64,000 nucleotides of DNA. It comes from Eledone cirrhosa (Eukaryota). Position numbers and translations under genes: made by a program. Positions 1 through 64,000 of the stretch are shown piece by piece (within the stretch, counting starts at the first letter, position 1; the number at the start of each line of letters is the position of its first letter). The stretch spans positions 22,320,001 to 22,384,000 of the forward strand of contig OZ024760.1 in the NCBI GenBank assembly GCA_964016885.1. The letters run 5' to 3'. The notes under the pieces are model-generated. The model was not told the origin of the DNA, did not search any database, and worked only from the letters and a program-made list of their open reading frames with translations.

Positions 1-124
1 GAGAAAAAAGAGAGAGGAAGGGGAGATAACTGAGGCCACGGGCAGAGTGACAGACAAATAATTAGAGAGAGAGGGGGAGATGTACCGAGATACCATCTAC
101 AGTGAAAGAGTGACAGAGATTGAG

Positions 125-243
125 GGAGAGAGTAGGAGAGAGAGAGAGAGTGGGAGGAAGAGAGAGAGAGAGAGAGAGAGAGTGGGAGGAAGAGAGAGAG
201 AGAGAGGGAGGAAGAGAGAGAGAGAGAGAGAGAGAGAGTGGGA

Positions 244-296
<53 letters not shown>

Positions 297-587
297 AGGA
301 AGAGAGAGAGAGAGAGAGAGTGGGAGGAAGAGAGAAAGAGAGTAGGAGGAAGAGAGAGAGAGAGTGGGAGGAAGAGAGAGAGAGAGTGGGAGGAAGAGAG
401 AGAGAGAGAGAGTGGGAGGAAGAGAGAGAGAGAGAGAGTGGGAGGAAGAGAGAGAGAGAGAGAGAGTGGGAGGAAGAGAGAGAGAGAGTAGGAGGAAGAG
501 AGAGAGAGAGTAGGAGGAAGAGAGAGAGAGAGTAGGAGGAAGAGAGAGAGAGTAGGAGGAAGAGAGAGAGAGAGAGGGAGAGAGAAA
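125..587. repeat. (GA)n microsatellite with GTGGGAGGAA interruptions
   Basis: Direct reading; explains the RE/SL-rich ORFs at 80-612. Confidence 0.95.
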
Positions 588-957
588 GTTTATGTGTACT
601 GTGTATTGACAAATGTAAATAGACTTTGCAAGTGTTTTAACGTTTGCACAATCATTTTAATCTCTTCAACAAGTCAAGTGGATCCCCTCCTCACACATTC
701 CTTCATTCCTCTATTCGATCATTCCTTCATTCGACCATTCCTCCATTCGACCATTACTTCATTTCTTTATTCCTCCATTCCTCCGTCACACATTCCAACA
801 TCATCAACGTACGAAACGTTAAGATTCTTTTCCTACCATATCAAGCGTTAAACTAACATATATATTCATTGTATAGTATTGTTTGTATTTATTGTTTTAC
901 CTTGATTTCTCGCAGACACACACAAACACACACTTCTATCTATCTATCTATCTATTT

Positions 958-1600
958 ATAACTCTTCGTACTCCTGGAGATGAGGGTTGCACATTTTTTC
1001 GGGGGTATGTGTTACCCATATGAACTGTCTCCCCCTATTGGGGAAAATCGACTAATTTTTAAAATTGCATTTGTGATAACATTTTACACGTTTTTATTGT
1101 ATGTAAACTTCCCCCTTTGTATTTGTCCCCTTCTTTTGTGGCCTCGTGGCAAATAAATAGAAATCTATCTATAACTCTTCGTACTCCTGGAGATGAGGGT
1201 TGCACATTTTTTCGGGGGTATGTGTTACCCATATGAACTGTCTCCCCCTATTGGGGAAAATCGACTAATTTTTAAAATTGCATTTGTGATAACATTTTAC
1301 ACGTTTTTATTGTATGTAAACTTCCCCCTTTGTATTTGTCCCCTTCTTTTGTGGCCTCGTGGCAAATAAATAGAAATCTATCTATAACTCTTCGTACTCC
1401 TGGAGATGAGGCTTGCACATTTTTTCGGGGGTATGTGTTACCCATATGAACTGTCTCCCCCTATTGGGGAAAATCGACTAATTTTTAAAATTGCATTTGT
1501 GATAACATTTTACACGTTTTTATTGTATGTAAACTTCCCCCTTTGTATTTGTCCCCTTCTTTTGTGCCCCTGTGGCTAATAAAGAAACATATCTATCTAT
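958..1600 (+). repeat. Tandem triplication of a 213-bp LINE-like 3' end
   Basis: ATAACTCTTCGTAC at 958, 1171 and 1384. Each unit ends GTGGC(A/T)AATAAA followed by (CTAT)n. A diverged fourth end lies at ~1600-1780 and a related end at 14570-14620. Confidence 0.85.
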
Positions 1601-1871
1601 AACGTTCTCCCCTAATAGGGATTTCGATTGTATTATTTTATATATAGTTTATTGTTATTGATTAATCTTAAAGATTTTTATGTAAAACCCCCGCCGTCAC
1701 GTCTTATAATGTTACATTGTTGTACGCCCTTGTGGCAAATAAAGAAATTTATCTCTCTATCTATCTCTCTATCTATCTAGGTCTATCCATCTATCCATCC
1801 ATCTGGGAAACAACAAACACAGTTATAAAAAGTCTTATTTGTTTCACGCTTTATATGGAAAAATGGGAAGA

Positions 1872-2038
1872 AAGTTCGACGAAACAAGTTCGACGAAACA
1901 AGTTCGACGAAACAAGTTCGACGAAACAAGTTCGACGAAACAAGTTCGACGAAACAAGTTCGACGAAATACGTTCGACGAAATAAGTTCGACGAAATACG
2001 TTCGACGAAATAAGTTCGACGAAATAAGTTCGACGAAA
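1872..2038. repeat. 14-bp tandem repeat AAGTTCGACGAAA(C/T) x12
   Basis: Units at 1872, 1886 ... 2026. Confidence 0.95.
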
Positions 2039-2194
2039 GTATGACATTTGTAGAAATTTGTAAAAAAACCCAACAAATTTCTACAAATTTCATATTTGAC
2101 GACCCAATATATATAGAGGCAATATATATATAGGGTAAATACATACATATATATATATATATTCACGCTTTGTATGGAAAAGTGTAAAGAGAGT

Positions 2195-2226
2195 TCGACG
2201 TGTCGGGCTTCAGCCCTTCTTCAGGA
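2195..2226 (-). ncRNA. Degenerate minimal hammerhead ribozyme (PLE-type)
   Basis: Minus strand CTGAAGA-A-GGGC-TGAA-GCCC-GACA-CGTC; GAAA has changed to GACA. Confidence 0.6.
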
Positions 2227-2433
2227 GTACAAATAGAGAGACAGGATTACAAAGGATAGATACAGAAAATAAAAGGTAGTCCAAGTAAAGAAAATAAAAA
2301 TAAAGAGTTAAGAGGACAAACCGTTAGGTAGTCTTGGTAAAGATTATGGAAGGCTAGATATGGTGGGAATAGAGGAACGAGTAAGTTTAAGAAGATAGGT
2401 GACACAGACAAGGTAGAGGAAAAAACAAGAAGA

Positions 2434-2475
<42 letters not shown>

Positions 2476-2663
2476 GTTATTCCGGGTTGAATCGGAGGTA
2501 ACCACAGTAAGTAAGGTACTCAATACATAGCAGAGTATAATAGTTTTAATATAGATGAGATTCTACAGGACTAGAACTGTTTCATTCATTAGAAATCATC
2601 AGGAATCTGATGATTTCTAATGAATGAAACAGTTCTAGTCCTGTAGAATCTCATCTATATTAA

Positions 2664-2669
<6 letters not shown>
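2476..2669 (-). mobile_element. PLE-like fragment with perfect palindrome 2540-2669 and two divergent HHR-like cores
   Basis: 63-bp arms with a GAAT spacer. CTGATGA-TTTC-TAAT-GAAT-GAAACAGTT at 2607 (+) with a mirror copy ending at 2602 (-). Flanked by (TA)n. Relatives at ~3070-3170, 17622, 28015, 62860 and 63540. Confidence 0.75.
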
Positions 2670-2725
<56 letters not shown>

Positions 2726-2866
2726 AGAGAGAAGAGAGAGAAGAGAGAAGCGAGAGAGAGAGAGAGGACAAGAGAGAGAAGAGAGAAGCGAGAGAGAAAA
2801 GAGAGAGAAGAGAGAGAGAAAAGAGAGAGAAGAGAAAGAGAGAGAAGAGAGAGAGAAGAGAGAGAG

Positions 2867-2897
<31 letters not shown>

Positions 2898-3285
2898 AAG
2901 AGAAAAGAAGGTCGCGGGCGATGAGTGCAGAGAAAAACATTTTAATAAAAATCCCAATATTCGAAGTCGGTGGTAACCCGATGGCTAGACAGGATGGTAA
3001 ATAGAGCAGTCACAAGGTGTGGGTAAATACCCACGTGGGAAATAGAAATATAATATAGAGATCTATTTCTGTAGAAGCCATTTGTATATTATACATGATG
3101 TTTGCAATCTACCAATGTATTGAGTGCCTTATTTACTGTGGTTACCCCCCCCCCCCAATTGAACCCGGGACTCTCCCTCCATCTCTCTCTCTCACACACA
3201 CTCACACAATGTCAGACACTATTTTGGCTGCTATTTCTAGCTGTATTGTAAGACTGACATGTAGTCTTAATATTGATTTATAGTA

Positions 3286-3500
3286 TAGGCACAAGGCCAG
3301 TAATTTGGGGGAGGGGAAAGTCGATTAAATCGACCCCAATGCGTTACTGGTACTTTACTTTACGTAGTCTATTTTAGGCACAAGGCCAGCAATAACCCAG
3401 TGCATTACTGGTACTTTATTTTATCAACCCTGTAAGGATGAAAGGCAAAGTCAACCTCGGCGGGATTTGAACTCAGAACGTAAAGGGACGTAACTATGCT
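3286..3500 (-). mobile_element. tRNA-derived SINE (family A)
   Basis: GGCACAAGGCC...ACTGGTACTTTATTTTATC...GGATGAAAGGCAAAGTCAACCTCGGCGGGATTTGAACTC (B-box GAGTTCAAATC on minus); multiple copies in the window. Confidence 0.8.
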
Positions 3501-3805
3501 GGAATATTAAGAGACATTAATATTAAGAGACATTTGTTCATGTAACGGCCCAATTATACAGAGGGCTTTTGCAGAGCATGTGGATCGGCAGCGGTATGTA
3601 GTCTTTCAAGATAAATATGATCTCTTGGAATTGAAAAATAACTCCCCTGACGAATTTGCGAATTCTTCAAATATTGGGCTTTTAATATTATTTCTTCTTC
3701 CGCAAATGAAACCATGGTAGGAAGATCGATACATAAACGGAATTGACTAAAACATTTTTGATCTGTCTCGCCCATAAATAGAGTTTCACTTAAATTTAAA
3801 ATGTC

Positions 3806-3859
<54 letters not shown>

Positions 3860-4017
3860 AAAAGAGTCAGGACCCCGACGGCTGAGCTCCAGTCGTTTCA
3901 ACAGCTAGATCCGAACCCAACAACAACTATATATATATATGTATGTATGTATGTGTGTGTTAAGTATTTCCGTAGAAAAGGTAAAGGAGTGCTCTATGTA
4001 TACTACAGAGCTATTTG

Positions 4018-4052
<35 letters not shown>

Positions 4053-4557
4053 CAATTTAGAAATTAAAAATTAAAAAATATATGATCAACACTACTGTGT
4101 TTTTTTTTGCAAAATGACAATCATTTTTTTTTTAGCCAGATAGAAATACCTTAATTCAAGTACATATAGTCCGTCTGTATCGATCTAGAGAATTTTAAAT
4201 ATTAAATCTATACTTACAGACGTAAAATGGCAACTGCCTGGTGCCTAGACAAGTTTAAATTTCAAAATTCAAACCTTTTCAGCAGATCGGGCAGAACTTC
4301 AAAGCATAAACCTGTTTCACAAGGGATGTTATACTAATGAAATAATTAATTAATTACGGAACAACTATTTATAAAATAATTATTAGTAGAGTAATCAATT
4401 TTCTGTGATATACGGTCGGCACCCAGAAATATATATATATATATATATATACATTTTGAGTTTAATAACAACCCAACCAGAAACTGGGCATATCAGAGTA
4501 TTGACAATATTATACACCACAACAACATATGTACTTGTCTATACCACACTAATTCGG

Positions 4558-4610
4558 ACTGCCTGAAGAGGTCACAGCCAAAGATGTGTCACTGAAATAT
4601 ATATAGCAGT
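4558..4610 (+). ncRNA. Hammerhead ribozyme in PLE-like fragment 4464-4663
   Basis: ACTGC-CTGAAGA-stem II-GAAA-TATATA-TA-GCAGT; stem I ACTGC/GCAGT; same family as 41709. Confidence 0.75.
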
Positions 4611-4869
4611 AATAAACGAAGCTAAATTTTAAACATTTGACTTTTTATTTAACTTTATTTTATATATACATACAGATATATTGTGTGCGTGTTTGTGTGT
4701 GTGTGTATCTGTGTTTCTGTGTATATGTGTGCATATAGGGGAGTGTATATTTATTAGTGAAGTATGGACTTGCGTTCAATCTCCACACATACACTCCAAC
4801 ATCACCATAACCCACCCTGCCTAACCCTATGTTACCCACCCTACCCCACCAAGTCCACCCTCAATCTAT

Positions 4870-5770
4870 TTACTGTCTAAACCTGTGTTAACCACCACCC
4901 AACACCACCCCGTGTAACCCTGTGTTGGCCACCACCCAACACCACCATATCCCACTGTCTAACCCTGAGTTACCCACCACCCAACACCACCCCGTCTAAC
5001 CCCGTGTTAACCACCACCCAATACCACCATATCCCACTGTCTAATCCTGTGTTACCCACCACCCAACACCACCCCGTCTAACCCTGTGTTGGCCACCACC
5101 CAACACCACCATATCCCACTGTCTAACCCTGTGTTACCCACCACCCAACACCACCCCGTCTAACCCTGTGTTGGCCACCACCCAACACCACCATATCCCA
5201 CTGTCTAATCCTGTGTTACCCACCACCCAACACCACCCCGTCTAACCCTGTGTTGGCCACCACCCAACACCACCATATCCCACTGTCTAATCCTGTGTTA
5301 CCCACCCCGTCTAACCCCGTGTTAACCACCACCCAATACCACCATATCCCACTGTCTAACCCTGTGTTACCCACCACCCAACACCACCCCGTCTAACCCT
5401 GTGTTGGCCACCACCCAACACCACCATATCCCACTGTCTAATCCTGTGTTACCCACCACCCAACACCACCTCGTCTAACCCTGTGTTGGCCACCACCCAA
5501 CACCACCATATCCCACTGTCTAATCCTGTGTTACCCACCCCGTCTAACCCCGTGTTAACCACCACCCAATACCACCATATCCCACTGTCTAACCCTGTGT
5601 TACCCACCACCCAACACCACCCCGTCTAACCCTGTGTTGGCCACCACCCAACACCACCATATCCCACTGTCTAATCCTGTGTTACCCACCACCCAACACC
5701 ACCCCGTCTAACCCTGTGTTGGCCACCACCCAACACCACCATATCCCACTGTCTAACCCTATGTTATCCA
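4870..5770. repeat. C-rich minisatellite, ~82-bp dimeric unit containing CTAACCCT
   Basis: Recurrent CCACCACCCAACACCACC...GTCTAACCCTGTGTT. Confidence 0.9.
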
Positions 5771-5855
5771 CCCGACTTCTACAACCCAACTACATCTGTC
5801 AGCACCCGTTCACTACTGCACCGTAAATATTTAGCATACTTAAATGTCATGCAAT

Positions 5856-6440
5856 GTGATGGTGGTGGTGGTGGTGGTGGTGGTGATAATGGTGGTGGTG
5901 GTGGTGGTGGTGCTGGCGATGGTGGTGCTGGTGGTGATGGTGGTGCTGGTGGTGATGGTGGTGCTGGTGGTGATGGTGGTGATGGTGGTGCTGGTGATGG
6001 TGGTGATGGTGGTGCTGGTGGTGATGGTGGTGCTGGTGGTGATGGTGGTGGTGGTGGTGATGGTGGTGATAATGGTAGTGGTGGTGGTGATGGTGGTGAT
6101 GGTGGTGGTGGTGCTGGTGGTGATGGTGGTGCTGGTGATGGTGGTGATGGTGGTGATGGTGATGATGGTGGTTATGGTGGTGATGGTGGTGGTGGTGATG
6201 GTGGCGATGGTGGTGGTGGTTATGGTAGCGATGGTGATGATAATGATGGTGGTGGTGGTGATGGTGGTGATGGTGTTGATGGTGATGATGGTGGTGATGG
6301 TGGCGATGGTGGTGATGGTGGTTATGGTGGCGATGGTGATGATAGTGATGGTGGTGGTGGTGGTGGTGATGATAATGATGGTGGCGGTGGTGGTGATGAT
6401 AGTGGTGCAGGCGGCAGTGGTCATGTAGTGGTGGTGGTAG
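5856..6440. repeat. (GGT/GAT)n degenerate trinucleotide repeat
   Basis: Direct reading. Confidence 0.9.
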
Positions 6441-6583
6441 TCATGTTGGTATTGTCTGTAGTGGTGTATGTTAGTGAGGTTCTTTAACGGTGGTGGTTGT
6501 AGTAGTAGTGGTGGTTGTGTTATTGGTTGTAGTAGTTGTAGTGCTAATAATAGAAGTAGTGTTGGTAGTGGTATTGGTAGTTC

Positions 6584-7395
6584 TAGTGCTTGTAGTGGTG
6601 GTACTAGTGGTGTTGTTAGTAGTGGTTTAGATAGTGATAGTGTTAGTTGCACTGGTAGTGCTTGTAGTGGTGGTACTAGTGGTGTTGTTAGTAGTGGTTT
6701 AGATAGTGATAGTGTTAGTTGCACTGGTAGTGGAGGTAGTGGTGGTACTAGTGGTGTTGTTAGTAGTGGTTTAGATAGTGATAGTGTTAGTTGCACTGGT
6801 AGTGGAGGTAGTGGTGGTACTAGTGGTGTTGTTAGTAGTGGTTTAGATAGTGATAGTGTTAGTTGCACTGGTAGTGGAGGTAGTGGTGGTACTAGTGGTG
6901 TTGTTAGTAGTGGTTTAGATAGTGATAGTGTTAGTTGCACTGGTAGTGGAGGTAGTGGTGGTACTAGTGGTGTTGTTAGTAGTGGTTTAGATAGTGATAG
7001 TGTTAGTTGCACTGGTAGTGGAGGTAGTGGTGGTACTAGTGGTGTTGTTAGTAGTGGTTTAGATAGTGATAGTGTTAGTTGCACTGGTAGTGGAGGTAGT
7101 GGTGGTACTAGTGGTGTTGTTAGTAGTGGTTTAGATAGTGATAGTGTTAGTTGCACTGGTAGTGGAGGTAGTGGTGGTACTAGTGGTGTTGTTAGTAGTG
7201 GTTTAGATAGTGATAGTGTTAGTTGCACTGGTAGTGGAGGTAGTGGTGGTACTAGTGGTGTTGTTAGTAGTGGTTTAGATAGTGATAGTGTTAGTTGCAC
7301 TGGTAGTGGAGGTAGTGGTGGTACTAGTGGTGTTGTTAGTAGTGGTTTAGATAGTGATAGTGTTAGTTGCACTGGTAGTGGAGGTAGTGGTAGTA
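6584..7395. repeat. 72-bp near-perfect minisatellite x~11
   Basis: GTACTAGTGG at 6601, 6961 and 7321 (360 = 5x72); followed by a degenerate GGTAGT tract to ~8225. Confidence 0.95.
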
Positions 7396-8555
7396 CTAGT
7401 GTAGTTAATGCTGCTGGTGTGTAGTGCAGGGAGTGGTAGTGGTAGTGTAGGGACTGGTAGTGGTTGTGTAGGTAGTAGTGGTAGTGTAGGTAGTGGTGGT
7501 TGTGGTAGAGCAGGTAGTGGTAGTGGTAGTGTAGGTAGTAGTGGTAGTGGTGGTAGTGGTAGTGCAGGGAGTGGTAGTGGTTGTGTAGGTGGTAGTGTAG
7601 GTAGTGGTAGTGTAGGTAGTGGTGGTAGTGGTAGTGTAGGGAGTGGTAGTGGTTGTGTAGGTAGTGGTAGTGTAGGTAGTGGTGGTAGTGGTAGTGTAGG
7701 GAGTGGTAGTGCAGGGAGTGGTAGTGGTTGTGTAGGTAGTGGTAGTGTAGGTAGTGGTAGTGTAGGTAGTGGTGGTAGTGGTAGTGCAGGGAGTGGTAGT
7801 GGTTGTGTAGGTAGTGGTAGTGTAGGTAGTGGTGGTAGTGGTAGTGCAGGGAGTGGTAGTGGTTGTGTAGGTAGTAGTGGTAGTGTAGGTAGTGGTAGTG
7901 TAGGTAGTGGTGGTAGTGGTAGTGCAGGGAGTGGTAGTGGTAGTGTAGAGAGTGGAGGTGTAGAGAGTGGTGGTGAGGGTTGTAGTGGTAGTGTATGTAG
8001 TAGTGGTGGTAGTGGTGGTGTAGAGAGTGGTGGTGAGGGTTGTAGTGGTAGTGTATGTAGTAGTGGTGGTAGTGGCGGTGGTAGTGGTGGTAGTAGTGGT
8101 GGTAGTGGTGGTGGTAGTAGTGGTGGTAGTAGTGGTGGTGGTAGTAGTGGTAGTAGTGGTGGTAGTGGTGGTGGTAGTGTGGTGGTAGTGGTGGTAGTAG
8201 TGGTGGTAGTAGTGGTGGTAGTAGAGGTGTAGGGCGTGGAACGATATACTAGTATGCGACGGTAGGCGCTGATTGATGGAGCTGGAGGAAGAGACAAGAG
8301 AAGAGGGGTATACAAATCTATTAACTGAGGTGGTGGTGGTGCTGGGGACGTTGCCCGTAGTGGTGGTGAGAGGAGTGGAGATAAACTAACTATATATATA
8401 TATATATGGTAACTATATATATATATATATATATGGTAACTATATATATATATATATATATGGTAACTATATATATATATATGGCAAGGGCGGTGCCCCA
8501 GCATGGCCTCAGCCGGATGGCTGAAACAGGTAAAAGAATATACATATATTATCCA

Positions 8556-8692
8556 GCATAGTTATGTCCCTTTACGATCTGAGTTCAAATCCCGCCGAGG
8601 TTGACTTTGCCTTTCATCCTTACGGGGTCGATAAAATAAAGTACCAGTAATACACTGGGTAATTGCTGGCCTTGTGCCTAAAGTAGAAACAA
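8556..8692 (+). mobile_element. SINE family A fragment
   Basis: GAGTTCAAATCCCGCCGAGGTTGACTTTGCCTTTCATCCTTACGGGGTCGATAAAATAAAGTACCAG. Confidence 0.8.
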
Positions 8693-8725
8693 TTATATAT
8701 ATATACAGAAACATACATATGTATG

Positions 8726-8817
<92 letters not shown>

Positions 8818-8874
8818 CATATATATATACAGAAACACACACACACACATATATATATACAGAAACATACACTC

Positions 8875-8911
<37 letters not shown>

Positions 8912-9366
8912 TTATATATATATACATATATACATAAATACATATACATACATATATACAGAAACATACATATATATATATTATATATATATACATAAAT
9001 ACATATACATACATATATATATACACACATTATATATATATACATAAATACATATACATACATATATATATATATATACACACATATATACATACATACA
9101 TACTTACATATGTATACGTATATATTCGTATATCTATATGTACATATATATATATGTATATCTCTCTCTCTCTATATATATATATATGTCTATATATATA
9201 TATATATGTGTGAGTATGTATGTATATATATATATACGCGCATGAGCGTATATATATATCTATATATACATACATCCATACATACATACATACACACATT
9301 GGCATATATATATATATATGCATACATACATACATACACACATTGGCATATATATATACGCGCGTG

Positions 9367-9408
<42 letters not shown>

Positions 9409-9609
9409 CATACATACATTGGCATATATATATATACGCGCGTGAGTATATATATATATATATATATATATCTAGGGGTAGTTACCAACATCAGGTGATA
9501 TCAATTAATATGATAAAAGAGTCATAAAATAAATGATTGTTTAACTCCCAGGTACTTGAAAGTGTTGTAACATTGTTTCACAAGTTCACCTCTTTTCATC
9601 TTCTCTCAT

Positions 9610-10300
9610 CTTTATCGTTATCATCACCATCACCATCACCATCACCTCTATCACCATCATCATCATCATTATTATCATTATCATCACCACCACCTCTATC
9701 ACCATCATCATCACCATCATCATCATTATAGTCATCACCACCATCTCTATCACCATCATCATCACCATCATCATCATTATAGTCATCACCACCATCTCTA
9801 TCACCATCATCACCACCATCTCTATCACCATCATCACCATCATCATCATTATAGTCATCACCACCATCTCTATCACCATCATCATCACCATCATCATTAT
9901 TATAGTCATCATCATCACCATCATCATTATTATAGTCATCACCATCACCACCATCATTATAATCATCATCACCACCACCATCATCATCACCATCATCATT
10001 ATTATAGTCATCACCATCACCACCATCATTATAGTCATCACCATCACCATCATCATCACCATCACCACCACCTCTATCACCATCATCATCACCATCACCA
10101 CCATCTCTATCATCATCATCATCATTATTATAGTCATCATCATCTCCACCATCTCTATCACCATCATCATCATCATTAATGCTATCATAATCATCAACAT
10201 CACTACCCTCATCATTGTTATATTATTTTCTTTTTCCTCATCATCATCACGACCGTCACATCATAGTCTTCATAGCAATCGCCATCATCACCATCATCGT
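9610..10300. repeat. (CAT/CAC)n degenerate repeat
   Basis: Direct reading. Confidence 0.9.
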
Positions 10301-10440
10301 GAAGACGAAGACGACGATCAAGAAAAGAAGAAAAGAAGAAAAGAAGAAAAGAAGAAAAGAAGAAAAAGAAATAAAGAAAAAAGAACAAAAGAAAAAAAAG
10401 AAAAAAAAGACCAAAAGAAAAAAAAGAAAAAAGAAAAGAA

Positions 10441-11500
10441 AAGAAGAAGGCGAAGAAGAAGGCGCAGAAGAAGGCGCAGAAGAAGGCGAAGAAGAAGGCG
10501 CAGAAGAAGGCGCAGAAGAAGGCGAAGAAGAAGGCGAAGAAGAAGGCGCAGAAGAAGGCGAAGAAGGCGAAGAAGAAGGCGCAGAAGAAGGCGAAGAAGA
10601 AGGCGAGGAAGAAGGCGAAGAAGAAGGCGAAGAACAAAGCGAAGAAGAAGGCGCAGAAGAAGGCGAAGAAGAAGGCGCAGAAGAAGGGGCAGAAGAAGGC
10701 GAAGAAGAAGGCGAAGAAGAAGGCGCAGAAGAAGGCGCAGAAGAAGGCGAAGAAGAAGGCGAAGAAGAAGGCAAAGAAGAAGGCGAAGGCGAGGAAGAAG
10801 GCGAAGAAGAAGGCGAAGAAGAAGGCAAAGAAGAAGGCGAAGGCGAGGAAGAAGGCGAAGAAGAAGGCGAAGAAGAAGGCGAAGAAGAAGGCGAAGAAGA
10901 AGGCAAAGAAGAAGGCGAAGAAGAAGACGAGAAAGAAGGCGAAGAAGAAGGTGAAGAAGAAGGTGAAGAAGAAGGCGAAGAAGAAGATAAGGAAGAAGGC
11001 GAAGAACAAAGCGAAGAAGAAGGCGAAGAAGAAGGCGAAGAAGAAGGCGCAGAAGAAGGCGCAGAAGAAGGCGCAGAAGAAGGCGAAGAAGGCGAAGAAA
11101 AAGGCGAAGGCGAGGAAGAAGGCGAGGAAGAAGGCGAAGAAGAAGGCGAAGAAGAAGGCGAAGAAGAAGGCGAAGACGAATGCGAAGAAGAAGGCGAAGA
11201 AGAAGGCGAAGAAGAAGGCGAGGAAGAAGGCGAGGAAGAAGGCGAGGAAGAAGGCGAAGAAGAAGGCGAAGAAGAAGACGCAGAAGAAGGCGAAGAAGAA
11301 GGCGAGGAAGAAGGCGAAGAAGAAGGCGAAGAAGAAGGCGAAGAAGGCGAGGAAGAAGGCGAAGAAGAAGGCGAGGAAGAAGGCGAAGAAGAAGGCGAGG
11401 AAGAAGGCGAGGAAGAAGGCGAAGAAGGCGAAAAAGAAGGCGAAAAAGAAGGCGTAGAAGAAGGCGAAAAAGAAGGCGAAGAAGAAGGCGAAGAAGAAGA
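10441..11500. repeat. (GAAGAAGAAGGC)n 12-bp purine-rich minisatellite
   Basis: Direct reading; generates Glu-, Lys- and Arg-rich ORFs in several frames. Confidence 0.9.
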
Positions 11501-11815
11501 AGAGAGAAAAGGAAAAGAAAAAGATTATCGTTATAAAATTTTTTTTAGTTATTGAGATTCTTTGTTTTTGTTGTTGGAGGTGAAGGTGCGAGGTTTAGTT
11601 GTTAAAGTATAGGGTGGTGGATTGGCAGAAGAGTTATAGCAGTATTTCTCTATCGGTATTTCCCGGAACTCTAGGGTTCCATAAGATGTCACTAGGGGTT
11701 CCGTGAGAAACTGTGATAAATTAGCTAATGCATTTTTGAGTAATTTCTGTTTATTTAATTTTATATTCGTAATTTTACTACACACGAACGTCATTTTGTT
11801 TTTAAAAAATTCCTT

Positions 11816-13040
11816 GGTTATTATAATAAAGGTTCCTACTTTTGGCACGAGGCCAGCAATTATCCCAGTGCATTACTGGTACTTTATTTTATCGACCCCG
11901 TAAGGATGAAAGGCAAAGTTAACCTCGACGGGTTATTATAACTCGGTTATTATAATAAAGGTTTCTACTTTTGGCACGAGGCCAGCAATTAGCCAGTGTA
12001 TTACTGGTACTTTATTTTATCGACCCCGTAAGGATGAAAGGCAAAGTTAACCTTGACGGGTTATTATAACTCGGTTATTATAATAAAGGTTTCTACTTTT
12101 GGCACGAGGCCAGCAATTAGCCAGTGTATTACTGGTACTTTATTTTATCGACCCCGTAAGGATGAAAGGCAAAGTTAACCTTGACGGGTTATTATAACTC
12201 GGTTATTATAATAAAGGTTTCTACTTTTGGCACGAGGCCAGCAATTAGCCAGTGTATTACTGGTACTTTATTTTATCGACCCCGTAAGGATGAAAGGCAA
12301 AGTTAACCTTGACGGGTTATTATAACTCGGTTATTATAATAAAGGTTTCTACTTTTGGCGCGAGGCCAGCAATTATCCCAGTGTATTACTGGTACTTTAT
12401 TTTATCGACCCCGTAAGGATGAAAGGCAAAGTTAACCTCGACGGGTTATTATAACTCGGTTATTATAATAAAGGTTTCTACTTTTGGCACGAGGCCAGCA
12501 ATTAGCCAGTGTATTACTGGTACTTTATTTTATCGACCCCGTAAGGATGAAAGGCAAAGTTAACCTTGACGGGTTATTATAACTCGGTTATTATAATAAA
12601 GGTTTCTACTTTTGGCGCGAGGCCAGCAATTATCCCAGTGTATTACTGGTACTTTATTTTATCGACCCCGTAAGGATGAAAGGCAAAGTTAACCTCGACG
12701 GGTTATTATAACTCGGTTATTATAATAAAGGTTTCTACTTTTGGCACGAGGCCAGCAATTAGCCAGTGTATTACTGGTACTTTATTTTATCGACCCCGTA
12801 AGGATGAAAGGCAAAGTTAACCTTGACGGGTTATTATAACTCGGTTATTATAATAAAGGTTTCTACTTTTGGCACGAGGCCAGCAATTAGCCAGTGTATT
12901 ACTGGTACTTTATTTTATCGACCCCGTAAGGATGAAAGGCAAAGTTAACCTCGACTGGTTATTATAACTTGGTTATTATAATAATTATTTCTACTTTTGG
13001 CACAAGGCCGGCAATTATTCCAGTGCATTACTGGCACTTT
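11816..13040 (-). repeat. Tandem array of SINE-A core, 128/129 bp x9 plus a partial unit
   Basis: Unit starts at 11816, 11945, 12073, 12201, 12329, 12458, 12586, 12715, 12843 and 12971; the unit matches the SINE-A body seen at 3375-3460. Confidence 0.9.
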
Positions 13041-13059
13041 ATGGCTTCTCCTCCAATAT

Positions 13060-13200
13060 GGCGTCCGCCTCGTGGACCCGACCAAAAGAATGGGGAAGAT
13101 ATTTCTCTGGAGGACGGCGAGCGAGATACGCTGGAACAGCCACTCCACCTGGTGGGTCTCGCACCAGCGGGCAGCCAACTCTGCCTACCCCAAACCGTTT
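13060..13200 (-). mobile_element. CRE-like (restriction-like endonuclease) non-LTR retrotransposon C-terminal fragment
   Basis: Translation EWLFQRISLAVLQRNIFPIL resembles the QR-S-A-QRGNA C-terminal motif of CRE-clade elements (from memory). Confidence 0.6.
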
Positions 13201-13344
13201 CTATTATGTTTCTAACAGAAATTTGAATAATGTCAGTTTGTCCTGAAATATATACAGGGTTTTAAACATTTATTTTAAAGTTATATACCTCGGTCCGCGT
13301 GGACAAGTGGGTATCCCCGAGTCTCGAAGAGCGCACCTGGTATA

Positions 13345-13376
<32 letters not shown>

Positions 13377-13397
13377 AAAGGATCCTACTGTCATTGC

Positions 13398-14040
13398 CTC
13401 CATCTCTCTGTATGGTGAGCAAATGGGGTCCCATGTGCTGGCCTGCCCACAGCCCCGGCGGACAGAATGGAGAAGGCGTTTTCCAGAAGGATGGTAAGGG
13501 AGTTGCGCTGGAAGAGCCGTTCCATCTCGCGAGGCTGGCCAGCTCAGCGCCTATGGTGGTGAGTGGTGAGGTAACCCTAGGGCCAAGGGCACCAGAAGTC
13601 TCCATCTCTCTGTATGGTGAGCAAATGGGGTCCCATGTGCTGGCCTGCCCACAGCCCCGGCGGACAGAATGGAGAAGGCGTTTTCCAGAAGGATGGTAAG
13701 GGAGTTGCGCTGGAAGAGCCGTTCCATCTCGCGAGGCTGGCCAGCTCAGCGCCTATGGTGGTGAGTGGTGAGGTAACCCTAGGGCCAAGGGCACCAGAAG
13801 TCTCCATATCTCTGTATGGTGAGCAAATGGGGTCCCATGTGCTGGCCTCCGCACAGCCCCGGCGGACAGAATGGAGAAGGCGTTTTCCAGAAGGATGGTA
13901 AGGGAGTTGCGCTGGAAGAGCCGTTTCATCTCGCGAGGCTGGCCAGCTCAGCGCCTATGGTGGTGAGTGGTGAGGTAACCCTAGGGCCAAGGGCACCAGA
14001 AGTCTCCACTGCCAAGGGCACGACCGGTATTTGGAGAGTC
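13398..14040 (-). mobile_element. Triplicated 202-bp CRE-like LINE 3' end
   Basis: Units at 13398, 13600 and 13802; minus strand encodes AVETSGALGP and, in another frame, ERLFQRNSLTILLENAFSIL. Confidence 0.7.
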
Positions 14041-14164
14041 CAGTATAAACCTCAATGCAGTTATTAATAAGAAGTGTTTACATTAATGTATTCAAGATTC
14101 CACAGCTTTATCATCACTCCTTCATAATCAGCCTATGACCAATATACCAAGATACTCTCAGTTA

Positions 14165-14293
14165 CGCCCCTTTATAGTCTGAGTTCAAATCTCACCGAGG
14201 TTAACTTTGCCTTTCATCCTTACCGGGTAGATAGAATAAAGTACCAGTAATACACTGGGTAATTGCTGGCCTTGTGCCAAATGTAGAAGCAAC
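14165..14293 (+). mobile_element. SINE family A fragment
   Basis: Matches 8556-8692. Confidence 0.8.
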
Positions 14294-14304
14294 AATTATT
14301 ATTA

Positions 14305-14620
14305 TTAAACGGGCCCACTCTGAGTATGCGCCTGTAGACTGGGGAGTTGGAAAACTGAGAGAGGGCACTTGCCCTGGTGGTCAGGTTGGCCGTGATCTTT
14401 TGTGTGGTTTTCGCCATGAGTGACCCTCGGAAGCTTCCCCCTTATTGGGGAATTTTTGTTGTTTGAATTTTAATTTATTTTACACGTTTCTGTCTTTTAT
14501 AACCTTTTTACTCGGCCAAAACCCACTTTGTATCGTCCTGTGCCGTCTGTAATGTTTTTCTTCATGTTAGCCCTTGTGGCCAATAAAGAAACCATTATTA
14601 TTATTATTATTATTATTATT
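14305..14620 (+). mobile_element. LINE-like 3' end with AATAAA and (ATT)n tail
   Basis: GCCCTTGTGGCCAATAAAGAAA followed by (ATT)n; similar terminus at 1727-1746. Confidence 0.55.
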
Positions 14621-15435
14621 TTGTGGCTGTTTGGTTGTTGGAAACATTTCCTTGCAAGGGGTTGTCTAGATCAAAATATAACATGAACACAAAGACGACG
14701 ATAACAATATTTAGAAGAACACCATTCTCCTTATTACGCATAACTCTCAGCATAATCATAATTAAACGCTGAATTCCCACCATCACCAGTACCACCATCA
14801 TCACCATCATCACCATAACTACACCCTTTTCCGCTCTTATCCTCATCAACAAAACTACCCCTATTACCGCTCTCAACATCATCATCAACATCACGTACCT
14901 CAACCTCCGCTCTCATCATCATCATCATCATCATCATTATCATCAACACCACTACCATTACCATCGCCACCGCTTTCCCCATTTCCGTTCTCATCATCGT
15001 CATGGTCACCATCATCATTATAATCATCGTAAATGCTATTATGAGCTAACCCCCCCCCCCTCGTCATTTTGGTGCCATTCCACATCCAACTTCCTCATCC
15101 TGAACAACATCGACTACAGCATTCAGTGACGTCACCAATGACTTCATCAATAACGTCATTTCCAATGACATCATGCTGACAACGACACACCACTCAGTGA
15201 CAGCGTTAACCCAACACACCCACCATAATTTTGACATAATTACCGCCCCCCCCCCACACACACACATCAGCCAGCACTACTACCGCCACCAACACCACAA
15301 ATAAAAACAACGGCAACATTACCAACACCACAACCAGCATCACCAATTTATTTATCAATCTATCTATACTTCTAACTAACTCTCTAACTATCTATCTATC
15401 TATCTATCCATGTCTCTGTCTATCTGACTATCTAT

Positions 15436-15478
<43 letters not shown>

Positions 15479-16402
15479 TTATGGTATTATTTTTAAGTGC
15501 AGTGAGAGACCCTTTCGCGGGAACGAAAAGCCGGATTGATTTACGTCTTTCGTTGGCGGAATATGACGAAGAAGACACCGCAAATGGGAGGTGTCATCCT
15601 TCTGAATCAATTTCAATTCAATTAGATGCCAACGTGAATTTAAAACCAGAATTTAAAACAAAAACATACAAAAAAGAAACATTTAAACAAACACACACAA
15701 AAATATTCTAAAGGAAAATGAAAAAAAAACAAACTAAAAATAGATACTCTACTTTAAAGGAGAATTGAAACCGGATATCGGTTTCTCTGAAACGGAGAGC
15801 TCAACTCTTATCCTTTCTCTTATCTGACTTTTAAAAAGCTAAGACACAGAGCAGGAAGTAACAAAATATATAAATAAAATAAATTATAACACTGCAAAAA
15901 AAACAAAACCCAAAAAGCAATAAAAAACAATAAAAAAACAACAATAAAGGAAAAATAAGGAGAAAAAATATAAAGACCCCACCCCCTCCCTCCACCCACA
16001 AAAAAATAAAATAAAAAGTAAAGCTCCCAAAAAACAAAATAAAAATAAAATAAAAACAACAGAAACACGCAGTTCAAAAGAGCGAGAAAAAAAGTCAAAA
16101 ATGTCAGCCATGATTCACATTAAAATTTGCTGCTTCCGGTATGCTAGTAGTATGTGCATTAGAAGCTACCTGAGATGAAGATGTACTGGAAGCCAGGTTG
16201 TATGCGACATGACACTTACATGTATAACTAAATCAATCAGGTGAAAATATAAAATATTGAGGTCAGATCATGTAACGATTCCATAAAGAAATAATAAAAT
16301 AAAACACCATTTTATTATATTATATTTCTCGGTAGTATTTTAGTATTTAGTTGAGTTCAATTTTTATTTTTTATTCTTTTTCATCCCTCCCTTTCCTTCT
16401 CA

Positions 16403-16497
<95 letters not shown>

Positions 16498-16705
16498 TAT
16501 ATATACGTACTTGGATGTAAGCATATACACACATAAACATGCCAATATATGTGTGTATGTATATATATATATAATATATCTATATCTATATATATGTATA
16601 TACACACACACACACATATATATATATGTACACATATATATATATTTACGATTATACATATATGTATACACACACACATATATGCAAGTAGATATATATA
16701 CACAG

Positions 16706-16745
<40 letters not shown>

Positions 16746-16784
16746 TATATTAAACAATGGAAACTATATTTATAAAACCATATT

Positions 16785-16850
16785 TATTTCATTATACATA
16801 TTTCAAGGGCCACCAGAGCAAACTATGGTGCGCTTTCATCAGATGAAATA
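16785..16850 (-). ncRNA. Hammerhead ribozyme (PLE-like fragment ~16747-16910)
   Basis: TATTTCAT-CTGATGA-AAGCGCACCATAG..CTCTGGTGGCCCTT-GAAA-TATGTA-TA-ATGAAATA; perfect 8-bp stem I. Confidence 0.8.
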
Positions 16851-16931
16851 TAATATAGGTTAGTTTTATAAATAAATATTGACATACCCTTAAAAAATGC
16901 AACCATTCTGATTGGAATCTCCTGGATAGTC

Positions 16932-16964
<33 letters not shown>

Positions 16965-17322
16965 TGTATGTATGTATGTATGTATGTATGTATGTATGTA
17001 TGTATGTATGTATGTATGTATGTATGTATGTATGTATGTACGTACAGACATAACATTGATATGTTCATACATATACATAAATAATTATATACGTGAATAG
17101 ATTTATCTATATATACAGTTGTATGTGTGAGTGTGTGCGTATATGTGAGTGTAAATACATTATATTTTATTTTTTCTATCATATGGTGTTGATGGGTGAT
17201 AATGGTAGTATTGCGTGGTGTCGGGTAGTAAGGGGTGGCGGAGATACAGTTTTGATATAATACCCCGTCCATTTCTTTCCTTTTATACTGTTTATTTCAT
17301 AGAGCATCCTTCTTAACAAGGA

Positions 17323-17446
17323 GTCGTATTGGCAGAGTCATTAGAGCGTCAGAGAGAATGGTCTGTGTTATACGTTGGAGTCTCTGCTCATTGAGTTCAA
17401 ATCCCACAAGATATCAACTTTGCCTTTTATCCATGCTAGGTCGACA
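17323..17446 (+). mobile_element. SINE family A 5' part with tRNA-like head
   Basis: A-box-like TGGCAGAGTCATT and B-box GAGTTCAAATC, then AACTTTGCCTTTTATCC. Confidence 0.6.
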
Positions 17447-17567
17447 TACAAATATACATGCATACATATGTACATATATATATAAATATACATACATACA
17501 TAATACATGTATATACTTATATAAATACACATGCATATTTATACTTATATATTTACCTAAATATACG

Positions 17568-17601
<34 letters not shown>

Positions 17602-17621
17602 ATATATATATATATATACGC

Positions 17622-17660
17622 GATTCCTGATGATTTCTCACGAATGAAACAGTTGTAATC
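17622..17660 (+). ncRNA. HHR-like motif, family of 2607
   Basis: GATTC-CTGATGA-TTTCTCACGAAT-GAAACAGTT-GTAATC. Confidence 0.6.
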
Positions 17661-17689
17661 CTGTAGAAGCTCTTCAATTATAGATTTAC

Positions 17690-17794
17690 TTATATATTTA
17701 TATAAATACACACACACATATATATATATGTATATAAAAAAATATATATATATATACACATGCATATATATATATATATATATATACATACAAA

Positions 17795-17832
<38 letters not shown>

Positions 17833-17836
17833 CAAA

Positions 17837-17878
<42 letters not shown>

Positions 17879-17886
17879 CAAATGCA

Positions 17887-17918
<32 letters not shown>

Positions 17919-18610
17919 CATACATACAAATGCATATATATATATACACATGCATATATATATATACATATATATATATACATATATATATATACATATA
18001 TATATACCCATGCATATATATATACACATGCATATATATATATACACATGCATATATATATATACACATGCATATATATATATATACATATATATATACA
18101 CATGCATATATATATACACATGCATATATATATACACATGCATATATATATACACATGCATATATATATACACATGCATATATACACACATGCATATATA
18201 CACATGCATATATATATATATACATATATATAAATACATATATACACATGCATATATATATGTATATAAATATATATATACATGCATATATATATATATA
18301 CACATGCATATATATATTTACATATATATAAATACATGCATATATATATATATATATATACACATGCATATATATATATATACATGCATATATATATATA
18401 CATATATATAAATACATATATATATATACATATATATAAATACATGCATATATATATATATATATATATATACACATGCATATATATATATATATACATG
18501 CATATATATATATACACATGCATATATATATATATACATGCATATACATATATATACACACACGCATATATATATATACACACATGCATATATATATATA
18601 TGCATGTATA

Positions 18611-18652
<42 letters not shown>

Positions 18653-18714
18653 TGTCTATATATATATATATAAATATATTATCAAATAATTCTCTGGACA
18701 CGCTTTACTCTATC

Positions 18715-18770
<56 letters not shown>
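17690..18770. repeat. (TA)n/CACATGCA compound microsatellite
   Basis: Direct reading. Confidence 0.9.
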
Positions 18771-18778
<8 letters not shown>

Positions 18779-19123
18779 TTCCCTCAATATCTTCCTCTGT
18801 TTATGTTCTCCCACGCTGTCTTTCTATCTTCTGTTGATACATCTACTTGTCTCCACTTTCCAGACAATAAATCCTTATCTCAACCGTAAAATACAAGAGA
18901 ATGGAACAAAGACAACACAGCAGCCATTTTGAAAAAAACATTTCTCTCTTTGTCCTATATTCTCCTTTCTTCCTAGGTTTTGCTATTTGTGTAACATTTT
19001 CCTTACTCACTCCATACATACATACATACATACATACATACATCTTCGTATGTAAATATGTGTGTATATATATATATAGTCCAAGAACAGACAAGTTAAA
19101 TACAGAGAAGCAAAAACTGAAAG

Positions 19124-19155
<32 letters not shown>

Positions 19156-19160
<5 letters not shown>

Positions 19161-19343
19161 AACATGTTTAACCCCGGCGGCAGAGCTCAAGCCGTTTCGG
19201 CGGCTATTTCAGTCCAGAAATAGCCGTCGAAACGGCTCGGGCTCTGCCGTCGGGGATAAACATTTTCCTATTACCCACTCTACTACCCTAAGTATTGAGT
19301 ACTCTGGTGCGTTATCGTCCATCTGGTTCCTTACCACACCTTC

Positions 19344-19345
<2 letters not shown>
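19156..19345 (+). mobile_element. PLE-like fold-back (palindrome 19156-19271 plus tail), HHR 3' half
   Basis: Arms ~55 bp with an AGTCCA spacer; GAAACGGC..GCCGTCGGGG; tail TTACCCACTCTACTACCCTAAGTA shared with 61064. Other fragments at 3855-3910 and 48305-48360. Confidence 0.75.
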
Positions 19346-19372
<27 letters not shown>

Positions 19373-19378
<6 letters not shown>

Positions 19379-19595
19379 TAAAAAAAAAAATCAGTGATGC
19401 ATCTGGACTCAGTTTATTCCGTGTTACAATTGTATTTGCTCCGTACGAACTGCCCGTGTCCGAAGGAACCTGCAGCCGTAGAATCAGCCAGATCCATACA
19501 GTGATCATGTCTCGAGCTATCTGCCGGCGAAACAATTGTAACACGCAATAAACTGAGTCCAGATGTATCACTGATTTTTCGTTTTTTTATACTAT
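19373..19595 (+). mobile_element. PLE-like fold-back with ~60-bp arms and a degenerate long-stem-II HHR (19455-19545)
   Basis: Stem I CGTGT/ACACG; core CCGAAGG (degenerate); GAAA-CAATTG-TA. Confidence 0.6.
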
Positions 19596-19676
19596 TCACA
19601 CTCTGCTCTGTATGAATATTCAGTGCTAATTTTGGCATACCGCCTATGGAAGCACCATAGCTACCATTATACACAC

Positions 19677-19717
<41 letters not shown>

Positions 19718-19982
19718 TAACAGATTAAAGTTTAAGCAAAGAATAGTTCTACGGTTCTTATATATTTGATATATATTTATCCTTATCGAGCCCTCTTCGG
19801 ATTTTAGTCTTCACATTTATAATTATTACTATATATATATATATATATATATACTCATATACACCCTGCCTACAAACATGCACACATCTATATATATCGA
19901 AATTCAATCGCACAACCCAGGACACTAGTGGGATTGGAAAAGAATGTTAACAAGGAAAATGTGTTGACGATAACTATACTAT

Positions 19983-20014
<32 letters not shown>

Positions 20015-20053
20015 TGTATGTATGTATGTATGTATGTATGTATGTGTGTATGT

Positions 20054-20141
<88 letters not shown>

Positions 20142-20289
20142 ATGCGGCCAGACGTATAGGCTCATATTTAATAAATGTACATATATACAGACTCACTCCT
20201 AAATATACACACACATCCAAGCAAACACGTCGCCTAGATACATATATCCATGCGTTCATGTATGCACGTATACACACAGGTACACACAA

Positions 20290-21660
20290 ACACACACACA
20301 GTGCGACACACACAGAGACACTGTGCAACTCACAGTGTGTCATACACACAGGCGCGCGCACAAACACACACACACACACACACACAGTGCGACACACACA
20401 TAGACACTGTGCAACTCACAGTGTCATACACACAGGCGCGCACACACACACACACAGTGCGACACACACACAGTGCGACACACACACAGAGACACTGTGC
20501 AACTCACAGTGTCATACACACAGGCGCACACACACACACAGTGCGACACACACACAGAGACACTGTGCAACTGACAGTGTCATACACACAGGCGCACACA
20601 CACACATACACACACTGTGCAATAGACACAGACCCACACGCTGTGGAACACACAGGGGCATACACACTGTGCTACTCACACATACACAGAAGCACACACC
20701 ACACAGACAACAGACAGAGGCAGACACACACACACACACACTGTTACACACACACACAGAAGCACACACCAGACAGAGACAACCCACAGAGGCACACGCA
20801 CACACACTGTGCTACTCACACATACACAGAAGCACACATCACACAGAGACAAAACACGGAGGCACTCACACACACAGACAGAGACAGACACACACAGACA
20901 CAGACGGGCACACAGTGCTACAGACACAGCGCTACACATACACAGACACAGCACTACACACACAGAGACAGCGCTACAAACACAGACACAGCGCTACACA
21001 TACACAGACACAGCGCTACACATACACAGACACAGCGCTACACACACAGAGACACAGCGCTACACACACAGAGACACAGCGCTACACACACACACACACA
21101 CACAGACACAGCGCTACACACACACAGACACAGCGCTACACATACACAGACACAGCGCTACACACACAGAGACACAGCGCTACACACACACAGAGACACA
21201 GCGCTACACATACACAGACACAGCGCTACACACACAGAGACACAGCGCTACACATACACAGCGCTACACACACAGACACAGCGCTACACACACAGAGACA
21301 GCGCTACACATACACAGACACAGCGCTACACATACACAGACAGCGCTACACACACAAAGACACATCGCTACACACAGACACACACAATACTACACACACA
21401 CACACACACACAGTGCTACACAGACACAGCGCTACGCATAGACAGCGCTACACACAGACAGCGCTACACACATACACACAGACACAGCGCTACACAGAGA
21501 CATCGCTACACACACACAGACACACACAATGCTACACACACACACAGCGCTACACACATACAGACACAGCGCTACACACAGACACAGCGCTACACATACA
21601 CAGAGACACATCGCTACACACACACACACACACACACAGTGCTACACACACACATACACA
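20290..21660. repeat. (CA)n-derived minisatellite with GACACAGCGCTACAC units
   Basis: Direct reading. Confidence 0.9.
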
Positions 21661-22179
21661 CATTGCAACACATACACACGCTAATACAACTTTGCTAGAT
21701 TTCCACGGTTGTAATTTCCGTAACGTTCTCCATCAGATGCCATTTTAAGTAAACAGAACTAGATTTCAACAAACACTTCAGCCTCAGACCTTCTCAGCAG
21801 ACTCTGTCACAAGATTACTTCCATTCAATAGAAGATTCTTCAACGATTGCTCGCATAATACCACTCTCTCTCTCTCTCTTCTGTCTTTCTCTCACAATTA
21901 AAAAATTTACACGTGTGTGTATATATATATATATTAATAAAGTTAGTCCTTCGTCAGTGATCTTCCAACCATCATTGGTATTTCATCGCTTCAAAGAATC
22001 TCTCAATTTTCAATTCTGCATTTTCTAAGACAGATCTGACATTTAAAACCTATCAGACACTGTATTATGTGAAACAAATATTCTATTTTATCACAGACTC
22101 TCTGAGAGGAGCCGGTTTTCAAAACGATCGTAGGTACTATATGTGGTCAAAGATGTAGCAATTACCAACGAACTATTTA

Positions 22180-23345
22180 TGTATATTGGGGCTAGGAAAA
22201 GATTCAACAACAGAAATATTACCAGTCTGAGAGAGAAAAGTTTTAAAGTTGGTCTTTAAAAATCTACCAATATTAGTGGTTCAATATACTGTCAAAGGTC
22301 AACCAATTATAAATAAGATCTTTCAATACTTGTAGGCTACGATAAGATTTAACAACAGGAATCTCATCAATCTTTGAGGGAGGACTTTTAAAGCAGGTCT
22401 TAAAAAAAAAAAAAATGAAGATCGCCGATGCAATATATTGTGAAAGATCGTTCAACTATTAACAACATCTTTCAATACTTGGAGGCGACAATAAGATTCA
22501 GCAATAGAAATATTAACAATCTGAGGGAGAGAGGACATCTTAAACGAATAGAGATACAATATATTGTCAAAAGTCTACCAATTATTAACAACATCTTTCA
22601 ATACTTGGAGGCGACAATAAAATTCAGCAATAGAAATATTAACAATCTGAGGGAGAGAGGACATCTTAAACGAATAGAGATACAATATATTGTCAAAAGT
22701 CTACCAATTATAAACAGCATCTTTCAATACTTGGGAGCTAGGAAAAGATTCAACAACAAATATTACCAGACTGAGGGAGAGAGGACTTTTAAAGATGATC
22801 TTTAAACAACTACCAAGATTAGAGATACAGTCAGTGCTGGATTTAGGACAAATGAGGACCTTTACTAGGTCCTTGAAGAAGGTAAATTCATCGTAAAAAT
22901 TGTTTTTGGCAGGAAGATGACCCACCTCTTCCTGGCCAACGAGGCCATGTGCTTAAGCCCACTAAAGCATAATGGTAAATCCGGCAGAGGGTACAGTATA
23001 TTGTCAAATATCTACCAACTATAAACAAGATTTTTCAATACTTGGAGGATAGGAAATTATTCAACAATCGAAATATTAACAGTCTGAGGGAGAGAGGACA
23101 TTTAACCCTTTAGCATCTAAACCGGTCGTATCCGGCCAGAATTTTCTCACCTCTTTCTCTTCAAACGAGTCGTAATCGGCCGCTCATACCGATGTTAACG
23201 TACTATTCTTAAAATAAATAACATCAAAATCTCGTAGCTTCGATATTATGAGAGATAATTATGTAAGGTAAAGCTTTTACCGTGAAAATACAATAGTAAA
23301 TATAAAGTAATGTAAATGCTAAAGGGTTAAAGCTGGTCTTTAGAA
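22180..23345. repeat. Degenerate ~126-bp tandem repeat
   Basis: Recurrent CAATATATTGTCAAAAG...TTTCAATACTTGGAGG...CTGAGGGAGAGAGGAC. Confidence 0.8.
23106..23326. mobile_element. piggyBac-type MITE
   Basis: TTAA TSD at 23102-05 and 23327-30; TIR CCCTTTAGCAT/ATGCTAAAGGG; the host repeat unit resumes after the insertion. Confidence 0.85.
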
Positions 23346-24399
23346 TTAAATAAAAAAACTACAAGATCTTGTAGTTTTTTTATTTAATCGCACACATACA
23401 TATACAAGCACACTTACATACATATACAGATACAAGCACACGCAGATACAAGCACACGCAGTCACATACAGAACCACACTTACACTCATATATACACAGA
23501 CACTCGCACACACACACACATATATACACACACGCACATATACATACAGACACACAGAGATACAAGCACATGCACTCACACACAGTCACACTTACACCCA
23601 CGTATATACACAGACATATGCAGACACATATACAGACCCAGAAACACGTACACTCATACATATACAAACACATACAGACACACATACATATACAAACACA
23701 TACAGGCACAGAAACACATACATATACAAACACACAGAGACACGCACACATACAAACACAAACACATACAGTCACATACATATACAAACACATTCATATA
23801 CAGACACACGCACACATACATATACAAACATTCATATACAGACACACGCACACATACATATACAAACACATACATATACAGACACACGCACACATACATC
23901 TACAAACACATACAGACACACGCACACATACATATACAAACACATACATACACAGACACACACATCCATATATAAAGGCAAGCATACATCTCTATAGAGA
24001 CAGAGGTACGCCCACTGCCGAATCTCCACCCACCAACGGCTGACAGCCAGTAGAGGGCACCCTTGCTTTTGAATTAAATAGTTCCGTTATTTGAGTCTGG
24101 GGACCCGAGTTCAAACCTCAAATTTCTCCATTGTTTCAAACCCCTTCCCTTCCATTTCACCTAACCACACGTCCGTTACAGCTCCGCTCCACCCGGCTCT
24201 TCTACCCTTGTTTCCTTATTTCATACTACGACTCGTGGCCGTCATTGGACCCCCCACCCACCCACCCACCCCACGCCTCCATCTTTACCGACCGACACTG
24301 CCCGCCTCCTATGTGAGAGCTAGGTACACATATACTCACTCACCCGCCCACCCACCCAACCAACCACACTCCGTCAAAATGACGAAAAGTTTGAAATCC

Positions 24400-24722
24400 C
24401 CGCCACCAACACCACCACCACCAGATACAAAACTACCACAACTACCATCACCACCACCAACAACATCACCAACACCGCCGCCATTATCATCACCACCACA
24501 ACCACCGCCATCATCACCACCACCAAACACCGCCACCATCACCACCACCACCACCAAACACCACCATTATCGCCACTACGAACCGCCACCACCACCACCT
24601 TCACCACCACCACCATTATCACCACCACCACAACCATCATCACCACCACCAAACACCACCATTATCGCCACTACCACCACCACCACCATCACCACCACCA
24701 TCACCACCACCACCACCACCAC
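24400..24722. repeat. (CAC)n degenerate repeat
   Basis: Direct reading. Confidence 0.9.
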
Positions 24723-24839
24723 CGACAAGGACTATAATCAAACATAATAATACTATAATTACATACAGCGTATCGAGCAACGGTACGACACCTACCACGG
24801 CACACAGTCATATATATATATATGGCACCAGACACACAC

Positions 24840-24884
<45 letters not shown>

Positions 24885-24891
24885 GGTGTGT

Positions 24892-24930
<39 letters not shown>

Positions 24931-25092
24931 TGTGTGCATATATGCATATATGTGTGTGTATATATGTGTGTGTCTGTACAAATGCATATATGTGTGTGTA
25001 TATATATATATATATATGTGTCTGCACAAATGCATATGTGTGTATATATATGTGTGTATGTATATATATATATGTAATAAATAAGCATATAC

Positions 25093-25123
<31 letters not shown>

Positions 25124-25645
25124 CTCTTCACATTTATTATTACTATATATGCGTGTGTTTGTGTGTGTGCATCTGTACATATGCATATATGTGTGTGTAT
25201 ATATATGTGTGTCTGTACAAATGCATATATGTGTGTATGTATATATATATGTAATAAATAAGCATACACATATATATATATATGTAGTCTTCACATTTAT
25301 TATTACTATATGCGTGTGTCTGTCTGTGTGTGTGTCTGTGTGTCTGTCTGTGTGTGTGTCTGTGTGTGTGTCTGTGTGTGTGTCTGTGTGTGTGTCTGTG
25401 TGTGTGTCTGTGTGTGTGTCTGTGTGTGTGTCTGTGTGTGTGTCTGTGTGTGTGTCTGTGTGTGTGTGTCTGTGTGTGTGTCTGTGTGTGTGTCTGTGTG
25501 TGTGTCTGTGTGTGTGTCTGTGTGTGTGTGTGCCTGTGTGTGTGCCTGTGTGTGTGCCTGTGTGTGTGTGTGTGTGTGTCTGTGTGTGTGTCTGTGTGTG
25601 TGTGTCTGTCTGTGTGTCTGTGTGTCTGTGTGTGTGTCTGTGTGT

Positions 25646-25684
<39 letters not shown>

Positions 25685-25708
25685 TGTGTGTGTGTGTCTG
25701 TGTGTGTG

Positions 25709-25739
<31 letters not shown>

Positions 25740-26318
25740 CTCGTTGAAATTTAATGAAAGAGGAGCTGAGGTCCTATTTCTGACAATATGGATTCTCTCC
25801 CATGACAATTACTCCATACAAGTTCCCATCCATCCTAAACCACACCCCATTCTTGCTACTTCCTTTCCCACCCCTCCTAACACGCCCCTACCCTCCTAAA
25901 TCGTTCCCCAACCCTTCTAAATCGCTCATCACCCCTACTAATTCGCTCCCCACCCCACCCATGCTAAAACCGTACCCTATTCCTCCTCAATCGTCCCACC
26001 ACCCTCCTAATTCGCTCCCCACCCCAACTAAACCATACCCTACCCCACCCATGCTAAACCGTACCCTACTCCTCAATCGTTCCACCACCCTCCTAATTCG
26101 TTCCCCACCCCAACTAAACCGTTCCCCAGCCCCCTCAAAGCGTTCCACACCCATCCACACACACCACCACCATTTACACAAAGATTATTTTATATAAAAA
26201 TTCTATTTTTTCACCTCAAATTAAGCTCCTCTTGTTTCATTCGCGTAGGTCTTTGTAGTCCCTCATCTGGATTTATACTTCCTTCCACACAACCTACGTC
26301 TATCTCGGCTCCTTCCCA

Positions 26319-26363
<45 letters not shown>

Positions 26364-26456
26364 TGTGTGTGTGTGTGCGTGCGTGTGTGTGTGATGATAT
26401 AGATGTATATATACATATGTATATATAAATATGTATATATATATATATATATGCGT

Positions 26457-26655
26457 AGTGAAGGCGTGGCTGAGTGGTTAGAGAATTGGATTTGCAATCG
26501 TGAGGTTGTGAGTTCCATTCCTGGACCGGGCGATGCGTTATGTCCTTGAGCAAGACACTTTATTTCACGTTGCTCCTTCTACCTGGAATTGCAGTTGGAA
26601 AGACCAATGGAAACATTGTTACCTCGGTCCGATTTGACGAAAGTCAATCGACTCC
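26457..26655 (+). mobile_element. tRNA-derived SINE (family B)
   Basis: A-box TGGCTGAGTGG, B-box-like GAGTTCCATTCC, CORE-like GTCCTTGAGCAAGACACTTT; reverse copy at 63072-63307. Confidence 0.8.
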
Positions 26656-26963
26656 TATATATATATGTGTATGTATATATATATATGCATATGTATGTAG
26701 ATATATATGCATATGTATGCATATATATATGTGTATGCATATGTATATGTGTATGTATATATATACATATGTATGTAGATATATATGCATATGTATATAT
26801 TGGTGTATGCCAATATATACATATGCATATATATCTACATACATATGTATATGCACATATATATATATATGTATATGTATATATATATGTATATGTATAT
26901 ATATTTATATCTATCTATGTATATATATGTGTATGTATATGTATGTATATATCTCTATCTCTC

Positions 26964-27041
<78 letters not shown>

Positions 27042-27080
27042 CATATATATATATATATATATATACATATACGTACAATA

Positions 27081-27115
<35 letters not shown>

Positions 27116-27660
27116 TTGCTTGTTATTCTTATATAAGTTCAGTCTTCATTTGATAAGAAGTGAGGTCAGATTTCTGAGTGAATATTAATGCTTTGCCTTT
27201 AATAGAACTCTTTATAAGGCCTGCTCTACCACTATTTATATACAAAAACCCTCTCATCTTTCAAATCCTGTTATTACTCTCTTCCTATTTCATCGTTTTT
27301 CATTGTCTTCCTTTTACTTAAACTTCCCCATTATTTTTCTCCCTATCTATCTATGTCTATAAAGCTATCTCTTTGTGTCTATATATCTATCTCTTTGTGT
27401 CTATATATCTATCTCTTTGTGTCTATATATCTATCTCTTTGTATCGCTCTCTCTCTCTGTGTCTCATATATATATATATATAGACAAAGAGATAGATATA
27501 TAGACAAAGTCATAGATAGATATATAGACATATATCTTTCTCTGTCTCTCTCTATATATTCCTTTGTGTCTATAAATATATATCTTTCTCTGTGTCTATG
27601 TATCTATATCTCTTTGTCTATATATATCTCTCTCTCTCTATATATATATCTCTTTGTCTA

Positions 27661-27693
<33 letters not shown>

Positions 27694-27782
27694 CTCTTTG
27701 CCTATATCTCTCTATCTCTCTCTATATATATCTATATCTCTTTGTCTATATCTCTCTCTCTATATATATCTATATCTCTTTG

Positions 27783-27817
<35 letters not shown>

Positions 27818-28222
27818 GCTATATCTCTCTATCTCTGTCTATATCTCTCTCTCTCTCTCTCAATATATATATATATTTATCTATCTGTCTGACTATGTAT
27901 CTCTCTATCAATTCATATATCTATCTATCTGTCTGTCTAACTTCCTGTCTGTGTATATATATATATCGATATATATAGATCGATCTATCATTCCTATATA
28001 TATATATAGGTAAGTTATTCCGGGTTGAATCGGAGGTAACCACAGTAAGTAAGGTACTCAATATATATATATACAAATCTTTTCTCTCTCTCTCTCTATC
28101 TATATAACAATCGATCCACAGATCGATCTATCATTCCTCCCTGTGTCATGTATCACCGTATACAGAGATAAGTTCAAGATTCATTGCAAATTTATTTTTA
28201 AATTTTATTTTCACACAAACTT

Positions 28223-28259
<37 letters not shown>

Positions 28260-28358
28260 CTTAGATGTCAACATGAATGGACCTGATATTTTTATCTAAA
28301 TACAATTTTTCCAATTCCATCCCGCCCGTTCCCTCAATCTATCTTATTTCTCATTCTT

Positions 28359-28394
28359 TCTTCTGACGAAGGACTAGCGTCCGAAACGTTAAGA
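28359..28394 (+). ncRNA. Minimal hammerhead ribozyme (PLE-type)
   Basis: TCTT-CTGACGA-A-GGAC-TAGC-GTCC-GAAA-CG-TT-AAGA; palindromic ACGT stem III; downstream sequence is shared with ~812-900. Confidence 0.8.
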
Positions 28395-28476
28395 CCCGCT
28401 TCCTGCTATATCAAGCGTTAACCTAATATATCCCTTCCATATACTGTACCGATTGTGTTGTTATTTCTGTTTACCT

Positions 28477-28507
<31 letters not shown>

Positions 28508-28909
28508 GTTAGTAACTGCCTCAATACAAATCTTGAGAAGCTAGGCTTCACAGAAACAGAAAGAACACAACTAGTTAGGAAATTCCAAGTACAATCCATT
28601 AATGGAACAGTAAAAATATGTAAAACCTTCCAAAAACTTTGCATCTAATAACTGCATATACACATGTACAGATACAAAGCATATACACATGCACACATAC
28701 AACTCAAAACATCCACATCCACACATACAATAACATCTATATCTACACATGCATGCATGCATACATAATCTACCTAGTTGATGTGTAAGTTCCAATGAGA
28801 GAGTCTTGTGTCTATGTTAGAAACCGATTCTCTCTCTATTGGTAAAACTTTGTGAAATTATAAAACCAGAAGTACATACATAAATACATACACATATACA
28901 TATATATAT

Positions 28910-29303
28910 GGTGGCTGCCAACTCGTTTTCGAGTACGGCCACTACTTTATATCCATGTAGGAGAACCCCTACCGATGCGCTGAACGAGTGTGACTTTTTA
29001 GTCCAGCCAGCGACTTGATAACTCTGGTACCAACACTACACTTGTGACAATTATTGACACATAGTGCTGGGCCCATGTGACGAGAAGTGCAGAGAGATCT
29101 CCAGATATAAAGCAATGCCTGTGCCATGAAGCTTTTATAGTGAGCAAAGGCACTGCACAAAGCCAGTCCCACTCTCTTAACCAAGATGATATTTACCAAA
29201 AAGAAGAACAAGTCAACATCATTGGATACCATCAGGGTTGCAGGTGTTATATCAGAGTTTTCCTTCTCCTAGAATTCTGCCTTGACAAAGGCTAAGGGGT
29301 CAT
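28910..29303 (-). mobile_element. Non-autonomous retroelement with RTE-like C2H2 tail
   Basis: Near-identical copy at 36441-36780; CHKC..RVIKSLAGLKSHTRSAH resembles the zinc finger at RTE ORF ends; (TA)n tail. Confidence 0.65.
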
Positions 29304-29864
29304 CTATATATATATATAAATGAAAAGTATAGAAATTGTTGTAGCGAGAAGCTAACAGTATTCCATAACATATATGTGACTATAGCGTCAAAATGGGAAA
29401 ATAGTTAACATAAGATATGGGAAAAATAATTCAGACTCAATTCAAAAGGATATAGACTTATCCAACAGAATTTAGAGAAATCCAGGGAAAAATCAATAGA
29501 GCCTTAACTCATGATAAAACAAAGTCTAAAGTACTCAACCTTCAATTTGGGACAACTTCAAATGCTCTGTATAGTCTTGAAAAGACTATTTCACTAACAC
29601 TTTCAGTGGAGATGGTCACGGTTGGATTTCGTTCGTCAGCAGAGCTCAACATGGTAACCAAGGTCTCACTGGTAATATGCCAAAAAGGGAATTTAAAAGC
29701 AGGCTAGTTTAACATCATGCGTGGTTATTAAAATAAACGCACATGTGGAAAAACAGGGCTGGTGAAGTCAGAATGAGACAAATGTTTGTTTACATGAAAC
29801 AACAGTCAAAAACATTCCGAAAGAAAACTCTACAAATGGAGTTCAGCAAAAAGCAATATCATCA

Positions 29865-29957
<93 letters not shown>

Positions 29958-29959
<2 letters not shown>

Positions 29960-30134
29960 AGGCGGGTAAAATTCCCGAGATCCATGGACGAGTTCTCTCC
30001 AGCGGTCTCTGTCCCTCATTATCGCTGCCATGTCCTGCATCTCCAACAGACCAGTGTCTGTCCTTAGGGTATCAACATACGTTAACCTTGGTCTTCCTCT
30101 TCTAGTGTGTCCATGTAGGGGCTCCCAAAGGAGT
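29958..30134 (-). mobile_element. RTE-clade LINE 3' fragment
   Basis: LLWEPLHGHTRRGRPRLTYVDTLRTDTG...MRDRDRWRELV, a typical RTE ORF C-terminus. Confidence 0.8.
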
Positions 30135-30295
30135 ATATATATATATATCATACATTGCCGAAATTAATAATAACCTAATATATACTAATTAGTGCTACTA
30201 AAATCCTAAAGCCAATCTTGAGTCTCGTGGCTCGTTACGTCGATACTTTTTTCAGTTTCTTTGATGTTAAACGACTGAGATTTCAAGACACTCTG

Positions 30296-30492
30296 GACTT
30301 GACGCCAGTCAATTGCAGATTTAACTCCCCAACATCAATTACTGGTTCTCGTTTCTCAGCTGAGTATGCTGGAGCAATATGAAATGAAGTATTTTATCCA
30401 AGAACACAACTCACACAAACCCGGCCTAGAAATCGAACACATGACATTATGATCGTTAAATCCGACACCGTTGCCACTAGGCCACGCTCCTT
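30296..30492 (-). mobile_element. tRNA-derived SINE (family C, diverged)
   Basis: Minus-strand GCGTGGCCTAGTGG A-box and GTTCGATT B-box; homologous to 43440-43716. Confidence 0.65.
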
Positions 30493-30658
30493 CCCATGAA
30501 AGTTCATGTTACATTAAGTATTGTCGGATAGGTTTACACTTCCATATAGCGTTCTTCGTTCTCATCTTTGAAGAAACATATTTTTAAAACGCTGCTCTGT
30601 CACCTGAACTTCTCTAGCTTAACAAGGAAAAATGAAATTTTTTCTGTTTTAATAATAC

Positions 30659-30695
<37 letters not shown>

Positions 30696-30947
30696 CAAAC
30701 ACATTCATAATCAACTGCATATACTCATATATACACACACAAACGCATTCAGGTTCAACAGTATATATACAGATAAACATACACAGACAAACACACATGC
30801 ACATACGCAAACACAAACACACACACAAACATACATACATACACACAAACACACAAATCCATTCAAATTACCTTTGTTCTGGAATCTCAAATTTCTTTCA
30901 CCATTTTGTGTTTAGTCGGTGTACAATACACACCCACTCACACGCAC

Positions 30948-30980
<33 letters not shown>

Positions 30981-30993
30981 CACACACATTCAT

Positions 30994-31024
<31 letters not shown>

Positions 31025-31039
31025 CACGCATATACATAC

Positions 31040-31070
<31 letters not shown>

Positions 31071-31153
31071 TATATATATACACACACACACACTTTGCAA
31101 ATATAAACGCACGCACACACAATCACACATACATATATACACCTACTCGTCTG

Positions 31154-31185
<32 letters not shown>

Positions 31186-31473
31186 TAAATACATATAAAT
31201 AAATATATACATATATATAAAATATACATATATAAATATATACATATATATAAATAAATACATATATATATAAATACATATATATATAAATACATATATA
31301 TATAAATACATATATATAAAATATATACATATATATAAAATATATACATATATATAAATATATACATATTTATAAATATATACATATTTATAAATATATA
31401 CATATATATAAATATATATATATTTATAAATATATACATATATATAAATATATACATATTTATAAATATATAC

Positions 31474-31508
<35 letters not shown>

Positions 31509-31924
31509 CATATTTATAAATATATACATATTTATAAATATATACATATATATATAAAATATACACATATAAATATATAAAATATACATATAAATATATA
31601 AAATATACATATAAATATATAAAATATACATATATAAATACATAAAATATACATATATAAATATATAAAATATACATATATAAATATATAAAATATACAT
31701 ATATAAATATATACACATATAAATATATAAAATATACACATATAAATATATAAAATATACACATATAAATATATAAAATATACATATATAAATATATACA
31801 TATATATAAATATATATAAATATATACATATATATAAATATATACATATATATAAATATATACATATATATAAATATATACATATATATAAATATATATA
31901 TACATAACGACAAACACACACACG

Positions 31925-31969
<45 letters not shown>

Positions 31970-32364
31970 TTATATAACCACACATATGTACACACACACG
32001 GTTCCAAAGGTATCATTTGAAAATATCAATCAATTTCTATTCCGTTTCTTTGCTCTTCTTCTAAACGTTAAACTTCCCACCCGTGTATTACTAAGATTGA
32101 TCATGTTCTCTGGAAGAGGAGGGCTGAGGTGAGGTGGTGTGTTTGTGGAGCTTGTACGTGTGCGTGTGGGTAATGGCGAGTGGATCGTGTTCTTCACAGA
32201 TCAACATAACAGGCAAGAAACAAAATGGCCGCCGACATTGATCGCTGGAAGGAAACGCAACGAAATATTAGACTTTCCGGGGAAAAAATCTTTTCAACGG
32301 AGATAATGAATAATAATGATAATACTACTACTAATAATAAACTAAATTAAAAGTTATATATATA

Positions 32365-32405
<41 letters not shown>

Positions 32406-32414
32406 AACACACAC

Positions 32415-32447
<33 letters not shown>

Positions 32448-32506
32448 AACGCGCGCACACATATATATATACTCACACACACAAACACACATACACAGAT
32501 ACATTC

Positions 32507-32587
<81 letters not shown>

Positions 32588-33406
32588 CACACACATATAT
32601 ATACACACACTCACACATATATACACACACACACATATATACACAGACACACTCATATATATATATACACACACACAGAGATTATATATATATATATATA
32701 TATATATATTGCGATGATTATGCTAATTTGAAATTGTCTTTCAGTCTTCTATTCAAACTATCATTGTTTCACAGTTTCACTCTTTCATTACAGCTCTGTC
32801 TCGACTTTCCTTTCATCTCCCCCCACCCATTCTCTCACTCTCTACCTTATTGTTTTACCTTCTTATTCTCTGGTACACCTACCCACCTTCTGTCTATCAT
32901 TCATTTTTTTTTCGTACATCTTTTCCCATATCTGTCTTCCCTTGTTTAATTTTCAATCAAACACACTGTTCCTTCTTTGTTTCTCATCCTTTGTCTCCTA
33001 CCATTTCCCGGGCAATACTTCATCTCTCTACCTCTCTTCATTATTCTCTTTCTCTTCACATTGTGTTCACTCTTGTCATCTCTCTGCCCTTCTTCATTCA
33101 TCTAATCTTTCATCCTTTCTTATCCGACGATGTTCCAAACAACAGTCTCCGTAGACCCGAATCCACCCCCAAGACGGTCTGGGATTGACCCGAAGTTATA
33201 GCAAAAGTTATCTACCCTTGAAGCCACGTACTTGGAGAGCAGACGGAGCCACAGTGATTACGACGAAGCGAACTTATTTCACATTTGACCATGCATGAAT
33301 CGATATCAATATATATCAATATATATATATGGTATACGGAATATGTATGTATATATAAATATATTGCATATACATAATACATGTATACATATGTATATAT
33401 ATACAT

Positions 33407-33446
<40 letters not shown>

Positions 33447-33529
33447 TATATCTGTATAGTGTATATCCGTATATATCCGTATATATAATAAATTTATATA
33501 TTATATATATATAGTATATATGTATACAT

Positions 33530-33830
33530 CTCTATATATAATATATGTATACATGTATACATCTCTATATATAATATATGTATACATCTCTATATATAAT
33601 ATGTGTATACATCTCTATATATAATATATGTATACATCTCTATATATAATATATGTATACATCTCTATATATAATATGTGTATACATCTCTATATATAAT
33701 ATGTGTATACATCTCTATATATAATATGTGTATACATCTCTATATATAATATGTGTATACATCTCTATATATAATATGTGTATACATCTCTATATATAAT
33801 ATGTGTATACATCTTTATATATAATGTGTG
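33530..33830. repeat. 25-bp tandem repeat TATACATCTCTATATATAATATGTG
   Basis: About 11 copies, direct reading. Confidence 0.9.
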
Positions 33831-33896
33831 TATACATTATATAAAATATATATATATATATATATATAGTATGTACGTATATACATATATGTATAA

Positions 33897-33936
<40 letters not shown>

Positions 33937-33968
33937 GCACATATATACATATATGCTTGATATATAAG

Positions 33969-34000
<32 letters not shown>

Positions 34001-34379
34001 GTATACATTATATAAATGTATGTATATTGAGAGAGAGACGGGGAGAGAGAAAAGAGAGGGGAGCAAAAGAGAAAGTGAGAGAGACAGAGAGAGGTATAGA
34101 TTATTTGATATCGAATAGGAAACAAACCAATAAACCTATGAAGAAAGTAGCTTAAAACGAGAATATATATTTGCGTAGGTTGAGAGTTTGAGGGCAATAT
34201 GGCGGCTATTGCTCTCAGATCGAGGCCTGACGTAGAGGCTCCCTGATTTTCAGATATAGCATGGCGGCTGACTATTTAAAGATTACCCCAGACGCACTTC
34301 AGAGGATCACTGACCTCAAGGTCATGACATTCAGATACGCTATTTCTTTCTTTCTTTCTGTCTGTGTGTCTCTCTCTTA

Positions 34380-35006
34380 CACACACACATGCACACAATA
34401 CACACAATACACACACACATATATACAAACACACATACAACAATACATATATACACGCACAACACACAGAAGAGGCAAACACAGAAACACATGCAAACAC
34501 ACACACACATACAACAATACATGCACACACACACACACACACACACAGGCAAACACAAACAGTTGCAAACACACACACACACATACAATACATGTACACA
34601 CACACACACACACACACAGAGGCAAACACAGAAACACATGCAAACACACATACACATACAATACATGCACACACACACACACACAGGCAAACACAGAAAC
34701 ACTTGCAAACACACACACACATACAATACATGTACACACACACACAGAGGCAAACACAGAAACACATGCAAACACACACACACACACACACACATACAAC
34801 AATACATGCACACACACACACACACACAGAGGCAAACACAGAAACACATGCAAACACACATACAACAATACATGCACACACACACACGCAGGCAAACACA
34901 GAAATACTTGCAAATACACACACACACACATACAATACATGTACACACACACACAGAGGCAAACACAGAACCACATGCAAACACACACACACGTACAACA
35001 ATACAT

Positions 35007-35058
<52 letters not shown>

Positions 35059-36150
35059 GCAAACACATGCAAACACACACACACACAACACATACAACAA
35101 TAAATGCACACACACACACACACTGAGGCAAACACAGAAACACATGCAAACACACACACACACAACACACATTTCCTCACATACACAAACAACAACATAT
35201 AAACAAACACAGACAAAATCTCTTACACACACACACACACACACATTCACACACATACATACTACACATGCAAACATGTATACAATCTCTCGCTCACATA
35301 CGCATACCACACACACACACGCAATTCGCATGCAAACATACAGACAGTATCTCACACATTCACACACAAGCACACATATACCGCACATGCAAACATACAC
35401 ACAATCTCTCTCTCTCTCTCACACACACGATACACACACACTTTCTCCCTCTCTCACACACACACACAATACACATGCAAACACACAATCTCTCTCTCAC
35501 ACACAATACACATGCAAACACACAATCTCTCTCTCTCTCACACACACACAATACACATGCAAACACACACAACATCTCTCACACACACACACAATACACA
35601 TGCAAACACACACAACATCTCTAACACATACACAATACACATGCAAACACACACAACATCTCTCTAACACATACACAATACACATGCAAACACACACAAC
35701 ATCTCTCTAACACATACACAATACACATGCAAACACACACAACATCTCTCTAACACATACACAATACACATGCAAACACACACAACATCTCTCTAGCATA
35801 TACACAATACACATGCAAACACACACAATCTCTCTCTCACACACACACGATACACATACAAACATACACATGCAAACACACAATCTCTCTCTCACACACA
35901 CACACAATACACATACAAACACAAACAATACACATGCAAACACACACAACATCTGTCTCAAACACACACACACGATACACATACAAACACACACAATCTC
36001 TCTCTCACACACACACACAATACACATGCAAACGCACACAATCTCTCTCAAACACACACACACGATACACATACAAACACACACAATCTCTCTCTGACAC
36101 ACACACACACAATCGACACACACACACGATACACATACACACAATCGACA
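34380..36150. repeat. (CA)n-derived minisatellites
   Basis: Recurrent GGCAAACACAGAAACACATGC and CAATACACATGCAAACAC units. Confidence 0.85.
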
Positions 36151-36440
36151 TGCATATTCTCTCTCCCCCTTTCAGAATCTTAAGTCAGAGGTCAGCAATA
36201 AAAATTACAAAGGCAGACGATATCGAAATATATAACCAAACACTTATATACATACATAAATGTATATATATATTATGAAAATATAATAAATGTATATATA
36301 TAAATGTATATATAAATACATAATTATAATAGAAGAATGCATACTCGAAACACACACACAAACACACACACACACACGCACACATATAGATTATAGAATA
36401 ATAATTTCAATATATCTGGCATACACACACATACATATAT

Positions 36441-36780
36441 GGTGGCTGCCAACTCGTTTTCGAGTACGGCCACTACTTTATATCCATGTAGGAGAACCCC
36501 TACTGATGCGCTGAACGAGTGTGACTTTTTAGTCCAGCCAGCGACTTGAAAACTCTGGTACAAACACTACACTTGTGACAATTATTGACACATAGTGCTG
36601 GGCCCATGGTACCATGTTGCGACAAGTGCAGAGAGATCTCCAGATATAAAGCAATGCCTGTGCCGTGAAGCTTTTATAGTGAGCAAAGGCACTGCACAAA
36701 GCCAGTCCCACTCTCTTAACCAAGATGATATTTACCAAAAAGAAGAACAAGTCAACATCATTGGATACCATCAGGGTTGC
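36441..36780 (-). mobile_element. Second copy of the RTE-tailed element
   Basis: Highly similar to 28910-29241. Confidence 0.7.
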
Positions 36781-37012
36781 CTAAACTGTTGAGTGCTTTG
36801 GATCAGTTGTAAACATCTATATTTGTTGGATTTCCAACAAATTATATATCTCATATACACACACACATATATATATATATATATACGTATGCGTGTGTAT
36901 GTATCACTGGTATTTTTTTCACCGATAATACGGAGAACAAGGGCAATCATATTTCTAATGTTATCTTCGATAACTGTAACAGAAATTGGTGTCTTACAAG
37001 ATCAAACTACAC

Positions 37013-37053
<41 letters not shown>

Positions 37054-37066
37054 TTATACATTCATA

Positions 37067-37115
<49 letters not shown>

Positions 37116-37160
37116 TTATACATTCATATTTAATTATATATATATATATATACATTCATA

Positions 37161-37202
<42 letters not shown>

Positions 37203-37215
37203 CTTCATATTTAAT

Positions 37216-37247
<32 letters not shown>

Positions 37248-37460
37248 CTTCATATTTAACTATATATATATATACTTCATATTTAACTATATATATATAT
37301 ACTTCATATTTAACTATATATATATATATACTTCATATTTAACTATATATATATATATACTTCATATTTAACTATATATATACTTCATATATATATATAG
37401 TTAAATATGAAGTATATAAACATATATATATATATAGTTAAATATGAAGTATTTAAACAT

Positions 37461-37491
<31 letters not shown>

Positions 37492-37523
37492 TATATATAT
37501 ATAATATATATATATATATAAAG

Positions 37524-37555
<32 letters not shown>

Positions 37556-37667
37556 AATATGAAGTATATATATATATATATATATATGATGTATATAAAT
37601 ATATAAATATATATATATATATATATAAATATGAAGTATATATATATATATATAGTTAAATATGAAG

Positions 37668-37709
<42 letters not shown>

Positions 37710-37759
37710 AATATGAAGTATGTATATATATATATATATATATATAGTTAAATATGAAG

Positions 37760-37814
<55 letters not shown>

Positions 37815-38281
37815 GATATGGGAGAAATGCCATATTTAGTGGTAAGTGTCTCATTGATTCTGTAGTTTATTTTCTCTTAAAACCCTTTACATCTTCATTC
37901 CCCCCTCCACCACTTCTCCCTCCCCGCCCTCCATTTCCACCTTCTCATCCCTCCTCCACCCCTTACCACTCTCCCTATAATCTCCTCCTCCTTATTATCC
38001 CACCCTCACTCTAAACTGCCCCACCTTACCACTCCCCTCATACCCCCCCCCTCTAATCTCCTCCCCCGTAACTAATCTCCTCCCCCCCACCCTTTCTCAA
38101 TGCTATGTTCCAGATCTTTACGAAATGTTCATTTTGTCTCACGTTTGACAGTTGATTGATTTAATATATTTGTTTCATATATATATATATATATATACAC
38201 GTCATATAAATATATATATATATTTATACATACATATATATGTACATATATATGTATATATATTTATATATATATATATTT

Positions 38282-38372
<91 letters not shown>

Positions 38373-38419
38373 ATATATTTATATATTTATATATATATAT
38401 ATTTATATATATATATATT

Positions 38420-38552
<133 letters not shown>

Positions 38553-38569
38553 TTATATATATATATATT

Positions 38570-38674
<105 letters not shown>

Positions 38675-38800
38675 ATATATTTATATATACATATATATAT
38701 TTATATATACATATATATGTATATATATTTATATATACATATATATGTGTATGTGTGTGTATATGTGTATGTGTGTGTAAGTATGAAATGTACATATCTA

Positions 38801-38842
<42 letters not shown>

Positions 38843-38862
38843 TAAGGTGTATATATATATAT

Positions 38863-38896
<34 letters not shown>

Positions 38897-39160
38897 TGAG
38901 AGTGAGAGAACGAGAGAGAGAACGAAAGAAAGAATGAGAGAGAGAGAGAGAGATAGAGTGAGAGATATAGAGTGAGAGAGAGAGATAGAGAGAGATAGGG
39001 AGAGATAGAGAGAGATAGAGTGAGAGAGATAGAGTGAGAGAGATAGAGTGAGACAGAGAGAGTGAGACAGAGAGAGAGATGATAGAGATATGTGTGTGTA
39101 TGTGTGTGTGTATGTGTGTGTGTGTATATGTGTGTGTATATGTGTGTGTGTGTGTATATT

Positions 39161-39239
39161 CAGCGTGTCCTAAAAGAATGTATACACAGTTCAACAGCTT
39201 TTTAATAAGTATGCGTATACATTTTTGTGGTACTCCCTG
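39161..39239. mobile_element. Tiny Tc1/mariner-like MITE remnant
   Basis: Imperfect TIRs CAGCGTGTCC..AATGTATAC / GTATACATT..GGTACTCCCTG in a TA context. Confidence 0.5.
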
Positions 39240-39271
<32 letters not shown>

Positions 39272-40333
39272 CATACATGTAAATATGTGTTCATTTATAT
39301 ATAAACATACGTATGAGTATATATAAATAGGCACAAACATGTATACATACATGCAAGCGTTTATACAGACACATACATGAATGCACCCACGTATAACTTC
39401 AACATAGCATATATACACATATGCATGCATATATACACTTGTGCATGCATGAACCATGCATATATAGACATGTGCATGTATGCATATATACGTACATATA
39501 AACATTCATTCATACATACATATAAACATACACGTTTATACATATACAAACAGTATATTCTTTTAAATACACAAACACATATATTGTGTATATATATACA
39601 CAATATACATACATATGAATATACGTATATACACACACACACACATATATATATACACAATATACATACATATGAATATACGTATATACACACACACATA
39701 TATATATATATATAAACAAAATATATACGTATGAATAAACATGTATACAAAACAATATATATATATACATATATATACTATATATAAACACATATATACA
39801 CATACACACACACACACATATATATATATACATACATACACACACATATATATACATACATACACACACATATATATACATACATACACAGACACATATA
39901 TATATATATATATACATACATACATGCAAAAATTCATACATATAGATATACATACATACAAAATTACAAAAAATGCACAAATAGATAATTACATAAATAT
40001 AAATATACATAGACTCATACATCCGTATGTACACACAAACACACACTCATTGGATTGCAAATAATGTAGATCGTTGCTCTCAGGGAAAACATGAGCAAAT
40101 GAGACTCTAAACAAACGCTATAAACAACGGAAGATTGTTACACGAAAGGGTGTATATATGACAAGTAATTGTATATACTTCATATATACACAAATTACAC
40201 GCCAATAAACATTTATAAACAATTGGTGTAATTAATATGGCGGACAGTTCTTTGAACGGTGTAAAAGGGTGTATGGCAGTAGAGCTTATAAAGTGAGCAT
40301 TTGTACACCAAAAGGCTTGTGTAGATCTATACA

Positions 40334-40365
<32 letters not shown>

Positions 40366-40442
40366 CACACACATATATATATACATATATATATATACAT
40401 ACACATATATATATACATACACATATATATATATATATACAT

Positions 40443-40508
<66 letters not shown>

Positions 40509-40509
40509 A

Positions 40510-40540
<31 letters not shown>

Positions 40541-40590
40541 ACACATATATATATACATATATATATATACATACACATATATATATACAT

Positions 40591-40623
<33 letters not shown>

Positions 40624-41210
40624 CAAACACATACATACATACACATATATATATACATACATTTACAAGTATACATATATATATATATACATAAATACAT
40701 AGACACACATATATATATATATATATACATATGTATATACATATATACACATACATCTATACATATACACATACATACACATATATATACACATACATAC
40801 ATATATATATACATGTATATATACATACCGATACATGTATTCATATACACATATATATATATATACATGCATGTATGATGTGTATATTTATCAACAGATC
40901 TAGAAATTTATCTTTCTTTTACTCTGAGATTACTTCCGCATCTATCTGTTAGATAGGTAGATGAACTGATATACAATCTAACTATATATCTATTTAGTTC
41001 TCTCTCTCTCTCTGTTTTAATCATTCTCTCTCCTTCTCCCCTTGTTGCGTGTGTGTGTGTGTGTGTATATATATATACGCATACATACATATATACACAC
41101 ACACATACATATATATATATACATGTATGTATATACACACATATACACACAAACGTACATACATGTGCATACTTACATATATACTTGTCTGTGTGCCTGT
41201 ATATATATAA

Positions 41211-41273
<63 letters not shown>

Positions 41274-41390
41274 GAGAGAGAGAGAGAGAGAGAGATTTTG
41301 AGTTTATGTTGGTTGTATACCAACACCTCAGTATGCAGCCTGGAGCACTCGACGAAGTGCGCAGGTTGGTTTGGTTACTCCGGAGTAGTG

Positions 41391-41815
41391 TAAAATAAAG
41401 TTAAATAAAAAGTCAAATGATTAAAATTTAGCTTCGTTTATTACTGCTATATATATTTCAGTGACAGCCATCTTTGGTTGTGACCTCTTCAGGCAGTTTG
41501 AATTAGTATGGTATAGACAAGTACATATGTTGTTGAGGTGTATAATATTGTCAATACTCTGATATGCCCAGTTCCTGGTTGGGTGTGTTATTTCACTGAG
41601 GAACTGCTCAGTGAAATAACAACCCAACCAGGAACTGGGCATATCAGAGTATTGACAATATTATACACCTCAACAACATATGTACTTGTCTATACCATAC
41701 TAATTCAAACTGCCTGAAGAGGTCACAACCAAAGATGGCTGTCACTGAAATATATATAGCAGTAATAAACGAAGCTAAATTTTAATCATTTGACTTTTTA
41801 TTTAACTTTATTTTA
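41391..41815. mobile_element. ~425-bp near-perfect palindrome of a PLE-like terminus
   Basis: Arms ~210 bp with a GAACTG spacer (41601-06); HHRs at 41443-41497 (-) and 41709-41763 (+). Confidence 0.85.
41709..41763 (+). ncRNA. Hammerhead ribozyme
   Basis: ACTGC-CTGAAGA-GGTCACAACCA-AAGA-TGGCTGTCACT-GAAA-TATATA-TA-GCAGT. Confidence 0.85.
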
Positions 41816-42730
41816 TATATATCTTTTACAAATATACACATCTTTTCTACCTTATTTCAGTATATTATATTATACAATTTACTCACTCTATATCGTTCTG
41901 ATCCCTTATCTTTCTTCTTTTTATCCTTTTTCTTTTTTAATTTCTAATCTTTAATCTGTAACTTTTACTTCCCAATTACTTCTCAATTCATATTATTACT
42001 CACTACAGCATTTTCTATTTTTCCATTTTTCCTCATATTATTGGCCATAGAAACTATATATTTTTTAATATATAATAATATTACCATTAGAAAATCTTTG
42101 TAAACATATATACTTTTTGACGTTAGATATTTTTTCTTCCTTAAATTCTCTTTTTTCTTCTCTCCTTCCGTGCCCGTTTTAAACCCACTATTTACTTTTA
42201 CATATTACAATACATAAAAACAAACTTAAACCCTAACTAATTCCTCTAAGTTCATAATTCATTTCTTCTTTCACATTATATTCTTAATATCATTAGTATT
42301 TTTATTTTAATAATACATATTAATAAATCCTTTTTTTTTGCACATATTATTAAACTCTTCAATATATAAACCTAAATTAATACTATTCCTAATTCCTTTT
42401 TCTTCAATCATAAACATCAACATCTATAAACCTCATCAAAATCTTTTTAAATTATCTATTATCTCCCAACGGTTTTTTAATTTCTCTCAGTGAGACAATG
42501 TTTTCTCAGTTGTAAAGGCTATCTCTCTCTATCACTCATTTCTCCTCCTCTCTCATCCTTCCTTCTTATACTCCTCCACCACCATCCTTTACGTTCTTTC
42601 TTCCTGACCTTTTCCTACCCACCCCTCATTTTTTCCCAATCTCATATATCCATCTTACTTTATTTTTCATATGTTGATTTAAAACTTCACTGCTCACAAG
42701 TGTTTTTTAAGCTTCATATCATGTATCCCT

Positions 42731-42799
42731 ATTTTATCTCATGAGAACGCAGATATCATCCCATGATGATATTTGTTTTTGAAATGCGCATAATAAAAT
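42731..42799 (+). ncRNA. HHR fold with G5C core change (CUCAUGA)
   Basis: Stem I ATTTTAT/ATAAAAT, long stem II, GAAA-TGCGCA-TA; truncated reverse copy at ~55765-55848. Confidence 0.7.
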
Positions 42800-42923
42800 A
42801 CTTGGAACTCTTTTAACCATCTTTTGATCTTATATTACTTATACTCCAGTCCTATAAACTGTAGAGTGCTACTTATCCGATATTTGCATTGCTTTATTGT
42901 GCTACAATAAAACTCACCCCTAC

Positions 42924-42959
<36 letters not shown>

Positions 42960-43240
42960 GTCGGTGACCCTGCATATATATATTTATATATATATACATA
43001 TATATATATACACACACACAAACACACACACACAAATACTTATATGGAGGGGTTTTGATATATATATCAAAGAAGTCTAAGCATTGCCCTACGGTTAAGC
43101 TTAGACCTTTTTGATATCTATGAAGACGGTATAAGCTTAGCTGTAAGGGAGATAATCCCTATAATATTATCGACATTTATGTTGCTTAAGTATAGCGTGA
43201 AATAACGGTTGCACTAGTAACATATCACTCAATTTCTCTC

Positions 43241-43275
<35 letters not shown>

Positions 43276-43346
43276 ACACACACACTCACGCACAATGAGT
43301 CATGCACACTATAATATGTGTATATAGATATATTGTGCTAAACCAA

Positions 43347-43385
<39 letters not shown>

Positions 43386-43439
43386 ATATATGTATGTAGA
43401 TATATAGTCATAAACCAAATTTATATATATAAAAAAAGT

Positions 43440-43716
43440 CGTAAGTCTGTCTTAAGCCAGAAGGTTCATTTGGCCGGTACTTATCCCGGTTTCATGGCGT
43501 GAAGCGACAGAGAGTACAAGACACTCCCCTGGACATGTCGCCAGTCCATCGCAGGGTTAAACCTCCAGCTATTGCTAGTACTCATTTTCAGCTGAGTATA
43601 CTGGAGCAACGTGAAATGGAGTGTTTTACTCAAGAACACAACACGCAACCCAGGAATCGAACCCATAACATTTTGATCGTAAGTCCAACACTCTTACCAC
43701 TAGGCCACGTGCCTCC
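43440..43716 (-). mobile_element. tRNA-derived SINE (family C)
   Basis: Minus-strand GTGGCCTAGTGGTAAG A-box and GGTTCGATTCC B-box. Confidence 0.75.
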
Positions 43717-43720
43717 ACTT

Positions 43721-43791
<71 letters not shown>

Positions 43792-44449
43792 CATTGAAAA
43801 CATTTATACACATAAATTCATACTTTATTACACCCACACACACATATACACATAAAAATATGTGTGTGCGTGTATGTGCATATGTATATAGAAATATATA
43901 TATATATATATAAATACGTTTGTGTGTATATATATAACACCACATATGAATATATATATATACATACATACAGATTTATACACACACACACACATATATA
44001 TATATATATGTAGATTAACACACACTATATTACATACATAAAATGGACACGGGTTTGTGAAAGCGAGGCTGTAAGAACGTTAATGGAATTTTAATGTGCT
44101 TTAAACAATAGAAAGTAGTAAAAATATTGTTTTAGTCTCTTAACATGGCAGACATCTTGCTTTCGCTGTTGTTTTCCTTGTTTTTATCTTCTCTCTTCCT
44201 TTCTTTCCTTTCCAGCTTATTTCATCTTGGTTATTGAATTTATGTAAGTTTTTATATGGCGGATTTATCTTTTGATTTTTATATCCGTTTTATTGTCATG
44301 TTATTTTTATGATAGGTGTGTGTCTATATATAAATATATACATCTATTTATATATATTATGTATATATATAAATATATATATACACCTATTTATAGTTAT
44401 CATGTATATATATAAATTTTTATATATATATACATAGAGACACTTATAT

Positions 44450-46100
<1,651 letters not shown>

Positions 46101-47029
46101 TATACACACACACACATATATATATAATTCATAATGTATATAATTCACAATATATATAAGTGTATGTTTCTCTGTATATATATATATATAATTCATAATG
46201 TATATAATTCACAATATATATAAGTGTATGTGTGTGAGTATGTATATATATAGTGAATTATATACATATATACATTATGAATTATATGTATGTAGATAAT
46301 ATATAGATTATATATATATATATGTAATTTATATATTTAGTATATATATACATTATACATATATATAAACATCTATATATATACATATATATCGATATTA
46401 ATATATTGAACACTGTTTATTGATTTTGTTATTCTTGTTGATGTTGTTATGGCAACAGTGTTGGTGTTGATAGTTGTTGAGACAGTTATCGTTAGGGGGT
46501 GGGAGTGGAGATGAGAGTGGGTTATCTTTCCTTGTATTTTCTTTATTTTTTTTTTTTGCTGTGGCTGTTGATTGATATTGTTGTTGTTATTGTCATTGCT
46601 GTTCTTTCTGTTCCGTTTTATTGTTGTTGTCATTGCTGCTGCTATTACTAAGGGTTTCTCACTAGCTCCAGTTTAACCATAGACGGTGAATTGTAAGAGC
46701 TGTTACAAAGTCGGATATAATGCTTTACGGCAGTCAAACTGAGGCTTTCCAGGGTCACGTGACTCATATGCGTTGTCTGTGGGCCGCATACGACAACTGA
46801 TTTTTTAAATTTTATATTACGAAGATAAAACATGCTCACGCTTTAAAAACCTTTGTACGGGCCGCAAGTTTGCTTGTAAAGGGCCGTATTTAAGACATGC
46901 TTGCTTTACGGTATTCATTTAGGCTCCCTGCTTTCTGAGGTCGAATCTTCCTCACGGAGCAGAGGGCCTTATTTCCCTCTTGTCGTGCTCATTTCCATTT
47001 TCTCACACTCTAAACTCTTGGAGAGAGCT

Positions 47030-47740
47030 GGTAACCGCTTGAAGCAGTAAGTCTTTCTCACTTCTCTTCTCTCAATCTCTAGGCCTTCTGGAAAAAAAAT
47101 CTGCTGTATTCACACTTCGAGAGAGGAGATAGCCTCAGACAGCAGGAAATCTTTCTCATTTCCATTCTCTCATTCCTTATCCTTTCTGGAAGAAATCTGC
47201 TGTATTCAGACTTAGGGAGAGGAGAGAGAGCTGATAGACTCTTTGAGCAGTAAGTCTTCACTTCCCTTCTCACAATCTCTAGCATTTCTAGAATAAATCT
47301 ACTGTATGCAGACTTGGAGAGGGGAGAGAGCAAGAATCCTCAGAGAGCAGGATAAAGTTTGTCTCACTTCCATTGTCTCACTCCTTATCCTCTCTGGAAG
47401 AAATCTGCTGTGTCCATACTTGGAGAGAGCATGGTTCCTCGGAGAGCAGGAAGTCTTTCTCATTTCCTTTTTCTCACTCTTTAGGCTTTCTGGAAGAAAT
47501 CTGCTGTGTCCAGATTTGGAGGAAAGAGAGAGCAGGGTTCCCCAGAGAGCAGGAAGTCTTTTTGATTTCCATCCTCTCACATGAACCTTTCTGGAAGAAA
47601 TCTGTTCTTTTCAGACTTAGAGAGAGGAGAGCGCAGAGGGCCTCAGAGAGCAGGATACAGTCTTTCTGGCTTCCATCCACTCACTTCCTATCCTTTCTGG
47701 TAGAAATCATCTTTATTCAGACTTGGAGTGAGGAGATGGG
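47030..47740. repeat. Degenerate ~100-120-bp tandem repeat
   Basis: Recurrent TTCTGGAAGAAATCTGCTGT...ACTTGGAGAG...GAGCAGGAAGTCTTTCTCA. Confidence 0.8.
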
Positions 47741-48380
47741 CTCCAGCAGGTTACAAAGATTCCTTAAAATCGCCGTATTTCAATACGGTGTCCCTACAAC
47801 ACCGTTGGGAGTTAGGGGTCGATACCTACCATTTACCCACAAATATATCAAACCTATGACCAAAATGGCGTTCCAGGTTGGACCATCCAATCTTGGAGAT
47901 AACATAGCTCAGTATATTTTTTAAAACAGTTCAACGTCTTATGCTATGACGTTCCATCTCTGACCATCCTGTCCATTATTATCTCAATGATTATATCGTC
48001 TAATATATCTCTAAAGACATACCTACCATAACCATCGCCAACACCATCATAACTATCATCATCATCAACCCTAACACCACCATCAGTATTATCACCATCA
48101 TCATCAAAACTACTAACACCATCACCATAATGACGGCGTCGACATCCACCATCATCATCACCACTACCATTACTAACATTACCTCCGTAACTACAACTAA
48201 CGCCACCATCACTACCACTAACACCACCACTGCCACTACTATTGTTACTACCTCTCTTTTACCTCTGCAATATTAAATTTATATTATATATAACTTTTAT
48301 ATATAGAAATAGCCGCAGAAACGGCTTGAGCTCTGCCGTCGGGGTTAAACATTTTTCTATATATATATATATATATATAA

Positions 48381-48479
<99 letters not shown>

Positions 48480-48559
48480 TATAATATATAAATATAAATA
48501 TATATATATAAATATATAATATATAAATATATATATATATATAATATATAAATATATAT

Positions 48560-48980
48560 ATATACGATATTAAACAAATGGAAACTATATTTATAAAACC
48601 ATATTTATTTCATTATACATATTTCAGGGATACCATATTAAAAATATGGCATGCCTTCGTCAGATAAAATACAATATATAAACAGTTTTATAAATAATTT
48701 TGACGTGCCATAAATATAAGCGACCATATAAGCTTCCTACCTTAATGGTCGCTTATATTTATGGTACGTCAAAATTATTTACAAAACTGTTTATATATTG
48801 TATTTTATCTGACGAAGGCATGTCATATTTTTAATATGGTATCCCTGAAATATGTATAATGAAATAAATATGGTTTTATAAATATAGTTTCCATTTGTTT
48901 AATATCGTATATCTACTCCAAAAACTTGTCGAGTGCTTTATATCGGTTATAAAATATTTACTTGTTGTAACCCAACAATT
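48560..48980 (+). mobile_element. PLE-like fold-back (palindrome 48560-48911 plus tail)
   Basis: Arms ~168 bp with a 17-nt spacer; HHRs at 48606-48671 (-) and 48801-48866 (+); (TA)n on both sides. Confidence 0.85.
48801..48866 (+). ncRNA. Hammerhead ribozyme
   Basis: TATTTTAT-CTGACGA-AGGCATGTCATATT-TTT-AATATGGTATCCCT-GAAA-TATGTA-TA-ATGAAATA. Confidence 0.85.
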
Positions 48981-48994
48981 TTAAATAAAACTTT

Positions 48995-49031
<37 letters not shown>

Positions 49032-50077
49032 AATTTTAGTTTATATACTTGTCCTACGTTCTTTTAAAAAATTATATTATTTGTTCTCATGTTTCTTTTT
49101 CTATTTTTCATCAATTACTACTACTACTACTACTAGCACCACCACTACTACTACTATTGTTTTTTCTTGTCATCACCATCACCATAGTCATCTACACCAC
49201 TATCGTTTTCATCATCATCATCATTAATCATTATCATCATTATTATTGTTGTTTCTATTTTCTAATATATTACCAACATCATATTTTTTCTCACTCAGTA
49301 TATTTTCTCCTTTTTCACTCCCTACTTTGTTCTCAACTTTCACTATCCACTCTTCTTCGTTATAAACTAATATAGTAGAAAAGAAATTGGATATTTTTTT
49401 TCTTCTGAAACATTAAAAAAAAAAATAAATTGAAAGATGGTATAAATTTTATTTATATTTTTTTTTAATGTTTTTTTTTTTATAAAGAAGTTATATCTTG
49501 CAATATGTATGTGTGTCTATATATATATATGTGCGTGCGTGAGTGGGTGGGGGTGTATATTCATGTGTGTATGTGTATATACATATGTGTGTGTATGCGT
49601 GAGTGGGGGTGTATTATCGTGAGTGTGTATGTGTGTGTCTATGTGTGTATGTGTTTCGTGTATGTGTGTATGTGTGTTTGCCTGTGTGCGTATGTGTTCG
49701 CCCATGTCTATATGTACTTGCCTCTGTGCATATGTGTGTGCGTGGTTGTGTAAGTGAATATTTGTTTGTGTGTGTGTTGTGAGTGTTTGTGTGTTGTGAG
49801 TGTTTGCGTGTTGTGAGTGTTTGTGTGTGAGAGTGTTGGTGCATTGTTAGTGTTCGTTTGTGAGTGCTTGTGTGTGGGAGTATGTGTTCGGCCGTGTATG
49901 CACATGTATTTGCGTGTTTGAATTGCGTATGTGTGTGTGAACGTCTGTATGTATGTGTGCAAGTGTGTTTCATTCGGCTTTCATTTTTAACATATATATG
50001 GCTACTTGCTTTTCTTACATTCAATTTCCTCAGAAGATTCTTGCCCCACCACGCCCTGGTCTACACACTTCCTTCAT

Positions 50078-50357
50078 CAGTATCGGTAGAGCGCCAGACA
50101 CCATGCTTTGCGGCATAGAGTTATGGCCCTTTACGTTCAAAGCCCGCCGAGGTTAACTTTGCCTTCCATCCTTACGGGGTCGATAAAATAAGGTACCAGT
50201 AATACACTGGATAATTGCTGGCCTTGTGCCAAAAGTAGAAACAATTATGGTTGAGCGTCAGATACCATGCTTTGGGCATTTAGTTACATTCCTTTACTTG
50301 CCGAGGCCAGCTTTGACTTTCATCCTTACTGGGGTCGATCATATAAAGTACCAGTAA
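50078..50357 (+). mobile_element. Two adjacent SINE family A fragments
   Basis: Both carry CTTTG(C/A)CTT(C/T)CATCCTTAC..GGGGTCGAT...GTACCAGTAAT. Confidence 0.75.
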
Positions 50358-51059
50358 TCCATCAAGGACGATTTAATCGTGAGAGAGGGGGTGAGAGATG
50401 GAGAGAGGGAGTGAGAGGGAGTGAGAGGGAGGGAGTGAGAGTGTGGGAGTGAGATGGAATGAGATGGAGTGAGATGGAATGAGAGGGAGTGAGACAGGGA
50501 GTGAGAGAGGGAGTGAGAGAGGGAGTGAGAGAGGGAGTGAGAGAGGGAGTGAGAGAGGGAGTGAGAGAGGGAGTGAGAAAGAGAGAGAGCGAGAGATGGA
50601 GTGAGAGAGGGAGTGAGATAGTGAGTGAGATAGTGAGTGAGAGAGGGAGTGAGAGAGGGAGTGAGAGAGGGAGTGAGAGAGGGAGTGAGAGAGGGAGTGA
50701 GAGAGGGAGTGAGAAAGGGAGTTAAAGAGGGAGTTAGAGAGGGAGTTTCGAAAACATTAATAAAAACAACAATACAACAACAACAATACAACAACAACAA
50801 TACAACCAACGTATACACCATACAAATAACAAAGGCAGCAGCCACCAAAAACGAACAAATTTTCGCCATCTCCAAACGTTAAATTCCAAGGGAGACAACT
50901 ACAGTTTACCGGTTCTCTCAGTAGATAGAACCACATGGTGTAGTTAATTGATATTTATACAAAGAGGCTAAATGTTTGATTATAAAACATAATCATCTAG
51001 ACATATTTGTAATTTCTCCTCTGTGATGTTTGCCTCGATATTTACACACACACACACAC

Positions 51060-51097
<38 letters not shown>

Positions 51098-51134
51098 AAC
51101 ACACATACCTATACATACACATATATATACATAC

Positions 51135-51165
<31 letters not shown>

Positions 51166-52420
51166 CAAACACACATATATACACACACATGTACACACAT
51201 ATATACACATATATATATATATATACATATATACATATACATATATATACATATATATACATATATATACATATATATATATACATATATATATATACAT
51301 ATATATATATACATATATATATATACATATATATATACACATATATATATACATATACATATATATATATACATATATATATACACATATATATATACAT
51401 ATATATATATACATATATATATATACATATATACATATATACATACATATATATATACATACATATACATACATATATATATATACATATATACATATAC
51501 ATATATACATATATACATATACACATATACATATACATATATACATATACATATATACATATACATATATACATATACATATATACATATACATATACAT
51601 ATATACATATACATATACACATATACATATACACATATATATATACACATATATATATACACATATATATATACACATATATATATACACATATATATAT
51701 ACATATATATATACATATATATATACATATATACACATATATATACACATATATATACACATATATATATACATATATACACATATATATATACATATAT
51801 TCACATATATATATACATATATATATATACATATATATATGTACACATATATATACATATATATATGTACACATATATATGTACACATATATATATGTAC
51901 ACATATATATATGTACACACATATATATGTACACATATATATATGTACACATATATATATGTACACATATATATATGTACACATATATATATGTACACAT
52001 ATATATATGTACACATATATATATGTACACATATATATATGTACATATATATATATGTACGCATATATATATGTACACATATATATATATGTACACATAT
52101 ATATGTACACATATATATATGTACACATATATATATGTATACACATACATATATATATACACATACATATATATATATACACATACATATATATATATAC
52201 ACATACATATATATATATACACATACATATATATATACACATACATATACACATACATACACACGCATACATACACATATATATATAGATACATACATAT
52301 AACAAAGACAGCATCAAACAAAACTAACTACACATATATATACACATACATATATACATACATATATACATATATATATATATTATGTATATATATATAC
52401 ATATATATACATATATATAC

Positions 52421-52451
<31 letters not shown>

Positions 52452-52574
52452 CATATATATTATGTATATAAGGTCAGGTGAATCAGTAGATTTGTGGTTT
52501 ACAAAGAAAGGTACCAAAACTAAAATTCTATGCTGTAGCAGAATGTATACAATGTGAAACCTCTCCCTCTCTCT

Positions 52575-52656
<82 letters not shown>

Positions 52657-53947
52657 GAATACCTGGCAGAGGTGTCAAAACAGTGTACTATGAACTGCTG
52701 ACAAGCTGAAATGCTAAAATGCCTTAAACATATATCAAAACTGACATAATGGTAACTCATGTAGCAAACGATTCTTAGGCACCAACCCACATAAAATAAC
52801 TCCTAAAACGCCTTCAAAGTTATGTAAAATTGAAATAATACGTAATTAGGTTTCAGTACTGTTTGTGAAGATCACCTGACCACCATTTTCTATAGACATA
52901 ACTATAACAATTATCAGGTTTATAATTCTTTCTCGCTTCTCTAACTTGGTCCCCTTTTGTGAATTCCTCGTATTTCCTGAGTTGATTAAAGATTGCAGAA
53001 CTCTAGCTTGAAATCCAAAGTAGCTTTATGATTTATAGGGGTAGAATATGTAGTTATTTCAGGGTGGCTACACATACAGTCACACACAGACATAAATACA
53101 CACACACACACAGAAACTTACATACATACACACATAAGTTGGTGTTAAGATATATCATTATAAATGGCAACATTTATTGCAGTAGTCAATACTGGTGCGA
53201 GAGCCAACATCATAAAACACCTTGGTTTCTTGGTAGTTCGACTTTCCACACACTTATACATGATGGCTATAAACTCTGCTAAGAGTATTGCAATCACTTT
53301 TCAGATTACAGAATATGGTGCACTTTTAGGGCGACGGCCAGCCACACGAACCTTTAACAGATCCTGAATAAGAAATGCCGGTGCTTTGTGAAAGACCTTG
53401 CACTTGACTAACACCATCTCCGAGTATCGAAACACTAGCTGAAAAGGAGAACTGGTTGACTTCATCAGATGTTTCCTAAGCCGCAGGTACTTTTTTCAGA
53501 GTTTTGCGTCTCCTAGAAAGGTGTTGGAGCAACAACTGGGGAGCTTTCACTCTCAGGTGAAAAAAAAAAGTACTATTTGGATAGCTGTTGACTCTGCTGA
53601 ATTCTTCCGCCCATTGCCGGGTGTTGCATTTCATCCATCAGGGTGTCCAAATATAACCCTTTTCACCAAACAAGCTTGGTAGGGTTGCCGATTTAGTCAC
53701 CGTCGACCTGATCACGAGACAGGTTGTATTGGGTTACATAATACCAATACCACTCAAGAGCGACCTGACATACCATACATACATACATACATACATACAT
53801 ACATACATACATACATACATGAATGAATATAAAGTTATACTAGCGCCTGAAGAAAGTTCACTATTTGGAGGCCATTTTGTATTTGGAGGCATGGTCAAAT
53901 TTGGCCTTGTAACTTTAGGTAACTCATTTGCCCTGTGTAGGAACATA

Positions 53948-54118
53948 CCATATTTCCCGACGCCAAAGATGCTTTGTTCTCGAGGACGCACCCTAATTTT
54001 GACAACCAAAATATTTGAGAAAAAAAATAATAAACAACCTTGGGGCTCCAGGACGCATGGCAGATTTTTGAGACTTATTTTAGGAAAAAAGTAGCGACTT
54101 CAACGCTGGGAAATGCGG
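53948..54118. mobile_element. Tc1/mariner-superfamily (pogo/Tc2-like) MITE
   Basis: TA-CCATATTTCCCG ... GGGAAATGCGG-TA imperfect TIRs with TA TSD. Confidence 0.65.
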
Positions 54119-54124
54119 TAAATG

Positions 54125-54194
<70 letters not shown>

Positions 54195-54670
54195 AAAGTA
54201 AACATAACAAAAACCAATATATATATATATATATACTAATTAAAAACAACAGGCCGGGTTGAAAACAAGTTTAATTCCGGGAAAATAATATAGATATTTC
54301 AATAGCACAGCTTCATCATCCAAATATGATATAAGACCCACAAGACTTAATTAGGTATTAATTACAGAATTAGTTATATTTGTGAACAGGAATTTGGCGA
54401 AGACAAGCAGAATATTCTCGATGAATCTCTTGGGCCTTGCATCATATTCGTATAATGAAGCTGAGCTATTTAAATGTGTATAAAGTTGCGGAAATAAAAT
54501 TAGAAAGATTCCTGCCCGTCTTTGTGTTATTTTTAATGAGTGTATATTATATATATATATATTATATATATATATTCGGTAATTCCGAAGGAAAAGCAAA
54601 GGAAAAAAGAGTGCTCTATGTATAAAACAGAGCTATTTAATTAGAAAGTGAACAACACAAAATATAACTA

Positions 54671-54738
54671 CTCCATTACCAAAGGTTTCTGGATCACAGA
54701 CAATAATAATATACGTATGGATCGGTCGTCAGACAGAG
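54671..54738 (-). ncRNA. Degenerate HHR within small fold-back 54643-54770
   Basis: Minus strand CTCTGT-CTGACGA-...-GAAA-CCTTTGG-TA-ATGGAG; stems I and III pair, stem II is partly broken. Confidence 0.55.
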
Positions 54739-54795
54739 ATAACATCTGTCTGATGTGTTGTTCACTTTCTCTCTCTCTCTCTTTATATATATATA

Positions 54796-55269
54796 TATAA
54801 GGAAAAAAGATGAAATCGAAAATGCAACTGGAGTCTTTTAAAAAATATTTATTTGGTTCCTTTACCGGTTTCGCAGTTCTTGTGCTTTTCAAAAGTAGAA
54901 CTGAGATGGAGGGTTTGTGGTTTTTCTCACATCTGGTTGGTCTTTGAATGTTACTTCTGTGTTATACGGAAATATAATAAGAACTTTGCAACGCAAACTG
55001 GCGCGAAATTTATTATACTTATTCACATGACAGTCATCAACCAACCATATTACTTCTCTAAAAACCTAGCATATTGAGCCACTTTTTTCCATATAAAACA
55101 GAAGTAACATTCAAACACCAACCAGATGTGAGGAAAACCACAAACCCTCCATCTCAATTCTACTTTTGAAAAGCACAAGAACTACGAAACCGGTAAAGGA
55201 ACCAAATAAATATATTTAAAAAAAAAAAACACTCCAGTTGCATTTTCGATTTCATCTTTTTTCCTTATA
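54796..55269. mobile_element. PLE-like fold-back with ~175-bp arms and U3:A8 HHR variants
   Basis: CTT-TTGAAAA-GCA-CAAGAAC-TGC-GAAA-CCGG-TA-AAG at 54860-54895 (-) and a mutated copy at 55163-55198 (+). Confidence 0.75.
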
Positions 55270-55510
55270 CTTTCACTCGTGTAGGACACCTCGTTTTTCT
55301 TCATTAAAAAACCCCCACTTTCTAAGATACACACATTCTTTTACCTGTTTCAGCCATCCGGCTGAGGCCATGCTGGGGCACCGCCCTTATATATATATAT
55401 CCAGGAAGTGTAAGGTGAAGATACTGTAGGTTCACCCAGGTGAGCACTCGGTGTTTAGGTTCAAGTCAGTGGCGAGGTGTAAAACTAGACAGAGTGTAAT
55501 ATAATAATAC

Positions 55511-55741
55511 AAGGACCATTTGTTAAGCCTTCATTACGTTTTCTCATTGGTGACGTGCGTTTCACTATTGATGAGCTCAAGGTTCGATCTGTATCGATAT
55601 GTCATTACAACAGGAGTGGTAAGACGAGCTTTTGATTCCAGAGTCGGGCGAAATCGATACAGATCGAACCTTGAGCTAATCAATAGCGAAAACGCGCGTC
55701 ACCAATCAATAAAGGTATTGAAGGCTTAACAAATCGTCCTT
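55511..55741 (+). mobile_element. PLE-like fold-back with ~88-bp arms and a degenerate long-stem-II HHR (55617-55704)
   Basis: TGGT/ACCA stem I; AAGACGA core; GCTTTTGATT/AATCAATAGC stem II; GAAA; ACGCGCGT; GUC. Confidence 0.65.
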
Positions 55742-56371
55742 ATATATATATATAAGAAGAAATTAAAAGATGGTTAAAAAAGTTCCATGTATTTTATTAT
55801 GCGCATTTCGAAAACAAATATCATCCTGGGACGATATTTGCGTTCTCACCTCCTACATTATATATATATGTAATATTATATATGTTCATAAATGGCGCTA
55901 CCCAATGAGAGACAAGGAGAGAGAATGATTGAGTGTCTGTGTGTGTGTATACCTCTCTTTCTGTGTACGTGTGTGTGTGTGGAATCAGGGGCTACCAATG
56001 AGCGAATGTATATAATGTAGTATTCTCTAGCACCAGTATAGACTATTTCATCAGTAAATGTTTCTTCCTATTTATAATGCTATGAGAGAGAAAGAGAGAA
56101 AGTAAGAGAGAAGGAGAAAGAGAGAGAAAGAGAGAAAAAGAGAGAGAGAAAAAGAGAGAAAGAGAGAGAGATAAAGAGAGAGAGAGAAAGAAAGAGAGAG
56201 CGAGAGTAACAGAGCCGAACTACCACGAAACCAAGGTGTGTTATGGTGGCCGTAGCACCAGTATTGACTACTTCAATAAATGTTACCATTTATAATGATA
56301 TATCTTAACACCAACTTATGTGTGTGTGTTTCTGTGCGCGATGTGTGTGTGTATTTGTCTGCGTGTATGTA

Positions 56372-56440
<69 letters not shown>

Positions 56441-56835
56441 CTGTTTCTGTATGTGTGTTTCTGTATGTGTGCATTTCTGTCTCTGTATGTGTGTATGTAA
56501 GTTTCTGTGTGTGTGTATGTAAGTTTCTGTGTGTGTGTGTGTAATTTATGTCTGTGTGTGACTGTATGTGTAGCCACCCTGAAATAACTACATATTCTAC
56601 CCCTATAAATCATAAAGCTACTTTGGATTTCAAGCTAGAGTTCTGCAATCTTTAATCAACTCAGGAAATACGAGGAATTCACAAAAGGGGACCAAGTTAG
56701 AGAAGCGAGAAAGAATTATAAACCTGATAATTGTTATAGTTATGTCTATAGAAAATGGTGGTCAGGTGATCTTCACAAACAGTACTGAAACCTAATTACG
56801 TATTATTTCAACTTTACATAGGGCTATGGTATGGC

Positions 56836-57035
56836 NNNNNNNNNNNNNNNNNNNNNNNNNNNNNNNNNNNNNNNNNNNNNNNNNNNNNNNNNNNNNNNNN
56901 NNNNNNNNNNNNNNNNNNNNNNNNNNNNNNNNNNNNNNNNNNNNNNNNNNNNNNNNNNNNNNNNNNNNNNNNNNNNNNNNNNNNNNNNNNNNNNNNNNNN
57001 NNNNNNNNNNNNNNNNNNNNNNNNNNNNNNNNNNN
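56836..57035. other. Assembly gap (200 N), followed by (GTGC)n to ~57250
   Basis: Direct reading. Confidence 0.99.
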
Positions 57036-57076
57036 GTGCGTGCGTGCGTGCGTGGCGTGCGTGCGTGCGTGCGTGC

Positions 57077-57249
<173 letters not shown>

Positions 57250-57436
57250 TGTGTGCACATATGTTACACGTTTCCAAACACGCATTCAGAATTATGCGAA
57301 CATATACAAACACTTACACCGACATGTAATATATATATATATATATATAATAATAATATATATTATATATATATAATATAATTGTTTCTACTTTAGGCAC
57401 AAGGCCAGCAATTACCCAGTACATTACTGGTACTTT

Positions 57437-57873
57437 AATATATATATAATATATATAATATAATATATATAATATATATAATATATATATATATATATAT
57501 AATATATATAATATATATAATATATATAATATATATAATATATAATATATATAATATAATATATATAATATATATATATATAATATATATATATATAATA
57601 TATAATATATATAATATATATATATATAATATATATATATAATATATATATATAATATATATATATAATATATATATATAATATAATATAATATAATATA
57701 TATAATATATATATATAATATATATATAATATATATATATAATATATATAATATATATATATAATATATATATAAATATATATAATATATATATATAATA
57801 TATATATATAATATATATATATAATATATATAATATATATATATAATATATATATATAATATATATATATAAT

Positions 57874-57916
<43 letters not shown>

Positions 57917-58027
57917 TATATAATATATATATATAATATATATATATAATATATATATATAATATATATATATAATATATATATAATATATATATATATA
58001 TAATATATATATATATATAATATATAT

Positions 58028-58059
<32 letters not shown>

Positions 58060-59188
58060 ATATATATATATATATATAATATATATATAATATATATATA
58101 TATATAATGTAATATATAATATATATAATATAATATATAATATATATAATATAATATATAATATATATAATATAATATATATATATAATATATGTATATA
58201 ATATATATAATATATATATATAAATAATATATATATAATATATATAAATAATATATATATAATATATATAAATAATATATATATATATATATAAATAATA
58301 TATATATAAATATATATAAATAATATATATATAATATATATATAATATAATATATATATATATTATATATATATAATATATATAATATATAATATATATA
58401 AATAATATATATATAATATATATAAATAATATATATATAATATATATATAATATAATATATATATATATTATATATATATATAATATATATAATATATAA
58501 TATATATAATATAATATATATAATTTATACAATATATATATATATAATATATATACATATATATAATATAATATATATAATATATATATAATATATATAT
58601 ATAATATAATATATATAATATATATAATATATAATATATATATAAATATATATAATATATATATAATATATATAAATAATATATATATAATATATATAAA
58701 TAATATATATATAATATATATATATGTAATATATATAATAATATATATAATAATACATAGATATAATATATATATATGTAATATATATCATATATATATA
58801 TAATAATACATAGATATAATATATATATATGTAATATATATCATATATATATAATAATACATAGATATAATATATATATATAATATATATAATATATATA
58901 TATAATAATACATAGATATAATATATATATATGTAATATATATAATATATATATATAATAATACATAGATATAATATATATATATGTAATATATATCATA
59001 TATATATATAATAATACATAGATATAATATATATATATGTAATATATATCATATATATATATAATAATACATAGATATAATATATATATATATATAATAT
59101 ATATAATATATATATATATATAATATATATATATAATATAATATATATATATATATAATATATATATATATAATATATATATATATAT

Positions 59189-59219
<31 letters not shown>

Positions 59220-60645
59220 CAATATATATATATTATATAATATATATATATAATATATATATAATATATATATATAATATAATATATATAATATATATAA
59301 TATAATATATATAATATATAATATATATATATATATAATATATATAATATATATATATAATATAATATATATAATATAATATATATAATATAATATATAT
59401 AATATAATATATATAATATAATATATATAATATAATATATATAATATAATATATATAATATAATATATATATATAATATATATAATATAATATATATATA
59501 TAATATAATATATATAATATATATAATATATAATATAATATAATATATATAATATATATATAATATATATATATAATATATATATAATATATATATATAA
59601 TATATATATATATAATATATATATATAATATATAATATATATATATATATAATATATATATATATAATATATATATATATAATATATATATATAATATAT
59701 AATATATATATATATATAATATATATAATATAATATATATATAATATATATAATATAATATATATATAATATATATAATATAATATATATATAATATATA
59801 TATATAATATAATATATATATATAATATAATATATATATATAATATATATATAATATAATATATATATAATATAATATATATATAATATATATATAATAT
59901 ATATAATATAATATATATAATATAATATATATATATAATATAATATATATAATATATATAATATATAATATAATATATATAATATATATAATATATAATA
60001 TAATATATATAATATAATATATATAATATAATATATATAATATATAATATATATATAATATATATATATAATATATATATAATATATATATATAATATAT
60101 ATATATATAATATATATATATAATATATAATATATATATATATATAATATATATAATATAATATATATATAATATATATAATATAATATATATATAATAT
60201 ATATAATATAATATATATATAATATAATATATATATAATATATATAATATAATATATATATAATATATATAATATAATATATATATAATATAATATATAT
60301 AATATAATATATATATAATATAATATATATATAATATAATATATATATAATATATATATAATATAATATATATATAATATATATAATATAATATATATAT
60401 AATATATATATATATAATATAATATATATATAATATATATATAATATAATATATATATAATATATATAATATAATATATATAATATATATAATATAATAT
60501 ATATAATATAATATATATATAATATATATAATATAATATATATATAATATATATAATATAATATATATATAATATATATAATATAATATATATATAATAT
60601 ATATAATATAATATATATATAATATATATAATATAATAATATATA
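57437..60645. repeat. 3.2-kb (TA)n/(TAA) tract
   Basis: Direct reading. Confidence 0.95.
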
Positions 60646-61100
60646 TAGGAACGAGTAGGACCCCGACGGCTGAGCTCAAGCCGTCTCGACGGCTAATTCT
60701 GGACTAAATGAAAATATTTATCCTGGTATTTGAATAGCCGAGCTTATCAAGGGGTAATTCCATATATGGTAAAAGTGATTGTCACAAGGATTGGTCAAAA
60801 GTTTGTTGTTGAGTCATAATAATTCTATCATGGCAATCTGTGGAGGGAAGGGGTAGCTGAAACCTCCATAAATTGCCATGATAGAATTATTATGTCTCAA
60901 CAACAAACTTTTGACCAAACCTTGTGACAATCACTTTTACCATATATGCAATTACCCCTTGATAAGCTCGGCTATTCAAATACCAGGATAAAAATGTTCA
61001 TTTAGTCCAGAATTAGCCGTCGAAACGGCTTGAGCTCAGCCGTCGGGGTCCTACTCGTTCCTATTACACACTCTACTACCCTAAGTACCGAGTACTTTGG
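60645..61100 (+). mobile_element. PLE-like fold-back (palindrome 60645-61064 plus tail)
   Basis: Arms ~200 bp with a 16-nt spacer; HHRs at 60660-60755 (-, GAGA mutation) and 60954-61049 (+). Confidence 0.85.
60954..61049 (+). ncRNA. Type I hammerhead ribozyme, U3:A8 variant with enlarged stem II
   Basis: ACCCC-TTGATAA-[GCTCGGCTATTC...GAATTAGCCGTC]-GAAA-CGGCT-TGAGCTC-AGCCG-TC-GGGGT. Confidence 0.8.
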
Positions 61101-61102
61101 GT

Positions 61103-61173
61103 GATGTGTTGGTGTAATGGTAGCACAGTGATCGCGATAACCAAAGATGTGGGTTCGACTCCCATGTACGTCA
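61103..61173 (+). pseudogene. tRNA-like sequence (pseudo-tRNA or SINE head)
   Basis: Acceptor GATGTGT/GTACGTC, D-arm GTGT-AATGGTA-GCAC, T-arm GTGGG-TTCGACT-CCCAT; anticodon stem mismatched. Confidence 0.65.
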
Positions 61174-61429
61174 ATACTCATCTTTTTCCATTTATCTGAG
61201 GGTTCTAAACCCCATTATCAGGCTAAAATTCCTTTAGTCAAAAATACGGTGAAAGCTATTCTATTTTCTATATATATTATATATATATTATATATATCAA
61301 TCAAGTATGTTTTGAATCAGTGAGTATATATATATATATATATATGTATATATACGTGTTTGTGTATGTGTATATGTAAGTGTCTGTTTCCATTTACAGC
61401 AATTAAAAACTCCAAAGACGACGACACCT

Positions 61430-62306
61430 AAAACAACAACAACAACAGCAACATCTACAACAACAACAACAACAACAACAGCAACAGCAACAATAATAAC
61501 AACAATAGCTACAACAATAATAACGACGACACCAAAAACAAAGACAACTATACCACATTAACCACAAGAACAAAGCTGACGATACCATAACAACAACAAG
61601 AACAGCAACAACATCAAAAGACAACTATAACAACAACAACAACAACTAGACCACCACCACAACATCATCAACATCAAAGCTAATTATACCACAACAACAA
61701 CAATGACAACAACGACAACAACAACAGCAACAACAGAGCTAACTATACCACAACAACCTCAAGAACAACACAACAGTACCTACAACAACTACAGTAACAA
61801 CAATAACAACAACTACAACAGTAACAGCAACAATGACATCATCAACAACAGTAACAACACCAACAGTAACAACACCAACAGTAACAACACCAACAACAAC
61901 AACACCAGCAACAACAACACCAGCAACAACAACAGTAGCAACAACAACAGTAACAACAACAGTAGCAACAACAGTAACAACAACAACAGTAACAACAACA
62001 ACAGTAACAACAACAACAGTAACAACACCAACAGTAACAACACCAACAGTAACAACACCAACAGTAACAACACCAACAGTAACAACAACAGTAGCAACAA
62101 CAACAGTAGCAACAACAACAGTAACAACAGTAACAACAACAACAGTAACAACAACAACAACAGTAACAACAACAACAGTAACAACAACAACAGTAACAAC
62201 ACCAACAGTAACAACAACAACAACAGTAGCAACAACAACAGTAGCAACAACAGTAACAACAACAACAGTAACAACAACAGTAACAACAACAACAGTAACA
62301 ACAACA
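61430..62306. repeat. (CAA)n degenerate repeat
   Basis: Direct reading. Confidence 0.9.
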
Positions 62307-62581
62307 GTTGCAGCTATAACCAGGAAACCATTACATAATGACGTTATCAACAGATTATCCGCCATTTTTCGATGTGTTTAATTGATTTTGCTTGTTCAAT
62401 GGTCTGTTGAAAGGTGGGGTGGTGGGGTGGGTGGTGCGTGGGGGGTGGGGTGTAGTAAGGTTCCACACCATATATGGTAGGTGATTGCTGTTGGCATGGT
62501 GGTGGTGAAAGGGACCAATTGTGGCGGTAAAGGTAATGGTTAACAATAACAGCGATGGTGTTGGCGGTGTCAATATTCTAG

Positions 62582-62657
<76 letters not shown>

Positions 62658-62859
62658 GCGTAAGTACATATGTACGTACGTATATATATATATATGCGTA
62701 AGTACATATGTACGTACGTATGTAAGTATGTGCGTATGTATTTGCGTATGTATGTATGTATGTATGTATGTAAGTGTGACTTTACGTACGTACTTATATA
62801 TGTATGTACGTACGTATGTGTGAGTGTGTGTGTGTGTAGATTTCCGATTTCTCTCAGAG

Positions 62860-63015
62860 TTGGGGTAACCACAGTTAAAAAAAAGAGTACTCAATACATT
62901 AGGAAAGTATAAGCGTATTTTATTTTATATAAAAATGGCTTTTACAGGACTAAAACAGTTTCATTCAAATGAAATCATCAGGAAGGATTTCATACGAATG
63001 AAACAATTCTAGTCG
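62860..63015 (-). mobile_element. PLE-like fragment (2476 family) with HHR-like core 62950-62983 and a short inverted copy
   Basis: Minus strand CTGATGA-TTTCATTTGAAT-GAAACTGTT; GGTAACCACAGT..GTACTCAATACAT shared with 2497-2528. Confidence 0.65.
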
Positions 63016-63050
63016 TGCCGAAGATAGTTTTATATAAAATAATATTTATA

Positions 63051-63071
<21 letters not shown>

Positions 63072-63088
<17 letters not shown>

Positions 63089-63307
63089 TACAGTCGATCG
63101 ACTTTCGTCAAATCGGACCGAGGAAACAATGTTTCCGTTGGTCTTTCCAATTGCTAATACTATCTATCGGTCGCAACTCCAGGTAGAAGCAGCAGCGTGA
63201 AATAAAGTGTCTTGCTCAAGGACATAACACATCGTTCGGTCCAGGAAACGAACTCACAACCTCATGATTGCGCATCCAATTCTCTTACCACTCAGCCACG
63301 TGACTTC
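63072..63307 (-). mobile_element. SINE family B
   Basis: Reverse complement of 26457-26655, diverged. Confidence 0.8.
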
Positions 63308-63537
63308 ACATACATATATATACATACATATACATATATATAAACACACACACACACATACACACACAAATAGTATCAAAGGAATCTCAATCTTGTTTCA
63401 TCAAATAATTATTTTTAATCTCTTTCAAATGTTTCGGGTGAACTGTGACCTCGAATTATTCAATTGTTTTTGTAAATTTCATCTTCATCAATAGACTAAA
63501 TATAAATCTTGCCTCGCACTTCACCTTCATCAGAGGG

Positions 63538-63679
63538 TTTAATATAGAAATGGCTACTACAGCGCTAGAACTGTTTCTAGTCTTGTAGAAGCCATATCTA
63601 TATTAAAACTCATGTTAACTCTCTAATAATATATAAAGTATCTTACTTATTGTGGTACCCGTGAGTGAACCCGGGACTC
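63538..63679 (+). mobile_element. PLE-like fold-back (palindrome 63538-63607 plus tail), 2476 family
   Basis: Inversion pivots at AGAACTGTTTCT; tail TTACTTATTGTGGTACCC..GAACCCGGGACTC shared with 3130-3173. Confidence 0.6.
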
Positions 63680-63715
63680 AAACACACACACACACACACA
63701 CATATATATATTATA

Positions 63716-63764
<49 letters not shown>

Positions 63765-64000
63765 CATATATATATATGTGTGTGTGTGTAGATAAATCTA
63801 CCAAAATATACGGTAGTATCCAATCCGTATGAAGAACTCAATGTAATCCAAATATCATGAAAAGAGAAGATGTATTCAAATTTTTTTCGATGAAAAACAC
63901 AGGAAAACAGAGTCAAGATAAATTACTAAAAATAATGAATAAAAACAAAGAAACAGTTCCTTATATTAAAAAATTCATCATTTTACGATCGTTTCTAGGA

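What the first reader, a model, noticed from the sequence alone, without database searches (positions are those of the whole stretch)
60954..61049. Hammerhead variant with U3:A8 core covariation and a ~55-nt stem II domain
Seen: core UUGAUAA instead of CUGAUGA, 5-bp stem I, 6-bp stem III with a self-complementary GAGCTC loop, a GUC site and an unusually large stem II insertion. Known: positions 3 and 8 form a Watson-Crick pair in the active HHR fold, so a double change preserving it suggests selection. The 3' half recurs at 3870, 19170, 19220 and 48310.
Basis: partly seen in the sequence, partly recalled or inferred. Interest (0 to 1): 0.75.

Follow-up and report, generated by a model that had tools for sequence, protein, structure and literature searches.

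The report
Jumping-gene ribozyme wrapping a promoter
This is the self-cutting RNA motif at the end of a broken copy of a Penelope-type jumping gene; its odd core pair is already known and not strictly kept, but its long arm likely holds the element's own transcription start, which would explain why most copies in the genome carry only half the ribozyme.

Summary
The motif is real: a type I hammerhead at the 3' end of a Hydra-clade Penelope-like retrotransposon, here in a dead two-armed insertion. U3-A8 is published, also for Penelope hammerheads, and does not covary within this family. Of 3,246 whole copies 2,176 are U3-A8, 1,044 C3·A8 and 26 have G8; an older subfamily has U3·G8. The lineage went U3-A8, then C3·A8, then back to U3-A8 while amplifying. 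The rest of the core and stems are conserved. The new point concerns stem II. Truncated copies stop at a sharp wall inside it: 50 of the 57 sampled copies that reach it begin within -8..+12 of A61004. That A sits in an initiator-like context, 31 nt below a TATA-like box. In a sister family the wall lies 30 nt below a perfect TATAAATA. The long stem II therefore likely carries the core promoter; the main RNA would lack the ribozyme's 5' half, and the 47,609 3' halves would be run-off copies. Cleavage and start site are untested. The scan found this family before on other DNA (e1-9560118).

The parts
60954..61049 (+). Type I hammerhead motif of a Hydra-clade Penelope-like element (subfamily S5 background, with a G7-to-U change shared by both arms)
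60959..60965 (+). Core U3 U4 G5 A6 U7 A8 A9; positions 3, 7 and 8 vary between subfamilies
60966..61021 (+). 56-nt stem II domain: G10.1-C11.1, conserved proximal helix, variable distal part with hairpin 60986-61008; length 54-57 nt in all subfamilies
60973..60982 (+). TATA-like box TATTCAAATA at -31 from the wall (TATTTAAATA at -29 in subfamilies S6/S7); promoter role inferred
61001..61008 (+). Initiator-like TTT[A]GTCC; A61004 is the modal 5' end of truncated copies and the predicted transcription start (+1)
61025..61044 (+). Stem III (6 bp), loop UGAGCUC with palindrome, predicted cleavage after C61044 (+41)
60863..61100 (+). Right arm of the two-armed insertion (element 3' end with tail), cut off near 61100
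60645..60861 (-). Left, mirrored arm ending at the short fixed end (equivalent of 61064, +61); its hammerhead 60660-60755 has GAGA for GAAA (60685)
61103..61173 (+). tRNA-like head of a repeated element (probably a SINE) that interrupts the tail
19156..19338 (.). Short two-armed insertion of the same family; the + arm starts at A19211, the equivalent of +1
3855..3907 (-). 3' half from the diverged subfamily S0, starting at the equivalent of +2
48305..48364 (+). 3' half, starting about 6 nt below +1, in (TA)n

Best explanation
The motif is the hammerhead in the terminal repeat of a Hydra-clade Penelope-like retrotransposon, and its long stem II likely holds the element's core promoter, so that the main RNA would start inside the ribozyme, at A61004. 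Shown: the element (RT plus GIY-YIG reading frame about 190 nt below the upstream hammerhead, (TA)n targets, two-armed insertions); the conservation of core and stems; the four states of the 3:8 pair; the wall of 5' ends at A61004. Inferred: RNA polymerase II starts at that A under a TATA-like box 29-31 nt upstream. Such an RNA lacks stem I 5', the UUGANAA strand and the 5' strand of stem II, so its 5' copy cannot cut itself in cis. The element's enzyme would begin copying at two fixed points (+61, +139) and run off at the RNA's 5' end, giving the 93% of copies that are short 3' halves. Long copies would come from uncut RNA that includes the downstream repeat. The whole ribozyme forms only in the downstream repeat or in read-through RNA, where it likely cuts slowly after GUC, helped by pairing of two molecules through GAGCUC or by the element's protein. 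Cutting is likely dispensable or only weakly needed for jumping, which is why the 3:8 pair could pass through U·G and C·A states. The window's copy is a dead insertion whose arms differ at 8 of 202 positions.
For: Element: L031 has repeat-ORF-repeat with the hammerhead at 3405-3495 and ATG at 3684; RWR, DKT, YRDD, CxCx5C, VIY..YIG, CxxC and CxH motifs match the Hydra definition. Wall: of 85 distinct copies sampled by the tail alone (90 loci, 5 dropped as duplicates), 57 reach +12; 50 of these begin at -8..+12 (13 exactly at +1), 1 at -19, none from -20 to -110, 6 are whole. The wall is at the same place in the diverged subfamily S0 (20 of 27 truncated copies start at +1/+2; sample selected to reach +2; loose ends), where it lies in a predicted unpaired linker. 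Sister family L129: 20 of 20 truncated arms stop at or below one base above an A that lies 30 nt under TATAAATA, a box kept in L130 at -29. 47,609 3' halves against 3,246 whole. Published: Penelope has an internal promoter in its repeat (PMC2377424); a PLE enzyme starts copying at two internal sites, its hammerhead cuts only with protein present, and catalytic mutants do not impair insertion in vitro (PMC11167929). Core path: ORF tree with C3·A8 subfamilies S3/S4 branching above S2 (U3-A8) and below S5-S7 (U3-A8), support 100/91 and 93/93; same ladder from the repeat. Dimer cofold -64.3 against 2 x -25.6 kcal/mol gives two hammerhead junctions. Five true 5' ends at +41..+43, next to the predicted cut, are a weak hint of cutting.
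Against: No RNA data: no start site or cut end was observed. The TATA-like box here is imperfect and is absent in the one whole S0 copy. The wall base is also the A of a YAG after a T-rich stretch, as at a splice acceptor, and Penelope introns end near the hammerhead (PMC4209133). The monomer's best fold is a non-hammerhead one (fraction about 0.9%), and the dimer did not give the hammerhead fold for S4. In a type III hammerhead all double mutants of this region except the G:C swap had low activity (PMC9901934), so U3-A8 may cut poorly. The root of the subfamily ladder is not fixed by distant outgroups (10 against 12 sites); S0 sides with S1 (97 against 28 sites). The +41..+43 cluster is small, has microhomology and follows removal of one internal deletion. 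Samples come from the first 23 Mb of one contig.
Confidence: 0.62

Rival explanations
1. The wall is a stop of the reverse transcriptase at the stem II structure or at a bound protein (for example at a retained splice acceptor), and the long stem II is a structural or protein-binding domain of an ordinary Penelope hammerhead.
For: The wall falls in the 3' strand of the distal hairpin 60986-61008, the most stable helix in both folds. Stem II length is kept in S0 with another sequence that folds at -18 kcal/mol. YAG context at the wall in this family, S0 and L129.
Against: In S0 the wall lies in an unpaired linker. In L129 it lies above the core, outside stem II, 30 nt below TATAAATA. Starts include the AG, and no constant upstream exon is joined.
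Confidence: 0.2
2. One reading: a fully active hammerhead whose U3:A8 pair is held by strict selection and whose large stem II is a tertiary domain that supports the variant core.
For: Core and stems invariant across subfamilies; return from C3·A8 to U3-A8; a second, independent U3-A8 family with 100 of 100 listed copies U3-A8; natural U3-A8 ribozymes described as active in vitro (PMC3088659).
Against: 1,044 C3·A8 copies with near-intact reading frames and about 2-5% divergence; a U3·G8 subfamily; U3-A8 also occurs with a 20-nt stem II and long stems II with C3-G8; distal stem II varies at 18 of 42 positions; no covariation.
Confidence: 0.1
3. The hammerhead no longer cuts; its shape is kept only because the 3' half serves as promoter-proximal or enzyme-binding sequence.
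For: The 3:8 pair was broken twice in amplifying lineages; most copies are templated across the cut site; catalytic mutants do not matter in vitro.
Against: The 5' half (stem I 5', U4 G5 A6 A9, proximal stem II) is just as invariant while position 7 is free, the pattern of a hammerhead core.
Confidence: 0.08

Closest known systems
Hydra clade of C-terminal EN+ Penelope-like elements and their hammerheads (Craig et al. 2021, PMC8557442; section 11 and File S1/S2 tables read)
   Same: Protein motifs, (TA)n targets, inverted truncated copy, one-sided tail, type I hammerhead near the 3' end.
   Different: All 26 Hydra rows of File S2 (one family listed twice) begin CUGA with G8 and have short stems II and III; this family has A8, a 54-57-nt stem II, a 5-6-bp stem III with a 7-9-nt loop, a 3' UTR above 1.1 kb and a 78-nt tail. 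No start site was found in the passages read.
U3-A8 hammerheads (Perreault et al. 2011, PMC3088659, passages; Cervera and de la Pena 2014, PMC4209133, parts 1-2 of 4)
   Same: Same core change; about 1,300 such motifs in Schistosoma Penelope elements; palindromic loop 3 and dimer model.
   Different: Those PLE motifs are minimal (stem III nearly absent). No C3·A8 or U3·G8 subfamilies appear in the parts read.
Long-stem-II PLE hammerheads such as PLE-X1_sMoe (File S2 of PMC8557442)
   Same: Stem II domain of about 53 nt.
   Different: Plant element, C3-G8 core, other clade.
Penelope of Drosophila virilis promoter (PMC2377424, passages) and Poseidon of Anolis (PMC11167929, part 1 and passages)
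   Same: Promoter inside the terminal repeat; two internal copying starts that define the tail; hammerhead not needed for insertion in vitro.
   Different: In Penelope the promoter is TATA-less and the start lies above the intron and hammerhead; here the inferred start is inside stem II.

Membership tests
Type I hammerhead ribozyme | Three-way junction open at stem I | tested here: met
   Constrained fold -23.1 against -25.6 kcal/mol for the best monomer fold; family consensus fold has stems I, II and III
Type I hammerhead ribozyme | Core U4 G5 A6 N7, A9, G12 A13 A14, A15.1-U16.1, H17 | tested here: met
   All present at 60960-61044; 0 of 12 vary across nine subfamilies
Type I hammerhead ribozyme | Watson-Crick pair between 3 and 8 | tested here: inconclusive
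   Met in this copy (U-A) and 2,181 of 3,246 copies; not met in 1,044 C3·A8 and 21 U3·G8 copies or subfamily S1
Type I hammerhead ribozyme | Compensatory changes in helices | tested here: inconclusive
   None above shuffles in 43 close sequences; S0 keeps the proximal helix with another sequence, one whole copy
Type I hammerhead ribozyme | Match to an Rfam hammerhead model | tested here: not met
   the insert in stem II probably defeats the models
Type I hammerhead ribozyme | Self-cleavage after H17 | not testable with these tools
   Only a weak genomic hint, five 5' ends at +41..+43
Hydra-clade PLE | One ORF, RT with C-terminal GIY-YIG | tested here: met
   L031 (two frameshifts), L115
Hydra-clade PLE | RWK-type motif, DKT, CxCx5C linker, CxxC and CxH, no Cx2-5CxxC, no N-terminal GxKF/Y | tested here: met
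   RLRWR (R for K), SDKT, CNCPDGSIC, CNLC, CKH against PMC8557442 section 11
Hydra-clade PLE | (TA)n targets, partial tandem and inverted copies, tail | tested here: met
   15 short and 15 long ends in 30 copies
Hydra-clade PLE | RT tree placement with named Hydra elements | not tested
   Named reference proteins were only seen in a supplement and were not used in a tree
Non-LTR retrozyme | Non-coding tandem units with one hammerhead each | tested here: not met
   The motif belongs to a coding element with a repeat of about 1.35 kb
Pol II core promoter (TATA/Inr) | Fixed RNA 5' end at an initiator A about 30 nt below a TATA box | tested here: inconclusive
   DNA wall and spacing fit; TCAGTT initiator from PMC10290830; the -30 spacing is recalled; no RNA data

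The most novel reading that the evidence does not exclude
Hydra-clade Penelope elements start transcription inside their own hammerhead, which disarms the 5' copy and makes tens of thousands of MITE-like two-armed insertions as run-off copies to the cap; here stem II grew to hold TATA box and initiator. The loosened ribozyme walked through U·G, U-A and C·A at 3:8, the C·A state perhaps rescued by a slipped C3:G7 pair (C3 comes with G7 in 51 of 52 listed copies of one background, U3 with G7 in 2 of 48; one origin only), a core not found in my searches.
Probability: 0.4. Interest if true: 0.72.

Novelty: new variant of a known kind. Interest (0 to 1): 0.52.

Why it matters
What Penelope hammerheads do is an open question. 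A start site that splits the ribozyme would explain why cutting does not destroy the element's messenger, why short inverted copies dominate such genomes, and why some hammerheads carry long stems II. Truncation walls would then map promoters from DNA alone. The family is also a natural series of 3:8 variants (U·G, U-A, C·A) in one scaffold, each amplified in vivo, which makes the need for catalysis directly testable. The U3-A8 change alone is ordinary.

Tried and rejected
Rfam gave no hammerhead hit; Pfam gave none for three ORF pieces. Covariation on 45 copies: none above controls; my distal-hairpin register fits only the younger subfamilies. RNA evidence: no RNA holder listed; only contigs were laid. 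Metagenome relatives (15 loci) were short and gave only short-stem C3-G8 motifs. One pattern had a spacing mistake and found 0. Rooting by distant families failed; the tree used one sequence on the wrong strand and was replaced; seven tips are grouped by their inverted arms and were ignored; subfamily labels were partly wrong and were corrected. A monomer-off, dimer-on switch (AGCCGUC occurs twice) was considered: seen for S4-S7 monomers, not for S2-S3, margins 1.5-4 kcal/mol, so not claimed. Nematis, Neptune and Naiad were dropped on motifs. The idea that the recurring GTTCGGATC junction is a short-stem ancestor was rejected: it is the 3' part of another 56-nt stem II. The sigma-70 scan is not relevant. 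Papers not held: Lunse 2017, Przybilski and Hammann 2007, Nelson and Uhlenbeck 2008, Martick and Scott 2006; they may describe such cores or give rates. Literature searches that found nothing on the new points: 0 papers with Penelope-like, hammerhead, transcription start and TATA; G8A/C3U; CUGAGA; listing only.

Full report
Observation. The motif is as described. It lies in the right arm of a 202-bp inverted repeat, 60645-60846 and 60863-61064, next to a long (TA)n tract. The left arm holds a mirrored copy with GAGA for GAAA. The arms differ at 8 positions and share U7 where close relatives have G7. The genome is about 3.0 Gb, an animal, probably a cephalopod (inference).

What it belongs to. 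Copies at 98-99% identity are spread over the genome. One, L031, shows the whole layout: inverted 3' piece, repeat with hammerhead, reading frame, repeat. The protein has RWR, DKT, YRDD, a CxCx5C linker, a GIY-YIG core, CxxC and CxH, the marks of the Hydra clade of Penelope-like elements (PMC8557442). The window's copy is a truncated, non-coding insertion.

The 3:8 pair. Exact patterns give 3,246 whole motifs, 26 with G8 (5 C3, 21 U3) and 1,044 with C3·A8; 2,176 U3-A8 follow by subtraction. An older subfamily has U3·G8 in 19 of 22 copies. Trees of the repeat and of the reading frame give one ladder: S1 (U·G), S2 (U-A), S3/S4 (C·A), S5-S7 (U-A). A more diverged subfamily, S0, has U3-A8 (one whole copy; contigs agree) and sides with S1 at 97 against 28 sites. 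Distant outgroups do not fix the root. Sister families at 40-52% protein identity have C3-G8. A second Hydra family has U3-A8 with a 20-nt stem II (849 copies) and groups with C3-G8 families (95/93), so the change arose twice. U3-A8 is published for natural hammerheads (PMC3088659) and for about 1,300 Penelope motifs in Schistosoma (PMC4209133). In one mutational scan only the G:C swap rescued this pair (PMC9901934). So the pair is favoured over long times but was not required while this lineage made over a thousand copies. C3 comes with G7 (94 of 100 listed, counted by hand; 51 of 52), which may be a slipped pair or only shared descent.

Constraint. Across nine subfamily majorities, 2 of 51 core and helix positions vary against 44 of 79 elsewhere. 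The patterns fix part of this in advance, but contigs laid by likeness alone list no common change at U4, G5, A6, A8, A9, GAAA or GUC. There is no covariation signal.

Stem II. It is 54-57 nt in all subfamilies, also in S0 with another sequence. Other families here have 46-53 nt with C3-G8, and a plant element has about 53. Length alone is therefore not new.

The wall. The 3' half occurs 47,609 times. I sampled 90 loci by the tail alone; 85 were distinct. 57 reach +12 (A61004 = +1); 50 of them begin at -8..+12, with 13 exactly at +1, one at -19, none between -20 and -110, and 6 are whole. The seven at -4 are chance matches of the mirrored arm. S0 has the wall at the same distance from G12. The context is TTT[A]GTCC, TTC[A]GT in S7; TCAGTT is the fly initiator (PMC10290830). 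TATTCAAATA lies at -31; S6/S7 lost two bases and have TATTTAAATA at -29. In sister family L129, 20 of 20 truncated arms stop at or below one base above an A that is 30 nt under TATAAATA. A fixed RNA 5' end, most simply a transcription start, explains all this. A stall at structure explains S0 and L129 poorly. A splice acceptor would join a constant exon, which is not seen.

Mechanism (inferred). Penelope promoters lie in the repeat (PMC2377424), and a Penelope-type enzyme starts copying at two internal sites (PMC11167929). An RNA starting at +1 has both sites (+61, +139) near its 5' end, so copying runs off at the cap and gives short two-armed insertions such as 19156-19338. That RNA lacks the ribozyme's 5' half. 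The whole ribozyme forms only downstream or in read-through RNA. It probably cuts slowly: the monomer prefers another fold, the dimer through GAGCUC gives two junctions (not for S4), and the Anolis motif needs protein. Five true 5' ends at +41..+43 may record cutting; the cluster is small.

Limits. No RNA evidence. Samples are from the start of one contig. Four relevant papers were not held, and bioRxiv supplements are closed. That the start-in-ribozyme idea is not in print rests on one search and the passages read.

Verdict. A new variant of a known kind.

Noticed in passing
window about 2568-2641: Two-armed insertion of the sister Hydra family L129 (C3-G8 hammerhead); one arm starts at that family's predicted start site.
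   Followed up: partly
window 41492 (-), 41714 (+), 48663 (-), 48809 (+), 54732 (-): Five more hammerhead motifs with C3-G8 cores from three other families, two as back-to-back pairs.
   Followed up: no
L252-L263: Second Hydra family with U3-A8 and a 20-nt stem II, 849 copies, independent origin.
   Followed up: partly
L266:1470-1575 (-): Whole hammerhead of the diverged subfamily S0, with a 56-nt stem II of other sequence; about 3,000 3' halves in the genome.
   Followed up: partly
window 61015-61022 and 61038-61045: AGCCGTCG occurs twice (3' strands of stems II and III); it allows a non-hammerhead fold, and several copies are deleted between the two.
   Followed up: partly
window 61101-61265: tRNA-headed repeat, 80-93% like copies in other loci, probably a SINE, inserted in the tail.
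   Followed up: no
window 11825-13042: Tandem array with a period of about 128 nt matching a repeat in L031.
   Followed up: no
L116-L120, L123, L129: Two other Hydra families have many unbroken 714- and 758-codon frames; in the 714 family several are 98-99% alike, so it is probably young.
   Followed up: no
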